Notes under the pieces: model-generated
The model's database searches: none
What the model was told of the DNA's origin: nothing
The model's input: only the letters and a program-made list of their open reading frames with translations
Assembly (NCBI GenBank): GCA_947649365.1
Contig: CANSRH010000003.1
Coordinates: 12,036 to 76,035 of the forward strand
Length of the DNA: 64,000 nt
Reading direction: 5' to 3'
DNA from: an uncultured Mycoplasmatota bacterium
Lineage (GTDB): Bacteria; Bacillota_I; Bacilli_A; RF39; UBA660
Part shown: positions 1 to 64,000 of the stretch, piece by piece
How the letters are laid out: every line of letters begins with the position of its first letter
How positions within the stretch are numbered: position 1 is the stretch's first letter
Made by a program: the position numbers and the translations under genes

Positions 1-321
1 TTGTTTTTCGCTTTCTTCTAATTGATTGTAATCAATGAATGCAATTGTTCCATCCATTATGTATTTTTCTATATCAAATTCTATTTCATGCTCTTGAAAA
101 TATTGTTTTACTATCTCGATTTTTTCCATTAATGTTACTTTTTTTAATTGATTTGGATTCAAAGTGATTCCATTTTTAAATTCCCCTTCTAGGGTTTCTT
201 CTATTTCACACGCAATCGTGTAGAATAAATCAAGATTGTCCAACACACAATTAGGTATTCGTGTATGATTGAAGATATATTCTATTAAAAAATTTTCAAC
301 TTCTTGTATTGCTTTTTCCAT
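1..321 (-). CDS. hypothetical protein, N-terminal part (gene runs off the window start)
   Basis: ATG at 319-321 (minus) preceded by AGGTGA RBS; frame open to window edge (MEKAIQEVENFLIEYIFNHTRIPN...); no family recognised. Confidence 0.4.
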   Translation of the reverse strand, partial: MEKAIQEVENFLIEYIFNHTRIPNCVLDNLDLFYTIACEIEETLEGEFKNGITLNPNQLKKVTLMEKIEIVKQYFQEHEIEFDIEKYIMDGTIAFIDYNQLEESEKQ

Positions 322-367
322 AACGTTTCACCTAAGAATATTATACAAAAAAAAGAAAGATATTTCA

Positions 368-1228
368 CTATCTTCTTAAACTATTATCTAATTCTTCAAC
401 GCTATTTTCAATTGAATGAAAGTTATCGTTTATTTCTTGTTTACTTTCGTACTCCGTTTCTAATCGTTCTACTTCCATATCAGAAAGTTTTAAATTTTTT
501 GGAAGCGTGTCCATGCTTACAAATTCCACTATTCCTTCTATTCTTCCAGCAATTTGGTATTCAACGATTTCTTTCTTTTCATTTAGGGTACCTAATACCC
601 ATATGTTATCTTTAGATGATTTGGATTGAAAAAGAATTTTATTTTCTAGTTTTCCAACATATTCCATCAAGCGCATTTGATAGTTATCTTCTATTTTATA
701 GACAAGAACTGTTGTTTCTTCATGATCTTTCCTAAATTTTTGGTAATTGTAACTTATAAAACTTAAAGTTTCAAATTTCAAAGCTTGTTCATAAGAAAGA
801 GATTTAACAATTATAACAGGAAGATCTCCTAAAATTTCTTGTAATTCTATTCTTTGTTTTCCTTGTAGGTCTCCATTTAATTCTAAAATATACTGAATCG
901 TTTTTCCTTCTTTATTCGTTTTGATAATTATACTATTTTCCGGCGTTGTTATGCTACGATAAACTTTTTCAGTTGCTGTTTCTTTTTCTAAATAACCGAG
1001 GATTTGGTAATATTTTCCTTCCAAAAGATAACTTATCTCTCTTATTTCTGTTGTTTCAATTGCATCATTATTAGCGTCTACTACAGTATAATTGGATAAA
1101 TTATTTTCTGCTTCTTCTTGTTCTAGAGTTACTTCTTCTTTTGCTTTGCATTCTAGAGTAGTCATTCCAATGATTCCTGCAAATCCAATTAATACTGCTC
1201 TTTTTTTCCATTTTGATGATTTTTTCAT
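368..1228 (-). CDS. putative secreted protein / lipoprotein
   Basis: ORF 368..1267; start moved to internal ATG (MKKSSKWKKRAVLIGFAGIIGMTTLEC...) with GGGGA RBS; signal peptide followed by Cys (lipobox-like). Confidence 0.45.
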   Translation of the reverse strand: MKKSSKWKKRAVLIGFAGIIGMTTLECKAKEEVTLEQEEAENNLSNYTVVDANNDAIETTEIREISYLLEGKYYQILGYLEKETATEKVYRSITTPENSIIIKTNKEGKTIQYILELNGDLQGKQRIELQEILGDLPVIIVKSLSYEQALKFETLSFISYNYQKFRKDHEETTVLVYKIEDNYQMRLMEYVGKLENKILFQSKSSKDNIWVLGTLNEKKEIVEYQIAGRIEGIVEFVSMDTLPKNLKLSDMEVERLETEYESKQEINDNFHSIENSVEELDNSLRR

Positions 1229-1579
1229 AAATAAAAATCCCCTTTCGAATGTTGTATATCCTAACACGGGAATAAAAAGATGTCAAATTGTAGTGAAATG
1301 TTTTTTTACTTTTCAAACATCTTTTGTCGAATAAAATCGAAAGTCTTGGAAATAAGAAAAATCTCTTTATCTATCCACTTGTTACTAGCGAATTAGCACT
1401 TATATTTTCTTGCAAGTAGAAGCAACTCGATTTTTAACTTCAAGAGGTTTAGATTCGTAAGGAGTGATATTCTGAACCAGTAATACTTTACCTAATTTAT
1501 TATATTTGCTTTCCTATAAATTACAGCTTACTATTTCCTACCTACAATATCTACTTTTATCAAACATTTGCCAAGGATA

Positions 1580-2341
1580 TCATTTTTTTCCTTCTGTATG
1601 TCCACTAATTGCAAATTCAGATATTCCTGCGTTTTCTAACTCTTCTTCTCTATTTTCTAATTCTTTTATCACATATCTTATTACATCGAGCCATATGAAA
1701 TCTGGAATCTCTTGATAAGTAGTGGGAATGTAAGAAGAAAAAACCTTTTCTTTTAAATTTAAGGATTTTAAAAAAACTACTCTATTTTTTCGACTTTCTT
1801 CGTATTTTTCTTTTGAAATCAAATAGGTTCTATATTTTCTAAAATTGCTAATTGTTACTTTTCTTAAATCAAACCATGGAATAAAGTATCGTTCATGGCA
1901 ATCCAATCCTTTGGAAACTTCTCTTCCATCAAAGCCTTTTCCTACAGCATCAATATAAACCCCCACCCCAATACTAACTCCTAAAGAAATCCCTGCTTCT
2001 CTTTCATAACGTTCACTAGGTTCGTGGCATAAATCAAACAATACAATGACTCCTTCTGCATCTAGTTCTTTTACTTTTTTAAAAATACTTGGAATGTTTG
2101 GATTTTTTCCTGTTCCTTCTATGCTTTTCATAAAAGGCTTCGTTATTAAGGAGTCGTTTCTTTCTCCAGGAAGATTTTTACAAAAATCATAATTTTTTTC
2201 ATAATCTTCTATGGATTTGATTATAGTTAAATTCCTTATAGGACTTACCTCTGGAAAGAAATGAAGTAAATTGATCATATCTTTGGTTCGATGGTATTGC
2301 ATCATTTCTGGGATATCTTTAGAATTATTGATAGAAAGCAT
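1580..2341 (-). CDS. hypothetical protein (no family recognised)
   Basis: 253-aa ORF directly downstream of priA on same strand, 16-bp spacing. Confidence 0.35.
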   Translation of the reverse strand: MLSINNSKDIPEMMQYHRTKDMINLLHFFPEVSPIRNLTIIKSIEDYEKNYDFCKNLPGERNDSLITKPFMKSIEGTGKNPNIPSIFKKVKELDAEGVIVLFDLCHEPSERYEREAGISLGVSIGVGVYIDAVGKGFDGREVSKGLDCHERYFIPWFDLRKVTISNFRKYRTYLISKEKYEESRKNRVVFLKSLNLKEKVFSSYIPTTYQEIPDFIWLDVIRYVIKELENREEELENAGISEFAISGHTEGKK

Positions 2342-2357
2342 AATTATTCTCCTTTCT

Positions 2358-4550
2358 TTAAATTTTTAATGGATTTTTATCTATTTCTAAATTGACATTT
2401 TTATTCATTAGAAATAGTTTATCTAATTCTTTTAATGTTTCGTCTAGTTTTTTATCAAAACGATATTTAATAATAATCTGAAAGCGATAAATATTGTTGA
2501 TTTTGAATATATTGGATACAGTTGGTCCTAAAACAATTGTGTTTTCTAGAAGATTTTTTCTTAAGTAGTCTGCGGTCTTTTTGGCTTCTTTGCTACACAA
2601 TTCATAGTCTTTGCTTGTCACTTTTATACTCACTAAAAAATAATAAGGAGAATATTTTAGTTTTTTTCGAATGTTCATTTCATAATTGTAAAATTTTTCA
2701 TAGTCTTGTTCTGCAACACATTTTAAAATAAAGTTGTCTTTGTTGTAGGTTTGGATAATGACATTTCCTAACGTATCTTTTCTACCAGCTCGTCCTGCTG
2801 CTTGGTAAAGTAAATCGAATGTTTTTTCTCCACTTCTAAAGTCAGGCAAATTTAACGTAGTATCCGCATTAATTATTCCTACTACAGACACTTTTGGGAA
2901 ATCAAGTCCTTTGCTAATCATTTGGGTTCCAAGTAAGCAATCGTATTCGTGATTTTTAAATTGTTCGATCATTTTTTCATAACTATTTTTTCTTCTTGTT
3001 GTATCGGTATCCATACGTAAGACTCTAATTTCTGGAAACTCTTTGTTTAGAAAACTTTCTATTTTTTCCGTACCATAGCCGTAGAAATCAAGGTTTGTTT
3101 GGCATTTTGGACATGCGTCGGTTTTAAATATTGTATATCCGCAGTAGTGACAACGAAGGGTGTTTTTTGTTTTGTGAAAGGTTAGAGAAATATCACAATG
3201 CGGGCACTTGTAAGTAAAGCCACAGTTTCCACAAGTAATTGTGGTTGCATACCCTCTTCTATTGAGTAACAATATGATTTGTTCATTTCTGCTTAAAGCA
3301 CTTTCCATTTCTACTTGAAGTCTTTCACTCAGATAAAAGTTGCCTTTTTTTACTTCACTTGCCATATCGACGATGGTACAAGTCGGCAAGGGACTATGAT
3401 TCACTCTATTTTTTAACGTTAATAAGGTATAGAGATTTTTACTCGATTTTGCCATGCGTTCTAGTGTTGGAGTGGCACTTCCTAACACAATTGGAATACG
3501 ATTGTATTCTGCTCGAAATTCTGCAATATCAATGGCGTTATATCTTGGATTATTTTCTTGTTTGTAAGAGTCTGCGTGTTCTTCGTCAACTACAATGATT
3601 CCTAAATTTTTTAAAGGAGCGAACACCGCACTTCTTGCCCCAATGACAATTTGTACTTCTCCTCTAACGATTTTTCGCCATTCATCATAACGTTCTCCAT
3701 CTGATAGCCCACTATGCAAAACGGCGACCAATCCCGCAAATCTCGATTTAAAGTGATGGACAAATTGAGGGGTTAAACTAATTTCTGGAACCAACACTAT
3801 GGCAGATTTTCCTTTTTTTACTATTTCTTCAATGATTTGCATGTAAATTTCAGTTTTTCCAGAACCTGTTACACCATACAAAAGAAATTTGTGATGCATA
3901 TTTTGTTTACTCAGTATGGCATTGTATACTTCTTGTTGTTCTCTATTTAAGATTTTTTTCTGGTCTTCTAAAACGCTTGTTTCTTCTAAACGATAGATTT
4001 CTTCTTGTACTTCCTTTACGACTTTGTTTTTTATTAATGTAGCTACACTAGAAGAAGATATTTTGTTGGCTTCTTTTTTGTAAGCAGGTTCGTTTGCTTC
4101 TATGTAGTCTACTACTTCTTTTTGTTTTTCACTGGTACAAAAAGAGATAGACTCGTTGTAACTTCTATTTAATTCTAAATACGTTTCGTATTTTTTATTT
4201 ATATTTGTTTTGTCCGAAGCTTTTAGTGCTTTTGGTAACATGACTGCATAGGCACTGGATAAACTACACAAACATTCTTTTTTTATAAACTCTCCAATTT
4301 GAATTAACTCTTCATTCAAAACAATGTCTTCGTCGACGACTTCTTTAATGGGAAGTATTTTCACTCCCTCTGGGATTTCATTTTTCACATGCAAAATAAA
4401 ACCTTCTAAAGGCCTATTATTAAATGATACTTTTACTCTTTTTCCTACTGCTATTTTTTCTTTCAAACATTCTGGAACTTCGTAAGTATACATTTGGTCG
4501 GTTTGTTTGTTTTTTAGTTCTATTAATACGTCAACATACATAGGATTCAC
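2358..4550 (-). CDS. priA: primosomal protein N-prime, replication restart helicase PriA
   Basis: 730 aa; Walker A GVTGSGKTE, DEEH box (VVDEEH), C-terminal Cys-rich zinc-binding region (CGNCG...CPHC...CHYCG...CPKC), helicase C motifs QAAGRAGR. Confidence 0.9.
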   Translation of the reverse strand: MNPMYVDVLIELKNKQTDQMYTYEVPECLKEKIAVGKRVKVSFNNRPLEGFILHVKNEIPEGVKILPIKEVVDEDIVLNEELIQIGEFIKKECLCSLSSAYAVMLPKALKASDKTNINKKYETYLELNRSYNESISFCTSEKQKEVVDYIEANEPAYKKEANKISSSSVATLIKNKVVKEVQEEIYRLEETSVLEDQKKILNREQQEVYNAILSKQNMHHKFLLYGVTGSGKTEIYMQIIEEIVKKGKSAIVLVPEISLTPQFVHHFKSRFAGLVAVLHSGLSDGERYDEWRKIVRGEVQIVIGARSAVFAPLKNLGIIVVDEEHADSYKQENNPRYNAIDIAEFRAEYNRIPIVLGSATPTLERMAKSSKNLYTLLTLKNRVNHSPLPTCTIVDMASEVKKGNFYLSERLQVEMESALSRNEQIILLLNRRGYATTITCGNCGFTYKCPHCDISLTFHKTKNTLRCHYCGYTIFKTDACPKCQTNLDFYGYGTEKIESFLNKEFPEIRVLRMDTDTTRRKNSYEKMIEQFKNHEYDCLLGTQMISKGLDFPKVSVVGIINADTTLNLPDFRSGEKTFDLLYQAAGRAGRKDTLGNVIIQTYNKDNFILKCVAEQDYEKFYNYEMNIRKKLKYSPYYFLVSIKVTSKDYELCSKEAKKTADYLRKNLLENTIVLGPTVSNIFKINNIYRFQIIIKYRFDKKLDETLKELDKLFLMNKNVNLEIDKNPLKI

Positions 4551-4604
4551 CTATATGCATTATAACAAAGAATGAAAAAAAGAACTAGATTTGTTCTCAA
4601 ACTT

Positions 4605-5084
4605 TTATTTAAGGATATCTTTTATTTTTTTATAGGCATCTACTAATTCTTCTTCCTTTATTTTGGCATTGGCAGGAGACGTACTAGGTAAACAAAAAAC
4701 TGGTAATTCTATTTTATCTTTAAAAAATTTCAAATAATATTTATAGGCTGTTTTTCCTGTTGTGAATATGGCTTTTATTTCCGTTTCTTTTATTATTTTC
4801 TGTATATTGTTTGGTTTGGCATTTTTGATACTTGCATCACTGGATCCTTTTATCGAACAGGAAGCTAATACATCCCATAAAGCAATATGGTGTTTTAAAA
4901 GAAATTCTTTTTTGTCTATTATTTGCTCTTCAAATACGTTCTCTAGTACTTTCCAAAATCGATTTTTTGGATGGCCATAATAAAAACCTACTTCCCTGGA
5001 TTTTACACTGGGCATCGTTCCTAAAATTAAAATTCTCGAGAATTCGTTATAAATTGGTGGTAATTCATGTTTTACTTTTTCCAT
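4605..5084 (-). CDS. uracil-DNA glycosylase superfamily protein (hypoxanthine/deoxyinosine DNA glycosylase-like, family 6)
   Basis: N-terminal motif ILILGTMPSVKSREVGFYYGHPKNRFWKVL typical of small UDG-superfamily enzymes. Confidence 0.5.
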   Translation of the reverse strand: MEKVKHELPPIYNEFSRILILGTMPSVKSREVGFYYGHPKNRFWKVLENVFEEQIIDKKEFLLKHHIALWDVLASCSIKGSSDASIKNAKPNNIQKIIKETEIKAIFTTGKTAYKYYLKFFKDKIELPVFCLPSTSPANAKIKEEELVDAYKKIKDILK

Positions 5085-5138
5085 ACATCATCACAATCTC
5101 ATTATAAATCTTTTTCTAAAAAAATATAGACTAGTTCG

Positions 5139-5150
5139 AACCAATTGGTT
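5139..5150. promoter_or_regulatory. perfect 12-bp palindrome AACCAATTGGTT overlapping an extended -10 promoter (TGgTATCAT) in a divergent intergenic region
   Basis: seen directly between the UDG-like gene and the 5204 gene. Confidence 0.3.
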
Positions 5151-5203
5151 ATGGTATCATAGTATTAACCATAAGGTAATTCATAAAAAAGGAGTGTTAA
5201 GAT

Positions 5204-6418
5204 ATGAATGAATTGGAACAAACAGGTAGAGAGATACCGAAAAAGAAGAAAGGAATTTTGATTGTCAGTATTTTGTTTGTGGTTTTTGTTTTACTTGGAA
5301 CTATTCTTTATCCTATCGTTGTTACAAAGCCTAAAAAAGTATTTACAACAGCAATAGATAAAGTTACTTCTTTAGCGAAACAAACTACCAAAGAAGACTT
5401 ACAACTTTATGGAGGAAGTTTTTCTTTGGAAATGGATTTAACGAGTAATGATAAAAATGCTCAGAAAGTCTTGGATATTTTGAATCAAATGCAACTAGGT
5501 TTTGCTTATAAAGTCGATTATGATGAAGAAAAAATGGTTATTGATTTACATACCGACTATAAGAAGAAAGATTTGTTGGACTTATCTATGTATTTTCATA
5601 AAAACGAGGCTTATGTTTTCTTGCAAGAAATTTATGATAAATATATAGAGGTAGAGGCAAAAGGGATAGAAGAACTTTTTTCTAGTAAAGAGAAAACCGA
5701 AGAGTATCAAATTCTATTGGAACAAGTAAAAAATGCTTTTCATAAATCTTTAAAGGATAGTTATTTTACGAAGGAAAAGATAACAATGACTATAGGAAAT
5801 AAAGATACAAAAGTTACTAAAAATATTTTCCATCTTACAGAAGAAAATTTAGAAGAGATTGTTCTTGTACTTAGTGAAGAACTTGATAATGATACTTTTC
5901 TTACGAATTATGCTTCCTTGAGCGGTAAAAGTGAAGATGAAATTCGTGATGCATTGGAAAGTTTAAAAAATGAGACCATTTCTTTAGAAGAAGATATGGA
6001 AATTGTTCTGTATACGGAAGGGATAAAAAATAATTTTGTCGGATTAGAGTTTAGTGATTTATCGGATACATTTGTTCTTTTAAAAGAGAACACTACTGAT
6101 TATTCTTATAAAATAAAAGCTGATAGAACTTCTATAACAGGCAGGTTATCATTAGAGAAAAAAGATAAGGATCTTCAAGGAACAATGACTATAAATAATG
6201 AAGAGCTTTCAGGTAGTATTTTATTTTCTTTTACAAGTGAAGAAGATGTAGTTATTGAAGATATTGATAAAAATGAAGTTGTTGATACAAATGCTATTTC
6301 TTTAGAAGATCAAGAAAAGATATTCAATGCTTTACAAGAAAAAGAAGGAATTAAAGAACTCCTACAAGAGTTTGAAAATTTATTTACTCCAAAATTATAC
6401 GATACACTAGATATGTAA
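5204..6418 (+). CDS. hypothetical membrane-anchored acidic protein
   Basis: 404 aa, single N-terminal TM (GILIVSILFVVFVLLGTILYPIVV) then long acidic extracytoplasmic region; RBS AAGGAG upstream; terminator after stop. Confidence 0.5.
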   Translation: MNELEQTGREIPKKKKGILIVSILFVVFVLLGTILYPIVVTKPKKVFTTAIDKVTSLAKQTTKEDLQLYGGSFSLEMDLTSNDKNAQKVLDILNQMQLGFAYKVDYDEEKMVIDLHTDYKKKDLLDLSMYFHKNEAYVFLQEIYDKYIEVEAKGIEELFSSKEKTEEYQILLEQVKNAFHKSLKDSYFTKEKITMTIGNKDTKVTKNIFHLTEENLEEIVLVLSEELDNDTFLTNYASLSGKSEDEIRDALESLKNETISLEEDMEIVLYTEGIKNNFVGLEFSDLSDTFVLLKENTTDYSYKIKADRTSITGRLSLEKKDKDLQGTMTINNEELSGSILFSFTSEEDVVIEDIDKNEVVDTNAISLEDQEKIFNALQEKEGIKELLQEFENLFTPKLYDTLDM

Positions 6419-6442
6419 AAAGACCATTTCAGGTCTTTTTCA
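6417..6442. terminator. bidirectional rho-independent terminator
   Basis: AAAGACC-atttca-GGTCTTT with flanking A-run and T-run between convergent genes. Confidence 0.65.
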
Positions 6443-6445
6443 TTG

Positions 6446-7294
6446 TTATTTTTTTCCATAGCGCGCATTAAACTTATCAATTTGGCTTCCTCTTTGTCTT
6501 TTTAAAGAAGAAGAATTTAATATTGGAGTTATATCATAGTATTCTCTTTTCTCTCTGTTTTCATAGGGATACATTGTAATAATATCCTTTGAATTTGCTA
6601 GTGTAATTACTTCTATATAATCCACTAATTTGTTATTTACGTGTCCATTGGCAAGATAGCCAAAAACATAAGAATTTTGAAAAGCACTAGGATTGTATCT
6701 TTTTTCTAGCGGTAATTTACTTCGAATTTCATAATAGGTCTTTTCTAAAGATACACTAGGTACAAATTGAATAGAGGAAGGTTCTGTATTTTCTTGCGGA
6801 CTTTGATGTTTTTGAATACATAACAAAGCTTCTTTTTCACTATAAGAGATAATTTGATTTATTAGATAACCGCTTCCATGCTCATAATCTTCTATAGTTA
6901 AAATATTTAATTTTCTTTTTAAAAAATAAATTAAACCTTTAAAAAACCATTTTCTATGATAAAAGAAACGTATATTTTTTTGAAGTAAATGATAACATTC
7001 TTCATATTTTTGTTGATAGCATAAAAGATTTATTTTCATCATAATAAAATCTTCATAAGTCAATAAAGAAGTTTTTTCTGAAAGTAATTCTTCTGCTATT
7101 TTTAACGTTTGTTCTGCTTCTTCTAAACGATTAGCTTTTATAAATGCATTTGCATAATATATATATCCTGCAGCATCTTTTGGATAAATTTTAATATACT
7201 TTTGGAATTCATTAAATGCTTCATTTAATCTGTATTCTTCTGTTAATTTCATTATTTTTTGAAAATATGTATCATGATAATATTTCTTTTCCAT
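6446..7294 (-). CDS. TPR-repeat containing hypothetical protein
   Basis: N-terminal TPR-like helices (YIYYANAFIKANRLEEAEQTLKIAEEL). Confidence 0.45.
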   Translation of the reverse strand: MEKKYYHDTYFQKIMKLTEEYRLNEAFNEFQKYIKIYPKDAAGYIYYANAFIKANRLEEAEQTLKIAEELLSEKTSLLTYEDFIMMKINLLCYQQKYEECYHLLQKNIRFFYHRKWFFKGLIYFLKRKLNILTIEDYEHGSGYLINQIISYSEKEALLCIQKHQSPQENTEPSSIQFVPSVSLEKTYYEIRSKLPLEKRYNPSAFQNSYVFGYLANGHVNNKLVDYIEVITLANSKDIITMYPYENREKREYYDITPILNSSSLKRQRGSQIDKFNARYGKK

Positions 7295-7375
7295 AACTTT
7301 CCCTCCGTAATGAGTTTTATTTTATTACAAATTTTCCATTTATACAAATAAAAAAAGCCCTACTTTGACTTTTTA

Positions 7376-7924
7376 TTAAAAACGTTTCTTTAATAGTTCA
7401 TATAATTTTCTATTCTCTTCCGTAATGGGTACATATTCAGGGTCATGATTTTCTAACATGGTATTTAAATATTCGTAATAGACGTATTTGATATCGGTTA
7501 GTTCTTCTACTTGTAGTTTCGTGTGTTCTATATCTACGTTCCATGGAAGAAGATAAACATCATCAAAAACTTTTAAAGTATGATCTTTATAAGGTTGTTC
7601 TCTTTTTATAGTAAATAGGTATTCTAAACATTCTGGTTTTAATTCTATATCTAGTTCTTCTTTTAGTTCACGAATCCCAGTTTCTTCACTTGTTTCTCCA
7701 GCAAGTACATGTCCTGCAACAGATAAAGCCCAAAGGTTTGGAAATGTTTTTTTATAGGGATTTCTTTTTTGCATTAAAAGTTCGTGTTTGTCATTGATAA
7801 TCCAAATATGTACAGAACGATACCAATATCCTTTTTGATAAATTTCTTCTTTGGTCGCTCTAAATCCAGTTTTTGTTCCATCTTCATTTAGTACGTCTAG
7901 TACTTCTTCCATTACATCACTCAT
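7376..7924 (-). CDS. NUDIX hydrolase
   Basis: Nudix box GHVLAGETSEETGIRELKEELDI. Confidence 0.7.
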   Translation of the reverse strand: MSDVMEEVLDVLNEDGTKTGFRATKEEIYQKGYWYRSVHIWIINDKHELLMQKRNPYKKTFPNLWALSVAGHVLAGETSEETGIRELKEELDIELKPECLEYLFTIKREQPYKDHTLKVFDDVYLLPWNVDIEHTKLQVEELTDIKYVYYEYLNTMLENHDPEYVPITEENRKLYELLKKRF

Positions 7925-8017
7925 AGTTTCACCTGTATTATCTTATCATGAGTTGAGTGTTTTTTTGTTTCTTTCTATTCGAGTTAACAGATTTTTGACA
8001 AAAAAGAAAAAAGTCAA

Positions 8018-8911
8018 TTATTTTGACTTTTTGTCTGACATCATTTCTTTTATTGTTGTACCAATGGTTGCAATGGATTGAAGTTCTGATGGAACAATAA
8101 TCTTTGTTGCTTGACCATTGGCTACATTTGTTAAGGCTTCATAACTTTTTAGAGTAAGTACAGAAGCATCCGCTTTTGCATCTTTTAGGAGTTTTATTCC
8201 TTCTGCTTCGGCATTTTTAATTTTAAGCATTGCTTCGGCTTCCCCTTCTGCACGTTTGATTTGTGCTTCTTTGTCTGCTTCTGCTCTTAAAATAGCACTT
8301 TCTTTTTCTCCTTCCGCAATTAGAATGCTTGATTTTTTTTCTCCTTCTGCTTGTAAGATTTTTTCACGACGTTCCCGTTCTGCACGCATTTGTTTTTCCA
8401 TTGCATCTTGAATGTCTCTTGGTGGTAAAATATTTTTTACTTCTACTCTGTTTACTTTGATTCCCCATGGATCGGTTGCTTCATCTAGAATCGAACGCAT
8501 TTTTGAGTTAATGATATCTCTACTTGTAAGTGTTTGGTCAAGTTCTAGTTCTCCGATAATGTTACGCAATGTTGTTGCTGTTAAGTTCTCAATAGCACTT
8601 ACTGGATATTCTACTCCATAGGTATATAATTTTGGGTCAGTAATTTGAAAATATACTACTGTATCGATTTGCATGGTAACATTGTCTTTTGTTATTACTG
8701 GTTGTGGTGCAAAATCTTTTACAATTTCTTTTAAAGTAACAGTATTCGCTACTCTATCTACAAACGGAATTTTAAAGTGTAGTCCGTTTTTCCATGTTGT
8801 ATAGTAAGAACCTAATCTTTCTACTACATAACTTTTTGCTTGTGGTACCACTTTGATACTTGGTATCGCAATTAAAATAATTAAAACTAATATCGCAATT
8901 AAAAATGGCAT
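8018..8911 (-). CDS. SPFH/band-7 (stomatin/flotillin-like) membrane protein
   Basis: N-terminal TM, SPFH core, C-terminal Ala/Glu-rich coiled repeats (AEGEKESAILRAEADKEAQIKRAEGEAEA). Confidence 0.8.
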   Translation of the reverse strand: MPFLIAILVLIILIAIPSIKVVPQAKSYVVERLGSYYTTWKNGLHFKIPFVDRVANTVTLKEIVKDFAPQPVITKDNVTMQIDTVVYFQITDPKLYTYGVEYPVSAIENLTATTLRNIIGELELDQTLTSRDIINSKMRSILDEATDPWGIKVNRVEVKNILPPRDIQDAMEKQMRAERERREKILQAEGEKKSSILIAEGEKESAILRAEADKEAQIKRAEGEAEAMLKIKNAEAEGIKLLKDAKADASVLTLKSYEALTNVANGQATKIIVPSELQSIATIGTTIKEMMSDKKSK

Positions 8912-8912
8912 T

Positions 8913-9338
8913 TTACTTCTCCTTCTTTCTAACCATTAATTTGACACCATTGATTTCTTCAACGATGACTTCACTTCCAATTTCTAGTTCTACATCAGAA
9001 ATAGCACTCCAACGTTTTCCATCGACTTTTACTTCTCCAATGTTGTGCTTTTTGATTGGTTCTGTGACAATTGCTTCCATCCCAATGACACGATCTAGAT
9101 TGGTTGTTTCTTTTTTGGTTTTTAACAAACGTTCTAAAAAACTTCTGGTTGTTAATAGTAGTATAATTCCTAGAATGACAAAGATTGCAAATTGAATATA
9201 GAAATTATCTACAAATATCGATACAATCAGTGAGACAATTCCGCTTGCGATAAACCAAATGGATACTAGGTTCACTGTACTTACTTCTGCTATGATTAAA
9301 AGAAAGACAATGATTAACCAAATCATCCACATTTCCAT
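8913..9338 (-). CDS. NfeD-like membrane protein (partner of SPFH protein)
   Basis: 141 aa, N-terminal TM helices plus C-terminal OB-like soluble part; immediately upstream of and abutting the SPFH gene (classic NfeD-SPFH operon). Confidence 0.65.
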   Translation of the reverse strand: MEMWMIWLIIVFLLIIAEVSTVNLVSIWFIASGIVSLIVSIFVDNFYIQFAIFVILGIILLLTTRSFLERLLKTKKETTNLDRVIGMEAIVTEPIKKHNIGEVKVDGKRWSAISDVELEIGSEVIVEEINGVKLMVRKKEK

Positions 9339-9447
9339 AACTTCACCTCTTTTATGTTTTTAATATACTACTAATCTATGCAGAATACAAGATTTTTAGA
9401 AATGGAATATTTTTTCACAAAAATAAAAAAGCCTTTTTTCGGCTCTT

Positions 9448-10200
9448 TTACTTAATGATTGATTCTAAGGCTAGAGTTATTGATTCATTGAGTGACTTTT
9501 CACGGTCTTCTTGACTCATGAATGTTTCACTAAATTTACTATCAACAACTGTTAGGATACAAGAAGCTTCTTTATCAAAAGAATCTGCTACATGGAATAA
9601 TGCAAATGCCTCCATTTCTTCTGCAACAATTTTAATGTTTTTAGGAACTCTTGCAAGAACATGCTCGTTATCACTATAAAAACCAAATTGTTCAGTTGTC
9701 AATGCTGTTCCATTATATACATGTATATTATTTTCTTCTGCAACTGCATTGATGATTGCATTTAGTTTCTTATTTGGATAAGCAATATGCGTTGGATCTC
9801 CATTATAAGAATAGGCAAAATTCCCTTCGTTATATGCTGCATCTACTACCACTACATCTGGAACATTTAATTCAGGAATTAACCCTCCACAAGTTCCTAC
9901 TCTTATGATTTTTTCTACTCCAAAGAAATAGAATAATTCAAATGCATAGATACTCATACTTGGCATTCCCATACCATGTCCCATAACGGTTACACGTACT
10001 CCTTTATAGTTTCCTGTATAAGCAAACATATTTCTTGTATCACTTACAAGTTTTGCTTCACTTAAGAAGTTTTCTGCAATATATTTCGCACGTAGGGGGT
10101 CCCCTGGCATGACTACAATGGGTGCAATTTCACTTTCTGTACATGCTATGTGTGCTGGTTTTATATGCTCTAAAACTTTTGGTGCCTTCACAATAATCAC
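9448..10200 (-). CDS. deoD: purine nucleoside phosphorylase DeoD-type
   Basis: MPGDPLRAKYIAENFL..., GHGMGMPS, ...EMEAFALFHVA motifs; the ORF may carry a short N-terminal over-extension. Confidence 0.85.
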   Translation of the reverse strand: MIIVKAPKVLEHIKPAHIACTESEIAPIVVMPGDPLRAKYIAENFLSEAKLVSDTRNMFAYTGNYKGVRVTVMGHGMGMPSMSIYAFELFYFFGVEKIIRVGTCGGLIPELNVPDVVVVDAAYNEGNFAYSYNGDPTHIAYPNKKLNAIINAVAEENNIHVYNGTALTTEQFGFYSDNEHVLARVPKNIKIVAEEMEAFALFHVADSFDKEASCILTVVDSKFSETFMSQEDREKSLNESITLALESIIK

Positions 10201-10277
10201 TCCTTATTATTCTGACTCTACTATATCAAAAAAAAGTAAACCAATAAATAGTTTACTCTCAATTTTACTTTTCTTGA

Positions 10278-12554
10278 CTAAATTTGACATTTTTTGATTT
10301 TACGAATTATTGACCTTATTTCTTCTTTTGTTTCAGCGAAAAGTTCTATTCGATAATTTTCAATTCCTAATTCTAGATATTTTTTTATGTTTTCTATATT
10401 GTCTATTTCTTCGTAATGAAATATATGTGTAAGATGGTTTTCTTTTCTTTCAGGTTTTAAAGGATAGCATTTATTGTTTCTGTCTTTTAAATAATATTTA
10501 TCGTTTCTTTGGCAAATTTTACAAACTGGTTCTTTATTTTCAAAACGACTTAGTAAACAATGTTTTAGTACCATTACCTCTGGTCTGCCATATAAAAATA
10601 GTTCCAATTTTTCTACTTCGTTTGTATTTTCTATGATTTCTTGGATGCTTTTTAAATCATTTTCAATGGATAGTGTTATTCTATTTGCACCATTTTGAAG
10701 TAAGGCATTTATATTTGCACTATTTGCTACATTGAAATAATAGTCTGTGACTAATAGGTTCTTATTTCTGTATTTGTGTAAAGACCCTGTTTCTCCAAGG
10801 AGCAATCTTTCTTTTTCGTATTCTTTAAAATTTGATTGTACTCGAGGTAATCTTAAATAGATGCTTTTGTTATTTTTGTACTTTTGGTATAACGTTTCAC
10901 TGGTTACATAAATTGTATTTACTTGTTCTTCTAAACAAGTTTTTAATTGTTCTTCGGTTCTTACTAGTACATTTAAGTTACCTTTTTTCTTTTTTTGTGT
11001 TTTTTCTTTTCGAACCTCTTTTCGTTTTTTTTCTAAAAAAGGATGAGGAATCATTGCTTCTTTTTGTTCTTGTAATTTTTGGATATTTTCTCTACGTAGT
11101 TGTTTTAGTGTACTCATTGGCAAAAATAAGTTATCGTCTTTTTTTATTTCTATTTTTTCTAGTATAAATGGAGTATCTCCTAAGCTATTTATTTTTTCTT
11201 CTATGATTTCTTTCGTTGTTCCTTGCTTGCTTGCTTTTTCTACTATTGGTCCTAGAGTAATACTTTTGTTTTTTTTGTCAAAAAATGTTATTTTTAGTGG
11301 CTTTCCTATATAAGCCTCTATTTGACAATTGATAGGTAATTTCTTTTCTTCTGTCTTTTCTAATCGTTTTACTAATTGATTATCCATCGTTTTTAAAACT
11401 TTTCCTTTTTTTGTTACCCCTATTTTGTTATCTACCAAACAAATGCTATTTTTAGGAATATGATTGGTTAGTAGTCCTTTTTCATTGTATAGGAAATTAA
11501 CTATCATTCCTTTGTCTTCTTCTAGAAATCGAATTCCATCTTCCTGATTTATGTCTTCTGTTAGTTTTATTTTTATTTTTTCTTTGGTCATGCTTCGTAC
11601 TTCTCCAAGAAGGATTCCTTGATGATTGGATGCACGACTATTCATAAGATTTTCATTGGTGTCTTTGAATAAGTGTCCTTTGGTGAACCCACGATTGTAG
11701 AGAAGCGCTAGTTCTTTTTTTTGTTGTTCTGTGATTTTAAGTTCTTTTTTTGCATTGTAATTATCGATTAAGGTACGATATAGTTTTGTTGTGAATGCAA
11801 CATAGGCAGGACTTTTCATTCTTCCTTCTATTTTTAAAGAATAGATATTGGATTCCATGATTTCTTTTATATAATCGATGGTACAAAATTCTTTTGGACT
11901 TAATAGATAATTGCCTTCTGTTTCTATTTCTTTTTCCTCTTTCATGAGTGTAAAGGGAAGACGACAGATTCCTGCACAAGCTCCTCTGTTTCCACTTCGC
12001 TCCATAAGTAAACTGCTGAATAGGCATTGTCCTGAATAGGAAATGCATAAAGCACCATGTATAAAGGCTTCTATTTCTAAATTGGTATTTAAATTTTTTA
12101 TTTCTTCTAAAGATAATTCTCTGGCAAGCACTACTCTTTTTATTCCTAATTCTTCTAATAGTTTTAATTGCTCTTTGTTATGGTTGTGCATTTGGGTGGA
12201 AGCATGGAGTTCTAAATTTGGAAATTGTTCATGAATGATTGTGATTAATCCTATGTCTTGCATAATCACCGCATCAACGTTGTTTTGATGAAGAAAACGA
12301 ATGTAATGGATACAACTTTCTATTTCTGATTCATAAATCATGGTGTTTACAGTAACATAGATTTTTACGTTGTATAAGTGACAATATTTTATGGCTTTTA
12401 TCATTTCTTCTTCTGAAAAGTTTTCTGCAAAAGCACGGGCTCCAAATTTTTTCCCTCCAAGATAAACTGCATCCGCTCCATTATGAACTGCTGCTTTTAA
12501 ACTAGCAAAGTTTCCAACAGGAGATAATAATTCTTTTTTTATCATATTTTCCAC
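10278..12554 (-). CDS. peptidase U32 family protein (collagenase-like), long form
   Basis: 758 aa; U32 N-terminal catalytic-domain motifs (GADAVYLGG..., E..HGALCISYSGQCLFS). Confidence 0.75.
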   Translation of the reverse strand: MENMIKKELLSPVGNFASLKAAVHNGADAVYLGGKKFGARAFAENFSEEEMIKAIKYCHLYNVKIYVTVNTMIYESEIESCIHYIRFLHQNNVDAVIMQDIGLITIIHEQFPNLELHASTQMHNHNKEQLKLLEELGIKRVVLARELSLEEIKNLNTNLEIEAFIHGALCISYSGQCLFSSLLMERSGNRGACAGICRLPFTLMKEEKEIETEGNYLLSPKEFCTIDYIKEIMESNIYSLKIEGRMKSPAYVAFTTKLYRTLIDNYNAKKELKITEQQKKELALLYNRGFTKGHLFKDTNENLMNSRASNHQGILLGEVRSMTKEKIKIKLTEDINQEDGIRFLEEDKGMIVNFLYNEKGLLTNHIPKNSICLVDNKIGVTKKGKVLKTMDNQLVKRLEKTEEKKLPINCQIEAYIGKPLKITFFDKKNKSITLGPIVEKASKQGTTKEIIEEKINSLGDTPFILEKIEIKKDDNLFLPMSTLKQLRRENIQKLQEQKEAMIPHPFLEKKRKEVRKEKTQKKKKGNLNVLVRTEEQLKTCLEEQVNTIYVTSETLYQKYKNNKSIYLRLPRVQSNFKEYEKERLLLGETGSLHKYRNKNLLVTDYYFNVANSANINALLQNGANRITLSIENDLKSIQEIIENTNEVEKLELFLYGRPEVMVLKHCLLSRFENKEPVCKICQRNDKYYLKDRNNKCYPLKPERKENHLTHIFHYEEIDNIENIKKYLELGIENYRIELFAETKEEIRSIIRKIKKCQI

Positions 12555-12593
12555 TTCTTTTGAAAAAATTATAACAAAAAAAGAAAGAATTTG

Positions 12594-13799
12594 CTATTTT
12601 CTTTCTTTTTCTTCTGGTTTGTCAATATTTTTATCGTACGATATATCGCTGATTTGATAAGTTCGATTTTTAGAAATGAAACTTAATAATGAGGTGGATC
12701 CCCAACCGAGTACTGCTAATATAAAGAAGTAGATGACTCCAAACATTGTAAATTTTGGTTCTGATTTGGTGAGTAAGCTTATTATACTTGCTCCTGCACT
12801 CATGCTGGTTACTATAGTCAAACTATTGATAGATTTGCTTGTAACATCCGATTTTAAACCATTGAATAGTTTTTGAGCAGAAGTGACATAAGTTTGGGTC
12901 ATATCCCATAAATACTTAATGTAATCAAGTGTATCTTTTAAAGTTTCAAAACGGTATCCAGAGATAGCTAAGAATTCTGTAAGTTCTGCATCATTTTTAG
13001 CAATTCGTTCTCGAGTTCCAATATAGGTTCCCATTTGGTTGATTCTTCCATCAATTAAATTGATTGTTTTCGCGTATCCTTCTAGTTTTCCATTGAATTT
13101 AACAATGTCTGCTCCTTTTACATTTGCTTGTTCTTTAACACGATCAATTTTCTCCCATATTACACGATGCAAATTCAAATAACGATGAAGTTGTCCTTTG
13201 AATTCACGTATAAAAATTTGTTCTTCAATGTATTTTTCAATTTTGTCTAAAGATTGTTTTTTGTTGTTGATAAAATAATATTTGTCTCCTCTTACTACAT
13301 CGTATTTCGGATTACTAAATTCAAAATATTTTTGTTTTTCTGTACGAGATAATAAAACCGATATATCGTCTTTGGTTACATTGTCACAAATGATAAAATA
13401 CGGATATACGGTTTCAATATTGGCAAGCTCTTTTGGCACAGGAGCTCCTAGACTAAATAAATAGGATAAGGCTGGTGATAGTTTATTTTCATAATAGTCT
13501 GTGACTTTATCAATGTCTGCAAACAAAGTATCTTCAGACACTTTACGATTGTTTAAGGAAATCAGTCCGTCTTCGTAAATTTTTACAGCAATGTCAAAAG
13601 CCGTAGTGAATTCGATATACTCTTCTCCTGAAACGCCATAGACAATTTTTCCTATTCCTAAATTTTTATGAAGTTCGTCTAGTTTTTCTTGTTCTAAGCC
13701 CAACTTAGAAGATTTTGCTCTTAAAAAATCATAGATTTCTGTAAGTTGCAACATGGTTCTTTGAAACCATCCACCGATATAAACATTTGTTATTTTCAT
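12594..13799 (-). CDS. hypothetical membrane protein (two C-terminal TM helices)
   Basis: 401 aa soluble domain followed by two hydrophobic helices; family not recognised. Confidence 0.4.
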   Translation of the reverse strand: MKITNVYIGGWFQRTMLQLTEIYDFLRAKSSKLGLEQEKLDELHKNLGIGKIVYGVSGEEYIEFTTAFDIAVKIYEDGLISLNNRKVSEDTLFADIDKVTDYYENKLSPALSYLFSLGAPVPKELANIETVYPYFIICDNVTKDDISVLLSRTEKQKYFEFSNPKYDVVRGDKYYFINNKKQSLDKIEKYIEEQIFIREFKGQLHRYLNLHRVIWEKIDRVKEQANVKGADIVKFNGKLEGYAKTINLIDGRINQMGTYIGTRERIAKNDAELTEFLAISGYRFETLKDTLDYIKYLWDMTQTYVTSAQKLFNGLKSDVTSKSINSLTIVTSMSAGASIISLLTKSEPKFTMFGVIYFFILAVLGWGSTSLLSFISKNRTYQISDISYDKNIDKPEEKERK

Positions 13800-13806
13800 T
13801 CTTTTG

Positions 13807-14259
13807 TCACTCCTCTTCTTTTTTTATTTCTAAGCTAAAAAATGTTGCATCATCTGCTACAAAACCAAATCTTTTATAACATTCATGAGCGGGGACGCGA
13901 AAATTCCGACTCCAAAGTTTAATTGCACAACACCCTTTTTGTTTACATATTGTTTTTACCGCTTCTAACATATGTGTTGCTATGTGGTGTCCTCTATAAT
14001 CCGGTTTTACACAAACATGATTTAGTATAGCAAAGGTATCCATTCCATCAAATATCGTTTTTATAATAGCAATCCTGGTATGAGCTATAATTTTATTGTC
14101 TACCATCCCTATTAGATAAACTTGGTTAGGGTCCTTTATCGTTTCATTAAAAATAGTTGTTGCTTTATCCAGTGATGTATTTTCATCAAAACATTCATTA
14201 CATAAATCTACTATCCCTGGGATATCCAAACTTGTAGCAAGTTTAAATTTAATTTTCAT
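13807..14259 (-). CDS. GNAT family N-acetyltransferase
   Basis: 150 aa, GNAT-like core (VKPDYRGHHIATHMLEAV). Confidence 0.6.
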   Translation of the reverse strand: MKIKFKLATSLDIPGIVDLCNECFDENTSLDKATTIFNETIKDPNQVYLIGMVDNKIIAHTRIAIIKTIFDGMDTFAILNHVCVKPDYRGHHIATHMLEAVKTICKQKGCCAIKLWSRNFRVPAHECYKRFGFVADDATFFSLEIKKEEE

Positions 14260-14331
14260 GTGATAACTCCTTTTTATTTTTCCTTATTTTAAGTGTAACA
14301 TAAGTTTTCTTTTTTTCAAATTTAAATTTAT

Positions 14332-15054
14332 TCATTTTATTTCTCTTGACGTTAAATGACTTGCTCCTGTTTGATAATTAATTTCTACTCCTTCTTGCAC
14401 ATTGTAAATATAGACATGAAATTTTATTCCTTTTCCTTTATCTTCTATCGATTGTGCTTCCATTTCTACACCACTTGCTACTAAGTTGTTTTTTTCAAAT
14501 ATGGGAGTGACACGATATAGTACATGATTGTTGGTCGTTTTTATATATTCTGCTACTTGATTTTCAAAGGGTAACATTCCTTTGGTGTTCATATCTCTTG
14601 TGCAGGTTATTAAATTATTTTTATTAGCGTTCTCTCCTGTTAATTGGTAGCCAATTAGGTGACAACGATTGTATAAGTATTTGCCGTCAATGAAGTCATA
14701 TTTTATTGTCTGCCATCCACTTGGTTTTATCATTCCTATGCTTTCTCTTTCTTCTGTTGGCATTAAATCTGTACTGATATTTGCATACGCTACTCCACAA
14801 CGATTAAGTTCATCCAATTCGCTATATTTTTCAAAAGAAGTGATCGTGAAATCTTCTTCTTTAAAGTTGGGCTCATTGTTATTTACTACTACATATGGAT
14901 CATTTTCATAAGTAGGTATTTCTTCCAAGGAATAAGAAGGTATTATTTTTTCTGGTTCTTTTTTGTTATAAATGCCTGTTACACTTATTCCTATCAGTAC
15001 TACCAAGGTAACTATTACATTTTGTGGGCTTCTTTTTTTCTTTCTTCTTGCCAT
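14332..15054 (-). CDS. membrane-anchored DNA/RNA non-specific endonuclease (EndA/NucA-like DNA-entry nuclease)
   Basis: N-terminal TM, then NRCHLIGYQLTGENANKNNLITCTRDMN resembling the active-site region of streptococcal EndA-type nucleases. Confidence 0.5.
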   Translation of the reverse strand: MARRKKKRSPQNVIVTLVVLIGISVTGIYNKKEPEKIIPSYSLEEIPTYENDPYVVVNNNEPNFKEEDFTITSFEKYSELDELNRCGVAYANISTDLMPTEERESIGMIKPSGWQTIKYDFIDGKYLYNRCHLIGYQLTGENANKNNLITCTRDMNTKGMLPFENQVAEYIKTTNNHVLYRVTPIFEKNNLVASGVEMEAQSIEDKGKGIKFHVYIYNVQEGVEINYQTGASHLTSREIK

Positions 15055-15146
15055 ATTTATTCCTTCTTTTTTCTATTTGTATTCTATCTAACTTCATTAT
15101 AACAAGAAAAAGTTTATTTCAATAAAAAAAGAAAATTTGATGACAT

Positions 15147-15620
15147 CTAATTTTCTATTTCTTTACATACATCTATCCATTCTTTATAATTTGAAGCACA
15201 TTCTAATTCTTCTAGTGTTAATTTTACAGCGCTATTTCCACTTCCACATGCAGGATAAACATAAGAAAAACGTTTTAGAGAACTATCTAAATAAACGGAA
15301 ATATTTTCTTTTATCCCAAAAGGACAAACTCCACCGACAGCATGGCCGATTTTTTCTTCTACTTCCGAAAAATTAATCATTTTTGCTTTTTCATGAAATG
15401 TTTCCTTAAATTTGGCATTGTCTATTTTTTGATCTCCTGCTGTTACAATGAGAATTGGTTTTTCTTCTACTAAAAAAGCTAACGTTTTTGCTATTTCTTT
15501 TTTTTCACAATTTAAAGCAATGGTTGCTTCTTCTACGGTTGCAGAAGAAATCGAAAATTCTCTTATTTTTTCTTCTAAATGATATTTTTTTAAATGTTCT
15601 TTTGCGTTTATAAATGACAT
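15147..15620 (-). CDS. YbaK/ProX-family aminoacyl-tRNA deacylase
   Basis: GHAVGGVCPFG motif, about 157 aa. Confidence 0.6.
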   Translation of the reverse strand: MSFINAKEHLKKYHLEEKIREFSISSATVEEATIALNCEKKEIAKTLAFLVEEKPILIVTAGDQKIDNAKFKETFHEKAKMINFSEVEEKIGHAVGGVCPFGIKENISVYLDSSLKRFSYVYPACGSGNSAVKLTLEELECASNYKEWIDVCKEIEN

Positions 15621-15669
15621 CTTTTCTCTACTTCTTTCTTTTTTTCATTTATTATAATAACACTTTTTC

Positions 15670-16062
15670 TTAAAAATTTATAGTAAACCAAAAAAAGATG
15701 CTTTCGCTTGGAATAGAACCTTTAAATACATACTTTCCACTTCCAAGTTTCGCCACAAAAAAGTTCGCGGTATCTTGGTATATACTTTCATTTAAATAAA
15801 TATCTAATGGACCACTGGATTCTTCATACGATGTATCTAAATATATTTCACTCTCTATGATATTTTTATTTATTTTGGTAGGTTTTTCACTCAATTTTTG
15901 TAAGTCTTCATTGTTATAATGAATCATAAATGAAAAAGATATGGTATTGAATAAATCATCCATTCCACTGATTGTGAAATTAATAAGTGGTATATATACT
16001 TCACCTAGTCTTTTCCCATCTTTGTATGTAACATTCATTATTGAATCAAAATAATATTCCAA
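15670..16062 (-). CDS. hypothetical protein
   Basis: 130-aa ORF, no family recognised. Confidence 0.35.
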   Translation of the reverse strand: MEYYFDSIMNVTYKDGKRLGEVYIPLINFTISGMDDLFNTISFSFMIHYNNEDLQKLSEKPTKINKNIIESEIYLDTSYEESSGPLDIYLNESIYQDTANFFVAKLGSGKYVFKGSIPSESIFFWFTINF

Positions 16063-16169
16063 ATACGCATTTTTTAAGTCTTTATTTTGGTAAGTAAATA
16101 TATTTAAAAAAGTTAAAGAGTTTATTCTAAAAACCTTGGAGGCTTCACTTCGAATTTGTCAAATTTTTT

Positions 16170-17153
16170 TTAGAAAAGCGCCAATAGTTTTGGTAAAAAT
16201 AAAAATACTCCTATTAAAAAAGTAGCGATAGCACAAACAAGAACACTTCCTGCTGCTATGTCTTTGGCAAGTTTTGCTTTTTCATTTTTTTCTGGCATTG
16301 CAATGTCAACGATTGTTTCTATTGCTGTATTTGTCATTTCACTACCAATTACTAGTGCAAAGCAAACAATACAAATCATCCATTCTATCCAAGATAATTT
16401 TAAAACAACACCAAATAAAATAACTAGACACATGATACTAATATGTATTTTCATATTTCGTTCCGTTTTAAATGCGGAAGCAATTCCTGTAAAGGCATAT
16501 TTAAAACTATTGATTAATTTTATAACGTTTGTTTTAAAAGAAAATGCTTGGTAAGCTTTGCTAAAAAGAAATAAATAGCCAATTGCACATAAGTATCCTG
16601 CTATTACATCTGATGCATAATGTACTCCTAAATAAATACGACTATACCCAATTAACAAGATAAGAAGCGTTGCACCAATTAATAATTTTCTTTTTGTTTT
16701 TTTTGATGTAAGTTGTTTGTATACTAATAAAGTTAGAAATCCATAAAAGGCTACACTTACCATTGCATGTCCTGATGGAAAACTATAACCACTTACAGAA
16801 ATAAGAGGACAAACATTGGGACGATTTCTTTTTAATATACGTTTTAGAATTTGATTTAAGAAAACTATACCACTTACATTGCAAAGGATTCCTATTTTTT
16901 GTTTTTTGTTCTTTAACAAGACAAGCAAAAAAAACGTGAGAGGAAGAATAACAAAAGAACTGCTTAAATAAGTGATTCCTTTCATACAAAATGTTAAAAT
17001 AGCATTTTTATAAAAGCTTATTCCATTGTATATAATTTTATCAATTGTATTTATTTCATTTGTAAATATTATCCTAGACAGAAATAAAAAAGCAAGAAAA
17101 CAAAGGAGTGTGATTCTTAAAAAAATCTTTTTCTTCTTTTGTTTTGTTTTCAT
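16170..17153 (-). CDS. PAP2 phosphatase / DgkA (undecaprenol or diacylglycerol kinase) fusion protein
   Basis: N-terminal half has PAP2 motifs KRILKRNRP, PSGH, SRIYLGVHYASDV; C-terminal half has prokaryotic DgkA motifs (GSEMTNTAIETIVD, DIAAGSVLV). Confidence 0.7.
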   Translation of the reverse strand: MKTKQKKKKIFLRITLLCFLAFLFLSRIIFTNEINTIDKIIYNGISFYKNAILTFCMKGITYLSSSFVILPLTFFLLVLLKNKKQKIGILCNVSGIVFLNQILKRILKRNRPNVCPLISVSGYSFPSGHAMVSVAFYGFLTLLVYKQLTSKKTKRKLLIGATLLILLIGYSRIYLGVHYASDVIAGYLCAIGYLFLFSKAYQAFSFKTNVIKLINSFKYAFTGIASAFKTERNMKIHISIMCLVILFGVVLKLSWIEWMICIVCFALVIGSEMTNTAIETIVDIAMPEKNEKAKLAKDIAAGSVLVCAIATFLIGVFLFLPKLLALF

Positions 17154-17204
17154 TGCCTTCCTCTTTTCTCTTTATTTTATTATTATGCGCTATCTAGAAG
17201 AAGC

Positions 17205-17233
17205 AATACAAAAAGAACTATTTTTTAGTTCTC
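17205..17233 (-). terminator. rho-independent terminator downstream of the J-domain gene
   Basis: AGAACTA/TAGTTCT stem, T-run on minus strand. Confidence 0.4.
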
Positions 17234-17292
17234 GCAATTTATTTACTTATACTTTTTTACTCTAAGACAAATATTTTTAAATTAAAACTTAT

Positions 17293-19665
17293 TTACATTT
17301 TTTTATTTTCAAAGTTTTCTGTATTATTATAGTAATTAATATTTTGAGCAAATTGTAAATTAGCTTGTTCTTTCATAATTTCAATATAATCTTTCTTATT
17401 TTTAATAGCTATTTGATACATAGTTTGTTCTAATTCATATTCTTCTACTTTTCTACATTCCTCTGCAGTTAGAGACCAACTTGATATATCTTTCAGTCTT
17501 TTTTGTTCTTCACTTATTGCTCTTTTCTTTTCTTCATAATATGCTATTTCTGCAAATGCTCTTACTACATCTTGTTGGATTTGAGTAGTTGCTCTCGTTC
17601 TATTATTTATTACGTATTCTTGTTTTGCTTTTTCTCCTCGTAATTCTATTCTTTTACTTACTATTTGTAGTAGTACTTGTCTATAATCTTTTTCTTCTAG
17701 TTTTTTTTCTAATTCTTCTTGTTCCTTTTTTAATCCTTCCAATTCTCCGTTAACTTCGTTTCTTCTTCTTTCTTCTTCTGTTTTTGGTTGTTTTCTACTA
17801 TTTATATATTCCTCTTGTGTTTGTTTGTTTAAAAGACTAGCATATTTCTTTTCTGATATTTTTAACATTTTTGTTAAATCATCTTGTTCTAATTCATATT
17901 CTTCTACTTTTCTACATTCCTCTTCAGTTAGAGACCAACTTGATATACCTTCCAGTCTTTCTTGCTCTTCACTTATTGCTCTTTTCTTTTCTTCATAATA
18001 TGCTATTTCTGCAAATGTTCTCACTACATCTTGTTGGATTTGAGTAGTTACTCTTGTTCTATTATTTATTACGTATTCTAGTTTTGCTTTTTCTCCTCGT
18101 AATTCTATTCTTTCACTTTCTATTTGTAGTAGTACTTGTCTATAATCTTTTTCTTCTAGTTTTTTTTCTAATTCTTCTTGTTCCTTTTTTAATCCTTCCA
18201 ATTCTCCGTTAACTTCGTTTCTTCTTCTTTCTTCTTCTGTTTTTGGTTGTTTTCTACTATTTATATATTCCTCTTGTGTTTGTTTGTTTAAAAGACTAGC
18301 ATATTTCTTTTCTGATATTTTTAACATTTTTGTTAAATCATCTTGTTCTAATTCATATTCTTCTACTTTTTTATCTTCTTCTGCAGTACTTACCCAAAAT
18401 GATATATTTTTCAGTCTTTTTTGTTCTTCGCTTATTGCTCTTTTCTTTTCTTCATAATATGCTATTTCTGCACATATTCTCACTATATCTTTCTGGATTT
18501 GAATAGTTGCTCTTGTTCTATTATTTATTATGTATTCTAGTTTTGCTTTTTCTCCTCGTAATTCTATTCTTGCACTATATAATTTTATTTTTTCATTAGA
18601 ATCTTCCGAATTGTTAATTTTTATATTTATATTATCTATTCGTTCATTAATATATTTTAAAAATACATTATTTTTTTTTAATTCTTCAAAATCAAACGGT
18701 GTTGATTGTACTAGATTATTGATAATTAATTTATATTGTTGCAAGTATTGTATAGCATCAAATTCATTGTATTCGCATGCATCTGATTTGTATTTATCTA
18801 TCTTTTCTGTATGATTCTTTGCTTTTATCAGCAATAGTTCTAATTTTTTTTGATAGGTAATTGCATCATTTATTTTATTTTCAAAAACCATTATTAACAT
18901 ATTATTGAATTCTTGCTTTAACAATTCTACTTGTTCTTGTTCGGAAATACAAAATTTTCTTATTTCCTCTATTTTTAATTGCTTTTCTACAAATTGTTTG
19001 GCTTCTACAATGTTTTTTGGAATTTCACTTATTTGACTTTGTATTTTTGCAATTATTTGTTCTAACTCCTCTAATTCTAGTTGCATAGATAACTTTTGTG
19101 CTTCTTTGTGTAAAACTTTAAATTTATTTACATGCACTTTTAATAAATTTATAAGAATCTCATAGTTTTTTTTGTATAATTCTTCATTTAAAATATCACT
19201 ATAAGCTTTTAAAACTAGATTATCAATTGCCTCAGATACTTTCTCATCAATTTGAAAAGAATTTTTCTTTTCCATTGCAAATGCTTCCTTAATAGCTTTT
19301 TTTCTAGTAGCTTCCATTTCTTCATTTGAATAATTATTGAAATTAGGAGAAGTTGTACTTTTTTTCTCTTCTTTTTTTTGGTTATTTATTTCATTATTTG
19401 TATTTGTGGTTGTATTCAATCTTTTTTTATATTCTAAATCGTATTTTTCTCTTTTTACTGGGTTTGATAAAATTTCATATGCTACATTTATTTCTACAAT
19501 TTTTTTTGGATAAACTTCTTCAAATCCCGGATGTACGTCCGGATGAAACTCTTGTACTAATTTCCGATATGTTGACTTAATTTTTTTAATATCGCTATCA
19601 TATGAAATTCCTAATAATTTGTAGTAGTCACACCACTTGATTTCCCATGATTCTTTTACTTTCAT
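17293..19665 (-). CDS. J-domain (DnaJ-like, HPD) protein with long coiled-coil and about 2.5 tandem 153-aa repeats
   Basis: N-terminus DYYKLLGISYDSDIKKIKSTYRKLVQEFHPDVHPG...AYEILSNPVKREKYD is a canonical J domain; remainder Lys/Glu-rich heptad-like; GGGGGA RBS; 29 bp downstream of the vWA gene. Confidence 0.75.
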   Translation of the reverse strand: MKVKESWEIKWCDYYKLLGISYDSDIKKIKSTYRKLVQEFHPDVHPGFEEVYPKKIVEINVAYEILSNPVKREKYDLEYKKRLNTTTNTNNEINNQKKEEKKSTTSPNFNNYSNEEMEATRKKAIKEAFAMEKKNSFQIDEKVSEAIDNLVLKAYSDILNEELYKKNYEILINLLKVHVNKFKVLHKEAQKLSMQLELEELEQIIAKIQSQISEIPKNIVEAKQFVEKQLKIEEIRKFCISEQEQVELLKQEFNNMLIMVFENKINDAITYQKKLELLLIKAKNHTEKIDKYKSDACEYNEFDAIQYLQQYKLIINNLVQSTPFDFEELKKNNVFLKYINERIDNINIKINNSEDSNEKIKLYSARIELRGEKAKLEYIINNRTRATIQIQKDIVRICAEIAYYEEKKRAISEEQKRLKNISFWVSTAEEDKKVEEYELEQDDLTKMLKISEKKYASLLNKQTQEEYINSRKQPKTEEERRRNEVNGELEGLKKEQEELEKKLEEKDYRQVLLQIESERIELRGEKAKLEYVINNRTRVTTQIQQDVVRTFAEIAYYEEKKRAISEEQERLEGISSWSLTEEECRKVEEYELEQDDLTKMLKISEKKYASLLNKQTQEEYINSRKQPKTEEERRRNEVNGELEGLKKEQEELEKKLEEKDYRQVLLQIVSKRIELRGEKAKQEYVINNRTRATTQIQQDVVRAFAEIAYYEEKKRAISEEQKRLKDISSWSLTAEECRKVEEYELEQTMYQIAIKNKKDYIEIMKEQANLQFAQNINYYNNTENFENKKM
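17425..18590. repeat. intragenic tandem repeat, period 459 bp (153 codons), about 2.5 copies
   Basis: landmark taattcatat recurs at 17431, 17890, 18349; copies about 95% identical, with a roughly 230-bp stretch apparently identical between copies A and B. Confidence 0.9.
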
Positions 19666-19694
19666 ACGATTTCCCCCTTATATAGCTTCCCTTT

Positions 19695-20531
19695 TTATTT
19701 TTTGTTTAATCTTAATGTAGTATCATCATCTGTTAGATTTGGCGTATTTTCTTTTCCAGTCGTTAATAAATAATGAGCATCAATTTTCTTACTCCAATCG
19801 TTTGTAACTTTTCCATTTAATCTTAATTGTTTAATTACTTCATTTGCTGCATCAATTACTAATTGAACTCCATCCATATCTTTGCTAAAATTTCTAGCTC
19901 GATTTTTCGGAATTCCTATTTTTGTTGCTAACTTTATCGCTTCAATTCCTTCAGCAAGTAAGAAAAATTCTCTTCCTTTTGCTAATTGGCTTTCAATAAG
20001 CGTTTTTAATTTTTCTGCAGCACCATATTTACTTTCATTATCTTCACCATCTGTTTCCATCAAGAAAAATACTTTTTCATTTGCATTTGGATATTTGGCG
20101 TCGAAATTGTTAATTTCCTCAATGGCAGTGTCATATAGTCTTGTATATCCAGATGTGTATATTGATATAGGTTTTGCATCTTTTGCTAATATATCGTTGT
20201 GTTCTTTTTTTGCAATACTATTAAATAAAACAGTTGTTATTCGAACATTGTAATTTTTTTGTTCATCTAACAATTTAACAATTGCTTGTTCGGTGGCAAG
20301 TTCTGTACCAGCCATAGACTGACTAATATCTAGTAACAGAATTGCATGCACTACTTGGCGCATTTCTGATGCAACAGTATCAATGTTTTCATAAACCATA
20401 GCATCGATATTTCCTAGTACATCTGTATAATCAATACTATCCGCTAAATCTGCTAAAGATGTATCTTCACTTAATGTAAGACTATTCTTATCTTGTATTT
20501 TCATATTTTCCAATTTCTCACTTAAATTCAT
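19695..20531 (-). CDS. von Willebrand factor A (vWA) domain protein, cytoplasmic
   Basis: MIDAS DxSxS (DISQSMAG) after a beta-strand (HAILLL), later ETDGEDNES (TDG-type motif); no signal peptide; GGGGAG RBS 6 nt before ATG. Confidence 0.7.
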   Translation of the reverse strand: MNLSEKLENMKIQDKNSLTLSEDTSLADLADSIDYTDVLGNIDAMVYENIDTVASEMRQVVHAILLLDISQSMAGTELATEQAIVKLLDEQKNYNVRITTVLFNSIAKKEHNDILAKDAKPISIYTSGYTRLYDTAIEEINNFDAKYPNANEKVFFLMETDGEDNESKYGAAEKLKTLIESQLAKGREFFLLAEGIEAIKLATKIGIPKNRARNFSKDMDGVQLVIDAANEVIKQLRLNGKVTNDWSKKIDAHYLLTTGKENTPNLTDDDTTLRLNKK

Positions 20532-20565
20532 AAAATTCTCCCCTTTGCTTTAAGTAATGTTTTTT

Positions 20566-20595
20566 ATTATAACCCCCCCCCCGACTTTTTGTCAA
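20566..20595 (-). promoter_or_regulatory. sigma-A-type promoter with homopolymeric G10 tract in the -35/-10 spacer (candidate phase-variation switch) for the vWA/J-domain operon
   Basis: minus strand reads TTGACA-aaaagtc-GGGGGGGGGG-t-TATAAT (18-nt spacer), then GGGGAG RBS and ATG at 20531. Confidence 0.6.
20573..20582. repeat. homopolymeric C10/G10 tract
   Basis: only G/C homopolymer longer than 5 nt noted in this AT-rich window. Confidence 0.95.
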
Positions 20596-20726
20596 ATTAC
20601 AAATTATGATGATTGTCAATAGATAATCAAAAAAAGAGACATGTCAAAAAAATTTTAGTGAAAAACTAAAATAAATAACCAATAAAGAAAAACTTTATTG
20701 CTAGAAATAGTATGAATTTTTATTTT

Positions 20727-20771
20727 GTTAGTCAAGGTTAAAAGAACTCACGATGTTCGCCCTTGACTAAC
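20727..20771. repeat. perfect 11-bp inverted repeat GTTAGTCAAGG-N23-CCTTGACTAAC
   Basis: seen directly; followed by T-run on the plus strand; lies between the phase-variable promoter and the upstream gene's terminator. Confidence 0.8.
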
Positions 20772-20890
20772 TTTTTATAAATTAAAAATCTATAAAATTC
20801 TCTAGCTTTTTTACTAAGTATTTTTCTGGTACTCCTCATATTTTTTAAAATAGATTATCGCTCACATACTAAACTTATTTACAAAAGAAA

Positions 20891-20919
20891 AGACTGTTGA
20901 CTTTATTTGTCAACAGTCT
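20891..20919 (-). terminator. rho-independent terminator of the thioredoxin-like gene
   Basis: AGACTGTTGAC-tttattt-GTCAACAGTCT, T-rich on minus strand. Confidence 0.6.
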
Positions 20920-20936
20920 AAAGAAATAGGTGTTCC

Positions 20937-21620
20937 CTATTTCTTTTTATTATTTTTTGTATTTGAATTTTTATTTTCTTCTTTTTTTGTTTCTTTTTGT
21001 ACTTTTCCAAGTAATTCTTCTATTTTTCTTTGAGTTTCTTGATGTTTTACATTAACAAATGCTAATATTATTCCTGTACCAATTGTAATGAATACAAAAT
21101 TCCAAATTATGCTTGTTGAACTACTTCCCCCAGTTGTTTTTTTCTCTTCCTTTTTCATTTCGTTCATAACATCGAACTTGTCTTTGCTATCGTATTGCTC
21201 TTTGATTGCACTTTTTATTTGCTCATTATAGTTTTCTGTATAACCTACAAATGTTTTATCTCCAATGACAATAAATGGTACACCGCCTACACTTTCGTCT
21301 AAAAAGTTGGCTACTTTTTTCATTAATTTAGAATTATCAGAATTGTTCCATATTTCATAAGCTTGTAATTTGAAATACTCTCCATATTCAGGAACGATAC
21401 TTGCTAAATATTCTAGAAATTTATGACAATATCCACATGTTTCTCCCATAAATAAATAAATGGTTGTTTGTTTGTCACTTTCTTTGTAATTTTTCAAATC
21501 TGCTTCTATATTTACAGCTTTTAGCGTTTCTTCTAAATTTGTTGCTTTTTCAGCAGCACGTATTTGGAATGGACATAACATAACGATTAATAATGCTATA
21601 CCAATGATTTTCTTTTTCAT
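20937..21620 (-). CDS. thioredoxin-fold protein with CGYC active-site motif, signal peptide and C-terminal TM anchor
   Basis: FMGETCGYCHKFL; N-terminal signal, C-terminal hydrophobic helix, Lys-rich tail. Confidence 0.45.
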   Translation of the reverse strand: MKKKIIGIALLIVMLCPFQIRAAEKATNLEETLKAVNIEADLKNYKESDKQTTIYLFMGETCGYCHKFLEYLASIVPEYGEYFKLQAYEIWNNSDNSKLMKKVANFLDESVGGVPFIVIGDKTFVGYTENYNEQIKSAIKEQYDSKDKFDVMNEMKKEEKKTTGGSSSTSIIWNFVFITIGTGIILAFVNVKHQETQRKIEELLGKVQKETKKEENKNSNTKNNKKK

Positions 21621-21882
21621 TTTAACTCCTCCTTGTGTAAATCTGTATTACACTTTTTTATTTCTCATTTATTATACACAATTCCATTAAAAAAAGCAAT
21701 TTCTATTCAAAATAACAAAATTTGTCTATTCTTTTTGATGGCATTTTTTATTGTTACTACTAGCACATTTTCGTTTTTTAATATGTTTTACTTCAACTAT
21801 TGTTAAGAAGATTGAATAAAAAATAAGCATTATTCTGCTTTTATAATGCTTGTATATAGATTAAAAAAAATCAAGAATTACT

Positions 21883-22923
21883 TCATTGCTCTCCATTTCT
21901 TTCTTCATCAATAATTGGTTTTATTTCTTTGGCATGTTTTTTTTTCATCCACTGCTTTCCATAATCTATTATTTGTATAAAACAAATGGTTGAGAAAACA
22001 ACTGCTATGTACTGAATCATACTATTTTTTACTAGAATAGATTCTAAATGAATTTTTTTGGCAATAAAACGATTCACAACTATAAAAAATGGATGCAAAA
22101 TATAAATCCAAGTGGCTAAATTTCTTTGTTTTGAACTGGTACGATTTTTGATTTGGATAAGAAATAAAAATAATAGGTAACTTAGTGTAATTAAACTAAT
22201 GTACATACTACTATGTTTTTGTTTTTCATAAAAATATAAAAGTGTTCCTTCTACTATTAATAAAATAAAATTTAAAACTAACAACACTTTATGTTTGTTT
22301 TCTATTTTGATTTCTTTTTGTGAAATTAAATACCCGATTCCTAAAAAGATTGGAGTATAAAATATTCCATTTCTAGTGTAATCAAACAAAGAAAAGATAA
22401 AGTGATAAATAGGTTCTAGGAAGGAAATATCTTTTATGAAACCATAATAACTATCTCCAAATAAACCTATACTATATAAAAGAAGAAAACTACTTATTTT
22501 TATTTTGTTATTTTTTATTTTTAATAGAAAATAAGTTATCCAAAGTCCTAATAGTAAAGCTGGGAAATACCATAGATGATAAAACGTTCCGTTGATAAAA
22601 ATATCTTTTAGAATCCCTATCCAACTTGTGTTAGTAAAATAATGGTTATAGAGATTTAATGGGAGAAAAATGAGTATGCTTATTGCATATATTTTGGCAA
22701 TTTTTAAAGTATATTTTTTGAGTGTCTCTTTGTTTTTTAAGGAAGCAGGTATTATAAAATAGCCTGTTACCATTAAAAAAAATGGTACAGCAATTCGAAA
22801 TAATACTCTTGTTATTATATAATCTATATTTTCATTGATGGTTGTTAATGGATAGGTATGAATCGCTACGATCATCAGTGCTGCTATGATTCGAAAAGTG
22901 TCAATGGTTATTTTCTTTTTCAT
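21883..22923 (-). CDS. acyltransferase family 3 (membrane O-acyltransferase)
   Basis: about 10 TM; N-terminal RIIAALMIVAIHTYP motif typical of acyltransferase_3. Confidence 0.65.
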   Translation of the reverse strand: MKKKITIDTFRIIAALMIVAIHTYPLTTINENIDYIITRVLFRIAVPFFLMVTGYFIIPASLKNKETLKKYTLKIAKIYAISILIFLPLNLYNHYFTNTSWIGILKDIFINGTFYHLWYFPALLLGLWITYFLLKIKNNKIKISSFLLLYSIGLFGDSYYGFIKDISFLEPIYHFIFSLFDYTRNGIFYTPIFLGIGYLISQKEIKIENKHKVLLVLNFILLIVEGTLLYFYEKQKHSSMYISLITLSYLLFLFLIQIKNRTSSKQRNLATWIYILHPFFIVVNRFIAKKIHLESILVKNSMIQYIAVVFSTICFIQIIDYGKQWMKKKHAKEIKPIIDEERNGEQ

Positions 22924-22979
22924 AAAATCTCCTCTTTATTATTATGAAACATTCTTTTTCATTTATTATGTTATCTTTT

Positions 22980-24032
22980 TTAACTAAATTTTTCAATATC
23001 ATCAATATTTGCAGCGAAATAAGGTAACTCTTTCTCTTTTTCTTTTAAAAATAAGACAAAGTCTTTGTCAAAATGAAATTTACGTTGGAATGTATCCTGT
23101 GATGTAATTGAGTTTTTTGCATGCATACCAGCTTCACTTTTTAGTTTTCCACCTTGTTCGTTAAGGTCAAAAGATATCGTTTGCAATGCTTTTTCAATCC
23201 AATATTCTTCTCCGTTTGCAAAAGTAAAGATTTTCTTTTCTAATTCTGTAAATTCGTTTTTTAATTTTATATTTAAGTAAGGCACTTTTAAGGTATCACC
23301 TTTGGTAAATGCTTTTGTTTCTGTTTTACTTTTTTCTTCTACTTCATCCCATATTTCTTTAAAGTTCGTTTTTTCTGCTCCTCGAAGAAGTATGATTTCT
23401 TCGTCTTCTTGCGTTTTTAACAAGATGGCAAATTCGTTTTCATTGTTATAATAAAGAACATTTACTTGGTTATATGTTTCTTCATTTGTACTATTATCGA
23501 TTCCAAAATATTTTACATTTTTTGTGTTTTTAAAGTTTCCTTTTTCTAGTTTTGTAAAGACTTTTGGAAATTGAAATTCCTTTTTCAACATGGTATATAA
23601 AAAGTAATCTTCTGTTTTTCCTTCTGTCCATTCAAAATCGTCTAAAATGGTACTGGTTTCGTTCCATTTCTTTTTTATTTCTTCTTCAATTTCTTTTTTT
23701 AAGTCTAGTGTTGCTAGTCCATATTTTTTTATATAACTACTTTCTTTTAAATTGTCTTTCGTAAAGGTTCCTTTGTTTAAATTTTCTATGCTTTGTGTTT
23801 GTGGATGGAATACTATTTCTTGTTTGACAATTTCTTCTTTTAAATCATTCCATAGCAAGTTGAATGTTCCACACCAAATGGAATTTTTTGTAATGTTGTC
23901 TTCTAATGAAAGTACTACATCGATGTCACTTGGATGATATTCCTGTTTTTTTATTTCTTTGAATGTATAAGCTCCTATTACCATTACCAATAAAAGTGCT
24001 CCTAGAATTGGTTTGATTCTTTCTTTTTTCAT
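22980..24032 (-). CDS. hypothetical secreted protein
   Basis: signal peptide then Lys/Glu-rich 330-aa domain. Confidence 0.45.
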   Translation of the reverse strand: MKKERIKPILGALLLVMVIGAYTFKEIKKQEYHPSDIDVVLSLEDNITKNSIWCGTFNLLWNDLKEEIVKQEIVFHPQTQSIENLNKGTFTKDNLKESSYIKKYGLATLDLKKEIEEEIKKKWNETSTILDDFEWTEGKTEDYFLYTMLKKEFQFPKVFTKLEKGNFKNTKNVKYFGIDNSTNEETYNQVNVLYYNNENEFAILLKTQEDEEIILLRGAEKTNFKEIWDEVEEKSKTETKAFTKGDTLKVPYLNIKLKNEFTELEKKIFTFANGEEYWIEKALQTISFDLNEQGGKLKSEAGMHAKNSITSQDTFQRKFHFDKDFVLFLKEKEKELPYFAANIDDIEKFS

Positions 24033-24077
24033 TTTTCTTTTCCTTTCTTTTTTTCATTATATCATAACTAAAAGACT

Positions 24078-24434
24078 CTATTTAAAAGTACAGGTGCCTT
24101 GATTTTCTTTAAAATACTCTTCTATCGCTTTTATTAAAGATGCAGCTTTGTTATACGTTTTTGCATTTATTTTTTCTTCTATGAATGTACTTCCTCCTGC
24201 CATACGAATAATGTTGTTTTTATCGTATTCAATTTTATAGGTATATGTTTCGTTATTTATCTTACATTCTATATTTGTTTCTGTCATTTCACCTTTTTGT
24301 TTTAAAAAATAGTTTCCTCCAAAGCTTAATACGATAACGAATAGTATCACCATTCCGAGTCTTTTTAAAATGGTTGATCCCCATTTGTTCGTATTTTTTT
24401 TCTTTTTTAATTGTTCTTTTTCTTCTAATTTCAT
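24078..24434 (-). CDS. hypothetical small membrane-anchored protein
   Basis: 118 aa, one TM. Confidence 0.35.
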   Translation of the reverse strand: MKLEEKEQLKKKKNTNKWGSTILKRLGMVILFVIVLSFGGNYFLKQKGEMTETNIECKINNETYTYKIEYDKNNIIRMAGGSTFIEEKINAKTYNKAASLIKAIEEYFKENQGTCTFK

Positions 24435-24779
24435 TTTTCTTCTTCTCTTTTCTTTCGCTATTTGTTTCTTTTATTTTATCAAATTCTTTCTGAAAATGTC
24501 ATATTAAAAAAATAAACTTTTTATCGTTTATTTCGTTTTATTTTTTCTTTGTTTCTTCTTCCAATTATGGAATGACGATTTATTATTTTTTCAATTTCTC
24601 CACCTAAATAAAAATTATCTCTTCCATCTGTTAATATTTCGATTTTATTATCATTTTTTCTTGTAATAATAGCATAAGAATCTATTCTTTTTTTTATATT
24701 GAATATTTTCTTCTCTATGATTAATATATTTCATGTGTACCTCCACTTTTGTTTAATCTAAACGATATACTTACTAACA

Positions 24780-25373
24780 CTAATTCTTGTTTATATAATC
24801 ATAAATATCTTTCCAATTATCAAAGGATATTATTGTGCTATCTTTTACTTTGTACTTATTGAATAATATTGTTTTTATTCCACATTTTTCCACATCTAAA
24901 CAATTACTAATATTATCATCTATAAATAAATCTATTTTTTCTTGTCTACAAATTTCACCTTTTTTTCTAGCATTGACAATTAATTTATCATAATAAATAT
25001 TGTTTTTTTTTAACCATATTTCACTTTGTTTATATGGATTATCATGAAATTCTAAATCTCTTGCTGTAATAATTATTATTTTATGACCAGCTAAATGAAG
25101 TGATTCTATTATTTCGGAAGTAAAGGATCTTGGATTAGCGTTGTCAGTAATACTTTCTTGTATGTCTCTTAAAAAATATTTCAGTTCTTCATAATTGAAT
25201 CCAAATATTTTTTGATATTTATTACCATCGTTGTTATAATCTATAGATTCAAAATATTGAGTATTTATTGTTTTACCTAAACTTTTTGCAAAAATATGTG
25301 CCGCATTCATTAAATCATCTTCAATATCAGTAAGTGTGTTATCTATATCAATTCCAATTCTCAAATTTATCAC
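24780..25373 (-). CDS. HAD-superfamily hydrolase, 5-prime(3-prime)-deoxyribonucleotidase-like
   Basis: HAD motif I IDIDNTL near N-terminus; about 197 aa. Confidence 0.45.
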   Translation of the reverse strand: MINLRIGIDIDNTLTDIEDDLMNAAHIFAKSLGKTINTQYFESIDYNNDGNKYQKIFGFNYEELKYFLRDIQESITDNANPRSFTSEIIESLHLAGHKIIIITARDLEFHDNPYKQSEIWLKKNNIYYDKLIVNARKKGEICRQEKIDLFIDDNISNCLDVEKCGIKTILFNKYKVKDSTIISFDNWKDIYDYINKN

Positions 25374-25543
25374 CTTGCTTTCAAATTTTTATTTCTAAAT
25401 AATTTTTTCCATAATCAATTGTATCAAATATTTAAATACTTTTTCATACTGTATATTTTTACATTTTTAATTCATATTGTCATTAAACCATTATGCATAA
25501 ATTACAATAGGATATGAGAAAACACCACAAAATCTTGTAATCC

Positions 25544-25734
25544 TTATAAATAAAGATTTCTAGATAATTTTTCGTGCACCACGAAGTATTTCGCAATTGC
25601 GTAAATTTGGACAACAATATTCCACATTCCCATTTGGAAACACTTTGTCTGGATACCCCAACACGCTCTGCTAATTCCTCTTGTGATATTTTTTTACTAG
25701 CTCGTAGTTTTTTTAAATTTTCACCAAAATTCAT
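25544..25734 (-). pseudogene. XRE-family helix-turn-helix regulator, apparently frameshifted
   Basis: MNFGENLKKLRASKKISQEELAERVGVSRQSVSKWE.G then implausible Trp/Cys-rich tail; a shifted frame reads NIVVQIYAIAKYFVVHEKLSRNLYL*, resembling the canonical HTH_XRE C-terminus. Confidence 0.4.
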
Positions 25735-25826
25735 TAGATTTCCTCCTTTTCTAGAAGAAGTGTATTCTTGTTTACTATTTATCTCTACCAACTTTCGGTT
25801 GCATGGTTTCCTTTTTGCGAATTTTT

Positions 25827-26516
25827 TTAATTCCTATTCGGATTTGTGTATCCATTTCTGTCATTTGTAATGTCTCCACTTCCATTTATGGGAATGGTAT
25901 CTCCTAAATAGGTTGGTTTGGGTTTTAAGATACTATAAAAAAAGTCTTTGTTTCTAGCAATAATTTCTCTTAATTCTCTTTTGCTTTGACCAGCATACAC
26001 TCTTAAGTCGGCTGGTATTCCTATTGCTTCTAGTCCAAGTTGATTGGCAATGTATAAAGCTCGATACAAATGGTATTTTTGAGTGACAATGATTATTTTT
26101 TTTACGCCAAAAATTTCTTTTGCTCGATAAAGACTTTCATAGGAAGAAAAACCTGCATGATCCATAAAGATTGCTTCTGAAGGAATTCCTTTTTCGATAG
26201 CAAAGTTTTTCATCACATTTACTTCATCGTAGTATTTGCTTCCATGGTCTCCACTCATTATTATTTTTTTTGCTGCTTTTTTTTCATATAGAGAAATTGC
26301 TTTTTGTAGTCGATCTTCTAGCATCGGACTGGGAGAGTTTCTATAAATGCCTGCCCCTAAAACCAAAATGGCATCATAATTTTTTACTTTTTCATCGAAA
26401 ACAATTTGATTTTTTGTTGTTATTTTTACTATTTCATTGATAGAAATAAGAAATAACATTCCTATTCCAATTAGAATTCCTAGACTTATTCCTACTTTTT
26501 TTAATCTTTTTTTCAT
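25827..26516 (-). CDS. SanA/YdcF (DUF218) family membrane protein
   Basis: N-terminal TM; AILVLGAGIY...RL; IIMSGDHG. Confidence 0.6.
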   Translation of the reverse strand: MKKRLKKVGISLGILIGIGMLFLISINEIVKITTKNQIVFDEKVKNYDAILVLGAGIYRNSPSPMLEDRLQKAISLYEKKAAKKIIMSGDHGSKYYDEVNVMKNFAIEKGIPSEAIFMDHAGFSSYESLYRAKEIFGVKKIIIVTQKYHLYRALYIANQLGLEAIGIPADLRVYAGQSKRELREIIARNKDFFYSILKPKPTYLGDTIPINGSGDITNDRNGYTNPNRN

Positions 26517-26528
26517 TTTCTACTCTTT

Positions 26529-28355
26529 CTAGTTTTTGATTTTATTTTCTATCCATTCGGTATACTCTTCGATTCCATTTTTTGATTTGTTTTTCTCAAG
26601 TGTTTTTTTGGCAAGCGTTATATTGTCTGTAATGAGATTGTCTACTTTTAAATCAATCATCTTTTGCATTTTTTCTTCTGTATTGATTGTCCATGCAAAT
26701 ATTTTTTTATTTTCTTTATGAATACGCTTGACTAAATTTTCAGTGATGCTAGAAGCTTCTATGCTAAAGTGGTCAGCAGAAGTTAATTTTGTTATATCTC
26801 CATAAGCAAAGCTCATTACATAAAGTGTTGTTATGTTGCTATCTTCTTTTTTAACGTTTTCTAAAACGCTGTAAATTTGAGAGGCAATGACACAATTTTC
26901 TTCAAATTTTGCTTCTTTTATAAGAGTGATTACTTGTTTTTCAAATTCTATTTCGTTTCCATTTGGCTTTAATTCTATGTTTAGTTTGATTCCGTTTTCT
27001 TTGGCAAAGGTAAGAACCTCTTTTAATAAAGGGATTTTTTCTTCTTTAAATTCATCACTTAAAAAACTTCCTATATCTAAACTCGCTATTTCTTCATAGA
27101 GTACTTCCCATGTATATTTGTTGATTCCTGTTGTTCTTTTTAAATTGCTGTCATGCATAACAATTATTTCTCCATCTTTAGTTTGTTGTACATCGAGTTC
27201 TATCCAATCTGCTCCAAATTCTTTAGCACCTTGAAAAGCTTTCATGGTGTTTTCTGGATATTCTTTGGATGCACCTCGGTGAGCAGTTATTTCTATAGAA
27301 TCTATTTGTTTTTTTGGAAGTTTTATTTCTCCTGTGTAGATTCTATAAGTAAATATGGTCCCTACAATAAATGCAATTGTACATAAAACGATGGTTCCTT
27401 TTTTTATTCGGCGATTTTCTTTACTTTCTCCTTTTTCTTCTATATGTATGTGATTTATTTTTTCTTGTTTTTCTATTTTGTGAAAATAGTAAAGAACACT
27501 AATGGTTGCATAGCTTAGTGGAGTTGCTAAAACCATCATTAAAAGCGAGGTTGCTAGAACAAAACTTCCTATCAAAGTAGTTGTTATACTTTTTAATAGT
27601 AATTCTTTTTGTAAAACATGGTCTAAAAAAAGAATAAGGGTTATTCCTAACATTAAAAATAAAATATAAGATAAAACATTTATTAGTTGAATTAGAAATA
27701 AAGTGAAAACGTCTTTTATATGTTTCTTTTTTCCTAAAACTTTACTTTTTCGTCTTGCTTCTTTGAAACTACAATTTTCTAATAAAAAGTAATGAATGGC
27801 ATACATCCATTTTAAAAGTAGAATCGTAAAAAATAAAAATAATGCTATAGCGAAACAAAACCATTCTTTGTTTTTTACTATGTATTCTAAAATGAATTCA
27901 GGAATGGGTATGGTTGAGATAAAACTAGAAGATATTCCGATAGGTATGAATGGGATAAGAAATAAAACAAGAAATGCCATAGGAATATTTTTGATTCGTA
28001 TAACATCTTGACATTTTTTTAATGAAATACGTACAGCATCGATGGTTTTTATTTTTTTGTTGTTCCAAGAACTATCTAAAATAATTATTATGGTAGTAAT
28101 ATCAAAAAGTGTGTAGCACATCATTAAAAGAATTAGAATCAATAGTAAGAGAATGGTTAGAGGATTTAGAAAAAAGGCAGGAATATTTTCTAGTGTTAAG
28201 TATTGATATCCTCTAATGTCCATAATTAAGTTAAATAATTTTAAAAAGAAAGGAGTAAATAGAAAAATAGTACATAGTTTAAATATACTTTCAAATATAA
28301 TTAACGTTTTACTATTGATTTTAATCATTTCCATTACTTTTTTTACTTTTTTCAT
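26529..28355 (-). CDS. multi-TM membrane protein with C-terminal glycerophosphodiester phosphodiesterase (GDPD) domain
   Basis: ITAHRGASKEYPENTMKAFQGAKEFGADWIELDVQQTKDGEIIVMHD in C-terminal third; about 7 TM helices N-terminal. Confidence 0.7.
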   Translation of the reverse strand: MKKVKKVMEMIKINSKTLIIFESIFKLCTIFLFTPFFLKLFNLIMDIRGYQYLTLENIPAFFLNPLTILLLLILILLMMCYTLFDITTIIIILDSSWNNKKIKTIDAVRISLKKCQDVIRIKNIPMAFLVLFLIPFIPIGISSSFISTIPIPEFILEYIVKNKEWFCFAIALFLFFTILLLKWMYAIHYFLLENCSFKEARRKSKVLGKKKHIKDVFTLFLIQLINVLSYILFLMLGITLILFLDHVLQKELLLKSITTTLIGSFVLATSLLMMVLATPLSYATISVLYYFHKIEKQEKINHIHIEEKGESKENRRIKKGTIVLCTIAFIVGTIFTYRIYTGEIKLPKKQIDSIEITAHRGASKEYPENTMKAFQGAKEFGADWIELDVQQTKDGEIIVMHDSNLKRTTGINKYTWEVLYEEIASLDIGSFLSDEFKEEKIPLLKEVLTFAKENGIKLNIELKPNGNEIEFEKQVITLIKEAKFEENCVIASQIYSVLENVKKEDSNITTLYVMSFAYGDITKLTSADHFSIEASSITENLVKRIHKENKKIFAWTINTEEKMQKMIDLKVDNLITDNITLAKKTLEKNKSKNGIEEYTEWIENKIKN

Positions 28356-28456
28356 AAAAATAAACTCTTTTCTACTTTTATATTTATTTTACCTTTCTTG
28401 TTCTTTTTTGTCTATTTTTTTAGTGCAAAAGAAAAAAGACAATTTTGCCTTTTCTC

Positions 28457-28870
28457 TTATTTAATTTCAATTTGTTTTCTTTCCATTTCTTTTTGTTCTT
28501 CTTTTATAGGGATTTCTATTTTTAGTAACCCTTCTTTAAATTGTGCTTCGATTTCTTCTTCTTTTATAGTATCTCCAATATAAAATTTTCTAGAACATTC
28601 GCCAAAAAATCGCTCTTGATGAAGAAATTTTTCTTCCTCTTTGTTTTCTTCTTGCTTTATTTCAGCATGAATTTCTAAATAACCATTGTTTAATGATAAG
28701 TTAATGTTTTCTTTGCTGAATCCTGGTAAATCAATAGCAATTTCATAACTATTTTTCTTTTCTATTATATCGGTTTTCATGAAATTTTGTTCTCTTTTGG
28801 TAAAGAAATCATCATTTCCAAAAAAATTATCGAATACATCATAATTGTTTTTTCTAGGTAGTAACATCAT
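28457..28870 (-). CDS. Hsp20/alpha-crystallin family small heat shock protein
   Basis: DIIEKKNSYEIAIDLPGFSKENINLSL..GYLEI. Confidence 0.75.
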   Translation of the reverse strand: MMLLPRKNNYDVFDNFFGNDDFFTKREQNFMKTDIIEKKNSYEIAIDLPGFSKENINLSLNNGYLEIHAEIKQEENKEEEKFLHQERFFGECSRKFYIGDTIKEEEIEAQFKEGLLKIEIPIKEEQKEMERKQIEIK

Positions 28871-28994
28871 ACGAATCCTCTTCCTTTCTTTTTTCTATTT
28901 CTAAAGAGTAATCGTTAGTAAACTTTTCGTTATACCAATTTTTTATTAAGGAAGCATATATTCGCTTCCCTATTTTTATTGTATCCAATTTTTT

Positions 28995-29303
28995 TTATTT
29001 TATGCTTTTCTTTTTTGGTAAATCTTTACATGTTGCTAAAATAATTTCTTGTATTTTTTCTTTTTCTTCTAGGTCTTCTATAAAATACATAGATTTTGCT
29101 CCTTCATAGGGAATTTGTTCTTCTAAATGAAAAAGTTCATTGCTTTTGGTTTTTTTTATTAACAGTCGATTGTTGTATAGACCTCCAAATAAAATATCGT
29201 TATAATATAAAAGATATTCTCCCATCATTGGATGGCATTTTATTGGTTGTAATTCTTGTAGTTGTTCTAATACAAAGTCTTTAAAGTCATTCGTGGTTCG
29301 CAT
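28995..29303 (-). CDS. TfoX/Sxy N-terminal domain protein
   Basis: MMGEYLLYYNDILFGGLYNNRLLIK ... AKSMYFIE pattern resembles TfoX_N. Confidence 0.45.
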   Translation of the reverse strand: MRTTNDFKDFVLEQLQELQPIKCHPMMGEYLLYYNDILFGGLYNNRLLIKKTKSNELFHLEEQIPYEGAKSMYFIEDLEEKEKIQEIILATCKDLPKKKSIK

Positions 29304-29337
29304 TTTTTTCTTCCTTTTTTTTTATCTTCTATCTTTT

Positions 29338-29958
29338 TTAATAGATACTCTTGGAATATTTATAAACTACTTTTGGAATAGGTCCTATTTGATTATTTTT
29401 CTCTAATTTTAAAACATGTAGAAATGTTTCTGCACTTTCTTTCATATTCATATTTATGGCTTCACAATCTGTTATATCATTATAGGCATTTAAAGTTATT
29501 TGAAATTGTTTTTCTTTTCCCTCATCCTCTTTTGAGGACAATATTATATCTCCTTTTTCTAGAAATAAAAAATAATCTTTACAAATCATTTCTAGAGACC
29601 ACAGAAAAGATTCTTGATAGAAAACTTTCTGGTTGCTTAGAATCTCATTTGGATAACTTGCATTCGCTATTGTCCCTAATATTTGCTCTATGTAATCAAA
29701 AGTATTCATTTCTGGGTGTTCTACTATTGTATTCGTTAACTCACAATAAATTTTTCCCATGCAAACTAAAGCCATATCATATAATTCGATACGTTTCTTA
29801 TGATAAGGAAAACTCGCATATATATCTGTAAACCTTGTTAACGCCTTTAATTGATAAAATCCCAATTTTGATTCTATAAAACTTTCTCCTAATTTGTTAA
29901 ATTCTTTTCTAAATATCATTTGAAAATAGTTCAAATGTACTTTCTCTTTTTGTTTCAT
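29338..29958 (-). CDS. hypothetical protein
   Basis: 206-aa ORF. Confidence 0.4.
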   Translation of the reverse strand: MKQKEKVHLNYFQMIFRKEFNKLGESFIESKLGFYQLKALTRFTDIYASFPYHKKRIELYDMALVCMGKIYCELTNTIVEHPEMNTFDYIEQILGTIANASYPNEILSNQKVFYQESFLWSLEMICKDYFLFLEKGDIILSSKEDEGKEKQFQITLNAYNDITDCEAINMNMKESAETFLHVLKLEKNNQIGPIPKVVYKYSKSIY

Positions 29959-30004
29959 TTAAAAACACATCCTTTTTTGGTGTTATTATACACACTATTC
30001 TTTT

Positions 30005-31153
30005 TTAGTCAATTTTTCTTTTTTTATGTGAAATAAAATTTGTTAGAAGAATAAAACCTATTGAAAATAGTAGTACTATTCCCATATTTAATAAAAGTGG
30101 CTTTATTCCTTCTAAATTGATAGTTTCTAAAGTTTTTATACTTTCGTTGTTTTTTATAAAGTAAAAAGACGGCAAAAGATGTGCTATTTTTAAAACGACA
30201 TTTGGTAGCATTTCCATAGGGACAAAGGCTCCACATAGAAAACTTGATCCTAAAGCAATCACATTTACAATTCCATTGATTGCATTTTTATTCATGACTA
30301 AATTGCTTAGTAAGAAAGCTATTGTTAAAGCACAGAATGTAAATATGAAAGCATTTACTATATAAAGAAGTCCATGTATAGAAAACATGATGTTACCAAG
30401 AAGTAGAATACTTAATCCTATGTAAATGAGCCAAAGTGTGAATGCAAATACACCATTGGAGAGTAATAATTTTAAATTCAATTCTTTTTCTTTTGTTTTA
30501 CTTATGATTGTACGTTTTTTTATTGCTTCCTTTTTAAAGCTGGTAAGTAGTAAACAAATCACATAAATACAACCAGCAAGAGTACAATAATTGGTAAAGT
30601 TAAAGTAAAAACTTGCTTTTTCTAGAGCAGAGTTGTCTAATTGAGAAGTCATTTCCATTTCTAATTCTTGATTTAGAACCTCATTGATTTTATTTATTAT
30701 TTCATTCTCGTCTGTTTCTAATTCATTATATATATTTGCTATTTTGTAATATCTTTTTAACATCATTTCTGCAAGAGAAGCATGGTAACTATCTGTACTT
30801 TTTACTTTTATTTCTGGGTATTGATGATTTAAGAAATCCTTTCTAAAATTTTTAGGAATATAAATAATATAACTTACATCTCTATAAAATAGTGCATCAT
30901 TTCTTTTTTCTTCTGTTGGTTCGATTTCTTTATTGTTGCTATTTTGCTCTAAGTATTCGATTAGATTTTTTGTGATTCCTTTTTCTTCGTCTTGATTAAC
31001 AATTAGTATATCTGGTTTTGTTTCTTGAAATGACATTTGCTGATTTTCTGTTTGTAAGTTCATTCCTCCAAAGAATATTAAAAAAATAGTGTATAAAAGA
31101 ATGGGAGCTTTGCATTTATTTACTATTTTTATATATGTTTTAAATATTGTCAT
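30005..31153 (-). CDS. ABC-2 family transporter permease
   Basis: N-terminal TM, large loop, 5 C-terminal TM; overlaps upstream permease. Confidence 0.6.
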   Translation of the reverse strand: MTIFKTYIKIVNKCKAPILLYTIFLIFFGGMNLQTENQQMSFQETKPDILIVNQDEEKGITKNLIEYLEQNSNNKEIEPTEEKRNDALFYRDVSYIIYIPKNFRKDFLNHQYPEIKVKSTDSYHASLAEMMLKRYYKIANIYNELETDENEIINKINEVLNQELEMEMTSQLDNSALEKASFYFNFTNYCTLAGCIYVICLLLTSFKKEAIKKRTIISKTKEKELNLKLLLSNGVFAFTLWLIYIGLSILLLGNIMFSIHGLLYIVNAFIFTFCALTIAFLLSNLVMNKNAINGIVNVIALGSSFLCGAFVPMEMLPNVVLKIAHLLPSFYFIKNNESIKTLETINLEGIKPLLLNMGIVLLFSIGFILLTNFISHKKRKID

Positions 31154-32300
31154 ATTTTTGCCTCCTAAGTGTGTATGCAGTGATGATAAATAAAAGGATT
31201 GCGAAAAGAAGTAAACTTATGATATCTCCTATGTATCGATTGAAAGACTCATCATAGTATAACGAATAAAAGCCATCGGTGATTCTGCTTGCTGGATTGA
31301 TTTTGTTTAGAAAAGGAATGTTTTTGTCAATGATGTATTTCATACTGATTCCCATCATTCCAGATAGAAAACAACCTGCCATGGTTATCGATAGGATGAT
31401 CCCTGTTTTGGTATTTTCATTGGTTTTTAAAACGGCAGCAACACTTATTCCTAGTGCAAGTCCTGCTAGACTTCCAACAACTGCTAGAAAAATAACAAGA
31501 AGAATGTTGTTTCCATAGTCTACTTTTAGTACGAATATTGTGTAGAAAAAGAGAAGCGCTATTCCAATCAATTGGGTTAAAAAACTTGCACAAATACTGC
31601 TTAGTAGTAATTTGCTTTTTCTGATAGGACTTACGGATATTCTTTTTCCTGTGTTTGACATATTGGCAAGATTTTGGTTAATTGCTACCATTCCAAGGAT
31701 TCCTCCATAAAGACAAGTCATTGCGATTAAGGTATAGTATTCAATCATGGTATAACTTAAATTTTCACTGGATATGTTATTGATATTTGCTTCGTTGTTT
31801 TCTAAAATGGTTTGGATTTCTTTTTCTATATTTTGATAAAAATCTGGTGTGAAACTGGTCCAATCTTCCATTTTCTTTTCTAGAATCGATTTACTTACTT
31901 CTTCTTGCTGTTTTATTTCTTCCATCACATATTTTAAAATGGTTTCATTGATTCCTGAGGAGCGAATGACAATTTTCAGGTTTTCGTTTAAAAGAATATA
32001 TCCGTCAATTTCATTGTTTTTTAGTAATTCTTTTGCTTCCTCTTCTTTTTTGTATTGTAAATTAAAAATTTGGTTTTCACTTTTTTCATCACTGAGTGTT
32101 TCTAATGCTGCTTTTATATTTTTATTTTCTTTTTCTTCTACGACGGCGATTGGAATAGGATTGCTTTTTTCCTTTTCTTCTATTCCACTAAAAGCCATCG
32201 CAAAAAAAGTGCCTAAGATGATTGGAAATGCGAATGTCCAAAATATTAACATTTTGTTTTTGAAGAGAATTTTTAAGCTATAGTTAAAATTATGTATCAT
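31140..32300 (-). CDS. ABC-2 family transporter permease
   Basis: same topology; 4-bp overlap with ATPase gene. Confidence 0.6.
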   Translation of the reverse strand: MIHNFNYSLKILFKNKMLIFWTFAFPIILGTFFAMAFSGIEEKEKSNPIPIAVVEEKENKNIKAALETLSDEKSENQIFNLQYKKEEEAKELLKNNEIDGYILLNENLKIVIRSSGINETILKYVMEEIKQQEEVSKSILEKKMEDWTSFTPDFYQNIEKEIQTILENNEANINNISSENLSYTMIEYYTLIAMTCLYGGILGMVAINQNLANMSNTGKRISVSPIRKSKLLLSSICASFLTQLIGIALLFFYTIFVLKVDYGNNILLVIFLAVVGSLAGLALGISVAAVLKTNENTKTGIILSITMAGCFLSGMMGISMKYIIDKNIPFLNKINPASRITDGFYSLYYDESFNRYIGDIISLLLFAILLFIITAYTLRRQKYDNI

Positions 32301-33238
32301 TGGTCTCTTAGTTCCTTTCCAGTTAATTCTAAGAATACATCGTTTAGCGTTGGACGCTCTGAGAAGATTTTATTGTAGGAAATGTGTTGTTTTTTTAAGT
32401 AATCGATTAATTCGATGACATTGTTTTTTCCTTTTTTGTAAGTTAATATTAAAAGATTATGATCGTAGGTGATTTCTTCTAAGTTTTTGATTTCTTTCAT
32501 TTTTTCTAGTTGTTTTTCGGTTAGATTCGCAATTTCTATGGTTACTTTTTCTTCGATATTGGCAAGTGTTTTCAATTCGTCAGTGGTTCCACTTGCTAAT
32601 AGTTTTCCTTTGTCTAAAATGATAACTCGATCACATACTATTTCTACTTCTTCCATGTAATGAGTTGTATAAAGAATGGTTGCTCCGTTTTCTCTTAATT
32701 TTTTTATTCCGTTTAAAATGTTATTTCTACTTTGTGGGTCTACAGCAACTGTAGGTTCGTCTAGAAAGATGAGTTTTGGTTTATGAGCAATACCACAGGC
32801 GATATTGAGTCTTCTTAGTAAACCGCCGGAAAGTTGCTTTGGATAGAATTTTTTGTAGTTTTCTAGTCCTACTAATTCCAAGGCTTCTTCTATGTACTGA
32901 TTTCTTGTCGTTTTGTCTTTTATATATAACCCACAAAAATACTCAATGTTGTCTTTTACATTCAATTCTTCAAATACTGCTACTTCTTGGAATACAACAC
33001 CAATCTCTTTTTTGATTTCATAAGCATCCGGTGTCATTTCTTGACCAAAAATTTTAATACTTCCACTTTTATAATCTAGTAGGGATAACATACAATTGAT
33101 GGTAGTCGTTTTTCCACTTCCATTGGGGCCTAAGAGTCCTACAATTTCTCCTTCGTAAACAGAAAATGATAAATTATCTACCGCTTTTTTCTTTTTGTAT
33201 TCTTTGGTGATATTTTTTATTTCTATTACTTTTTTCAT
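32297..33238 (-). CDS. ABC transporter ATP-binding protein
   Basis: Walker A GPNGSGKTT, signature LSGGLLRRL, Walker B IFLDEP. Confidence 0.85.
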   Translation of the reverse strand: MKKVIEIKNITKEYKKKKAVDNLSFSVYEGEIVGLLGPNGSGKTTTINCMLSLLDYKSGSIKIFGQEMTPDAYEIKKEIGVVFQEVAVFEELNVKDNIEYFCGLYIKDKTTRNQYIEEALELVGLENYKKFYPKQLSGGLLRRLNIACGIAHKPKLIFLDEPTVAVDPQSRNNILNGIKKLRENGATILYTTHYMEEVEIVCDRVIILDKGKLLASGTTDELKTLANIEEKVTIEIANLTEKQLEKMKEIKNLEEITYDHNLLILTYKKGKNNVIELIDYLKKQHISYNKIFSERPTLNDVFLELTGKELRDQ

Positions 33239-33329
33239 ATTTTTTTCTCCTTTGTTTCTCTTTTAGCGTTCTATTTGCTATTTATTATTTTAATTAAAAA
33301 AGAAACTCCTGTAAAGGAATTTCCATTTT

Positions 33330-35450
33330 TTATTTTTTTACTGCTCTCTCTCGTATGATACCTTTATTCAAAATTTCTTGGTCCTTTTCACTTAGTAAAT
33401 CGCGATTTTTAAATAAATCTTCATGAATGACTTCTCCTCTTTTATGAACACCATAGACATTACCGCGAGGTGTGAGTTGAAGTTCTGCTTTGAAATTTTT
33501 CTCAGTTGGGCTTCTAAATTCGATAAAATCATGTTTTATTTTTTCTTCTCCATAACAATTTTCATTGTAAGGCATATAAAGTGTATCACAAAAAGCTTGT
33601 AAGGCTGTATTAAATATTTGTTCATACGCTTTACTTTTTGGCTGTGTATACTTTTGATAAGTTTTATAATAATAAACAGCAAATTGGCCTGGCTCTATAA
33701 ATTGCAAATAAGGATTTTTTCCTACCAATGCATATTTCGTATCGGTGATACGATTAAAAAAGGTCGAAGTGACACCACAACAATCGTCATAAGTCCCATC
33801 TGATTCTGCTGCTACTCCTCCAACTGTGTCATAAAGTTCTTGTATAGAACCCATTTCATAATGCTCAATAATATAATCTATTTTTACTTCATTTATTTTT
33901 TTATACAATGCTAAAAGTCTTTGCTCGTCTATTGTTAACTCTTTTTCTTTCTTTTTATATAAATTTGTAAATTCATGAACATCCGTTATTTCGTAATAAT
34001 CTAAAATATATTTTTCTTTTTCCGTTACAGTTGGAAAATCTAATACTTCCCAAAAAATATTTAATTTTGTTTCTTCTGCTATCTTGGTATTCAATATGTA
34101 ATTTATTTTGTCTTTTCTTGTTGTTACATGAAAGGCAGATTGGTAAGAGAGAAATGCTTCTATAAATTCTTCTTCCCTTACTAATTTACTTTCAAGTAAT
34201 GTATTGAATAAGGTTTCAAATGGTACAATATCTGCTTTTATAATGCTTTCTATTATTTGCGTTACTGACTTATGGTTCGTCGTTATCAAATCTTGAAAAA
34301 TAATTGAAAATGGTACATCTTTTATTAATAAAGTAGACCATATTTTTTGGTCAAAATTCAAACTTTTTTCATTGAAAATAAAAGAAAATTTTTCTTGGTA
34401 AGTATGCTTGGAATTTACAATGTATTCTATACTTTCGGAAGGTTTTAATCCAGCATCCTTTAAAAGATATTGAAAGTTTATTTGATAGGCTATTCTATTG
34501 GAATTTGCTATTGCCTTCATTTTGGGTTCTTGTGGTATTTTCTTATTTTCTATTAAATAATTATATATCGTTCTAAAGTCTACCAAATCAGAATGAATTA
34601 TTGCATTTATTTTGTATTCATAAGAACTATCTGGAATTTCTAAAACAGCATCAAATGTATTTTTGTAGTTGGTTGCATTTAAATCTAGTAGTTGTCTTAT
34701 TTTTTCTTCTGAAGATAGTCTTTTATTGTTACTTATCTTTTCAAATTGTACTTCGTAACTTTCTACTTCTAGTATTTCTTCGTTTCCAAAAAAATCTTCT
34801 ATTGTTTCAAAAGTGCTTTCTATATCTTCTTGAATCCATTCCATACACTCAGAAATATGCATTCCTAATGTTTTTGCATGTTCTTTTATTCCACCCATAT
34901 TTAAAAATATGTTTAAGGAAATTGTAAGACATAAAGAAATAAACCCAGTGGATATTAATTGGTTTTTATATGAATTTTCTAGTATCGGTGCTTTTCTAGC
35001 AAAGTTTTGTATTCTATTTTCTTTTTCTTTCCTGTCTAGTTGTTCTGCTAATTCTAAAATCATTACAATCCATTGTTTTTTTGAACGGAAAGAAACTATT
35101 TCTGTTTGATTTGGTGCTTCATATAACATAAGTTCCATTTTTTGCATTAGCTCATTAGCAATCATTTCTTCTATAGGAGAAATGATTTTCTTTGCTTCTT
35201 GCATCACTTCTTGTTGTTTTTTTATATACTCTATTTTTTTCTCCGTTTGGTTTGTTTTTTCACATGCTTTTTTCTCTTTTTTTAGTTCCACATATTGTCT
35301 TGCTAAATTGTCGAGAGCTGGTCCATATAGTTTCCCTATATGGTATAAAGAAATAAGCACTGTCTTTAGTACTATATTTGCATTATTCATTGATTCATAG
35401 TTGTTTTGCTTTCTCATAAAAATACTCCCCTTAAAAATCGCCTTGTCCAT
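33330..35450 (-). CDS. large hypothetical protein (706 aa) with one internal hydrophobic segment
   Basis: no family recognised; Cys-containing C-terminal region (DDCCGVTS...). Confidence 0.45.
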   Translation of the reverse strand: MDKAIFKGSIFMRKQNNYESMNNANIVLKTVLISLYHIGKLYGPALDNLARQYVELKKEKKACEKTNQTEKKIEYIKKQQEVMQEAKKIISPIEEMIANELMQKMELMLYEAPNQTEIVSFRSKKQWIVMILELAEQLDRKEKENRIQNFARKAPILENSYKNQLISTGFISLCLTISLNIFLNMGGIKEHAKTLGMHISECMEWIQEDIESTFETIEDFFGNEEILEVESYEVQFEKISNNKRLSSEEKIRQLLDLNATNYKNTFDAVLEIPDSSYEYKINAIIHSDLVDFRTIYNYLIENKKIPQEPKMKAIANSNRIAYQINFQYLLKDAGLKPSESIEYIVNSKHTYQEKFSFIFNEKSLNFDQKIWSTLLIKDVPFSIIFQDLITTNHKSVTQIIESIIKADIVPFETLFNTLLESKLVREEEFIEAFLSYQSAFHVTTRKDKINYILNTKIAEETKLNIFWEVLDFPTVTEKEKYILDYYEITDVHEFTNLYKKKEKELTIDEQRLLALYKKINEVKIDYIIEHYEMGSIQELYDTVGGVAAESDGTYDDCCGVTSTFFNRITDTKYALVGKNPYLQFIEPGQFAVYYYKTYQKYTQPKSKAYEQIFNTALQAFCDTLYMPYNENCYGEEKIKHDFIEFRSPTEKNFKAELQLTPRGNVYGVHKRGEVIHEDLFKNRDLLSEKDQEILNKGIIRERAVKK

Positions 35451-35486
35451 AATACAATATTTTCATGAGAAAGTCAATTTTGAGAG

Positions 35487-36215
35487 TTATAGTTTTTCTA
35501 AGGTTTTCTTTCCTTTTTTTGCTTGTTCGTATTCTTCATGATGTTTGATTTTATAGATTTTACCATCTTTTTTAAAGTTGGATCCAGTTTGATGAAAACT
35601 AAATTTCACTTGATAAATGTCACATGTTTTTTTTATCTGTTTTATCCAATCAAAATCACAAAGACGAGCATTTTCATAAGATTCTCCTCCAACAGAAATT
35701 AATTCTATTTTTCTTGTTTTTAAATACTTACTAAAGTCAATCGCTTCTAGTAAAGGGGAAGCAAATATATATCGATGTTTAATAGCGCAGTTTAAAAAGA
35801 TTGGAAGTCGTTTGTCTGCACATTTTTGATTTTCACATGTGACTGCTATGATTACATTTTCATAACCATCTTCCCAATCACTCGGAATACATTCACTAAA
35901 TCGTTCTATTCGTTTGGTAGGAATGAGAAATTGAATGTCTCTGCGCTTTTTTATTATTTCCCAAGCTTCTTTTCTCCACTCGTCTGCTTCTTTTAGAAAA
36001 AAATCTGAGGTAAAGCAAGTGGCAAGTTCTGTTCCAGATGGAATCTTATCTCTTCCTTTTTTATCTTTTTTGAGTGGTAAGTGAAAATTGGTTTTGGATT
36101 TCGTAATCTCACTAGCATCTTTATCATGCAATTGATCTAAATAATAGACATAACAATTTTTACATCCTGGACTACATTTTTGACAACCATGCCAAGGATT
36201 CCATTGATAACGCAT
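35487..36215 (-). CDS. DUF5131 (phage Gp37/Gp68-like) family protein
   Basis: N-terminal WNPWHGCQKCSPGCKNCYVY matches the family signature; start placed at internal Met (ORF extends to 36308). Confidence 0.6.
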   Translation of the reverse strand: MRYQWNPWHGCQKCSPGCKNCYVYYLDQLHDKDASEITKSKTNFHLPLKKDKKGRDKIPSGTELATCFTSDFFLKEADEWRKEAWEIIKKRRDIQFLIPTKRIERFSECIPSDWEDGYENVIIAVTCENQKCADKRLPIFLNCAIKHRYIFASPLLEAIDFSKYLKTRKIELISVGGESYENARLCDFDWIKQIKKTCDIYQVKFSFHQTGSNFKKDGKIYKIKHHEEYEQAKKGKKTLEKL

Positions 36216-36296
36216 TTTATCACCTTCTTTTTTATTATAACATGCCCACTCCTTCTTTGTACTAGAGGAATAACCTATATAGTAAGGGAGGAAATT

Positions 36297-37100
36297 ATGA
36301 TAGAACAAATATTAGGTTTACATCCTATTTTACAAGCGGGTCTTGCTACTTTGTTTACTTGGAGTGTAACCGCCATCGGCTCTTCACTGGTGTATTTTTT
36401 TAAACGCATTAATAAAAATTTAATGGATGGTATGCTTGGTTTTGCGGCTGGAGTTATGATTGCTGCTTCTTTCTTTTCTTTGATTGCACCAGCTATTACA
36501 ATGGCAGAAAATTTAAATTTGATTCCTTGGCTTATTGTTTTTATTGGCTTTTTTTGTGGAGGACTACTTTTATTTATTGGAGATAAAATTTATGATATTT
36601 ATGAGAAAAAACATCCTTTGAAGGAAGGAAAAACAAGTTATAAACGATGTTTTATGCTTATAAGTTCCATCACTCTTCACAATATTCCTGAGGGAATGGC
36701 TGTGGGTGTCGCTTTTGGTTCTGTTATTTATGGACTTGATGGAGCAACTATTGCAGCAGCTTGGACTTTGGCACTTGGAATTGGACTTCAAAATTTTCCA
36801 GAAGGAACTGCAGTTAGTATGCCTCTTCGTCGTGAAGGGATGAGTAGAAATAAATCTTTTTTCTTAGGACAATTAAGTGGCGTTGTGGAACCAATCGCAG
36901 GTATTGTTGGTGCTATTTTGGTTGTAAAGGCGCGCATTCTTCTTCCATTTTTACTTGCTTTTGCTGCTGGTGCTATGATTTACGTCGTTGTGGAAGAGTT
37001 GATTCCAGAGAGTCAAACCAATAAGAAAAAAGATGAAATGGCTTTGTTCACGTTGATTGGTTTTTCAGTTATGATGATTTTAGATATTGCTTTGGGATAA
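36297..37100 (+). CDS. ZIP family metal (zinc) transporter
   Basis: HNIPEGMAVGVAFG and HNFPEGTAV motifs; AGGGAGG RBS before ATG at 36297. Confidence 0.75.
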   Translation: MIEQILGLHPILQAGLATLFTWSVTAIGSSLVYFFKRINKNLMDGMLGFAAGVMIAASFFSLIAPAITMAENLNLIPWLIVFIGFFCGGLLLFIGDKIYDIYEKKHPLKEGKTSYKRCFMLISSITLHNIPEGMAVGVAFGSVIYGLDGATIAAAWTLALGIGLQNFPEGTAVSMPLRREGMSRNKSFFLGQLSGVVEPIAGIVGAILVVKARILLPFLLAFAAGAMIYVVVEELIPESQTNKKKDEMALFTLIGFSVMMILDIALG

Positions 37101-37128
37101 AAAAACTTGCTTCGTTGCAAGTTTTTGT
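37101..37128. terminator. bidirectional rho-independent terminator
   Basis: AACTTGC-ttcgtt-GCAAGTT with flanking A-run and T-run. Confidence 0.6.
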
Positions 37129-37132
37129 TTTC

Positions 37133-38029
37133 TTATTTTTTCTTTTGTCTAAAATATTTCATTTCTTGATTTTCTTCTAGGTCTATTCCTGTATTGTAAG
37201 AAATATTTGGAAAATAATGTTTTAATGATTCTAAACTTTGACTTCCATACAAATATTTGTTAACTTCTACAATCGCTTGGTAAGCATTTTCTATACTCTT
37301 TAAATATAAGTCCATTGCACTTTTAGATGAGATTGTTCCTGTTACTGGATGTCTCCATGCTTCATGAGATTCATTGGCAATTTCTTCTTTCGTCAGTTGA
37401 TTGTGTTTCAAATATCTTTGGAAACTAATGAATGTTTCACAAATTTCTTGATTGTTTAAATGAGTCATTTTTAGAAGATTTTCCCCAAGTAAAATCAATT
37501 CTATGATTGTCTGATAGTTTCTTCCTATGTGCTTTAAATGATACGTTTCTAAGTAAATTTCATCCAATGCTTTTGTACATTCCTTTGGTGGTAAAGTAAA
37601 AAATTCACTTATTTCTAAATTCAATATAGATTCTTTCCGTCTTTTTTCTATAAAATAAGCACTTAAATAACTTTCTACTAAAGTATGTGCATCTAAAAAC
37701 TGACCTATGACTGGTTTTGTTCCTTTTTCAATGTAATAAATATAAGGATGAATAGATGTGTCTAAAAAGAAATGACAAATATGTCCATATAGTGTAGCAA
37801 TAATGGAGGCATTTTCCATTTCTTTTTCTGTTTTTACTTTTTTTAAAAAGTGTAATAAAAATTCTTGTGTTTTTTTAGTATGGGTTAGCGTATTGTGAGC
37901 AGATAAATCGATGCCATGAGAAAATGTAGTCATGAATTTAGGATTTAGCTCTATTTGTAGATTTTTTTCTTGTTCTAATTTTTCATACGTTTCTTTAGCC
38001 ATTTGCGCATGAGTGATATATGCAGCCAT
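37133..38029 (-). CDS. zinc-dependent phospholipase C family-like protein (tentative)
   Basis: N-terminal ITHAQMA, later GHICHFFLDTSIHPY and DAHT His-rich motifs. Confidence 0.35.
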   Translation of the reverse strand: MAAYITHAQMAKETYEKLEQEKNLQIELNPKFMTTFSHGIDLSAHNTLTHTKKTQEFLLHFLKKVKTEKEMENASIIATLYGHICHFFLDTSIHPYIYYIEKGTKPVIGQFLDAHTLVESYLSAYFIEKRRKESILNLEISEFFTLPPKECTKALDEIYLETYHLKHIGRNYQTIIELILLGENLLKMTHLNNQEICETFISFQRYLKHNQLTKEEIANESHEAWRHPVTGTISSKSAMDLYLKSIENAYQAIVEVNKYLYGSQSLESLKHYFPNISYNTGIDLEENQEMKYFRQKKK

Positions 38030-38278
38030 TTTTTTCTCCTTTTTTTGCCCTTTATTTTAACTCTTTTTTTCTTTCTGTCAAGATTTCAATTATATTCGCT
38101 TATCTAGCTTCTATTCTATTTTTTTCGGTTGTTTACAACATTTGCGATTGCAATGCAAAGCCAACAACATCCTAAAAAAAGATTGAATATTTCTTTTCCT
38201 GTCCAATAAACAATAAAGAAACAAATGGAAGCTAAAAGAGATAAGAAACTGGCTATTTTATTTCTATTCATACTTCCC

Positions 38279-38620
38279 CTATTCTTTTTCTAAATCAATG
38301 TTGGTATAGGCTCCTAAATCGTATACAGAGTATCCTAATTTTTTTAATACCTCGTAGGCTGTTTTGCTTCGTGCACCACTTCTGCAATAAACAAAAATAG
38401 TTTTATTTTTATCTAAGTTTGTACTTTCGTCTATTGTATCGTAGGGAATGTTTATTGCTTCTTTTATATGTCCACTTTCGTATTCTTCTTTTGTTCTTAC
38501 ATCTACAATGGTGTATTCTTTTTCTTTCATGATTTCTTTATAAGATAAATTATTATTTTCTTTGCTACTGCAACCTAAAAGACACAAGCTTATTAGTAAT
38601 AATGTGATTATTTTTTTCAT
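38279..38620 (-). CDS. rhodanese-domain lipoprotein
   Basis: lipobox LLGCSS; active-site YCRSGARS. Confidence 0.65.
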   Translation of the reverse strand: MKKIITLLLISLCLLGCSSKENNNLSYKEIMKEKEYTIVDVRTKEEYESGHIKEAINIPYDTIDESTNLDKNKTIFVYCRSGARSKTAYEVLKKLGYSVYDLGAYTNIDLEKE

Positions 38621-38638
38621 TCTATCCCTCTTCTTTTT

Positions 38639-39535
38639 TTATTTTATCACATTATTTTCTATTTTTATAAAAGACTTTATTTTTTCTATCAATAATTCTT
38701 TTATTATTTCCTCTTCTAAAATATTTATAGAAAATGTTTTGCTACCTGCATGATTTATACTTGCTCCACAATGATAAATTGTATTTTGGTCTATAATAAA
38801 ATATCTATCATGAAAAGAGTTATCAAATACCACTTGTAAATTGTTGTATTGTTCTTGGTATTTTTTTATATCTAATTCATTTAGTTTTTCCTTTGGTTTT
38901 ACAATCAAAATAACTTTTACATTTAATTCTTTTATCATATCTAATACAATTTTGTCTGCATAACCATCAATAATAATTAATTCTTGTTTTGTGCTTTTAA
39001 ATATATCTATTATTTTAGAATAGGAGTCAAATACTTGACCATTAAAATAGATTTCATTTACTTTTCTTTTTTCTTCAAATTTGGAAAATGATTCTTGTAA
39101 CAAATGAATGTCTTCTGTATTTTTCATAACTTGGTTGTTGATATATTTTTGCTCTAATAAGTTATTTCCTATATATTTTCTCATTGCAACAAAGGCATCC
39201 ATTATTCCTATACTTATTTCTTCCGCTACTTTTGTTTTTAATATTGCACTTAACATGGCAACACCTTGCTCTGTAAATACGTATGGTAAAGTTCTATTCA
39301 TGTTATAATTTGTGGTTTCATTTTGAAACCGCAGACTATTCCATTCCTCTTTTGTTAATTGAAACATATATCTCTTTGGAAATCGATTCATGTGTCTTTT
39401 TACAGCCAAATTTAAAGATTTTGTACCATTAGCACATTGGTATAATCTTGCTAAATCTTTATCTAACATTACTTGTTTTCCTCTTATTTCATATATTAAT
39501 TTTTCAATATTTATAGTTTCTATTATTTCGTTCAT
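38639..39535 (-). CDS. ORF6N (KilA-N-like) DNA-binding domain protein with uncharacterised C-terminal domain
   Basis: KLIYEIRGKQVMLDKDLARLY...KRYMFQLTKEEW. Confidence 0.5.
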   Translation of the reverse strand: MNEIIETINIEKLIYEIRGKQVMLDKDLARLYQCANGTKSLNLAVKRHMNRFPKRYMFQLTKEEWNSLRFQNETTNYNMNRTLPYVFTEQGVAMLSAILKTKVAEEISIGIMDAFVAMRKYIGNNLLEQKYINNQVMKNTEDIHLLQESFSKFEEKRKVNEIYFNGQVFDSYSKIIDIFKSTKQELIIIDGYADKIVLDMIKELNVKVILIVKPKEKLNELDIKKYQEQYNNLQVVFDNSFHDRYFIIDQNTIYHCGASINHAGSKTFSINILEEEIIKELLIEKIKSFIKIENNVIK

Positions 39536-39766
39536 AGGAAACCTTCCTTTTTGCTCTCTACTTTAACACGAAAAAAGCCATTCTATTCTTAGAATCGCTC
39601 GACAAAATTTTTACTTATCCCCCTAAATATGTATTTTTTATTTTTTCTTGTATTTCTTTTCTAACTTTCAAATGATCAACTTTATTATTTACTTCTAATG
39701 GCACTATTGCGTCTACACTGCAAAAAGGACAAATAGCACTTTTTCTATTTCTGTCATTCTAATATT

Positions 39767-40012
39767 TTATATTTCCTTATGATTTTCATTTTTACTATTT
39801 ATTTCTTGGAGTTCAAATCTATATTTTTGACCATTTTTATTTACTTCACTTAAAAATTCTTCATAAGGTCTGCACCATAGTTTCCCATCTTCGTATAGTG
39901 CTCTATAAGCTACCATTTTTTCGCAGTTTTCGCTGTTATAAATAATATCTTCTACAAGATATAAATCTCCGCTATAATGTTTATAGATTCCTTTTATTTT
40001 TAATTCTCTCAT
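39767..40012 (-). CDS. DUF1653 family protein
   Basis: YKHYSGDLYLVEDII...MVAYRALYEDGKLWCRPYEEF. Confidence 0.55.
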   Translation of the reverse strand: MRELKIKGIYKHYSGDLYLVEDIIYNSENCEKMVAYRALYEDGKLWCRPYEEFLSEVNKNGQKYRFELQEINSKNENHKEI

Positions 40013-40024
40013 TTTCTTTTCTCC

Positions 40025-40486
40025 TTATTTTATTTCTTTTGAATAAGCAATATTTTTTACTTTCATCCCAAATTTTTCATAGGTTTTTATGGCATTTCTA
40101 TTTTCTTCATTGACAGTTAAATAAATATCTGTACAATTCTCTTCCTTAGCATATTCTTCTATAAATTCTAATAAGGACGTTCCTATCCCTTTTCCACGAT
40201 AATTTTTATCTACGCACATTGCATCAATGGATAGTTGTTTTCTAAAACGCATGATAGAATTTGCTTTTTCTACAATACTAAACGTTACATAGCCAACTAT
40301 TTTAGTTTCTATTTTGGCAACAAAGATGTTTTTTTCTTCTATCAAACCCTCGAATCTTTCTTTAGGAATGACTTCTTTGGTTGGAAAAAATAAGTCTGGT
40401 CGCCAGTTCACATGAAGTTCATGAACTTGACAAGCTAAACTATTTACTTGTTCATAATCATTTATACTTGGAATTTCTATTTTCAC
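40025..40486 (-). CDS. GNAT family N-acetyltransferase
   Basis: DKNYRGKGIGTSLLEFIEEYAK. Confidence 0.65.
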   Translation of the reverse strand: MKIEIPSINDYEQVNSLACQVHELHVNWRPDLFFPTKEVIPKERFEGLIEEKNIFVAKIETKIVGYVTFSIVEKANSIMRFRKQLSIDAMCVDKNYRGKGIGTSLLEFIEEYAKEENCTDIYLTVNEENRNAIKTYEKFGMKVKNIAYSKEIK

Positions 40487-40550
40487 TTTAATTCTCTTCC
40501 TTTTCTAACAAAATCATACCATAAATAAAAAAAATCTAGAAGTTATTCTT

Positions 40551-40949
40551 CTAAACTAATTTTTTTACATTATTGTATTCGCTTTCTGTTATCTTATAAA
40601 TTCCATTGTAAGGTTGTTCGATATAAAAATGGTTGTTTTTTTGATAAAGAAATATTGTAGAAACTCCTTTTTCTATAAAGTGAAAATCTATTTTTAATTT
40701 TTCTTTTGTATTTACAGGACTATCTTGAATGCTTTTTTCTTTGGTTGTTCTTTTTTTATTTAGTTGGTTTAGTATTTCACTCATCGTTTTTTTGTTTGTT
40801 ATTTCTTTTTGGTTTATGGTTATCTTTTCTAGCTTTTCTACTTCTGGTAAATGAAGTGTATATTTGGGTTTGTTTTTTAAATCGTTCCAACAAATGCCAC
40901 TTAATAATAGACAACTCATTGCTAGAACGAACATGGTTCTTTTTTTCAT
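40551..40949 (-). CDS. hypothetical lipoprotein
   Basis: signal peptide with LLSGICW. Confidence 0.4.
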   Translation of the reverse strand: MKKRTMFVLAMSCLLLSGICWNDLKNKPKYTLHLPEVEKLEKITINQKEITNKKTMSEILNQLNKKRTTKEKSIQDSPVNTKEKLKIDFHFIEKGVSTIFLYQKNNHFYIEQPYNGIYKITESEYNNVKKLV

Positions 40950-40978
40950 TTTTCCTCTCTTTCTTTTTGTTAATACAA

Positions 40979-43042
40979 TTATTTTTCTTTACAAATCGTT
41001 TTACTACAGAAATAGGTAATTAAGAAATATCCACCATAAATGGCACTTAAGAAAATAGCTGTTAAAATGATGGATGGTAAAAGTTCATCGTTTCCAAAGA
41101 TGGATAGTAGGAAGTTACAAAACTGAATTCCAAATATAGAATGAATGCATGCAATTCCTAATGGGAATAAGAAAAAAATAGCAATTTGATAAAATAAAGC
41201 TTTGTTTAACATAGTTTCATCCGCACCAATGCTTCTTAATCGATTCCATCTATTTTTGTTGTCTGTTGATTCTGCTAGTTCTTTTAAAGCCAAAATGGCT
41301 GCACTGGAGATTAGGAAAATGATTCCTAGGTAAAGACCGATAAAGGTGACTAATGCTCCAAGTCCTATACTTGATTCATAAATGGATTGTTTGGTGGAGA
41401 TACTTAAACTGGTTTGCTTTTTATAAGAATGTGTTTCTATTTCTTCTACTAGGTATTTTTCTAACTTTTCTTTTTCTTCTGTTGTTCCTTTGTAGTTCGC
41501 TGTTATTACACTTTCTTTTTTTATGGTATCGTCTAAAGCTTCGTCAGGTACTATAAAGAATCCTATATTGGCATGGGTTGTGTTCATGAATAGAAATCCT
41601 GGTTGGATATCTTGATATTTCGGTTGGTATGTTTTTCCTAGTAAAGTAATGTTCGTGTTTCGTTTTAAGGCTTCCTTCCTCATTTCTAAAAATTCTTTGT
41701 AATCAGCTACTAAAATATATTCGTTTTTTTGTAAAGTATATTCTTCTAAATGAAATAGTCTTGCTAAATGGTTGTAATCGCTTAGTTTTATAAATATTTC
41801 TTCTGAATTGTAATCCATCATTGGATATTTTTTTATGACTTCTTCATAATAAGTACCTAGTGTATTTTTGATTTGGACTTCTTCTGTTCCATATAAATCA
41901 AATGCTACGATGTCTGTCAATTGCTCTTTTATAGGAAAAGAAAATTGATTAAGAGTGTATTCTAATGATTGCCTGGAGTCTTCTATCATGTTGTTTGTTA
42001 AATACCAAGTATTTTCTACTTGTTCTTCATTTAAGTTTAATCGTTTTACTATTTGAATGTCTGCGGGAACTAGAGTTTTTAAGTTGGCTGTCATGGAATT
42101 TTTTATGGATAAGGAAGAGGATAGTACGCAAATGGTTACAAATAACATTAAACAGATGATGGTCATTGACATGACTGTGGTATTGATTTTGCTACTGATT
42201 TGACGTAATACAAAACAATTTAGTCCGTGATAATAGATTTTCTTGAAGTGCATAATTATTCGTAATAATAGACCTGATAGCGACCAAAATAAAAGAAATG
42301 TTCCTATACTTCCCATGGCAATGGGTTTTATGATTTGACTTGCATCCGCTAATTCTGTTATTCCTCCAGTTACTAGATAATAAGCTCTTCCGAGTAGTAA
42401 AATGGAAAGTAGAAAGATTAGAGTGCAAAGGATTGGATTTTTTAAATGTATTTTTTCACTTTTTTGATTTCCATGAAGTAAGTCTATCAGTTTGTACCGA
42501 TTGATACTCCATGTATTGAATAGCATTACTAAAAGGTACATCATTCCAAAATAAACTAAAGTTTTTAAACATGCACTTTTGGAGAAAGTAAAGGCAAATT
42601 TTGTTAGGTTTGCTTCAAACATGTTTGCTACTAATAAACTCATTAGTTGTGATAATAGTATTCCTAGCCCCAGTCCTACTACTAATGATAATATTCCTAT
42701 GCTTAAGGTTTCTAAAAATAGTATCATGGCAATTTTTCTTTTGCTCATTCCAAGGGTTAGATAGATACCAAATTCTTTGTTTCTTCTTTTGATTAAGAAT
42801 CGAGAGGCATAAATGATTAAAAATCCTAATATGAAGGAAACCAATACGCTTACTCCTGATAGCGTGTTGGTCATGAGTTTTATGATATCCCTTGTTGATG
42901 AGGAGATATCCATCATTACCGTTTGACTATCTATAGCATTGAATACATAAAATATGGCAACTCCTAAAATTAAAGTGAAGAAATAGATGGCGTAGTCTTT
43001 TATACTTTTTTTGATGTTTTTTAAAGATAATTTACAAAGCAT
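40979..43042 (-). CDS. FtsX-domain ABC transporter permease (BceB-like, 10 TM with large extracellular loop)
   Basis: 687 aa; two FtsX-like 4-TM modules separated by an extracellular domain of about 220 aa. Confidence 0.7.
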   Translation of the reverse strand: MLCKLSLKNIKKSIKDYAIYFFTLILGVAIFYVFNAIDSQTVMMDISSSTRDIIKLMTNTLSGVSVLVSFILGFLIIYASRFLIKRRNKEFGIYLTLGMSKRKIAMILFLETLSIGILSLVVGLGLGILLSQLMSLLVANMFEANLTKFAFTFSKSACLKTLVYFGMMYLLVMLFNTWSINRYKLIDLLHGNQKSEKIHLKNPILCTLIFLLSILLLGRAYYLVTGGITELADASQIIKPIAMGSIGTFLLFWSLSGLLLRIIMHFKKIYYHGLNCFVLRQISSKINTTVMSMTIICLMLFVTICVLSSSLSIKNSMTANLKTLVPADIQIVKRLNLNEEQVENTWYLTNNMIEDSRQSLEYTLNQFSFPIKEQLTDIVAFDLYGTEEVQIKNTLGTYYEEVIKKYPMMDYNSEEIFIKLSDYNHLARLFHLEEYTLQKNEYILVADYKEFLEMRKEALKRNTNITLLGKTYQPKYQDIQPGFLFMNTTHANIGFFIVPDEALDDTIKKESVITANYKGTTEEKEKLEKYLVEEIETHSYKKQTSLSISTKQSIYESSIGLGALVTFIGLYLGIIFLISSAAILALKELAESTDNKNRWNRLRSIGADETMLNKALFYQIAIFFLFPLGIACIHSIFGIQFCNFLLSIFGNDELLPSIILTAIFLSAIYGGYFLITYFCSKTICKEK

Positions 43043-43799
43043 CGGAATAGTCTCCTCCTAAAAGGGTGACCACATCAATAATTTTGTCAAAAAATTCTTT
43101 TCGTGAATCGTTTCCTTTATGAATTTCATTGAATATTTTGCCATCTTTTATGAATATGACACGAGTTGCATAGGATGCTGTGAATGCATCATGTGTTACC
43201 ATTAGAATGGTTGCTTTTAATTCTTCATTTAGATAATTGAATCTTTCTAGAAGCATTCTTGCTGATTTGGAGTCTAATGCTCCTGTTGGTTCGTCTGCAA
43301 GGATGAGTTTTGGATTGGTGATGATTGCTCTTGCAGAGGAGACACGCTGTTTTTGTCCTCCACTCATTTGATAAGGATATTTGTTTAAGACCATTTCAAT
43401 GTCTAATTGTTTTGCTACTTTGTTTACTTTTTGTTCAATTACTTTTATAGTTTCATTTTGTATGGTGAGGGCAAGTGCAATGTTTTCATAAGCTGTTAGA
43501 GTATCTAATAAATTGAAGTCTTGAAAGATAAACCCTAATTCTTCTCTTCTAAATTTGTTTAGAGCATTCCCTTTTAATTTTGTTATGTCTTCCTCCCCTA
43601 CAAAAATATGACCACTTGTTACTTTATCGATGGTGGATATACAATTTAAAAGTGTTGTTTTTCCAGAACCCGATGCTCCCATAATGGCAACAAATTCTCC
43701 TTTTTCTACTTCTAAGGAAATGTTGTCAATTGCTTTTGTTAAGGAGGAACGACTCCCATAGTATTTTTCTATTTTTTCTACTTTTAAAATATTTTCCAT
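43032..43799 (-). CDS. ABC transporter ATP-binding protein (BceA-like)
   Basis: [25 protein letters not shown]. Confidence 0.85.
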
Positions 43800-43873
43800 A
43801 AAAATATTTCTCCTTTCGTTTTTTATGATAGAAGAAATTTGTTTTTTTGTCGTTGTTTTTTTCTTACTTTTTC

Positions 43874-43887
43874 TTACATTTTTGTAA
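43874..43887. promoter_or_regulatory. candidate BceR-type response-regulator binding site TTACA-N4-TGTAA upstream of the ABC transporter genes
   Basis: TTACATTTTTGTAA palindrome about 75 bp upstream of the ATPase start; resembles the reported TNACA-N4-TGTAA motif of Bce-like modules (recalled, not verified). Confidence 0.4.
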
Positions 43888-43889
43888 GG

Positions 43890-44909
43890 TTATTTGATTA
43901 CTTCATAGTATTTATTTTTGTAAAATGTTATTGTCACTTTTGTAAATTCTTTTTCTTTAGAGGTGATTTCAATGCTGTGTCCTAATTTGTTACAGAGATT
44001 TTTGGCGATGAATAACCCCATGCCTGTCGATTTCTGTTTTTTACGACCATTTTCACCAGTGAAGGATTTTTCAAAGACTCGTTTTAAGTCACTTTCTTTT
44101 ATTCCAATTCCATTGTCTATTATGCTTAGAGTTATTTTTTCGTCTTCTTCTTCGGTGATTAGTTTGATTACGGACTTACCATTTTCTTTTTTGTATTTGA
44201 TACTATTGTTTACTATTTGATTTAAAATAAATAGCAGCCATTTGGCATCTGTGTATACGAAACTATTCTCCATATTTACTTGTAAGTCTATTTTGTTTTC
44301 TAATAAATCATCTTTGTTTTTTAGGGCTACATTCCCAATAATGGTATTTAGGTCGTATTCTTTTATTAAATAGTCCACCGAAGCAGTTTCACTTCGAACA
44401 TAATACAATACTTGTTCTACATAATCTTCTAAACGTCTTAATTGTTCTAATGTCTTTTTGTCTGCGTTAAGTTTTTGATTGTGCGTCATTAAGGTTAAGG
44501 AGGCAATGGGGATTTTTACTTCGTGAATCCACATTTCAATGTATTCTTTGAAATCATTTGTTTGTTCTTCTTTTTGTTTCATTAATTCTCCTAAGGATTT
44601 ATTGATTTCGTAAAGTGCTTCTACTAATAGTTCTCCTTCGTAAAAGTTCGGGGATGTTATTGTTTCTAAAACAAGATAAGCTTTTTCAAGATTTTGAATA
44701 TTTTCTAAAAGCGTTTGGTAAAAGTTTTTCTTTCTTGTATAATCTATTATTAAGTTACTACTTACAAAAAAAATTTGTAAGCTAGCTAGTACAAAAATTA
44801 AACTTTTGTCAATTTTAAAAGCAAATAATAAGAGTAAAGAAATTGTGAAGGTTCCTACAAATAGGAATAAAACATATCGTTTGTCTAATAAAAAAGCTTT
44901 TGGTTTCAT
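43890..44909 (-). CDS. intramembrane-sensing histidine kinase (BceS-like)
   Basis: two N-terminal TM with minimal loop, H-box EMWIHEVKIPIASL, ATPase G-boxes (IDNGIGI, GMGLFIAKNL). Confidence 0.8.
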   Translation of the reverse strand: MKPKAFLLDKRYVLFLFVGTFTISLLLLFAFKIDKSLIFVLASLQIFFVSSNLIIDYTRKKNFYQTLLENIQNLEKAYLVLETITSPNFYEGELLVEALYEINKSLGELMKQKEEQTNDFKEYIEMWIHEVKIPIASLTLMTHNQKLNADKKTLEQLRRLEDYVEQVLYYVRSETASVDYLIKEYDLNTIIGNVALKNKDDLLENKIDLQVNMENSFVYTDAKWLLFILNQIVNNSIKYKKENGKSVIKLITEEEDEKITLSIIDNGIGIKESDLKRVFEKSFTGENGRKKQKSTGMGLFIAKNLCNKLGHSIEITSKEKEFTKVTITFYKNKYYEVIK

Positions 44910-45568
44910 GTTAGCAGGTACCCTATTCCTTTTCTAGTTTCTATGGCATCTTTTAATCCTATCGTTTCTAGTTTGTTTCTTAGTCTACTTATGTTTACAG
45001 TGAGTGCATTGTCATTGATGTATTCATTACTATTCCAAAGCGTTGTCATGAGTTCATCACGAGTGACTATTCGATTTCGGTTGGATAAAAGATAGTTTAG
45101 GATAATCATTTCATTTTTGGTTAAAATGATTTCTTTTTCTCCCTTTTTTATTAGACCTTTTTCTTTGTATATTATAATATTTTTGTATTGTGTTGTGTCA
45201 CTTTTGTTTTCCATTCGTTTAAAAATGGCCCCAATTCTTAGAAGTAAAATGGTAGGATGGTATGGTTTTGTGATGTAATCGTCTGCTCCATAAGACATGG
45301 ATAATACTTCGTCGATTTCAGAGGATTTACTGGTGAGCATAATGACTGGTGTTTCTTTTGTTTCACGAATTTGTTTTAAAAGAATTTCTCCATTGATGTA
45401 AGGAATGTTGATGTCTAGCAATATTAAATCAGGAGAATACTCTGAAATTTCTTCTAAAGCATGTAGAAAATTGATTAGGATTTTACTTTTGTATCCTGCA
45501 TTTTCTAGTAGCTCTTGTAAATTTTCAGCAATGGTTGGGTCATCTTCTACTATCATGATTTTTTTCAT
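44906..45568 (-). CDS. OmpR-family response regulator (BceR-like)
   Basis: receiver MKKIMIVEDD...LILLDINIP; winged-helix C-terminus; 4-bp overlap with kinase gene. Confidence 0.85.
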   Translation of the reverse strand: MKKIMIVEDDPTIAENLQELLENAGYKSKILINFLHALEEISEYSPDLILLDINIPYINGEILLKQIRETKETPVIMLTSKSSEIDEVLSMSYGADDYITKPYHPTILLLRIGAIFKRMENKSDTTQYKNIIIYKEKGLIKKGEKEIILTKNEMIILNYLLSNRNRIVTRDELMTTLWNSNEYINDNALTVNISRLRNKLETIGLKDAIETRKGIGYLLT

Positions 45569-45644
45569 ATCAGATTTTCCTTTCTTTTTTATTATAGCAT
45601 GTTCCTATTTTTATTTCTTCTAAAAAGAAAAAAGTAGTTGTTTT

Positions 45645-46355
45645 CTACTTTTTTTCCCTTTTTCTTTTCCAATGATGATTTTGATTTTCTATTACTTCTT
45701 CTAATAGGATTTCTAGTTTTTCTTTTTGCGTTTTCTTGCTGTCTAAGATAGATAATTCTATTGCTCTTTCAAATAGATATTGCATCTCAGGAAATCTAGA
45801 AAATTCTTGTTTTAATTCCATTCCATCTGTTAAGTGAATGAATTCAAAATCAGTTGGGAGTAATAAATAATCGGTAAGGTTTAATTCCTCTAAACATTCA
45901 AATAAGGTATGTGTCCTATATAATTTTTTTATTTTTGGGTAGTCTCTTTTTTTTATAATTACATAATATTCTTCTTCCATGTTCAATAACATTTTTTTTA
46001 CCCATTTTGCTTTGTATTTTTTTCCTTGAACTTCTTTTCCATAATCTTGATAAAAAATAGGTTTTACTATCGGTTGGTGTTGTGTTCTTTTTAAAAATTC
46101 TATAAGAAAGAAAAGAAAATCATTCATAGAAAATGTTGTATTTTTATCAATAAATTCTTGTTTTTGTTTAATGGTTTCTTTTAGTGCTTTTAAAGCTATT
46201 TTTGTCTCTTGCTTTTCTTTCCTGTCACGAACCCACGAATAAGTTAGGTTCATTGCTTCTAATTTTAATTCCAAAGCGTCTTTTCTCTCTTTTTCATTTT
46301 GTAATTCTTCTTTATATGTTTTGTAACTATTTCTTTTTTCTTCTATTTCTGTCAT
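45645..46355 (-). CDS. hypothetical protein
   Basis: 236 aa, Lys/Glu-rich. Confidence 0.4.
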   Translation of the reverse strand: MTEIEEKRNSYKTYKEELQNEKERKDALELKLEAMNLTYSWVRDRKEKQETKIALKALKETIKQKQEFIDKNTTFSMNDFLFFLIEFLKRTQHQPIVKPIFYQDYGKEVQGKKYKAKWVKKMLLNMEEEYYVIIKKRDYPKIKKLYRTHTLFECLEELNLTDYLLLPTDFEFIHLTDGMELKQEFSRFPEMQYLFERAIELSILDSKKTQKEKLEILLEEVIENQNHHWKRKREKK

Positions 46356-46508
46356 ACCTATCTCCTTGTAACCTAATCATTTTAGCATTTTTTCTATAGG
46401 ATGTAAAATAGTTTTGTATCAAGAGAAAGATTTCTTTTCCTATTTGATTTTGCCACTTTTTGTGCAAGTCGAATTTTTCTTATTCTATCATCCTATATCA
46501 TTTTATTA

Positions 46509-47463
46509 TTATGAATGTTTATTATTTTTGCTAGCAATCTCATTAATTTTATTAATAGAATTTAAATATTCTTTTTCAATTGGACTTAATTCTTTTACTT
46601 GATACTTTTCATATTCTAGTTTTGCTTTTTCTATTGCTTTCTTATGACTAATACTACCTGCACTATTTAAAACATTTGCATCTAAGGAATTCAATATTTT
46701 ATCTAGTTGATTCATATAATCTTTCATTCTCATTGGTTTATGTTTCATTGCTTGAAATTCAGCAAAGTCAAAATAGCCTGAAACTAAATTGTTTAACATC
46801 AAAAGTTCTTCCTCGGTCAAATAGTTTTTAGCAACTTCTATGTCATTTATACTTGGTAACTCTCCTTAGTAAGTCCCATAAAAGGTTTATTTGAATCGGC
46901 ACGATTATAAATCACTTCTGCTGCAGTATTACCATGTGCCGCGAAGTGAAACTTGTTTTGGACTATCTTAAAAAATTTTATTGTTTCTTCAGCTTTTGGA
47001 TTATAATCAATAGCAGTAGCATATAAATCAAGAACTTGTCTATATAAAACTTTTTCACTTGATCTTATATCTTTAATACGATTTAAAAGCTCATAAAAAT
47101 ATTTTCCACCACCAAGATTTTTAAGGCGTTCATCATCCATAGTATATCCTTTAATAATATATTCTTTAATTCTTGCAGTTGCCCATTTCCTAAATCTTAC
47201 CCCTTCTAAAGATTTAACTCTATAACCAACACTTATTACAACATCTAAATTATAATAGGAAACAAGTTGTTTTCTCTATCTAATTCTCCATCAACAAATA
47301 CATTGCGTATATGTTTTCTAATAACTTTTTCATCTCTGTTAAAAATTAACGACATTTGATTGGCTGTTAACCAAACTGTTTCATTTTCTAAATTGACATC
47401 TAGCTTGATACTTCCATCTTTTGATTCATATATTATTAATTCTGGACTACTTTTTTCTATCAT
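46509..47463 (-). pseudogene. RhuM-family virulence-related protein gene, broken into three ORF fragments
   Basis: N-terminal fragment (IIYESKDGSIKLDVNLENETVWLTANQMSLIF), middle (DDERLKN..KYFYELL..IKDIRSSEKVLYRQVLDLYATAIDY) and C-terminal fragment lie in different frames with intervening stops. Confidence 0.55.
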
Positions 47464-47847
47464 TTCATTTGTTCCTTTCTTTTATAACTTAATTATATTT
47501 TAGTTAATAATTCCAATTGATATTATAAGGATTCCAAAAATAGTGTGACTTAAAATCATACTAAATTAATTATAATCTTTTCTATATAATTGATACCAAA
47601 TAATTAACAATTCTTGAATTGAACATGATATAAAAATACAAAATAATATTCTTTTATTAGAAATAAATTTATTATAAGGTGAAAGTTTAACTTCTACAAT
47701 AAGAATTACACAAATCAAAATAAATGATAAATTTCTTCTTACTGACTTAATTAAATTTTTTAGTAAGTCCTAGATAATCAATTCGGAATTTCAAATAATT
47801 TTAGTAATACAACAGTTAAAATCCAATAATAGTTAAAAGCTAAAATG
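47464..47847. other. non-coding segment even more AT-rich than the rest of the window (visual estimate about 20% GC)
   Basis: no ORF; between RhuM pseudogene and rlmD-like gene. Confidence 0.5.
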
Positions 47848-49047
47848 CTATCGTCTTTCTAACAGACAAAAACTTTCTACATGATACGTATAACTAAACA
47901 TATCCAATATGATAAATTTTTTTATTTCATAATGATTGATTAATTCTTTTAAGTCTCTTGCTAGTGTTAAAGGGTCACAAGAAATATAAATCACTTTTTT
48001 TACTTTGCTCTTTCCAATTAAATTTCTAGAATTCTTGTCTAATCCTTTTCTTGGAGGATCAATGATTATCGTATCAAAATTGTCTTTTATTTTTGGAAGA
48101 TTTTTCTCAACCTCTCCCAACATGGGATAAATGTTTTCTCTTTTGTTTAATTTTTTATTTTCTAAATTGTCTAAAATGGCATTTTTAATTATTTCAAGAC
48201 TATAAACTTTGCTTGCTTTTTTACTTGCTACTATTCCTAATGTCCCAACTCCTGCATATAAATCCAATACTATACTCTTCTCTTCTATATTTTCTTCTAT
48301 TAATGAAAACAACTTATTTGCTATATAAGGATTGATTTGAAAGAAAGCATCATAACTTACTTTGAATAAAAAGCCATTCATTCTTTCATAAAAGAAATTG
48401 TTTCCATAGATGGTTTTGTTATTTACAATTACTCCCACTACTTTTTGGTCTTTCCACTCTTCTTCTTTAAATTTTACTTGTTCTTTTGTTTCTATTACAA
48501 GTAAAATTTCTTCATTGTAATTTGCCCGAATGGTTAGATACCCGTTTTTGATTCCTAATTTTCTTATTTTTTCTAGACATTGATTGATACATCCTCTTGC
48601 TAGTGCACATTCTTTTATTTCTATTAAAATATTGGTTTTCTTTTGATAAAAACCGATTCGCCCTTCTTTTATTTTTAAAGAAAGTTTATTTCGATAATTC
48701 TTCTGTAAAGCGTTTTCTATAGTTTCTATTTTTGGATGTTGTATTTTTTCTTTTTTTAGTATATTTTCTACTTTTTCTTTTTTGTATTTCAATGTATCTT
48801 CATAAGACATATGTTCTAAATGACAACCACCACATTGTTCATAAAAAGGGCAGAAAGGAACTCTACGCTTAGGTGATTTCTGTTTGTATTCTATTACCTT
48901 TGCAATATTGTAATTTTTCTTTTCTTCTAATATTTCACAAAGAACAATTTCATTTTGTAAAGCGTTTGATAGAAACGTTACTTTATTTTCTATGTAACCA
49001 ATTCCTCTACCTTCATGATCCATTCTTTTTATTTCTACTTCATACAT
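47848..49047 (-). CDS. 23S rRNA (uracil-5-)-methyltransferase RlmD/RumA family
   Basis: TRAM-like N-terminus, Fe-S Cys cluster CPFYEQCGGCHLEHM, SAM motif LDLYAGVGT, DPPRKG. Confidence 0.7.
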   Translation of the reverse strand: MYEVEIKRMDHEGRGIGYIENKVTFLSNALQNEIVLCEILEEKKNYNIAKVIEYKQKSPKRRVPFCPFYEQCGGCHLEHMSYEDTLKYKKEKVENILKKEKIQHPKIETIENALQKNYRNKLSLKIKEGRIGFYQKKTNILIEIKECALARGCINQCLEKIRKLGIKNGYLTIRANYNEEILLVIETKEQVKFKEEEWKDQKVVGVIVNNKTIYGNNFFYERMNGFLFKVSYDAFFQINPYIANKLFSLIEENIEEKSIVLDLYAGVGTLGIVASKKASKVYSLEIIKNAILDNLENKKLNKRENIYPMLGEVEKNLPKIKDNFDTIIIDPPRKGLDKNSRNLIGKSKVKKVIYISCDPLTLARDLKELINHYEIKKFIILDMFSYTYHVESFCLLERR

Positions 49048-49183
49048 TTTAGCAACACCTATTCTATTATACTATAAATTTTTATTCTTTTTAAATAGCA
49101 TTCGTTTTCTTTTTTGAACTTACTCTTTTACTTTCTATTGTATACTTATCCATTATTTGCCAATACTAAAAATGGTGAAATTT

Positions 49184-50620
49184 ATGCAAGAAAAAATTTT
49201 GAAACAGCTTGAGGAAGAGTTTGAAAAAAATACAGACCTGATTACAAAGAAAATTGCAACAAAACATTTTGGAGATATTTACGTTATTTATTTAGAGAGT
49301 GTTACGGGTAGTGATAAGGTTAATGATTATATTTTAAAACAACTTACTTCTATTAATAATTTAAAAGATGTTAAAAAGTACAATATGAGTAGTATTATTC
49401 CAGGTCCAAATACGGTTAAAGTTACAGAACCTGACCAATTGGAGTATTATTTAACCAACGGATTTACCATTGTTCTAACGATAAAAGAAATTCTTGCTTT
49501 TGAAACGAAAGCAGATATTAATCGAAGTGTGAGTGTTCCAGAAGTACAAAAGTCGATTTATGGACCGAGTGATGCTTTTACAGAAAACATTCAAATTAAT
49601 TTAGGTCTTTTAAAACGTAGAATTAAATCTAGTCATTTAAAAAGTGAAGACTTGAATATGGGAAGAAAAACAAATACGAAGGTTCAAATTTTGTATTTTG
49701 ATGATATTACAGATATGAATATTGTTTCTATGATAAAAGAAAAATTGGATCAATTGGATATTGATGGCATTATTGATGCAGGGAATGTTGCTAATATTCT
49801 TTCTGAAGATGAGAATACTCCTTTTCCAACCATTTCTCAAAGTGAACGACCTGATGTGATTGCAACGGCACTTTTGGAGGGAAAAGTTTGTATCATGGTA
49901 GATACGTCTCCTTTTGTTTTAATTTTACCTTCTTTTTTTGCAGATTTTATTAACCCTGTGGTAGACAATTACAATCGTAACGTAAATGTCAATTTTTTGA
50001 AAATTTTACGTTTTGCTAGTTTTTTCTTTACTATGATTCTTCCTGGTTTTTATATTGCATTAGTGAATTATAATATGGAAACGATTCCTACAAGTTTGCT
50101 TGTTAATTTTGCGGCCCAGAACGATGGGGTGCCTTTTCCTACTATTATTGAAGCGATTGTTATGATTATTGTCTGTGAGATTTTGCGTGAAAGTGATTTG
50201 CGGTTTCCTAGTAGTTATGGAAGTGCCATTTCTATTCTTGGAGCTCTCGTTTTAGGAGAAGCTGCTGTTTCTGCTGGAATTGTTAGTCCAATTATGATTA
50301 TTATTATTGCTTTTACGTTTATTACTAGCCTTATTTTTACAGAACTCGAAGTCATTAATGCAATTCGTTATTTTCGATTTATCTTTTTAGTTTTGGCTGC
50401 TATGTATGGACTTTATGGTATTGCGCTTGCTCTTATTTTCTTTTTAATCCATATTACGAGTGTTAAGTCTGCTGGAAAGCCTTATTATTACCCGATTGTT
50501 CCGTTTGATTTTACTTACATTAAGAAAACTCTTTTTAAAGTAAAATATGTGAATGATACCAAACGAAGTAAATTACTTGCTCGCAAGAATCAAGTTAAGA
50601 AACAGGTGAATGAAGCATGA
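49184..50620 (+). CDS. spore germination protein, GerA/GerKA family (A subunit)
   Basis: GerA-family conserved core with C-terminal TM helices; GGTGA RBS before ATG at 49184 (ORF opens at 49157). Confidence 0.8.
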   Translation: MQEKILKQLEEEFEKNTDLITKKIATKHFGDIYVIYLESVTGSDKVNDYILKQLTSINNLKDVKKYNMSSIIPGPNTVKVTEPDQLEYYLTNGFTIVLTIKEILAFETKADINRSVSVPEVQKSIYGPSDAFTENIQINLGLLKRRIKSSHLKSEDLNMGRKTNTKVQILYFDDITDMNIVSMIKEKLDQLDIDGIIDAGNVANILSEDENTPFPTISQSERPDVIATALLEGKVCIMVDTSPFVLILPSFFADFINPVVDNYNRNVNVNFLKILRFASFFFTMILPGFYIALVNYNMETIPTSLLVNFAAQNDGVPFPTIIEAIVMIIVCEILRESDLRFPSSYGSAISILGALVLGEAAVSAGIVSPIMIIIIAFTFITSLIFTELEVINAIRYFRFIFLVLAAMYGLYGIALALIFFLIHITSVKSAGKPYYYPIVPFDFTYIKKTLFKVKYVNDTKRSKLLARKNQVKKQVNEA

Positions 50621-51699
50621 AAAAATTTTTATTTCTTCTTTTTTTTGTCCCTATCCTATGTAGTGGTTGTTTTGACTATACAGAGTTGAATGACATGGCC
50701 ATTGTTTCAGGGATTTCTATTGATTATTTAGAGGATACTTATCATGTTGGTTTTGAAATATTGAATACAGTGAACAAGGATGATAGTCAAAACCAACCAA
50801 AAGTTTATTTGGTTGAAGGAAATGGTTCTTCTATTTCTGAAGCTTTTTCGGACGCTACTTTAGAAATTGCGAAATTTCCTTATCTCGCTCATTTGAAAAC
50901 CATTGTGATTAGTGAAGAAATCGCGAAGGAGCATGTGAAGGAAATTATTGATTACTTGATTCGTGATAATCACGTGAGAAATATTTTTTATTTGGCCGTT
51001 GCGAGAGATTCCTCTGCTTTAGAAATTCTTAAAAATACGGATGAAAATAATCCTGTTGCTAGTACAGCAATCGCTAAGTTAATTGATAGTAATATCTTAT
51101 CGAATAATATCGCAGCTAGTTTGAATTTTGAACAATTTGTTACGAATATTATTGATCCTCGAAAAGATACATTTGTTTCAACGTTAAAAATAGAAAATGG
51201 AGTTATTAAACTTGCTCCTCTCGCTATTTTTAAAGAGTACAATATGGTAGCCTATCTTTCAGAAGAAGAGTCTGTTACGTTTAATGCGATGAGTGGTGAA
51301 GCAAAAGAAATGCATTTTAAAGTAAGTTGTCCAAATGATAACGAAAACTTTATAGCTCTGACTTCTTTTGATAAACCTAAGTCTGGTATCGAAATAGAAG
51401 ACAAAACTGTTAAAATTTCTACTGAAATAGAAACACGTATTGTGGAAAATCATTGCAATATGGATTTTAAAAAAGTAGAAACTTATGAAAAAATTCAAGA
51501 AAGTGTACAGGAAAGTCTAAAAAAGAGCATGAAACAATTGATGGAAAAATCTATTGAATACGATAGCGATATTTTAAAAATAAAACAAATTTATTATCAG
51601 AAAAATAAGAAAGATATTTCGTTTACAAAATTAAATTATGAGTATGAGGCAAAAGTGATTATTAATAGAAATGGATTAATATTTGAGGTGGAAGAATGA
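50617..51699 (+). CDS. spore germination lipoprotein, Ger(x)C family
   Basis: lipobox LCSGC; 4-bp overlap with A and B genes. Confidence 0.75.
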   Translation: MKKFLFLLFFVPILCSGCFDYTELNDMAIVSGISIDYLEDTYHVGFEILNTVNKDDSQNQPKVYLVEGNGSSISEAFSDATLEIAKFPYLAHLKTIVISEEIAKEHVKEIIDYLIRDNHVRNIFYLAVARDSSALEILKNTDENNPVASTAIAKLIDSNILSNNIAASLNFEQFVTNIIDPRKDTFVSTLKIENGVIKLAPLAIFKEYNMVAYLSEEESVTFNAMSGEAKEMHFKVSCPNDNENFIALTSFDKPKSGIEIEDKTVKISTEIETRIVENHCNMDFKKVETYEKIQESVQESLKKSMKQLMEKSIEYDSDILKIKQIYYQKNKKDISFTKLNYEYEAKVIINRNGLIFEVEE

Positions 51700-52736
51700 C
51701 AAGTAAATTAGAAAATTTTGCAGCAAATTATTATTTGACTAGAGCTTTGTTTTTAGGAATAGGCTTTTCTGCTATTATAGGTATGAGTAAACAGGATAGC
51801 TTTCTAGCTTTTGGTGTAGGAACCATTTTGGGTGTTCTTCTTATTTTTCTTATTAATAAAATTCAAAAATTCAAAGGAGAGAAAACTTTGTCAGATGTTT
51901 TAAAGGAAATGAAAGGGTTAGGTTTCTTTCTTCGTATTGTTTTTTTGCTATTTGGAATGGCTTTGCTTGTTGAGGGACTTACGTTCATTCAATTGTTTGC
52001 TTCTTCCTTTTTCTTGGTTAAAACTCCTATTTGGTTTATTTCTTTGCCTCTTCTTTTTCTTATTGTACGTATTTCTAAAAATGGAATTCTTACTACTTTT
52101 CGAGTCGCTACTTGTCTTTTTCCCATTTCTGTTTTTTTAACCCTTATTTCTTTGTGTGCTCTTTGTGGGTATGCGACACTAGATAATGTGAAACCATTGT
52201 TTGTCACTGAGACCTTTGATTTTATTAAATCTGTGTTTTATTATACTTCTCTTTCTGTTGCACCTTCTATTTTGATGCTTGTTACTAATAAAAGTAATAG
52301 TACATGGTCTTATTTGTTTGGTAGTTTTACTCTGCTCGCTAAAATGTTTTTAATTTTAGCTATTATTGGACCACTTTTAGCTACTGTCTATCGTTTTCCA
52401 GAATATATTATCTTAAAGGAGATTAAGCTCTTGGATTTTATTGAAAAAATTGAAAACATTGTAGCATTGTCTTGGATATTTGATGTTTTTGTTTATCTTT
52501 CTTTGTCCTCTGTCTTTATTAAAGAATTACTTCCTAAAAAGAAAAAGGGACTTGTCCATGGCATTATCGTTTTAGGCCTTTATCTTCTTTCTTTTCTAGT
52601 AATTGGTAAATTTTATACCAATGAATTAGTTATTTATTATACTTTGCCTATTTTTACAGCCATTGTTTTTGTGATTACAATTCCAATTTTGTTTGTTCAC
52701 ACTTATAGAAAAAGATTGATTACTCCCTCTAAGTAA
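51696..52736 (+). CDS. spore germination protein, Ger(x)B family (APC-type permease)
   Basis: 10 TM integral membrane protein completing A-C-B operon. Confidence 0.75.
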   Translation: MTSKLENFAANYYLTRALFLGIGFSAIIGMSKQDSFLAFGVGTILGVLLIFLINKIQKFKGEKTLSDVLKEMKGLGFFLRIVFLLFGMALLVEGLTFIQLFASSFFLVKTPIWFISLPLLFLIVRISKNGILTTFRVATCLFPISVFLTLISLCALCGYATLDNVKPLFVTETFDFIKSVFYYTSLSVAPSILMLVTNKSNSTWSYLFGSFTLLAKMFLILAIIGPLLATVYRFPEYIILKEIKLLDFIEKIENIVALSWIFDVFVYLSLSSVFIKELLPKKKKGLVHGIIVLGLYLLSFLVIGKFYTNELVIYYTLPIFTAIVFVITIPILFVHTYRKRLITPSK

Positions 52737-52746
52737 TCAATCTTTT

Positions 52747-53736
52747 TTAAAATTTTATAATGCTATCACTCGTATTGTCTGTATTTTTATTTAATCTAGG
52801 CATATCTGCTCTTTTTGGTAAAACAAATTCAGGTTTTTTAGGAGTAACTGGTCTTACTGGCTCTGGTGCTTGTTCTTTAGCTACCTGTTCTACTGGAGAT
52901 TCTTGTTTTAGTTCATAGGTTTCTGGCTCTAATCGAGAGGCATAGTTTTCCGTTTCTTTCGTTTCTTCTCTAAATATATCTTCTCTTTCATTGTTTTTAT
53001 ATACAGAACTAAATACAGAAGGCGTTACTCTTCTTGGTGTTTCTCTTGCATCCGGTTCATAAGAAATTGGTTCTTCTTGATATTGCTCTTTGTTTCCTTC
53101 TTCTTGGTTACCAAAATCATATTCTTCGTTTTTCAAATCCATATAGGTAATTGGTTCTTGCTCAAAATTACTTTCTTTTTCTAAGGCTGAAAGATTAAAT
53201 ATATCGATATCATTATTTTTTTCTGGTTCTACCCTATATTCTTTTTGTTCAAATGCTTCTCTCTCCAAAGCAAAATCTCTATCCAAATCATCTTGTAAAT
53301 AAGGTGTTTCCACTTCTGGTTCTTGTACCATTGATTCTATGACTGGATCTAGAACTTCTCTTTCGTCCAATGGTTCTGTCATTCTTGTATTTCTAAATTC
53401 ATTTTCTAATGGTATAGTTTCTAATTCTTCTTTTTCTTCTTCTGTTGTATTTCGTTCTAATTCTTTGATTGCTTCTCTATTTTCTTCTATTTTTTGTAGT
53501 TCCCTTCTAGCTTTTTCATCTTTTTTACCAAAAAATAAAATGACTAAAAAGGCAAACGCTAAAATGGTAATTACTATAAATAAACCGATTCCAAAATAAT
53601 TGTAACTATATAATTTATATAAAAAGTCCACTTTTGTCCACCACCTTTTGTATTCTGTAAATAGAATACCATATTCTACTTTACAAATCAAGATAAATGT
53701 TTTGTAAAGGATAAGTATGCCTACAACGAAAAACAA
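52747..53736 (-). CDS. hypothetical membrane-anchored acidic, Pro/Glu-rich protein
   Basis: N-terminal TM, low-complexity acidic C-terminal region. Confidence 0.4.
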   Translation of the reverse strand: MFFVVGILILYKTFILICKVEYGILFTEYKRWWTKVDFLYKLYSYNYFGIGLFIVITILAFAFLVILFFGKKDEKARRELQKIEENREAIKELERNTTEEEKEELETIPLENEFRNTRMTEPLDEREVLDPVIESMVQEPEVETPYLQDDLDRDFALEREAFEQKEYRVEPEKNNDIDIFNLSALEKESNFEQEPITYMDLKNEEYDFGNQEEGNKEQYQEEPISYEPDARETPRRVTPSVFSSVYKNNEREDIFREETKETENYASRLEPETYELKQESPVEQVAKEQAPEPVRPVTPKKPEFVLPKRADMPRLNKNTDNTSDSIIKF

Positions 53737-53741
53737 AGTAC

Positions 53742-53951
53742 TTACATATACTTTGTCATTTGTTTCATTACTTGGTTTACTTGTTTTTGACTAGGTTTTC
53801 TTCCCATACTGCTCATCATGGCTTCTATCATTTTTTCATTGATGGGAGGATTTTTTTTCATGTATTTTTTCATTACCAATTGGGCAACAAAAAATCCAAT
53901 AATTAAACCTACAACTAGTCCTGCTACAATTAATAAGATATCCTGTATCAT
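53742..53951 (-). CDS. yneF: UPF0154 family small membrane protein YneF
   Basis: 69 aa, N-terminal TM then MIEAMMSSMGRKPSQKQVNQVMKQM; conserved position next to tkt. Confidence 0.6.
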   Translation of the reverse strand: MIQDILLIVAGLVVGLIIGFFVAQLVMKKYMKKNPPINEKMIEAMMSSMGRKPSQKQVNQVMKQMTKYM

Positions 53952-53997
53952 TTTTTGTTTCCTCCTTTCTTTATTGTACTCTAAACGAGACTTTTTC

Positions 53998-54420
53998 TCA
54001 AGTTTTCTGAAATAGTCGTTCTAACCAAAAGTAATCTTTATTTTCAAAATCACAAAGAAATATATTCGGATATTCTTTTAAATCATTTAAAAATGTTGGT
54101 CTTATCACCGTACTTTTTAATAAAAGGAAATGTTTATGAACAATTAATTTTGATTCTTCCTTTTTATAAATATTATTCACTTGATGAATATTTTTGAACT
54201 TGGTATAGAAAAAATTATCTTGATATTTTTTAAAAATTTGAATATCCATATCTTTACTTTTTAAACGTTCTACCATTTGATAAAATAACTCTGCTCCTCT
54301 GTTAATTTCTGTGCGATCTATATTGTAGATATAAGACATCATTTTGTATAAATGATAAGGATTGTTTTTGGTAAGTCGTGCGTATTCGTCTTTAATTTTA
54401 AAGATATAGAATGTTCTCAT
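53998..54420 (-). CDS. hypothetical protein, possibly SirA (YneE)-like sporulation inhibitor of replication
   Basis: 140 aa between tkt and yneF, the yneE position in B. subtilis; N-terminus MRTFYIFKIKDEY weakly recalls SirA. Confidence 0.3.
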   Translation of the reverse strand: MRTFYIFKIKDEYARLTKNNPYHLYKMMSYIYNIDRTEINRGAELFYQMVERLKSKDMDIQIFKKYQDNFFYTKFKNIHQVNNIYKKEESKLIVHKHFLLLKSTVIRPTFLNDLKEYPNIFLCDFENKDYFWLERLFQKT

Positions 54421-54489
54421 ACTTATTCACCTAAAACAAGTATATCGTAGTATTTTTTTCTAATTTGTCGAAAATGGTCGCTATTTTTC

Positions 54490-56472
54490 TTAATTCGTTA
54501 GGAGTCTTGCGACTTTCATTTTTAAGTTTTCATAGTCGTACCCACATTTTTTTAGTACTTCTTCTGGGGTACCACTATAACCAAAGTCATTGATTCCTAT
54601 GATGTATTTTTCATCACTTACAAACAATCCCCAACTTAAAGGACTTCCTGCTTCTAATACGATTGTTTTTTTATTGGGTGGAAGAACACCTAATTGGTAG
54701 TTTTTGTCTGCTTTTAGGAAGAGCTCTCTACTAGGCATTGAAACAACGCGAATGTCTAAGTTTTCTTTTTTTAGTTCTTCTTTCATTTGTAGAGCCATTT
54801 GTACTTCGGTTCCTGTTGCGAGTAGAATGCCATCTAGTCTTTGCTCTTCTTTTCCTATGATGTATCCTCCTGCTGGAACGAGCTTGGCATTGGAATTTTG
54901 TAATTTAGGCATTTTGCTTTTGCTTAAAACAAGACTCACTGGTTTTTTGTTTTTGCAAATGTATTCCCAACACCCTAATACTTCGTTAAAGTCACAAGGA
55001 CGGAATGTTATCATGTTAGGAATGCTTCTTAAAGAAGTTAGTTGTTCCACTGGTTCGTGCGTTGGACCATCTTGACCAATTGCGATAGAATCATGAGTAA
55101 AGATATAAGTAACTGGTAAATTCATAAGGGCAGTCATACGCATCGCTGGTTTTAAGTAATCACTCCATGTAAGCATGGTACTGCAGTAAGTTTTTAATCC
55201 TAATAAAGCCATTCCATTTAAAATAGCTGCCATGGCATGCTCACGAATCCCAAAGTTGATGTTTCTTCCTAAGGGATGCGCTAGACTATTGATGTGTGTA
55301 TTTTCGATGTAGGCTTTTGTTGATGATGCTAAATCTGCACTCCCTCCAAGTAAGAATTCTGTTTTGCTTGCCACTATATTTAATATTTTATGATTGGTCA
55401 TTCTTAATTCTTCCATATAGGTATCGTTGACACGATAATTTAAACTTTCAAATGGAATTATTACTTCTTTGTTTACAAGCATTCGTAAACAATTTATTAG
55501 TCGGTCATTCGCGGATGATTTTATTTTATTAAAGTAAGAAACATGTTCTTTGTATTTTTTTTCTATTCTTTCACTGATACATTTGTGAACATGTACTGTG
55601 GTGTCTTTTCTTACTTCAAAAGGAGCAACCGTAACATTTAACTTTCTTTTGATTTGAAAAATATCATCGTCTGTTAAAGGTGTACCATGTACTAAGCTTG
55701 TGTTTTCATTTCTGCTATCTTTTCCTAGTATGGTATTTATAATTACTAAGGATGGTTTTTTACTTTTTTTAGCACTTGTAATGGCTTTGTCAATGTTTTT
55801 TATGCTTGTTCCATCTTTTACAACTGTAGTGTAAAATCCCATAGCATCAAAACGAGATTCTACATCTTCTAAGAAGTCTGTATCAACACTTCCATCATTG
55901 GTCATTTTGTTGCAGTCATATAAAATCATAAGTTTGTCTAGTTTTTGTGTTCCTGCAAACGATGCGGCTTCGTAAGAAATTCCTTCCATCATGTCTCCGT
56001 CCCCACATAAGCAGTAAGTTCGAAAGTCAATTAATCCTTGCTCTTCGTCTTCACTTTTTAATAGATTTTCAATGTATCGCTCTCCAAAGGCAAAGCCTAC
56101 TGCATTTGCAATTCCTTGTCCTAATGCTCCTGTTGTTATGTCCACTCCTGGTGTTACTCCATATTCAGGATGTCCTGGACATTTGGAATCTATAGAACGA
56201 AATTGTTTTAGGTCTTCCTTGGAAATATTAAATCCACATAAATGAAGAGTGGCATATAAAAGTGCACTTCCATGTCCTGCAGATAAGACAAATCGATCAC
56301 GATTTAACCATTCCGGATTTTCAGGATTTATGTTTAAATGATGCACATATAAAGTATAAATGATTGGGGCAGCAGATAAAACAATGCCAGGATGTCCACT
56401 TTTTGCACTACTAATCATATCTAGTCCTAATGCTTTTATTTCATTTACTCCATTGGTATCGTTATTGTTCAT
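54490..56472 (-). CDS. tkt: transketolase
   Basis: SAKSGHPG, LSAGHGSALLYATLHL, GHPE motifs; start placed at MNNNDTNGV with AGGTAGGGA RBS (ORF extends to 56595). Confidence 0.9.
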   Translation of the reverse strand: MNNNDTNGVNEIKALGLDMISSAKSGHPGIVLSAAPIIYTLYVHHLNINPENPEWLNRDRFVLSAGHGSALLYATLHLCGFNISKEDLKQFRSIDSKCPGHPEYGVTPGVDITTGALGQGIANAVGFAFGERYIENLLKSEDEEQGLIDFRTYCLCGDGDMMEGISYEAASFAGTQKLDKLMILYDCNKMTNDGSVDTDFLEDVESRFDAMGFYTTVVKDGTSIKNIDKAITSAKKSKKPSLVIINTILGKDSRNENTSLVHGTPLTDDDIFQIKRKLNVTVAPFEVRKDTTVHVHKCISERIEKKYKEHVSYFNKIKSSANDRLINCLRMLVNKEVIIPFESLNYRVNDTYMEELRMTNHKILNIVASKTEFLLGGSADLASSTKAYIENTHINSLAHPLGRNINFGIREHAMAAILNGMALLGLKTYCSTMLTWSDYLKPAMRMTALMNLPVTYIFTHDSIAIGQDGPTHEPVEQLTSLRSIPNMITFRPCDFNEVLGCWEYICKNKKPVSLVLSKSKMPKLQNSNAKLVPAGGYIIGKEEQRLDGILLATGTEVQMALQMKEELKKENLDIRVVSMPSRELFLKADKNYQLGVLPPNKKTIVLEAGSPLSWGLFVSDEKYIIGINDFGYSGTPEEVLKKCGYDYENLKMKVARLLTN

Positions 56473-56626
56473 AGTATCCCTACCTATTCTTCTTTCTAAG
56501 TATAACAAAAAAAAAGTACATTCGCAATTTTTTCTTTTTCTTCTTCTTGCTACTTTTTTCCTCTTTTCTAATTTACAAACAAATAAAAAAACCAATTATT
56601 TTTTCTCAAATAACTAGTTTTTTATT

Positions 56627-56959
56627 TTATATCCACTTTGCTTCCATGGCTTTTGCGTTTAAAATCATTTCTTTTTCTGTTAAAGCATCAAACAAATTGA
56701 TATTTAAATTATTACATATCGATATTAGGACGAGGAATATGTCAGCAATTTTTGACTCGGAATTTTTGGTATTGTGATCTTTTAGAGAAATACGTACTTC
56801 ACGGCCTAGTTCAATTACATTAAAGAACAAACGAAACATTTCACTATTGATGTCTTTTTTATCAAATGTATCTACATTTATTTTTTTTTCTACATAATTT
56901 TGAATCCTATCTAAACTGTCTTCTCTTCTTAAATTGTTTAATAATTCTTTTGTATTCAT
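56627..56959 (-). CDS. MazG-like nucleotide pyrophosphohydrolase (YpjD-like), tentative
   Basis: 110 aa; SKIADIFLVLISICNNLNINLFDAL resembles the EEIGDVLFVLVCLAN helix of small MazG-like proteins. Confidence 0.35.
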   Translation of the reverse strand: MNTKELLNNLRREDSLDRIQNYVEKKINVDTFDKKDINSEMFRLFFNVIELGREVRISLKDHNTKNSESKIADIFLVLISICNNLNINLFDALTEKEMILNAKAMEAKWI

Positions 56960-57174
56960 TATTCATTTACCTCCATTGCAATTCCATTGTATTTTTCCAT
57001 TTGTTCTAATTGATTTAAATATTTGCATCTAGCATTTAATGCAAATACTCCAATAACGATAACCGAGTACAAAAGTATTGCTCCGCTGTATTTTGTCATT
57101 ATTTTTTTCATTCTTCATTCCCTCTTTCTGCATTTACTTTAACACGTATATTTGTTCGTGTCAATAACTTTTGT

Positions 57175-57186
57175 GAACATTTGTTT
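57175..57186. promoter_or_regulatory. candidate degenerate LexA (Cheo-type) box GAACATTTGTTT upstream of lexA
   Basis: GAAC-N4-GTTt, one mismatch from GAAC-N4-GTTC; second partial site ATATTTGTTCG at 57148-57158. Confidence 0.25.
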
Positions 57187-57234
57187 GACTTTTTACAGAT
57201 TGCATGTTACTATGATTATGGAGGTTAAGTTTAA

Positions 57235-57852
57235 ATGAAAGAACTAACTACAAAACAAACAGAAGTACTAAATTTTATTAAAAAATATACAGCTATGCAT
57301 GGCTATCCCCCTGCTATTCGAGAGATTTGTGCAGGTCTTGGTCTTTCTAGTCCAGCAACGGTTCATGCCCATGTTAAACGATTAGAAGAAGCTGGGGCAA
57401 TTAAGACAAGCAATAATAAATTTCGTACAATCGAAATCTTAGTAGAAAATGAGTTTTTGGAAAAAGATGAAGAAGTTGTTAAGATTCCCCTTCTTGGAAA
57501 AGTGACAGCTGGAAGTCCTATTGAAGCTATTGAGCAAGCCAATGAATATTTTAATGTTCCTGCTGCTTTAATTCCTAGAAAAGAAACCGTCTTTGCTTTA
57601 CATGTTAGTGGTGAATCCATGATTAATAAAGGTATTTTTGATGGAGATTATGTTATCGTTCAAAAGCAAAAGGTTGCTCGTAACGGAGATGTTGTTGTTG
57701 CTATGACAGAAGAAAATGAAGTGACTTTGAAAACTTTTTATAAGGAAAAAGACCATATCCGTTTGCAACCAGAAAATGATACAATGGCACCAATTCTTCT
57801 ACCAAATTGTACTATCTTAGGAAAAGCCATTGGGTTGTATCGCCAGTTTTAA
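57235..57852 (+). CDS. lexA: SOS transcriptional repressor LexA
   Basis: N-terminal winged HTH (GYPPAIREI...), C-terminal S24 peptidase with GESMINKGIFDGDYVIVQKQ and Ser/Lys dyad; GGAGG RBS. Confidence 0.9.
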   Translation: MKELTTKQTEVLNFIKKYTAMHGYPPAIREICAGLGLSSPATVHAHVKRLEEAGAIKTSNNKFRTIEILVENEFLEKDEEVVKIPLLGKVTAGSPIEAIEQANEYFNVPAALIPRKETVFALHVSGESMINKGIFDGDYVIVQKQKVARNGDVVVAMTEENEVTLKTFYKEKDHIRLQPENDTMAPILLPNCTILGKAIGLYRQF

Positions 57853-57854
57853 AG

Positions 57855-57878
57855 ATATTCGTATCTTTTTTTGATTGG
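57855..57878 (+). terminator. weak rho-independent terminator after lexA
   Basis: AAGATA-ttcg-TATCTT followed by T7. Confidence 0.4.
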
Positions 57879-57914
57879 AAAAAGTTGTATTTGAACACAA
57901 AATTGTGTACAATG

Positions 57915-58300
57915 AAAATGTAAGTGTTACCAATTTGGATAACGCCTTACATTGTTGTGAAGACGCTATGCCTTTATCATGTAATCTATTTTATGTGGTT
58001 TTGGTCTAGCGTCTATTTTTCATATTAATCGTAGAATAACTACAATCAATAAGATAATTATTACTAAAAGAAGTAAACTCATTAAGCGTATATACTCTTG
58101 TTATACTCTCCGCCTCCTACGGTACCAAACCTCCCTAGTTCATTCTGGATGTAAGTACTAGCAGAATTTGTAGCAAGGCGCTACCATCTTGGTAACACGG
58201 GTTTCTATTATAATTGAAATGCTCTTATTTTCTAAGAAAAAACGTTCGCCAAATGTCGACAAACAAAAAAAGTCTCAATTTCTTACTTTTGAGATTTTTT
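57915..58300 (+). ncRNA. candidate uncharacterised small RNA / structured transcript
   Basis: own promoter-like TTGTAT-N17(TGtg)-TACAAT at 57885-57913, no ORF, locally GC-rich patches (CTCCGCCTCCTACGGTACC..., GCAAGGCGCTACC), 8-bp stem AGACGCTA/TAGCGTCT, ends at a bidirectional terminator. Confidence 0.2.
58262..58300. terminator. bidirectional rho-independent terminator
   Basis: GTCTCAA-tttcttactt-TTGAGAT with T-runs on both strands. Confidence 0.6.
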
Positions 58301-58318
58301 TATGTAACTATTTCTTTT

Positions 58319-59458
58319 TTATCTAAACAACATAAAGGCCAAGAATACAATATAAATTGTAAGAACAATGGCACCATTGATTTTATCATTTTTTCCTGAT
58401 TTTCCAGTTACACCACACGCCATCATTGCTAAATAACCACCAATTAAACCACCAACGTGTGCTGCATTATCTATTCCAGAAATCATAAATCCTAAAAATA
58501 GGTTCATAAGAATTAAAGGAATGATTTGTGCTCTTAATACATTTCCTAAATACAAACGATAATGATAGCCAAAGTATAAAATGCTTCCTAAAAGTCCAAA
58601 TATTGCTCCACTCGCTCCAACAGAAAGATTATTTGAAAACAAACAAGACATTAAACTTCCACTGATTGCACTTATTATATACACAAATAGAAATTTCTTT
58701 TTGCCAATAAAGTTTTCAAGTTGAGAACCTATGACAGCTAGAGAATACATATTGACAAACAAATGAATAATTCCAGCATGTAAAAATGTTCCTGTTAAAA
58801 GTCGCCAAAATTCTCCTGATTTTATGGCTGGTGCAGAGACCGCTCCAAAGTTGTAAAGTGTTCTTCCATCTAGACTTCCACTTCCTAATACGTACGTTAA
58901 TAAAAATAGAAAAGCACACAATGCCATTAATGTATAAGTAATAATGATTTTTTTTGGTTTAAATGTTGCTTCATAGATTTTATTGTTTTTTTCTGTTTTT
59001 TTATTAATGTCTTCTGTCACATTTATAATTAAATCTAAACCTTTGGTGTCTTTTAAAAGTTTGTTTTTTATTCCTGGAAAAAAGGGAATAATTTTTTTTG
59101 TTTCTTTGTCACTAACATCTTTTAAAATTACCGATTTAATGTGTTTGTCGTCCATCAATTCTACTTCTTCGTTGACATCTAGAAAAATATTAAAGGTGTC
59201 CATCGTGAAGGATACGGTTTTCTTTTTTATTTGACGCATGACATTTTTTATTTTAAAAAGATCTACAGCAAATTGTTCTTTGTTATGAATATAATTGGAA
59301 TTGATACGAACAATTTTATATTTTGCTTCACTATTTTCTAACCATACTTCATCTTTTACTCCATTTACTATAATGGGAGTATAATTTTCTTCGGTTATAA
59401 AATAATGGACCAAACGCATGACGATTTCATCTTTTTTTGTTATTGTGATTGTATTCAT
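58319..59458 (-). CDS. rhomboid family intramembrane serine protease with N-terminal cytoplasmic domain
   Basis: GASGAIFGLLG (catalytic Ser) and AHVGGLIGG (catalytic His) in C-terminal 6-TM core. Confidence 0.75.
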   Translation of the reverse strand: MNTITITKKDEIVMRLVHYFITEENYTPIIVNGVKDEVWLENSEAKYKIVRINSNYIHNKEQFAVDLFKIKNVMRQIKKKTVSFTMDTFNIFLDVNEEVELMDDKHIKSVILKDVSDKETKKIIPFFPGIKNKLLKDTKGLDLIINVTEDINKKTEKNNKIYEATFKPKKIIITYTLMALCAFLFLLTYVLGSGSLDGRTLYNFGAVSAPAIKSGEFWRLLTGTFLHAGIIHLFVNMYSLAVIGSQLENFIGKKKFLFVYIISAISGSLMSCLFSNNLSVGASGAIFGLLGSILYFGYHYRLYLGNVLRAQIIPLILMNLFLGFMISGIDNAAHVGGLIGGYLAMMACGVTGKSGKNDKINGAIVLTIYIVFLAFMLFR

Positions 59459-59834
59459 TCTATTCTCCTTTAAGTACTATTATTTTAGTATACTTCATAT
59501 TTTTAGTAAAGAGGTGATTCTTATTCTAACATTTTTCTTTACAATCGCTTTTATTTTTACTCATGTACTCTTGTTTTTTCCTATTCGTAAAATTGTTTTG
59601 TCTAAAAAAATGGATAATGATTTTTTGTTTATTTACCTCTCTAATTTATTATTGCTTGCTAGTTTTTGTTATTTTTTTATTTTAGAAAGTAATCTTTTGT
59701 TTTCTTTTTATATTTCTTTGATTTTAATGATTTTTTCTTATCTTTTTGTTTATCATATCAAAAATACTTTGAATGGCTATCAACTTCTTAGCTTGCCCTA
59801 TTTTTTCTTGTGTGTTTTTACTTTTGCAAAGGTT

Positions 59835-60734
59835 TTAATTTTCTTTCTCTTCTAAGTTTTTTATAAAATTGCTAAAGTATTCGGGGAGTTCACTTTCAAA
59901 ATGCATTTTTTCTTTGGTGATGGGATGAGTGAAGTCAATGGTTTTTGAGTGTAAAAATTGCCCTTGTTCTTTTGTTATTTGGTGACCATATACGGGGTCA
60001 TTGTATACTGGATAACCAATGTATTGCATGTGTACCCGAATTTGATGCGTTCTTCCTGTTTCTAGTTCTAGACTTACTAAAGTATTTTTTGTATATCTTT
60101 TTAAAACTGTAAGATACGTTATTGCATGTTTTGAATTTTCTGCTGTAACTTTCATTTTTTTTCTTTCTTTTTTGTCTCTACCAATCGGCGCATCTATTTT
60201 GGCTTTGTTGTGAGGAAATACACCATTTAAGAGTGCCACATATTGTCTTTTTACGTTGTGATTCTTGAAATCTTCTGACAAGATTGTATGAGATTGATTG
60301 GTTTTCGCAACCAACATAAGGCCTGAGGTATCTTTGTCTAGACGATGCACTATCCCTGGTCGTTCTTCTCCATTCAAATCACTTAAATTTTGGGTATAGT
60401 ATAAAAGTCCATTGGCTAAGGTATTTGTTTCGTTTCCACTTCCTGGATGAACTACTACTCCATTCGGCTTATTGATAATGATAATGTGTTCGTCTTCATA
60501 GATAATATTCAATTCCATTGGTGTGGGTGAGATATCGGTTGTGGCAACATATTCTTTTACGATTTCTATGGTATCTTCTAGTTTTACTTTGTAACTTGCT
60601 TTACTAGGTTTGTCATTGACTAAAATATTTTCTTGTTCAATCATTTTTGTGATAATACTTCTTGAGTAATCTAAGTGTTCACTTAAATATTTGTCTAAGC
60701 GTTCGTTATTTTTATTGTTTACTACGATTTTCAT
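59835..60734 (-). CDS. rluD: RluA-family 23S rRNA pseudouridine synthase (RluD-like)
   Basis: S4 domain N-terminus, catalytic HRLDKDTSGLMLVAK; downstream of lspA as in Bacillus. Confidence 0.8.
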   Translation of the reverse strand: MKIVVNNKNNERLDKYLSEHLDYSRSIITKMIEQENILVNDKPSKASYKVKLEDTIEIVKEYVATTDISPTPMELNIIYEDEHIIIINKPNGVVVHPGSGNETNTLANGLLYYTQNLSDLNGEERPGIVHRLDKDTSGLMLVAKTNQSHTILSEDFKNHNVKRQYVALLNGVFPHNKAKIDAPIGRDKKERKKMKVTAENSKHAITYLTVLKRYTKNTLVSLELETGRTHQIRVHMQYIGYPVYNDPVYGHQITKEQGQFLHSKTIDFTHPITKEKMHFESELPEYFSNFIKNLEEKEN

Positions 60735-61185
60735 TTTTGTCTTCTCCTTTTAGTATAGCAATGGTTAGAAGAAATACTCCTAGAACAATAGCGATATCGG
60801 CAAAATTAAATATGGGATATTGGTAATGGCCAAATTGAAAAGATAGAAAATCTCTAACATACCCTAAAAAAATTCGATCAATTAGATTGCCAAAAATTCC
60901 TCCAATTAAAAGTCCAAAAGCTAAATTGTTTCTTTTGTTGGTTTGAAAATTGTACATATAACGAGCCAGAATAATTAGTGCAACTATGCTTGCTATAATC
61001 AATATTTCTAATTTGTAATTAAAAAGACTCCATGCTGCTCCATAGTTTTCTATACAATGGATAGAAAAAAAGTTTTTTATTAAATTCATTTTTCCATTTA
61101 TTCCTATAAATGTGGAAATTAAAATTTTTGTTAGTTGATCAATTAATAACGTAATAACAGAGACTGCAAATATTTTTCTATTCAT
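60712..61185 (-). CDS. lspA: lipoprotein signal peptidase (signal peptidase II)
   Basis: NxGAAWS-like (NYGAAWSLF) and FNFAD motifs, 4 TM. Confidence 0.8.
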   Translation of the reverse strand: MNRKIFAVSVITLLIDQLTKILISTFIGINGKMNLIKNFFSIHCIENYGAAWSLFNYKLEILIIASIVALIILARYMYNFQTNKRNNLAFGLLIGGIFGNLIDRIFLGYVRDFLSFQFGHYQYPIFNFADIAIVLGVFLLTIAILKGEDKNENRSKQ

Positions 61186-61225
61186 ATTTATCGCCGCTTC
61201 CTAGAGTATTATAACAAGGTAAGAA

Positions 61226-61447
61226 TTAGATTTCAACCAATATTACATCTTCTCCTATTTTCTTTATTTGTCCCATACTAATACTTGTTTCTCCGGTTGG
61301 ACCAAAAAAACGAAAGAAACGTTTTGGTTCGACAATAAAGTATTTTATGGTTCCGTTTTCTTCTAGTTCAATATCAACAATTCGACCTAGTCTTCGTCCA
61401 TCTATCATGCTTACCACATCTTTGATTTGTAAATCTGAAACACGCAT
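61226..61447 (-). CDS. ylmC: YlmC/YmxH family (PRC-barrel) sporulation-associated protein
   Basis: MRVSDLQIKDVVSMIDGRRLGRIVDIELEENGTIKYFIV; start placed at internal Met with AAAGGTGG RBS (ORF extends to 61513). Confidence 0.6.
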   Translation of the reverse strand: MRVSDLQIKDVVSMIDGRRLGRIVDIELEENGTIKYFIVEPKRFFRFFGPTGETSISMGQIKKIGEDVILVEI

Positions 61448-61534
61448 TTTACCACCTTTATAAAAAATATGATGGAATGGAAAATAAAGAACTTTTATTG
61501 ATTCTTCCTCCACTATTTTATAAAAAAAAGAAGA

Positions 61535-62404
61535 TTACTCTTCTATAATTCCATAGACCATTCCAATATTAGTTGGAACAATATATTTTGCTTCTATATG
61601 TTCTGCTACTACTAATACAAATGCACACATGGCACGAGTAGCATTCCACCAATTTGGATCTTCTACTCTACTTTTAATTTCATTCAAAGAGATTTCCTGA
61701 AAATATCTAATGGTTTCTTTTGTTCTTGTCACCCTATCCATCATCACTGGAGCAAGATTATCTTCATAACACGTATTTTCTTCATAAAATATTCCAGAAA
61801 GTCTTGCAAACTTTTCGTGTGCTCCACCAGCAAGTATTAAAATATTCGCTTTTTCTTTTGGCAAGTTTAATCTTTCTTTAATATATTTTTTTACCTCTTC
61901 TAATGAAGACATGGCAATATCATCATTTAAGTCTGGAAATCTTTCTAGGACATCCATAACACCGATATTTGAATTTACTTTTTCTTTTATTCCATTATCG
62001 AAAAGAGCAATTTCTGTAGAACCCCCTCCACCAATAAAAACGCAAACTTTTTCTTTTACTTTTTTTGTAGCTCCTAAAACAGTGAAATCTCCTTCTTCTT
62101 CTTGAGAAATAATGTGAAATTCAAGTCCTGTTTCTTTTTTGAATCTATCCAAAAATTCTTCTTTTTCGGCTTCTTTTAATTCTCTAAAAATACTTGTTCC
62201 ACAAACGTATATATTTTGATATTCTTTCCGTAACTCGTTTATAATGCTAATTAAATCTTCTAAGTCACTAGTTCTTAATTTTTTATCTTCTTGGTAATGC
62301 TTTTTAAAAAATATGGTTTTTTCTTGTATTCGTTTTACTTTTTCTCCATCGTATTTGTCTATTTTGGTAACGGTAGAACCTACTTCTACTATGATTTTAT
62401 TCAT
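61535..62404 (-). CDS. ASKHA-fold (Ppx/GppA- or sugar-kinase-like) protein, tentative
   Basis: IIVEVGSTVTKI N-terminal phosphate-1 like motif and VFIGGGGSTEIALF second Gly-rich motif. Confidence 0.35.
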   Translation of the reverse strand: MNKIIVEVGSTVTKIDKYDGEKVKRIQEKTIFFKKHYQEDKKLRTSDLEDLISIINELRKEYQNIYVCGTSIFRELKEAEKEEFLDRFKKETGLEFHIISQEEEGDFTVLGATKKVKEKVCVFIGGGGSTEIALFDNGIKEKVNSNIGVMDVLERFPDLNDDIAMSSLEEVKKYIKERLNLPKEKANILILAGGAHEKFARLSGIFYEENTCYEDNLAPVMMDRVTRTKETIRYFQEISLNEIKSRVEDPNWWNATRAMCAFVLVVAEHIEAKYIVPTNIGMVYGIIEE

Positions 62405-62418
62405 CTTCTTTCCTTTCG

Positions 62419-62865
62419 CTATTTTGTTCCTGTAGATCCAAAACCATTACTTCCTCTTTCTGAATCTTCCAAATCTGTTACTTCTTTAAAATTAGCTTTT
62501 AAATAAGGAGTAAGAATCAATTGAGCAATTCTTTCATTTGGTTCAATCGTTTGTTCTTTTTCTCCATGATTATGGATTACCACCATGACTTCTCCACGAT
62601 AATCGGAGTCTATTACTCCAACTTTGTTGGCAGGTGCTAAATCTCTTTTGGAAGCTAGTCCGCTTCTTGCATAAATAAGTCCTGCGTATCCAGCTGGTAT
62701 TTCTAATGAAATCCCTGTTGGAACCATTTTTGTTTCATGCGGAGCAAATATCATCTCTTCTTCTATACACGCATAAAGGTCTGCTCCTGCGGCATTGTCT
62801 GTTCCATAAGTTGGAATTTTAGCTGTCTCTTTTACTTTTTTTATTTTTACTTCTTCTATTAACAT
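62419..62865 (-). CDS. dut: dUTP diphosphatase
   Basis: AGADLYA, ARSGLA, GVIDSDYRGEV motifs. Confidence 0.85.
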   Translation of the reverse strand: MLIEEVKIKKVKETAKIPTYGTDNAAGADLYACIEEEMIFAPHETKMVPTGISLEIPAGYAGLIYARSGLASKRDLAPANKVGVIDSDYRGEVMVVIHNHGEKEQTIEPNERIAQLILTPYLKANFKEVTDLEDSERGSNGFGSTGTK

Positions 62866-63434
62866 CTACATGCACCACTTTCTATATTGTTTAATTCTTT
62901 TGTTTCTGTCAAATTTGAATTGTCTATGTATAAAACAATTTCTCCTTTTTCTAAAGACTTTTTGACATCGATGATTCTTTGATTGGAACTTCCTACGTAA
63001 TGTAGCTTTTCATTGGCAAGCTTTAAAATAAATCTTCCTTCTAGTAAAACATCAATATTTTCTAAAATTTCTTTTAAATGTTTGTCTTCTTTTAATTGAC
63101 TCATTAATTCTTCCCATGTATATCCTGTGTAAGACCAAATGGTTTTGGTTGGATATAACTTTTTGACATTGGTAACTAAGTCTCGAATTGTTTTACGATT
63201 TGCTAGAAAGAGAGGATCTCCTCCTGAAAGAGTGAGTCCACTGCACCAATCGGCTTCTAATTCTTTGTAGATTTCTTTTATTGCATCGTCATCAAAATCT
63301 AACCCATCCTTTTCATCCCAAGTTAGGGCATTTTGACAAGCTGGACAATGATGGATACATCCACTTGTCCATAGTACTACTCTTAATCCTTCTCCATTTA
63401 ACATGTCTGCTTTTGTTATGTTATGGTATTTCAT
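62859..63434 (-). CDS. nrdG: anaerobic ribonucleoside-triphosphate reductase activating protein (radical SAM)
   Basis: GCIHHCPACQN Cys cluster; follows nrdD. Confidence 0.8.
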   Translation of the reverse strand: MKYHNITKADMLNGEGLRVVLWTSGCIHHCPACQNALTWDEKDGLDFDDDAIKEIYKELEADWCSGLTLSGGDPLFLANRKTIRDLVTNVKKLYPTKTIWSYTGYTWEELMSQLKEDKHLKEILENIDVLLEGRFILKLANEKLHYVGSSNQRIIDVKKSLEKGEIVLYIDNSNLTETKELNNIESGACRC

Positions 63435-63446
63435 GTGTTTTCCTCC

Positions 63447-64000
63447 TTACATTGAAAGTCTTTCTGCAATTTCTACCATTTTTGCTTTATTGAGTCTAGT
63501 ATCACCGTGTACTCTTGAGTAAGACAAGTAGCCATTCATACGGTCAATTTTTGTAAGGTCGGAACTGCCACATTTCGGACAAGTATCCATATCTAATTCT
63601 TCATGTCCACAATTACTACAATAGGCTAAAGATAAATTGACTCCTTCGTAGAATCCTTTTTCCATCGCTCTTTCTATATAAGTAATCATTGCTTCTTTGT
63701 TGTAATTTAAATTGTATCTTACATACTGAATTCTTCCGCCACGGAAAAGGTCCCAAAATCTGCCTTCTAAATCTTGTTTTTCGATTCCACTTATGTCTTC
63801 CCAAACACCACAGTGGAAAGAATTGCTTACATATTCTCTTGAAGAAACCCCTTCTATTACTCCATATTTTTTTCGGAATAATTCTACTTGTAAACCACAT
63901 AAATTTTCTGCTGGTGTACCATAAATAGCATAAAGAATGTTGTCTTCCTTCTTGAATTCCTGGATTTTTTCATTGATGTATTTCATGACATCCAAAGCAA
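63447..64000 (-). CDS. nrdD: anaerobic ribonucleoside-triphosphate reductase, C-terminal part (gene continues beyond window end)
   Basis: C-terminal glycyl-radical/Zn-ribbon region CSNCGHEELDMDTCPKCGSSD and RVHGDTR motif. Confidence 0.8.
   Translation of the reverse strand, partial: ALDVMKYINEKIQEFKKEDNILYAIYGTPAENLCGLQVELFRKKYGVIEGVSSREYVSNSFHCGVWEDISGIEKQDLEGRFWDLFRGGRIQYVRYNLNYNKEAMITYIERAMEKGFYEGVNLSLAYCSNCGHEELDMDTCPKCGSSDLTKIDRMNGYLSYSRVHGDTRLNKAKMVEIAERLSM

Follow-up and report, generated by a model that had tools for sequence, protein, structure and literature searches.

A two-gene transcription unit of an uncultured Mycoplasmatota bacterium encodes a cytoplasmic vWA protein with a complete MIDAS together with a J-domain protein; analysis of the surrounding 64,000-nucleotide stretch of DNA (the window) and of related loci indicates that this pairing, in which a long-form vWA protein goes together with a J protein carrying a homologous post-J domain and which is found in many uncultured Firmicutes, is ancient and strict. 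The best explanation, to which we assign a probability of roughly 55%, is that a specialised class-C J protein and a dedicated vWA partner work with the housekeeping DnaK, as a putative Hsp70 analogue of the MoxR-vWA pairs. To the extent of the literature searched, which did not take in a general J-protein census, the pair is undescribed: no characterised family or published description matching it was found, in line with an earlier note on this DNA that knew of no system joining a vWA protein to a J-domain scaffold. That note had named three findings that would speak against its idea (no co-occurrence elsewhere, a J domain without a functional HPD, a match to a characterised family); each was looked for, and none was made.

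Results

Both genes lie on the minus strand, 29 bp apart, and both have good ribosome-binding sites. Gene 1 (19695 to 20531), recognised as an ORF, by homology and from an AF2 model, encodes the 278-amino-acid long-form vWA/MIDAS protein; gene 2 (17293 to 19665) encodes a 790-amino-acid J-domain protein that is all-helical past its J domain and has no transmembrane (TM) segment. The sizes, strand and spacing are as the earlier note had given them, and its proposal of a shared promoter and a downstream terminator also holds; the genes form one transcription unit. A sigma-70/SigA-type promoter, TTGACA-N18-TATAAT (12/12; 20566 to 20595, minus strand), serves both genes, and the unit ends in a weak intrinsic-terminator-like hairpin with an 8-bp stem, a 5-nt loop and a U-run (about 17208 to 17233, minus strand; centroid structure), which a consensus terminator scan did not report. 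Its 5' boundary is the terminator of an upstream thioredoxin-like gene (20891 to 20919, minus strand; 11-bp stem with 5 GC pairs). Neighbouring genes in the window encode a GNAT protein, an endonuclease, a tRNA_edit protein, PAP2-DAGK, the thioredoxin-like protein and an acyltransferase, and an Rfam search of the window gave no match.

A neighbourhood census, set beforehand as the test of the pairing, showed that it recurs: a J-domain gene directly follows the vWA gene in 11/11 long-form loci versus 0/84 short-form loci (78 metagenomic, 3 phage and 3 plasmid). The 11 loci represent at least six deep lineages with vWA identity of 30% or less (the window clade, P0017/P0160, P0162/P0056/P0161, L018/19, P0176 and P0032) and at least five different genomic contexts, and the gap between the two genes is 1 to 153 bp in every one. 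That two unrelated genes are co-transcribed here by chance is in effect refuted by this adjacency across contexts and its lack from the sister clade, and we give the idea next to no credence. The long form differs from the short form by about 60 added N-terminal amino acids and a C-terminal tail, and on a tree built from the core only the long forms are monophyletic, 47 of 52 grouping in one pure clade to which the window clade belongs. The N-terminal extension is present only where a J-domain gene adjoins (11/11 versus 0/84). Short-form genes have other neighbours, with Macro genes in 59 to 61 of 78 loci and ARH genes in 12 of 78, whereas no Macro or ADP-ribosylglycohydrolase gene was found around the window pair or at the other long-form loci; phage phrog_7371 genes had no J-domain neighbours. 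A profile search with the close alignment returned nothing new from metagenome and viral collections and only one MAG from genome contigs, and cluster look-ups supplied no name for any of the long-form proteins. Judged from their sequences, MIDAS and HPD are conserved and both genes are under purifying selection, with dN/dS of 0.14 to 0.35 for gene 1 and of 0.27 to 0.30 over the N-terminal 375 amino acids of gene 2.

Pfam searches bore out the earlier note's domain assignments for gene 2, which passes the Pfam DnaJ cutoff, and not for gene 1, which scores 15.5 bits against Pfam VWA (PF00092), below the cutoff of 23.8. Among 24 relatives of gene 1, 12 match Pfam VWA at E < 0.01; gene 1 itself matches phrog_7371 at 3e-22, and members of phrog_7371 pass the Pfam VWA cutoff (Coruscant, 28 bits). 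The core of the AF2 model (residues 60 to 235) has a pLDDT of about 80 to 90, and the top 50 Foldseek matches to it in the PDB are all vWA or integrin I domains, including integrin, ANTXR and TRAP vWA domains at probability 1.0, with E values down to 8e-10. On these sequence and model comparisons, the core (residues 59 to 238; 19818 to 20357, minus strand) is a genuine vWA domain despite its sub-threshold Pfam score. The MIDAS is complete, as had been claimed: D68-x-S70-x-S72 (nucleotides 20316 to 20330), T130 and D161 are all there and are invariant in 51 to 52 of 52 long forms. The core is preceded by the N-terminal extension (residues 1 to 58; 20358 to 20531, minus strand), which is acidic, predicted to be helical, modelled by AF2 with pLDDT below 50 and common to about 50 distant long-form clusters. 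It is followed by a C-terminal tail (residues 239 to 278; 19698 to 19817, minus strand), "DWSKKIDAHYLLTTGK...TTLRLNKK", disordered in the model, whose LRLNKK is what remains, in degenerate form, of the motif N-x-L-x-L-G-G ... L-[KR]-L-G-G-[KR] of the family; a C-terminal L-x-L-G-[GNSR] is found in 18 to 19 of 52 long forms (about 35%) and in 0/82 short forms.

The J domain of gene 2 (residues 13 to 76; 19438 to 19629, minus strand) is canonical, as the earlier note had it, matching Pfam DnaJ (PF00226) at 3.7e-18 with 65.8 bits against a cutoff of 27.8; HPD is intact at residues 41 to 43 (19537 to 19545) and is kept in every J partner. The DnaJ_bact model aligns over its profile positions 1 to 109 only (68.6 bits; cutoff 377), the hallmarks of classes A and B (G/F region, Zn finger and DnaJ C-terminal domains) are absent, and gene 2 has neither a Pfam domain beyond the J domain nor an NCBIfam match outside it, features by which it classifies as a class-C J-domain protein. 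An identity with TopJ of the Mycoplasma terminal organelle was rejected, as NF037946 scores 54 bits against a cutoff of 300 and aligns with the J domain only (profile positions 6 to 67 of 810).

The remaining 700 amino acids had been described as built from 153-amino-acid repeats. The repeats do exist, as a tandem 459-bp (153-amino-acid) helical unit in 2.5 copies with 94% nucleotide identity (TRF; 17425 to 18576, minus strand), but they span residues of about 364 to 747 only, and residues of about 100 to 360 form a unique conserved helical domain. A post-J helical domain at residues of about 99 to 300 (18766 to 19371, minus strand) is conserved among the long-form J partners by profile search and hhalign: the partners in L103 (2e-9) and L104 (1.6e-6) both match the window-clade profile co-linearly, and hhalign against the L013 and L017 partners gives a probability of 88% (E 3e-6). 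Through this domain, the J partners are orthologous. The part of gene 2 outside the J domain found no relative in the PDB by sequence, and the AF2 model of gene 2, all-helical with a pTM of 0.28, is too unspecific for a fold search. The 153-amino-acid repeat is peculiar to the window clade; L005 has about 2 copies and L008 none. The maximum 19-residue hydropathy of gene 2 is 0.51, and no C-terminal TM anchor was found in it; the partners outside the window clade, however, all have TM-like segments, with a C-terminal anchor in L013, L017, L102, L103 and L104. The ancestral J partner was membrane anchored, and the repeats of the window clade have replaced the anchor. J partners are truncated or split at L008 (271 amino acids), L101 (190 + 357 amino acids) and L018/19 (fragments); either parts of the protein are dispensable or these copies are decaying.

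The promoter is the single match to TTGACA-N18-TATAAT in the window, and 0/100 shuffles gave such a site. Its spacer holds a tract of ten G residues (G10, C10 on the plus strand; 20573 to 20582, minus strand), the sole G/C run of at least 7 in the window. In L002 and L004, contigs of the same species, the tract is G11 and about 200 bp of sequence show no other difference; the TTGACA promoter that the L006/L007 lineage has of its own contains a G7 spacer tract; and L001 has no tract. Between the -10 box and the ATG, the 5' untranslated region of L006, an 83%-identical homologue, does not differ from that of the window. A homopolymer of at least 8 between -35 and -10 with strain-variable length is therefore seen here, with n=3 at the level of assemblies from three related samples, one contig having homopolymer junk beside the tract. 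Because the tract lies between -35 and -10, its length sets that of the spacer (17, 18 and 19 nt for G9, G10 and G11), and we regard it as a candidate slipped-strand switch, which may impose heritable yet reversible high, low or off states of expression. Phase variation through promoter-spacer homopolymers is known from Neisseria porA and opc and from the poly-G tracts of Treponema pallidum tpr genes, which likewise have a G-tract of strain-polymorphic length between -35 and -10; the window tract, by comparison, is a candidate switch in a low-GC gut Firmicute and precedes genes for cytoplasmic proteins.

Surface antigens are the typical targets of poly-G promoter switches (cf. PMC7864442, PMC5084427). 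Export of both proteins into a phase-variable adhesin or fibril, in the manner of vWA-tipped pili or M-like coiled-coil proteins, would explain both the switch and the coiled-coil-like repeats, and some Fusobacterium short-form relatives do have signal peptides. Signal peptides, TM segments and sorting motifs are, however, absent from both window proteins (the lack of a signal peptide in gene 1 had already been noted), the target of a J domain is the cytosolic Hsp70 and HPD is conserved, and the orthologous partners are tail anchored, an arrangement with the J domain on the cytoplasmic side. A surface structure is accordingly very improbable.

Discussion

Our results suggest that the window pair joins a metal-binding adaptor to a chaperone-recruiting protein. 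In bacteria, MoxR AAA+/vWA pairs (RavA-ViaA, NorQ-NorD and CbbQ-CbbO; MoxR-vWA ternary conflict systems, PMC7159879) similarly place a gene for a MIDAS-bearing cytoplasmic vWA protein beside that for an ATP-driven chaperone component, and the vWA protein of MoxR-vWA systems is viewed as a Mg2+-dependent peptide-binding adaptor (PMC7159879, PMC9503650). The window module differs in that it has no MoxR or AAA+ protein, its chaperone link being the J domain with Hsp70 in trans, and in the family-specific N- and C-terminal extensions of its vWA protein. The earlier note had drawn analogies with TerY and vWA-MoxR systems, and membership fails for both. No AAA+ gene is present in the module and none is conserved in related loci, which excludes MoxR-vWA membership; a TerY/YegL "TerY-P" triad was rejected with an hhalign probability of 22% for the family profile against Escherichia coli YegL and no kinase or PP2C phosphatase gene nearby. 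Only the DxSxS segment aligns with YegL in BLASTP, and YegL appears only generically related to the long-form vWA family.

Among J proteins, the HscB-IscU(-HscA) and CbpA-CbpM systems likewise encode a J protein together with a dedicated client or modulator, the J protein giving Hsp70 its specificity (PMC8215388); only the J domain is related, however, the window partner is a vWA/MIDAS protein, and a dedicated Hsp70 is absent. The distant orthologues of gene 2 resemble E. coli DjlB and DjlC, the partners of HscC, in their order of parts, from a J domain at the N-terminus through a long helical middle to a TM anchor at the C-terminus (PMC8215388), a comparison made by architecture and NCBIfam only; the window protein differs in having no TM segment and no hscC-like gene nearby. 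The only published bacterial context that we found with vWA, Hsp70 and J domain under one heading is that of the GAP1-N2 GTPase-centric conflict systems, which include Hsp70, GrpE and an FNIII-DnaJ fusion and whose description treats the vWA fusion as one neighbourhood theme and the Hsp70/GrpE/DnaJ set as another (PMC7159879). Those systems are multi-gene, built around a GTPase and equipped with their own Hsp70 and GrpE; the window module has none of these genes.

The vWA core itself is shared, at about 25 to 40% identity and with the same MIDAS and "DW" helix, with the short-form family (phrog_7371, annotated as "vWA domain-containing protein"; phages, plasmids and gut Firmicutes), which lacks the N-terminal extension and the L-x-L-G-G tail and has Macro/ARH instead of J neighbours (J in 0/84). 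Short-form neighbourhoods may be compared with the ARG-centric systems (PMC9503650); long-form loci have no linked ARH or Macro genes, and membership in an ARG/Macro-centred ADP-ribose-reversal system was rejected on that ground. Such neighbourhoods, with an optional vWA gene, are proposed to counter viral ADP-ribosylation (PMC9503650). As the nearest published analogue, they lend some plausibility to a conflict or defence module, an Hsp70-dependent sensor or abortive infection system in which the vWA protein would capture a phage protein or a modified protein of the host, the J protein would serve as effector or scaffold (with a TM hairpin in its ancestral form), and phase variation would limit the cost. 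Consistent with such a role, phages and mobile elements harbour the closest relatives of the vWA core, the sister clade lies in Macro/ARH neighbourhoods, genomic context differs between close relatives, the C-terminal half of the J protein is fast evolving and repetitive, and the promoter is a candidate for phase variation; the reported involvement of DnaJ in phage sensing by bNACHT25 (PMC12169576) is a precedent. Set against this, PADLOC-DB 2.0 assigned no known defence system (the only match of gene 1 was PDC-M38B, E 0.004, 14.7 bits over 67 residues; gene 2 had none), a recognisable effector domain is absent, and both in the window and elsewhere the pair has housekeeping genes as neighbours and does not sit in a defence island. 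We hold a defence function to be a minority possibility; it bears on the biological role and does not conflict with the mechanism of the best explanation.

In that mechanism, of a class-C J protein and its vWA partner, the J domain would recruit ATP-bound DnaK. We take the housekeeping DnaK to be the partner because no Hsp70 gene was found in the module or the 64-kb window; as none is linked in any related locus either, the identity of the Hsp70 partner is an assumption, and the coupling to Hsp70 itself is inferred from the intact J domain. The post-J helical domain would dock the vWA protein, most likely via the N-terminal extension, and the Mg2+/MIDAS site would bind an acidic residue belonging to a target or to the scaffold. 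The vWA tail, Leu-rich and flanked by basic residues, is a candidate segment for the substrate-binding domain of DnaK, by a resemblance that is degenerate in the window motif. Together, these steps would let Hsp70 drive the loading, release or remodelling of a complex bound by the vWA protein, which would make the pair an Hsp70/J counterpart both of the MoxR-vWA chaperone/co-chaperone pairs and of HscB with its dedicated client IscU. The ancestral J protein would have been held at the membrane by a C-terminal TM hairpin, and replacement of this anchor by the 153-amino-acid helical repeats suggests a soluble or self-associating scaffold. Both halves of the scheme have precedents: vWA domains are viewed as Mg2+-dependent peptide-binding co-chaperones (PMC7159879, PMC9503650), and operon-encoded partners of J proteins are known, CbpA-CbpM for example (PMC8215388).

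That same example raises the question of whether the vWA protein might be a regulator, binding the J protein and gating its access to DnaK or to the real client, without being adaptor or client itself. CbpM is a small same-operon partner specific for its J protein (PMC8215388), and the N-terminal extension of the vWA protein occurs strictly together with the J protein. The fully conserved MIDAS, however, favours metal-dependent ligand capture over simple occlusion, gene order and partner size are unlike those of cbpAM, and nothing in its sequence relates the vWA protein to CbpM; we consider a regulator of this kind unlikely. More speculatively, the long-form vWA protein and membrane-anchored J protein could be a widespread, previously unrecognised Hsp70-powered counterpart of the MoxR-vWA systems, in which the MIDAS adaptor would capture a specific target, possibly phage modified or ADP-ribosylated (the latter in view of the Macro/ARH links of the sister clade), and the dedicated J protein would fire host DnaK on this target at the membrane, in defence or envelope stress and under phase-variable control in this lineage. 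We put this extended version forward tentatively, with odds well below even.

J-domain proteins decide where Hsp70 acts, and to our knowledge no client is known for the majority of bacterial class-C J proteins. A family of J proteins whose candidate partner is fixed in the genome therefore suggests a concrete, testable client or adaptor relationship, and the vWA/J pair might be the Hsp70 equivalent of the MoxR-vWA logic. Its poly-G promoter would be one of the rare cases in which phase variation through the promoter spacer is likely for an uncultured low-GC gut Firmicute, and it controls cytoplasmic proteins. The unannotated vWA family, with about 5,500 cluster representatives, splits into a clade associated with J proteins and one associated with Macro/ARH, the partners being mutually exclusive, and this split gives a starting point for working out what each clade does.

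Conservation of the vWA-J operon

The minus strand of the window carries a two-gene unit in which a 278-aa vWA protein (gene 1; 19695-20531) is followed by a 790-aa J-domain protein (gene 2; 17293-19665), each gene having a GGGGA-type ribosome-binding site; the coordinates and the 29-bp gap given in the earlier note were borne out. Upstream, the unit is set off by a terminator (20891-20919) that belongs to a thioredoxin-like gene; downstream, it stops at the single terminator proposed earlier, which proved to be only a weak one (an 8-bp hairpin with a U-run at ~17208-17233). With dN/dS values of 0.14 to 0.35 across the two genes, purifying selection acts on both. The pair is flanked by ordinary chromosomal genes, and neither an Hsp70 gene nor any Rfam element was found in the 64-kb window. 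Three neighbouring open reading frames are without a Pfam match (12594-13799, 401 aa; 15670-16062, 130 aa; and 22980-24032, 350 aa, with a hydrophobic segment at its N terminus).

A word-indexed search returned no more than seven close relatives for gene 1 and a single relative for gene 2, the closest genome being a wild-mouse MAG labelled "uncultured Bacilli bacterium." In all close relatives with visible downstream DNA (the same-species contigs L002-L004, the 83%-identity lineage L006/L007, locus L008, and the 73%-identity lineage L001 with L005), the J gene lies 3' of the vWA gene. An exhaustive profile search yielded 5,507 gene 1 relatives, 706 of them at E <= 1e-10, comprising short forms of ~210 to 230 aa that consist of the vWA core alone and long forms of ~270 to 300 aa. 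The long forms begin, like gene 1, with an extension N-terminal to the core (consensus MSFSLDDLKK...L..LK), and beyond a conserved "DWS" helix they continue into a C-terminal tail. Of the top 170 hits, about 50 clusters are long form. In a core-only neighbor-joining tree, a pure clade holds 47 of the 52 long forms, the window clade included. A DnaJ-domain gene was located 1 to 153 bp downstream on the same strand at 11/11 long-form loci inspected, which span at least six deep lineages (<=30% vWA identity) and at least five genomic contexts; those counted beyond the close relatives are the loci of cluster representatives P0017/P0160, of P0162, P0056, and P0161, of P0176, and of P0032, and loci L018/19. 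No J neighbour was found at 78 metagenome, 3 phage, and 3 plasmid loci of the short form. The pairing noted earlier in the window is thus kept among homologues (11/11 long-form versus 0/84 short-form loci), and the MIDAS vWA gene and its class-C J-protein partner make up a real, strictly conserved operon.

In one distant lineage (L103), the pair comes after four consecutive genes of ~480 to 500 aa (1-4942), of which one matches WG_beta_rep, and before a sigma-70-like gene of 450 aa (7864-9216); the pair may be part of a larger operon there.

The vWA protein

The domain assignments of both proteins were upheld: gene 2 passes Pfam DnaJ, and gene 1, which scores below the Pfam VWA threshold, is placed among vWA proteins by its match to phrog_7371 (3e-22), whose members pass Pfam VWA, and by the AF2 model of its core (residues 60 to 235), which matches solved vWA and integrin I domains. 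The MIDAS is complete, as the earlier note had claimed, with D68, S70, S72, T130, and D161 all present, and its residues are invariant in 51 to 52 of the 52 long forms.

AF2 confidence is low for residues 1 to 58 and 239 to 278. Because the N-terminal extension occurs solely in vWA proteins with an adjoining J gene, its distribution makes it the best candidate docking element. Long-form tails frequently read N-x-L-x-L-G-G ... L-[KR]-L-G-G-[KR] (ENNRLRLTGG...ILKLK in P0162), and the terminal motif is present in 18 to 19 of 52 long forms versus 0/82 short forms; such ends were seen in P0162, P0032, P0097, and others. The window tail is degenerate (AHYLLTTGK...LRLNKK; 19698-19817). The classic DnaK model peptide is NRLLLTG, and the resemblance of the Leu-rich, basic-flanked tail to DnaK-binding peptides offers a lead. 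Long-form tails also resemble that of ubiquitin (LRLRGG); no genes for ubiquitin-like conjugation or proteases were linked to long-form vWA genes.

The J protein

Gene 2 begins with the canonical J domain recognized earlier (residues 13 to 76; Pfam DnaJ, 65.8 bits), including HPD, YRKL, and KRxxYD. Since the NCBIfam DnaJ and TopJ models align to this domain only, gene 2 is a class-C J protein. In the AF2 model, the J domain is followed by a disordered linker (residues 86 to 112) and then by helices only. The gene contains a tandem repeat detected with TRF (459-bp unit, 2.5 copies, 94% identity; 17425-18576), and no transmembrane segment was found in its product.

HPD is kept in every J partner. 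The post-J profile of the window clade matches, co-linearly, the partners in the distant loci L103 (2e-9) and L104 (1.6e-6), and hhalign of this region against the L013/L017 partners gave a probability of 88% (E 3e-6; 134 columns); by these alignments, the J partners are orthologous. All partners outside the window clade have one or two C-terminal TM-like segments, and the window and L005 proteins lack them and have tandem helical repeats in their place. The ancestral J partner was therefore likely membrane anchored, with the repeat scaffold derived in the window clade. Some partners are short (271 aa; L008 1820-2635), split (190+357 aa; L101 1713-3447), or fragmented by stop codons (L018/L019 ~5787-6582); such copies may be decaying, may reflect sequencing errors, or may indicate that the C-terminal part is dispensable.

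The poly-G promoter

The promoter (20566-20595) matches TTGACA and TATAAT perfectly, and the 18-nt spacer between them contains G10; it was the one match in a pattern search, and 0/100 shuffles gave such a site. The G10 tract is the sole G/C run of at least 7 in the 64 kb (~28% GC). Two same-species contigs have G11 with ~200 bp identical on each side; a third also has G11, fused to homopolymer junk. This poly-C/poly-G start (L003 1-114), joined to the promoter G-tract, probably arose in sequencing or assembly, and the tract lengths given by these assemblies are therefore provisional until confirmed in the reads. G9, G10, and G11 correspond to spacers of 17, 18, and 19 nt, and at Neisseria porA/opc a spacer G-tract arrangement of this kind sets the expression level. 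By this analogy, the phase variation proposed earlier is plausible for the window sub-lineage. In the 83%-protein-identity lineage, the TTGACA promoter carries a G7 run in its spacer and has an identical 5' UTR downstream, and the 73%-identity lineage has an ordinary promoter; the putative phase-variable promoter is specific to the window sub-lineage, not to the vWA/J family.

About 120 bp 5' of the promoter is an inverted repeat with 23-nt arms (20715-20783; perfect core TTAGTCAAGG / CCTTGACTAA, arms 23 nt apart), a possible operator or RNA hairpin.

Relation to known systems and possible roles

Literature searches found no description of a vWA-plus-J two-gene system, and as far as we found, the pair is apparently undescribed. 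The nearest ideas are the MoxR-vWA chaperone/co-chaperone systems and the GAP1-N2 systems, which include Hsp70, GrpE, and a fusion of FNIII to DnaJ (both PMC7159879); the ARG-centric systems described below (PMC9503650); and CbpA-CbpM, HscB, and the tail-anchored DjlB/DjlC (PMC8215388). E. coli YegL, considered as kin of gene 1, is related only generically. In E. coli K-12 (L105 4675-10129; yegD-yegI-yegJ-pphC-yegL), the Hsp70-family gene yegD adjoins the kinase/phosphatase/vWA triad yegI-pphC-yegL, which adds another example of a vWA gene close to a gene of the Hsp70 system.

Among the 78 short-form metagenome loci, a Macro-domain gene lies upstream in 59 to 61 and an ADP-ribosylglycohydrolase (ARH) gene downstream in 12. 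The Macro-domain gene is co-directional, ~336 aa, and just upstream (L020-L097; also L010 3438-5663), and a Macro-x-vWA order likewise occurs in phage PV036457. P0025 (502 aa), with an ARH-like N-terminal sequence and a vWA core at residues ~270 to 499, may be an ARH-vWA fusion. These neighbourhoods may be related to the ARG-centric ADP-ribose-reversal systems, in which vWA is among several peptide-binding chaperones (PMC9503650). In two unrelated actinophages, Gordonia phage Forza (L011 1-4621) and Streptomyces phage Coruscant (L012 3980-6049), a phrog_7371 vWA gene abuts the phage tRNA array.

A putative role of the vWA-J pair in defence is attractive because of these Macro/ARH and phage links of the sister clade; PADLOC matched no defence system. 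Defence, an envelope or membrane function, and a stress response are all possible roles. Mechanistically, the two proteins would most likely form a dedicated J-protein/vWA adaptor-or-client pair that works with the housekeeping DnaK.

Follow-up and report, generated by a model that had tools for sequence, protein, structure and literature searches.

Long in-frame repeats that recombine and homopolymer switches in promoters are classic devices of surface-antigen variation. The alpha-C and Rib proteins of group B Streptococcus and the streptococcal M proteins are secreted, wall-anchored antigens for which strain-to-strain variation in copy number has been demonstrated, and the Vlp proteins of Mycoplasma are surface lipoproteins with short repeats (tens of nucleotides) and poly-A tracts. 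Here, we analyzed a 64,000-nucleotide stretch of DNA from an uncultured Mycoplasmatota bacterium of the gut (contig CANSRH010000003.1, referred to as the window), in which a tandem array lies inside the gene for a J-domain protein. Like the alpha-C, Rib, and M repeats, its units are near-identical, in frame, and hundreds of base pairs long, are apparently homogenized by recombination, and change the length of the protein by whole units. However, the J protein lacks an export signal, carries a J domain, and has a documented difference in copy number only between species (1.5 versus 2.5 copies). The locus shares with Vlp a homopolymer between the -35 and -10 elements combined with in-frame coding tandem repeats but is a cytoplasmic two-gene operon with 459-bp units and a poly-G tract, whose switching is putative.

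The class C (type III) J proteins DjlA, CbpA, and Mycoplasma TopJ also join an N-terminal, HPD-containing J domain to a family-specific specificity region. TopJ is likewise a long non-DnaJ protein, and cbpA-cbpM, in which CbpM is the CbpA modulator, is a J gene co-transcribed with a partner. Unlike these, only the J domain of our protein finds matches, and its helical region has only four homologues among 1.84 billion representatives. Finally, pairs of MoxR AAA+ and vWA proteins (RavA-ViaA, NorQ-NorD, and CbbQ-CbbO) place a small cytoplasmic vWA/MIDAS protein beside an ATP-driven chaperone component, as may be the case here, and the vWA domain of NorD is among the Foldseek structural matches of the neighboring gene product. 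No MoxR ATPase is present at this locus, and the likeness is an analogy only, in which the J domain would provide the chaperone link, to Hsp70. The repeat itself is of a familiar kind, and its setting, in an orphan and apparently cytoplasmic family, is unusual. The features of the locus are as follows.

20891-20919, minus strand: terminator-like hairpin of the preceding thioredoxin-like gene
20566-20595, minus strand: sigma-70-type promoter, TTGACA, 18 nt, TATAAT (12/12 consensus match), with G10 in the spacer (20573-20582)
19695-20531, minus strand: co-transcribed upstream gene for a 278-aa cytoplasmic vWA-fold protein with a MIDAS-like DxSxS...T...D motif
17293-19665, minus strand: 790-aa J-protein reading frame (from the ORF list), comprising an N-terminal J domain, a low-complexity linker, a conserved helical region (residues ~115-365), A-B-A-B-A (residues 366-747), and a 43-aa tail
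19438-19629, minus strand: J domain with HPD motif, residues 13-76 (PF00226, Foldseek)
17425-18576, minus strand: 459-bp, 2.5-copy in-frame tandem array (Tandem Repeats Finder, lag-459 self-comparison)
17209-17232, minus strand: weak, tentative terminator-like hairpin after the J gene stop (AGAACTA, 5 nt, TAGTTCT, then TTTTT)

The J domain is clear. PF00226 (DnaJ) scores 65.8 bits over residues 13-76 (cutoff, 27.8; E 3.7e-18), and Foldseek matches the domain to solved J domains with a probability of 1.00. The HPD motif (H41-P42-D43) is invariant in the alignment of P0001, P0002, and P0003 and is also found in P0011. A Foldseek search of the PDB with the whole J-protein model gave no match beyond this domain, and the protein has no G/F region, CXXCXGXG zinc finger, DnaJ C-terminal domains, or other Pfam domain. 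It scores below the models for canonical DnaJ (TIGR02349, DnaJ_bact; 68.6 bits versus 377.2), CbpA (42.6 versus 403), and TopJ (NF037946; 54.3 versus 300, over profile positions 6-67 of 810 only). The gene encodes a lineage-restricted class C (DnaJ-unlike) J-domain protein of the Hsp40 superfamily. The J protein has no signal peptide, lipobox, anchor, or membrane segment (maximum KD(19) hydrophobicity, 0.51); therefore, it is not an exposed antigen and is apparently cytoplasmic.

The helical and repeat region matches no family in PADLOC, NCBIfam, PHROGs, or Pfam. AlphaFold models the repeat region as helices only, of 27-57 residues with short breaks, at a pLDDT of ~71 and a pTM of 0.30, and a crude heptad scan shows patchy a/d occupancy. 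The sequence-only reading had each unit add about 153 residues of coiled coil. This was an overstatement: what is predicted is an all-alpha, E/K/R-rich repeat, in which a continuous coiled coil is no more than a candidate.

Tandem Repeats Finder reports a period of 459, 2.5 copies, 94% matches, 0% indels, and a score of 2071, and an ungapped repeat finder places three copies at spacings of 459 and 459. The period equals 153 codons, in frame within the J-protein gene, and both programs bear out the earlier landmarks at 17431, 17890, and 18349. In the direction of the gene, the order of the units is A1-B1-A2-B2-A3.

18343-18570, minus strand: A1, 76 codons, RIELRGEK...EEYELEQ, the most divergent copy
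18112-18342, minus strand: B1, 77 codons, DDLTKMLK...LLQIESE, E/K/R-rich, nearly all within the exact run 18120-18370
17884-18111, minus strand: A2, with 9 codon variants absent from both A1 and A3
17653-17883, minus strand: B2, the exact run shared with B1 spanning 17661-17911
17425-17652, minus strand: A3, followed by the unique C-terminal tail

An overall identity of about 95%, as first estimated by eye, hides an uneven mosaic. In a lag-459 self-comparison, the longest exact block covers 251 nt (18120-18370 = 17661-17911) and is essentially B. DNA identity among the A segments is no higher than 87-95% (A1/A3 87%, A2/A3 95%, and A1/A2 ~87%, the last rising to 93% when the whole unit is compared), and the A1 protein is 79% identical to A2 and 83% to A3. 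Differences between units are concentrated in A, with none in B, and most are non-synonymous; dS in the A segments is 0.07-0.17, and omega among the A copies is 0.57-0.91, below 1, with synonymous changes present. If this block diverged as fast as the A segments do, a 251-nt run free of differences would arise with P = 1e-5 to 1e-16, which is far outside chance. We also considered A2 as a one-step crossover chimera of A3 and A1. This is ruled out, because A2 is A3-like over its full length and carries the nine private codon variants.

The sole full-length orthologue (P0002/P0003; 47% identity, 640 aa versus 790 aa here) was assembled independently by two assemblers from two samples. It has the form A-B-A (1.5 copies), so the window holds one extra B-A unit (2.5 copies). 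A complete gene is available from these two species only, and the one unit by which their gene lengths differ is the sole documented copy-number difference. The orthologue's own A copies are 97% and 95% identical in DNA, at a spacing of 462 nt. At the protein level, A units with the same boundaries are 79-97% identical within a genome versus 41-45% between species, which indicates concerted evolution. Together with the exact 251-nt block, this supports the earlier view that the array was recently duplicated or is subject to gene conversion. In a third lineage (L007/L008), the J protein is 68% identical, and both Logan contigs end after 11 codons of the first A unit, which is what a branch at a repeat would produce. 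An exact-sequence lookup of the J protein returned no entry. A J-protein alignment scan gave no match in GTDB genomes and only an unrelated J domain in viral contigs, and the exact DNA pattern of the A/B junction gave no match in JGI metagenomes.

We conclude that the array is probably the product of a genuine tandem duplication within the gene, located where it encodes the helical C-terminal half of the protein, and that its copies evolve in concert. The ancestral form would have been A-B-A, with 76-codon A segments flanking a B of ~77 codons, and one more B-A unit would have been added in the window lineage, for which unequal homologous recombination between A copies is the simplest route. 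The copies would then co-evolve by RecA-type gene conversion or unequal crossing-over, which would keep the 251-nt tract homogenized, while the A segments would have drifted under relaxed constraint and been overwritten by one another on occasion. To account for the private variants of A2, one has to assume that the duplication is older and that later conversion was confined to B. The same reading extends to function. The J domain would recruit the housekeeping DnaK, the helical repeat region may be the client-, partner-, or spacer-bearing part, and this region would vary in length or valency with each 153-aa four-helix unit gained or lost. The J protein may have as its partner the vWA-fold protein of the same transcription unit, and transcription of both genes could be switched when the poly-G tract between the -35 and -10 elements slips.

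The main alternative, which we regard as unlikely, is an assembly artefact. Here, the real genomes would be A-B-A (1.5 copies), as is the orthologue, and the window would be an arbitrarily repeated loop or a chimeric de Bruijn walk through two co-occurring, near-identical strains, A1-B-A3 and A2-B-A2. The related sequences all come from short-read metagenome assemblies, as contigs with ~3-5x coverage, and every same-species contig examined breaks in or at the repeat (L003, L004, and L006 end there). Contigs from three other samples show 0 differences to the window over ~2 kb of flank. In L004, from another sample, all 27 differences (27/27) lie in the A1 body and convert A1 exactly to the window's A2, so that its first A copy and the window's A2 are identical; L003 and L006 have paralogue-type bases in their first and last copies, and those in the last copy of L006 are of the A2 type. 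With A2 type first in L004 and A2-type bases last in L006, an A2-B-A2 strain is conceivable. A node traversed twice would also fit the identity of B1 and B2 over 251 nt, since a path through B twice makes the two equal by construction and may over- or understate the copy number. Yet the artefact requires two strains with identical ~2-kb flanks and identical B that nevertheless differ at 27 and ~12 positions in their A copies, and an A1-B-A3 genome could not have donated the variants of A2. If the genome is truly A1-B-A2-B-A3, intragenic conversion alone suffices to derive the other strain. Furthermore, the window contig spans the repeat with tens of kilobases on each side, and this continuity implies read-pair or long-read support.

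For the genuine duplication, these data still set limits. The appearance of A2 variants in flanking copies reflects either gene conversion or the assembler's choice of path at ~4x coverage, and differences among strains in the A copies could likewise be path choices. The count of 2.5 and the perfect identity of B could in part stem from an assembler passing one graph node twice, and copy number in any short-read assembly, the window included, is provisional. As the repeat breaks all short-read assemblies of the species examined, the gene is systematically missing or truncated in MAG catalogues.

The sequence-only reading took the repeat for a second layer of hypervariability on top of a promoter tract, and this tract proved real and polymorphic in length. 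The G10 tract is the only G/C run of at least 6 in the 64-kb window and reads G11 in contigs from other samples (L003, L004, and L005), which are low-coverage Illumina contigs whose tract lengths are error-prone. A G7 tract, also from error-prone low-coverage contigs, stands in the promoter of the 83%-related species L007/L008. The promoter has both marks of phase variation, a homopolymer in the -35/-10 spacer and length polymorphism; switching itself is putative. The upstream thioredoxin-gene hairpin is predicted to isolate the vWA/J transcription unit. The hairpin beyond the J gene is tentative because it falls under the scanner's G+C threshold, and no Rfam RNA family was found in the window.

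The vWA gene lies 29 nt ahead of the J gene, which has an AAGGGGG ribosome-binding site. Its product scores below the Pfam VWA cutoff (15.5 versus 23.8 bits), but AlphaFold models its core at a pLDDT of ~80-90, and Foldseek returns many vWA/I-domain matches with a probability of 1.00. Residues D68, S70, S72, T130, and D161 are invariant in the vWA alignment. The protein matches phrog_7371 (3e-22) and has relatives in phages. A scan of genomes with the vWA alignment found only a wild-mouse "uncultured Bacilli" MAG contig; scans of JGI metagenomes and viral contigs found no match, and a profile search of solved structures found no meaningful one. The vWA/J pair is kept in four lineages with differing flanking contexts (window/L007, L009+L001, and L010).

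These features raise a second alternative, that of a selected contingency locus, in which the repeat would stay near-identical because frequent gain and loss of units and poly-G switching are adaptive, as in the Vlp or alpha-C/M proteins, and would tune the size of a protein in conflict with, for example, phage or the host. This is compatible with a genuine duplication rather than exclusive of it. The unique, length-polymorphic spacer homopolymer and its presence in a related species speak for it, as do the long identical in-frame units, the different genomic contexts of the cassette, and the phage relatives of the vWA partner. Even so, we think selection of this kind rather improbable: the J protein has no feature of export or membrane attachment, copy-number polymorphism is unproven, and omega among the copies is below 1. 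Among the PADLOC defence-system models, none hit the J protein, and the vWA protein had a single marginal hit, PDC-M38B (E 0.004, 14.7 bits); neither protein is assigned to a known anti-phage system. A literature search for an association of J domains with vWA proteins or with anti-phage activity found no relevant report.

More speculatively still, the two genes could form a hitherto undescribed, mobile contingency cassette in uncultured gut Bacilli that recruits Hsp70, perhaps in phage or intracellular conflict, with the poly-G tract as an ON/OFF switch and A/B recombination re-tuning the length and sequence of the effector arm. If so, the target of such Vlp-like variation in two layers would be a chaperone adaptor in the cytoplasm and not an antigen at the cell surface. 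Were both devices to act on a J-domain Hsp70 cofactor and a vWA adaptor, the logic of contingency loci would extend to the chaperone network and would point to an uncharacterized and very rare module.

Targeted hypermutation of the A segments by a diversity-generating retroelement (DGR), instead of recombination, would place mostly non-synonymous differences in A and none in B, but we reject it as highly improbable, since the substitutions are of mixed types and directions and reach beyond the adenines of one template copy, synonymous changes are present at an omega of 0.57-0.91, the repeat finder saw no template repeat outside the gene in the window, and the variants of other strains are exact paralogue copies, which argues for conversion.

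Among the homologues, we considered the 271-aa P0011/L010 as a short form of the protein and rejected it, as its reading frame ends at an in-frame TAA past which homology carries on. Two distant homologues that lack the J domain, P0012 and P0013, show a pair of weak A-like matches each, ~150 aa apart. Neither has a vWA or Hsp70 gene beside it; an FtsX-like permease lies upstream instead.

We analyzed the repeat within the J-domain gene, a minus-strand ORF of 790 aa (17293..19665). Tandem Repeats Finder places an array at 17425-18576 (period 459, 2.5 copies, 94% matches, no indels, score 2071), and an ungapped repeat finder returned three copies spaced 459 + 459 nt. The whole array is contained in the ORF and, as 459 nt is 153 codons, it is in frame. 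Both programs, the ORF and the Pfam DnaJ match bear out the sequence-only reading in its coordinates, its 459 period and its assignment to a J-domain gene. Its ~95% identity agrees with the 94% overall matches but not as a uniform value, as a lag-459 self-comparison shows a mosaic. The units are, in gene sense:

18570-18343, minus strand: A1, first
18342-18112, minus strand: B1, second
18111-17884, minus strand: A2, third
17883-17653, minus strand: B2, fourth
17652-17425, minus strand: A3, last

The A unit has 76 codons (RIELRGEK...EEYELEQ) and the B unit 77 codons (DDLTKMLK...LLQI-S-). A single 251-nt run is 100% identical between units (18370-18120 = 17911-17661); at A-copy divergence rates, the probability of zero differences over this length is 1e-16 to 1e-5. 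A1 and A2 have 27 differences in the first 200 nt, A2 and A3 have 10 over 228 nt, and A1 and A3 are only 87% identical. By the Nei-Gojobori method, dS is 0 for the B copies and 0.07-0.17 for the A copies, whose omega of 0.57-0.91 indicates relaxed constraint.

Looking up the exact proteins of both flanking genes yielded four short-read contigs of the same species from three other samples, at ~3-5x coverage. Outside the repeat, they are essentially equal to the window: L004 (over ~2 kb) and L005 have 0 differences, and those of L003 are confined to a poor-quality contig end. Every contig ends in or at the repeat, and none spans the array. L004 differs from the window at 27 sites, all within the body of its first A copy, and these turn that body into an exact match of the window's A2 while an A1-type 5' junction is retained. 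In the first copy of L003, unit position 55 has an A2/A3-type base; in the last copy of L006, an A2-type base stands at a site where A3 of the window has another. Intragenic gene conversion produces paralogue-matching patches of this kind in strains that are otherwise identical, but multi-k short-read assemblers at ~3-5x coverage can also make such joins. If the window came from short reads, the identity of B1 and B2 and the 2.5 count could be one graph node passed twice, or a path taken through a graph of two strains. We regard this as unlikely, as it needs two strains with identical flanks, identical B and heavily different A copies, and leaves the A2 variants without a donor, whereas a true A1-B-A2-B-A3 genome accounts for the other strain through conversion alone. 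The count of 2.5 copies in the window is provisional. A2 itself is neither a copy error nor the product of a simple one-step A3/A1 crossover, as it is A3-like over its full length and has nine private codon variants absent from A1 and A3.

The J-protein family is extremely rare. Among 5.8 billion proteins, an indexed search turned up, besides the query, a single orthologue cluster (P0002/P0003; 640 aa, 47% identity). With residues 116-790 as query, HMMER run exhaustively against 1.84 billion representatives gave four proteins (P0002, P0011, P0012 and P0013). The orthologue, independently assembled from two samples by two assemblers (L001, L002), has an A-B-A architecture; its two 258-nt A copies are spaced 462 nt apart and share 97% identity in one sample and 95% in the other. 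The window protein is longer by exactly one B-A unit. Unit boundaries are the same, and A units share 79-97% protein identity within a genome versus only 41-45% between the two species. This pattern is the signature of an old A-B-A arrangement that evolves in concert and, together with the mosaic identity, supports the earlier suggestion of recombination or gene conversion. More weakly, a third lineage also fits (83% identity in the vWA partner and, over 375 aa, 68% in the J protein): its two Logan contigs both stop 11 codons inside the first A unit, where the repeat makes the graph branch. Two weak A-unit HMM matches ~150 aa apart in each of P0012 and P0013 (699 and 636 aa, 24-26% identity) may fit the old arrangement as well, again more weakly. 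These two proteins have no J domain, so the J domain was fused onto an older helical family. Their genes (L014, L015, L016) have an FtsX-like permease gene on one side and VCA0040-like/BacA/Zip genes on the other, and no vWA gene is adjacent. The 271-aa P0011 was rejected as a short form. Its gene, a J-gene orthologue of a more distant lineage (L010, 1820-2728), has an in-frame TAA at codon 272 (a nonsense allele, pseudogene or sequencing error) with homology resuming beyond, so P0011 is a truncation. The relatives have a single named source, a wild-mouse-gut MAG that carries the label "uncultured Bacilli."

The in-frame 459-nt array, its mosaic identity, the clustering of A units by genome and the one unit more than the orthologue form the basis of a proposed mechanism. 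Unequal recombination between A copies may have produced the extra unit, and identity-dependent gene conversion would homogenise B, and A in some strains. Further gain or loss of units is likely given the perfect 251-nt direct repeat; the length difference itself is shown, from these sequences, between species only.

The DnaJ domain (Pfam) spans residues 13-76 at 65.8 bits (cutoff 27.8), and its HPD motif is invariant among homologues. No other DnaJ or CbpA module was found in the window protein, and the DnaJ, CbpA and TopJ NCBIfam models match the J domain only, with scores far under their cutoffs. The protein belongs to the heterogeneous class C, outside the DnaJ, CbpA, DjlA and TopJ families. 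The remainder is predicted to be all-alpha (mean pLDDT 70.8, pTM 0.30), with helices of 27-57 residues separated by short breaks and about four helices per 153-aa unit; no structural matches were found outside the J domain. The repeat is rich in E (20%), K (12%) and R (9%), and B looks like a charged helix that could serve as a spacer. The claimed coiled coil is plausible for some parts given the all-alpha model, but with patchy heptads it is undemonstrated. The J domain may bring DnaK to a target of the helical region or of the vWA partner, and unit number could set the length or valency of the helical arm.

Ahead of the J gene lie its vWA partner and the cassette's own promoter, which comes after the terminator (20891-20919) of the gene before:

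19695-20531, minus strand: vWA gene, 278 aa, 29 nt upstream of the J gene and probably co-transcribed with it, with a Shine-Dalgarno and no terminator between
20595-20566, minus strand: promoter, perfect TTGACA-18 nt-TATAAT
20573-20582, in the promoter spacer: G10 tract, the sole G/C homopolymer of at least 6 in the 64-kb, 28% G+C window

The tract is G11 (19-nt spacer) in three same-species contigs from other samples and G7 in the equivalent spacer of a related species. This supports the promoter tract named in the sequence-only reading as a candidate slipped-strand, phase-variable switch of the vWA/J operon, although homopolymer lengths from low-coverage Illumina assemblies need caution. Overall, that reading's observation is confirmed and its interpretation partly supported. 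The SPAdes contig L004 begins (1-103) with ~100 nt of poly-C-rich sequence right next to the G tract; this junk probably reflects an error of sequencing or assembly at the homopolymer. Upstream of the promoter, a 23-nt imperfect inverted repeat (20715-20783; core TTAGTCAAGG/CCTTGACTAA, 23 nt between arms) may serve as an operator or be what is left of a terminator.

No Pfam family scores above threshold for the vWA protein. However, the core is predicted to fold as a vWA domain (many vWA and integrin I domains, and the NorD vWA domain, match in Foldseek at probability 1.00), and the MIDAS-type DxSxS...T...D residues are intact and invariant. A search of 5.8 billion proteins gave only seven clusters of homologues. 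Large phages have distant relatives (phrog_7371 at 3e-22; tblastn identity 27-33%). The vWA protein also matches hypothetical or VWA proteins of Gordonia, Streptomyces and jumbo phages. Neither the vWA protein nor the J protein has a hydrophobic segment. The pair is kept in four lineages with varying flanks (a thioredoxin-like gene, recO or a putative CYTH-like gene), which suggests a self-contained cassette.

Long identical repeats are known from the streptococcal alpha-C, Rib and M proteins, and two-layer variation from Mycoplasma Vlp genes. The window repeat behaves as the former and, together with its promoter tract, resembles the latter. Unlike those systems, the J protein lacks the surface exposure that defines them, and its documented copy-number difference is between species rather than strains. 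The phenomenon is already known. What is new is the variant of its setting, an orphan operon that pairs J-domain and vWA genes, apparently for cytoplasmic proteins, behind a poly-G promoter.

The left border of the cassette is variable: the related species has a DUF1848 gene inserted between the thioredoxin-like gene and the cassette (L007 1035-1913 versus window 20532-20936), where the window has none. Downstream of the J gene, a minus-strand gene (16170-17153) encodes PAP2 phosphatase and prokaryotic diacylglycerol kinase domains in one polypeptide.

Follow-up and report, generated by a model that had tools for sequence, protein, structure and literature searches.

Known systems with repeats at promoters

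Transcription of porA, fetA and opc is controlled by homopolymers located between the -10 and -35 elements, where slippage by single bases yields high, medium or low transcription (PMC2791445). In these Neisseria meningitidis genes the tract is poly-G or poly-C, lies wholly between -35 and -10 and has a length of about 9-14, an arrangement and a size comparable to those of the promoter described here. The Neisseria genes, whose switching has been measured, code for surface antigens in the outer membrane of a Gram-negative pathogen, whereas the present locus belongs to an uncultured low-GC gut member of the Bacilli, has predicted cytoplasmic products and is a candidate for such switching. The initial annotation of the locus had likened it to porA, opc, vlp and nadA; the first three are indeed spacer repeats, but in nadA the repeat unit is TAAA and its position is distal to the promoter, not in the spacer (PMC2791445).

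The phylogenetically nearest precedents are Mycoplasma hyorhinis vlp, M. arthritidis maa2 and M. mycoides vmm, from low-GC relatives of the Bacilli. Their tracts are A, T or TA repeats ahead of surface lipoprotein genes, in contrast to the present poly-G tract, which lies in 29% GC DNA ahead of a vWA/J-domain operon. Insertion or deletion in the -35/-10 spacer of these promoters turns transcription on or off (PMC2268961). A homopolymer directly adjoining the -10 of a single promoter, on its upstream side as here, is also found at Mycoplasma agalactiae vpma; experiments there showed that this T-tract does not vary and has no role in variation (PMC2268961), so that anatomy alone is no proof of switching.

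A parallel within the Bacilli is provided by Spy1336/R28-Spy1337 of Streptococcus pyogenes M28, where an intergenic homopolymer is accompanied by a polymorphic coding tandem repeat (PMC7098570), much as the promoter tract described here is accompanied by a 459-bp coding repeat. The S. pyogenes homopolymer is, however, a T tract between divergent genes, involving a regulator and a surface protein, and is not placed in a defined -35/-10 spacer.

For the gene content, the closest described case is that of the MoxR-vWA systems, whose vWA domain is regarded as a co-chaperone that binds peptides (PMC7159879). In both settings a vWA/MIDAS gene adjoins a component of a chaperone system, but at the present locus that component is a J-domain (Hsp70 co-chaperone) coiled-coil protein, and no MoxR AAA+ gene is present. 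A two-gene vWA/J-domain module is not described in the MoxR-vWA paper (PMC7159879).

A poly-G tract within the spacer of a predicted consensus promoter

The stretch of DNA analysed (64 kb, hereafter the window) has a GC content of 29.1%. On its minus strand, read 5' to 3', the promoter region consists of TTGACA, AAAAGTC, ten G residues, a T and TATAAT, followed by GGGGAG, AATTTT and ATG; in letters, ...GTAATTTGACAAAAAGTCGGGGGGGGGGTTATAATAAAAAACATTACTTAAAGCAAAGGGGAGAATTTTATG. The features of this region are as follows.

20891-20919, minus strand: intrinsic terminator of the upstream thioredoxin-like gene, an 11-bp stem followed by TTTCTTTT (terminator scan)
20603-20630, minus strand: weak second promoter-like site, TTGATT-16-CATAAT, scoring 9/12 and lying upstream of the tract (promoter scan); lineage-specific
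20590-20595, minus strand: -35 hexamer TTGACA, 6/6 to consensus; TTGACA or TTGCAA is kept in the related loci L004, L006, L007 and L008
20583-20589, minus strand: AAAAGTC, the non-repetitive left part of the spacer (sequence read)
20573-20582, minus strand: poly-G tract, G10, wholly within the -35/-10 spacer (homopolymer scan, contig comparison)
20572, minus strand: single T between the tract and the -10 (sequence read)
20566-20571, minus strand: -10 hexamer TATAAT, 6/6 to consensus
20532-20559, minus strand: predicted transcript start and short 5'UTR, including the conserved block CATTAyTTAAA and the ribosome-binding site
20538-20543, minus strand: ribosome-binding site GGGGAG (sequence read)
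20529-20531, minus strand: ATG of the vWA gene (sequence read)

The spacer is 18 nt long and the site scores 12/12 in a consensus promoter scan, in which every other site between 16000 and 22500 reaches at most 10/12. The anatomy of promoter, G10 tract and ribosome-binding site given in the initial annotation proved exact in every detail, as judged by reading the sequence and by the 12/12 score. The -10 hexamer is preceded by GGT, so the promoter is without a TGn extended -10 element. The hexamer is separated from the ATG by 34 nt, and the intervening 5'UTR appears unstructured (RNA fold 0 kcal/mol).

Both the promoter and the tract are rare. This is the sole perfect TTGACA-N14-21-TATAAT on either strand of the 64 kb, against 0.10 expected from hexamer frequencies for spacers of 16-18. 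The C10/G10 run is likewise the only G/C homopolymer of at least 6 in the window, the next longest being 5, which bears out the earlier claim that it is the only long one. Under a first-order model, the expected number of G/C runs of at least 10 is 0.0013 for the window and about 0.05 for 2.5 Mb. Throughout roughly 100 kb of DNA from the clade, all G/C runs of at least 6 fall at the same promoter position, with the sole exception of poly-C junk at one contig end. The meeting of both rarities, a perfect promoter and a long G-run, at one site is not chance. A census of spacer lengths at promoter-like sites in the window was uninformative, as 17 and 18 nt stand barely above the AT-rich background.

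The site is best explained as a predicted housekeeping-sigma promoter of the sigma-A/sigma-70 type. This assignment is supported by the -10 position and the -35 that it shares with orthologues, by conservation that sets in at the predicted +1 and by the terminator upstream. The second site at 20630-20603 could, if active, bypass the tract and give rise to tract-independent transcription.

A search of 20400-21000 against Rfam, at gathering thresholds and in a permissive scan, gave no credible RNA family, and a riboswitch or leader in this interval was dropped for want of such a match. A 17-nt direct repeat between the start-codon region and 20786-20802 was judged to be due to chance.

The operon and its predicted products

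Two genes follow the promoter, the second starting 29 nt after the first.

19695-20531, minus strand: gene 1, encoding a 278-aa vWA-fold protein (AlphaFold2, Foldseek, MIDAS motif)
17293-19665, minus strand: gene 2, encoding a 790-aa J-domain coiled-coil protein (Pfam DnaJ, HPD motif)
17425-18576, minus strand: 459-bp tandem repeat inside gene 2, 2.5 copies, 94% identity (repeat analysis)
17209-17233, minus strand: AT-rich hairpin followed by a T-run, 3' of gene 2, the likely operon terminator (sequence read)

The protein encoded by gene 1 has no direct match in Pfam, its VWA models included, or in NCBIfam, and a sequence profile search of the PDB gave no meaningful match, for which reason the fold was searched instead. 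The AlphaFold2 model has a core spanning residues 60-235 with pLDDT of about 80-90, flanked by disordered N- and C-terminal tails. When this model was compared with the PDB by Foldseek, vWA and integrin I domains made up nearly all of the best 50 matches, with probability 1.0 and E-values of 1e-9 to 1e-7 for the top matches. The MIDAS residues are present (D68-x-S70-x-S72, T130 and D161) and do not vary in relatives with identities as low as 27%. A profile search returned 5507 relatives, some of which lie above the PF00092 cut-off (26.9 and 25.2 bits versus 23.8); membership of the Pfam VWA family is thus transitive, in that remote relatives pass PF00092 while the gene 1 protein does not. On the strength of the modelled fold and the motif, gene 1 is confirmed as a predicted vWA/MIDAS protein.

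Gene 2 encodes a J-domain at residues 13-76 (PF00226, E 3.7e-18, 65.8 bits against a cut-off of 27.8) with the HPD motif at residue 41, followed on the C-terminal side by about 700 residues of coiled coil. It is not an orthologue of DnaJ itself, which is ruled out by a TIGR02349 score of 68.6 against a cut-off of 377. Neither product has a signal peptide or a hydrophobic or transmembrane segment. The maximum 19-residue hydropathy is 1.27 for gene 1 and 0.51 for gene 2, compared with 2.25 in a membrane-anchored neighbour, and both products are predicted to be cytoplasmic. The initial annotation had described a vWA protein, a J-domain protein and a cytoplasmic location for both: the first agrees with the fold and the MIDAS motif despite the missing Pfam match, the second with Pfam and the HPD motif, and the third is consistent with the hydropathy values. 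Since vWA proteins are viewed as co-chaperones that bind peptides (PMC7159879), we infer by analogy that the vWA protein may bind a client or partner and that the J-domain protein may bring in DnaK.

The terminator at 20919-20891 is predicted to insulate the operon from read-through. At the opposite end, the hairpin 3' of gene 2 was missed by the terminator scan, which demands 3 G-C pairs. Taken together, the flanking terminators, the differing upstream contexts in relatives and the conserved promoter indicate that promoter, vWA gene and J-domain gene form a self-contained unit. The pair is kept in every locus with enough sequence and is also found in remote relatives, as a 287-aa vWA protein with a 515-aa DnaJ-domain protein and as a 320-aa vWA protein with a 704-aa DnaJ-domain protein.

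The neighbouring genes encode a thioredoxin-like protein, an acyltransferase and a PAP2-DAGK fusion, with no AAA+ gene among them. A MoxR-vWA ternary conflict system was ruled out, as there is no adjacent gene for a MoxR-like AAA+ ATPase. A role as a defence system is unsupported, PADLOC having returned one weak match only (PDC-M38B, E 0.004).

Tract length in other assemblies of the same strain

An identical 278-aa vWA protein is encoded on three other contigs from separate ENA metagenome assemblies and samples: L001 (ERZ14425208), L002 (ERZ14425194) and L003 (ERZ14425199). A further look-up of this protein gave no others. The tract, for which the initial annotation had anticipated variable length, is G10 in the window and G11 in all of these assemblies of the same strain-level sequence, and it is G7 in the sister lineage described below. 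Over 1675 bp, L003 differs from the window by the one-base indel in the tract and by nothing else. L001 shows 13 differences, comprising the indel, 11 mismatches no more than 60 nt from the contig end and one difference in the tandem repeat; L002 shows G11 together with 28 mismatches, every one of them inside the tandem repeat. The indel is therefore the lone difference across about 2.6 kb of unique sequence, which is the signature expected where one site mutates far more rapidly than the DNA around it.

The possibility of an assembly artefact had been raised in the initial annotation. The tract is not an artefact of this kind, since it is internal and has correct flanks on both sides in three independent contigs (the window, L001 and L003) and has a G7 counterpart in the sister lineage. 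In sample ERZ14425194 the assembly breaks within the tract: L002 starts as poly-C junk joined to G11, and L011, the one extra contig returned by a look-up with the upstream gene, ends in G8. This break is compatible with a mixture of lengths, but fits artefacts equally. Only two lengths (10 and 11) occur among the four assemblies of this strain, and in three of the four the spacer is 19 nt, a length predicted to be poor. Such predominance could equally mean simple attenuation. JGI metagenome contigs were scanned twice, for the protein family and for the exact DNA of the 5'UTR, and produced no match either way.

Promoters of related loci

The closest other lineage is the sister lineage P0002 (83% protein identity), in which G7 is found at the homologous site with the right flank TTAT shared. 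It is represented by contigs L004 and L005, from two Logan runs. The occurrence of G7 at the homologous site indicates that the tract is genuine and inherited, and that its length has changed in evolution. In L004, TTGACA is followed by two candidate -10 elements, the homologous TGn-TAATAT at 14 nt and a shifted TATAAA at 17 nt, either of which may be the one in use. Homology between L004 and the window begins at the -35 hexamer, and the context upstream of it differs from locus to locus, with a thioredoxin-like gene in the window, DUF1848 in L004 and recO in L009.

Tract-free relatives mostly have 17-nt spacers. The promoters of three such loci are given below.

L006: TTGACA-17-TAGTAT, extended -10 TGA, 34 nt from the end of the -10 to the ATG
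L007: TTGCAA-17-TAACAT, extended -10 TGT, 34 nt from the end of the -10 to the ATG
L008: TTGACA-17-TATTAT, extended -10 TGA, 30 nt from the end of the -10 to the ATG

A -10 ending 34 nt before the ATG is thus common to the window, L006, L007 and the aligned TAATAT hexamer of L004. From about the predicted +1 onward, the block CATTAyTTAAA...AGGGGAG is kept in all lineages (orthologues with 61-83% protein identity). In remote relatives of the gene pair (L013-L016, 28-30% identity) the promoters are of the ordinary kind, free of repeats and carrying a TGn extended -10.

The protein family is small, amounting to seven clusters among 5.8 billion proteins. Among GTDB representative genomes there is one relative only, an uncultured Bacilli MAG from wild mice, in which the tract is absent. 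No relative was found on the viral contigs searched, and hence there is no sign of a phage origin.

A slipped-strand model and its alternatives

We propose that the locus is a slipped-strand expression dial, in which the spacer of a sigma-A/sigma-70 promoter is set by a hypermutable poly-G tract; slippage as the cause of the length changes, their reversibility and their effect on expression are inferred, and we assign the proposal a probability of roughly 0.58. Replication slippage (slipped-strand mispairing) would add or remove single G residues and so shift the spacer by single bases. The spacer optimum of sigma-70/sigma-A promoters is 17 ± 1 nt, and it is from this general optimum and from the 17-nt spacers of the tract-free orthologues that the relation between tract length and expression is deduced. 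A G9 tract would give a spacer of 17 nt, the spacing used by the tract-free L006, L007 and L008, and is predicted to be the strongest state. G10, as in the window, gives 18 nt and is predicted to be active but sub-optimal, while G11, as in L001, L002 and L003, gives 19 nt and is predicted to be weak or off.

The TGn extended -10, present in all tract-free relatives, has been lost in the window lineage. Its loss means that activity should depend fully on the alignment of -35 and -10, which would make spacer length decisive; perfect hexamers combined with the absence of an extended -10 would afford such a dial its widest dynamic range. The unit under control would be a terminator-bounded operon of two genes, one for a cytoplasmic vWA/MIDAS protein and the other for a J-domain coiled-coil protein, by which DnaK is presumably recruited. 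Counting against the dial, the products are intracellular and without described function, so that a selective rationale is not evident.

The alternative that fares best, though we consider it unlikely, accepts promoter and tract as real and does without an evolved switch. Here the tract would be a neutral or mildly deleterious lineage-specific expansion that weakens a very strong promoter, with lengths drifting slowly between populations. This would accord with the confinement of the tract to a small clade, all other relatives having fixed promoters in which the spacer is mostly 17 nt, with the finding of three out of four assemblies at the predicted weak 19-nt state, and with products that are cytoplasmic, unlike those of typical contingency genes; the vpma tract offers a precedent for a promoter homopolymer that does not switch (PMC2268961). 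Yet a run of G10-11, expected about 0.05 times per 2.5 Mb, lies exactly in the spacer of the only perfect promoter of the window, an indel standing alone in some 2.6 kb of otherwise identical DNA is what a fast-mutating site would leave, and the perfect hexamers together with the loss of TGn maximise sensitivity to spacing.

It is improbable that the polymorphism of 10 versus 11 is technical, with one true length distorted by Illumina homopolymer error, low coverage or assembler behaviour. The G11 contigs have only about 4x coverage (4.3-4.6 in the contig names) and all come from one ENA assembly series, and the poly-C/poly-G junk beside the tract in L002, like the end of L011 within it, points to artefact reads and graph breaks. 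On the other hand, three separately assembled samples agree on 11, the tract has correct unique flanks in three contigs, and such an error cannot account for the G7 of the sister lineage, which was seen in two runs.

We give very little credence to the idea that the G-run acts other than by spacing, as a regulator site, through an unusual DNA structure that influences promoter melting, or as part of a longer 5'UTR or an antisense RNA transcribed from neighbouring promoters: a weak promoter-like site does lie upstream of the tract, a strong hairpin at 20727-20771, with a T-run on the plus strand only, could terminate an antisense transcript crossing it, and TTGACA-like boxes recur at 20595, 20617 and 20646, but the region contains no Rfam family, a single G-run cannot form an intramolecular quadruplex, the window holds no partner C-run, and conservation in the G7 lineage extends to the tract-in-spacer arrangement but not to the region upstream.

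Biological context of the proposed expression dial

A broader reading of the expression dial is that the operon is a contingency locus, stochastically dialling a conserved, undescribed intracellular module of a vWA/MIDAS protein and a DnaK-recruiting J-domain protein in uncultured gut Bacilli. We advance this reading tentatively, as a possibility that falls short of an even chance. Were it true, repeat-driven phase variation would reach beyond surface antigens and restriction systems to a cytoplasmic chaperone-linked system, and the module would be costly or conditionally harmful, for example in conflict with phage or in a developmental decision.

Promoter-spacer phase variation has been documented mostly in pathogens and for surface molecules. 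Confirmation would make the present case a clean instance, recovered from metagenomic data, in a commensal of the (wild) mouse gut that is uncultured. The vWA/J-domain pair would then also stand out as being under fluctuating selection, which would offer a way into its function; for this pair, conserved down to 28% identity, we found no family assignment, and no description in the literature searched. The mechanism itself is textbook, and the gain would lie in breadth and in a lead on an undescribed operon, with no new principle involved. What is unusual is the host among uncultured gut Bacilli, the conserved and undescribed cytoplasmic module, and a second, potentially unstable repeat in the same operon.

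A tandem repeat within the J-domain gene

The 459-bp coding repeat of gene 2 is potentially this second unstable element, and if the operon is a contingency locus it would add variation in size to the same transcription unit. Contigs L001 and L002 both end inside the repeat, and L002 carries a different first unit.

Promoter spacing in the G7 lineage

The sister-lineage contig L004, whose vWA protein is 83% identical to that of the window, carries a G7 tract in its promoter (L004, about 2114-2150). With this tract the distance from TTGACA to the homologous TGn-TAATAT -10 element is only 14 nt, and the distance to a shifted TATAAA is 17 nt. Replacement of G7 by G10 would return the 17 nt spacing to the homologous -10.

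Features flanking the tract

The following elements lie close to the tract and the vWA start codon:

20404-20431, plus strand: promoter-like site (10/12)
20532-20559: 5'UTR containing the CATTAyTTAAA block, with homologous positions in L004, the tract-free orthologues L006, L007 and L008, and L010
20727-20771: strong hairpin with an 11-bp stem (z about -4.8 on either strand), with a T-run on the plus strand only

The CATTAyTTAAA block is located 5' of the ribosome-binding site, starts close to the predicted +1, and is conserved at the DNA level among orthologues with 61-83% protein identity. The block may act as an operator, or it may reflect a constraint on the first bases of the transcript. 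The hairpin looks like a terminator for a putative plus-strand (antisense) transcript running across the tract and the vWA start codon.

The vWA/J-domain gene pair and its internal repeat

The vWA gene followed by the J-domain gene forms a two-gene module that is kept down to 28-30% protein identity in differing genomic contexts, as seen in two remote relatives, L013 and L016. No family-specific model for the module is present in Pfam or NCBIfam, and no description of it was found in the literature searched.

17293-20531, minus strand: module in the window
L013, 5001-7417: module in a remote relative
L016, 5001-8077: module in a remote relative
17425-18576, inside the minus-strand gene 17293-19665: tandem repeat (459-bp unit, 2.5 copies, 94% identity)

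The repeat gives the J-domain coiled-coil protein three units of about 153 aa each. Contigs L001 and L002, metagenome sequences with an identical vWA protein and a G11 tract, both stop within it, and the first unit of L002 carries the variants of the second unit in the window; together these observations suggest either that the unit or copy number differs among samples or that the assembly has collapsed.

Assembly behaviour at the tract

At contig ends, poly-C or C-rich junk is fused to real sequence (L002, 1-103; L001, 1-60, window 21144-21198), as is typical of poly-G artefact reads. The G-tract is a site at which metagenome assemblies misbehave.

Organization of the window

No tRNA, rRNA or Rfam matches were found across the whole window, and three sizeable ORFs lack a Pfam family at the thresholds used:

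12594-13799, minus strand: 401 aa
22980-24032, minus strand: 350 aa
33330-35450, minus strand: 706 aa

Nearly all ORFs of at least 150 aa are on the minus strand, and the plus strand holds 209 T-runs of length 6 versus 66 A-runs. The window represents chromosomal DNA in which the genes are strongly co-oriented; PriA, transketolase and U32 peptidase are among its housekeeping genes.
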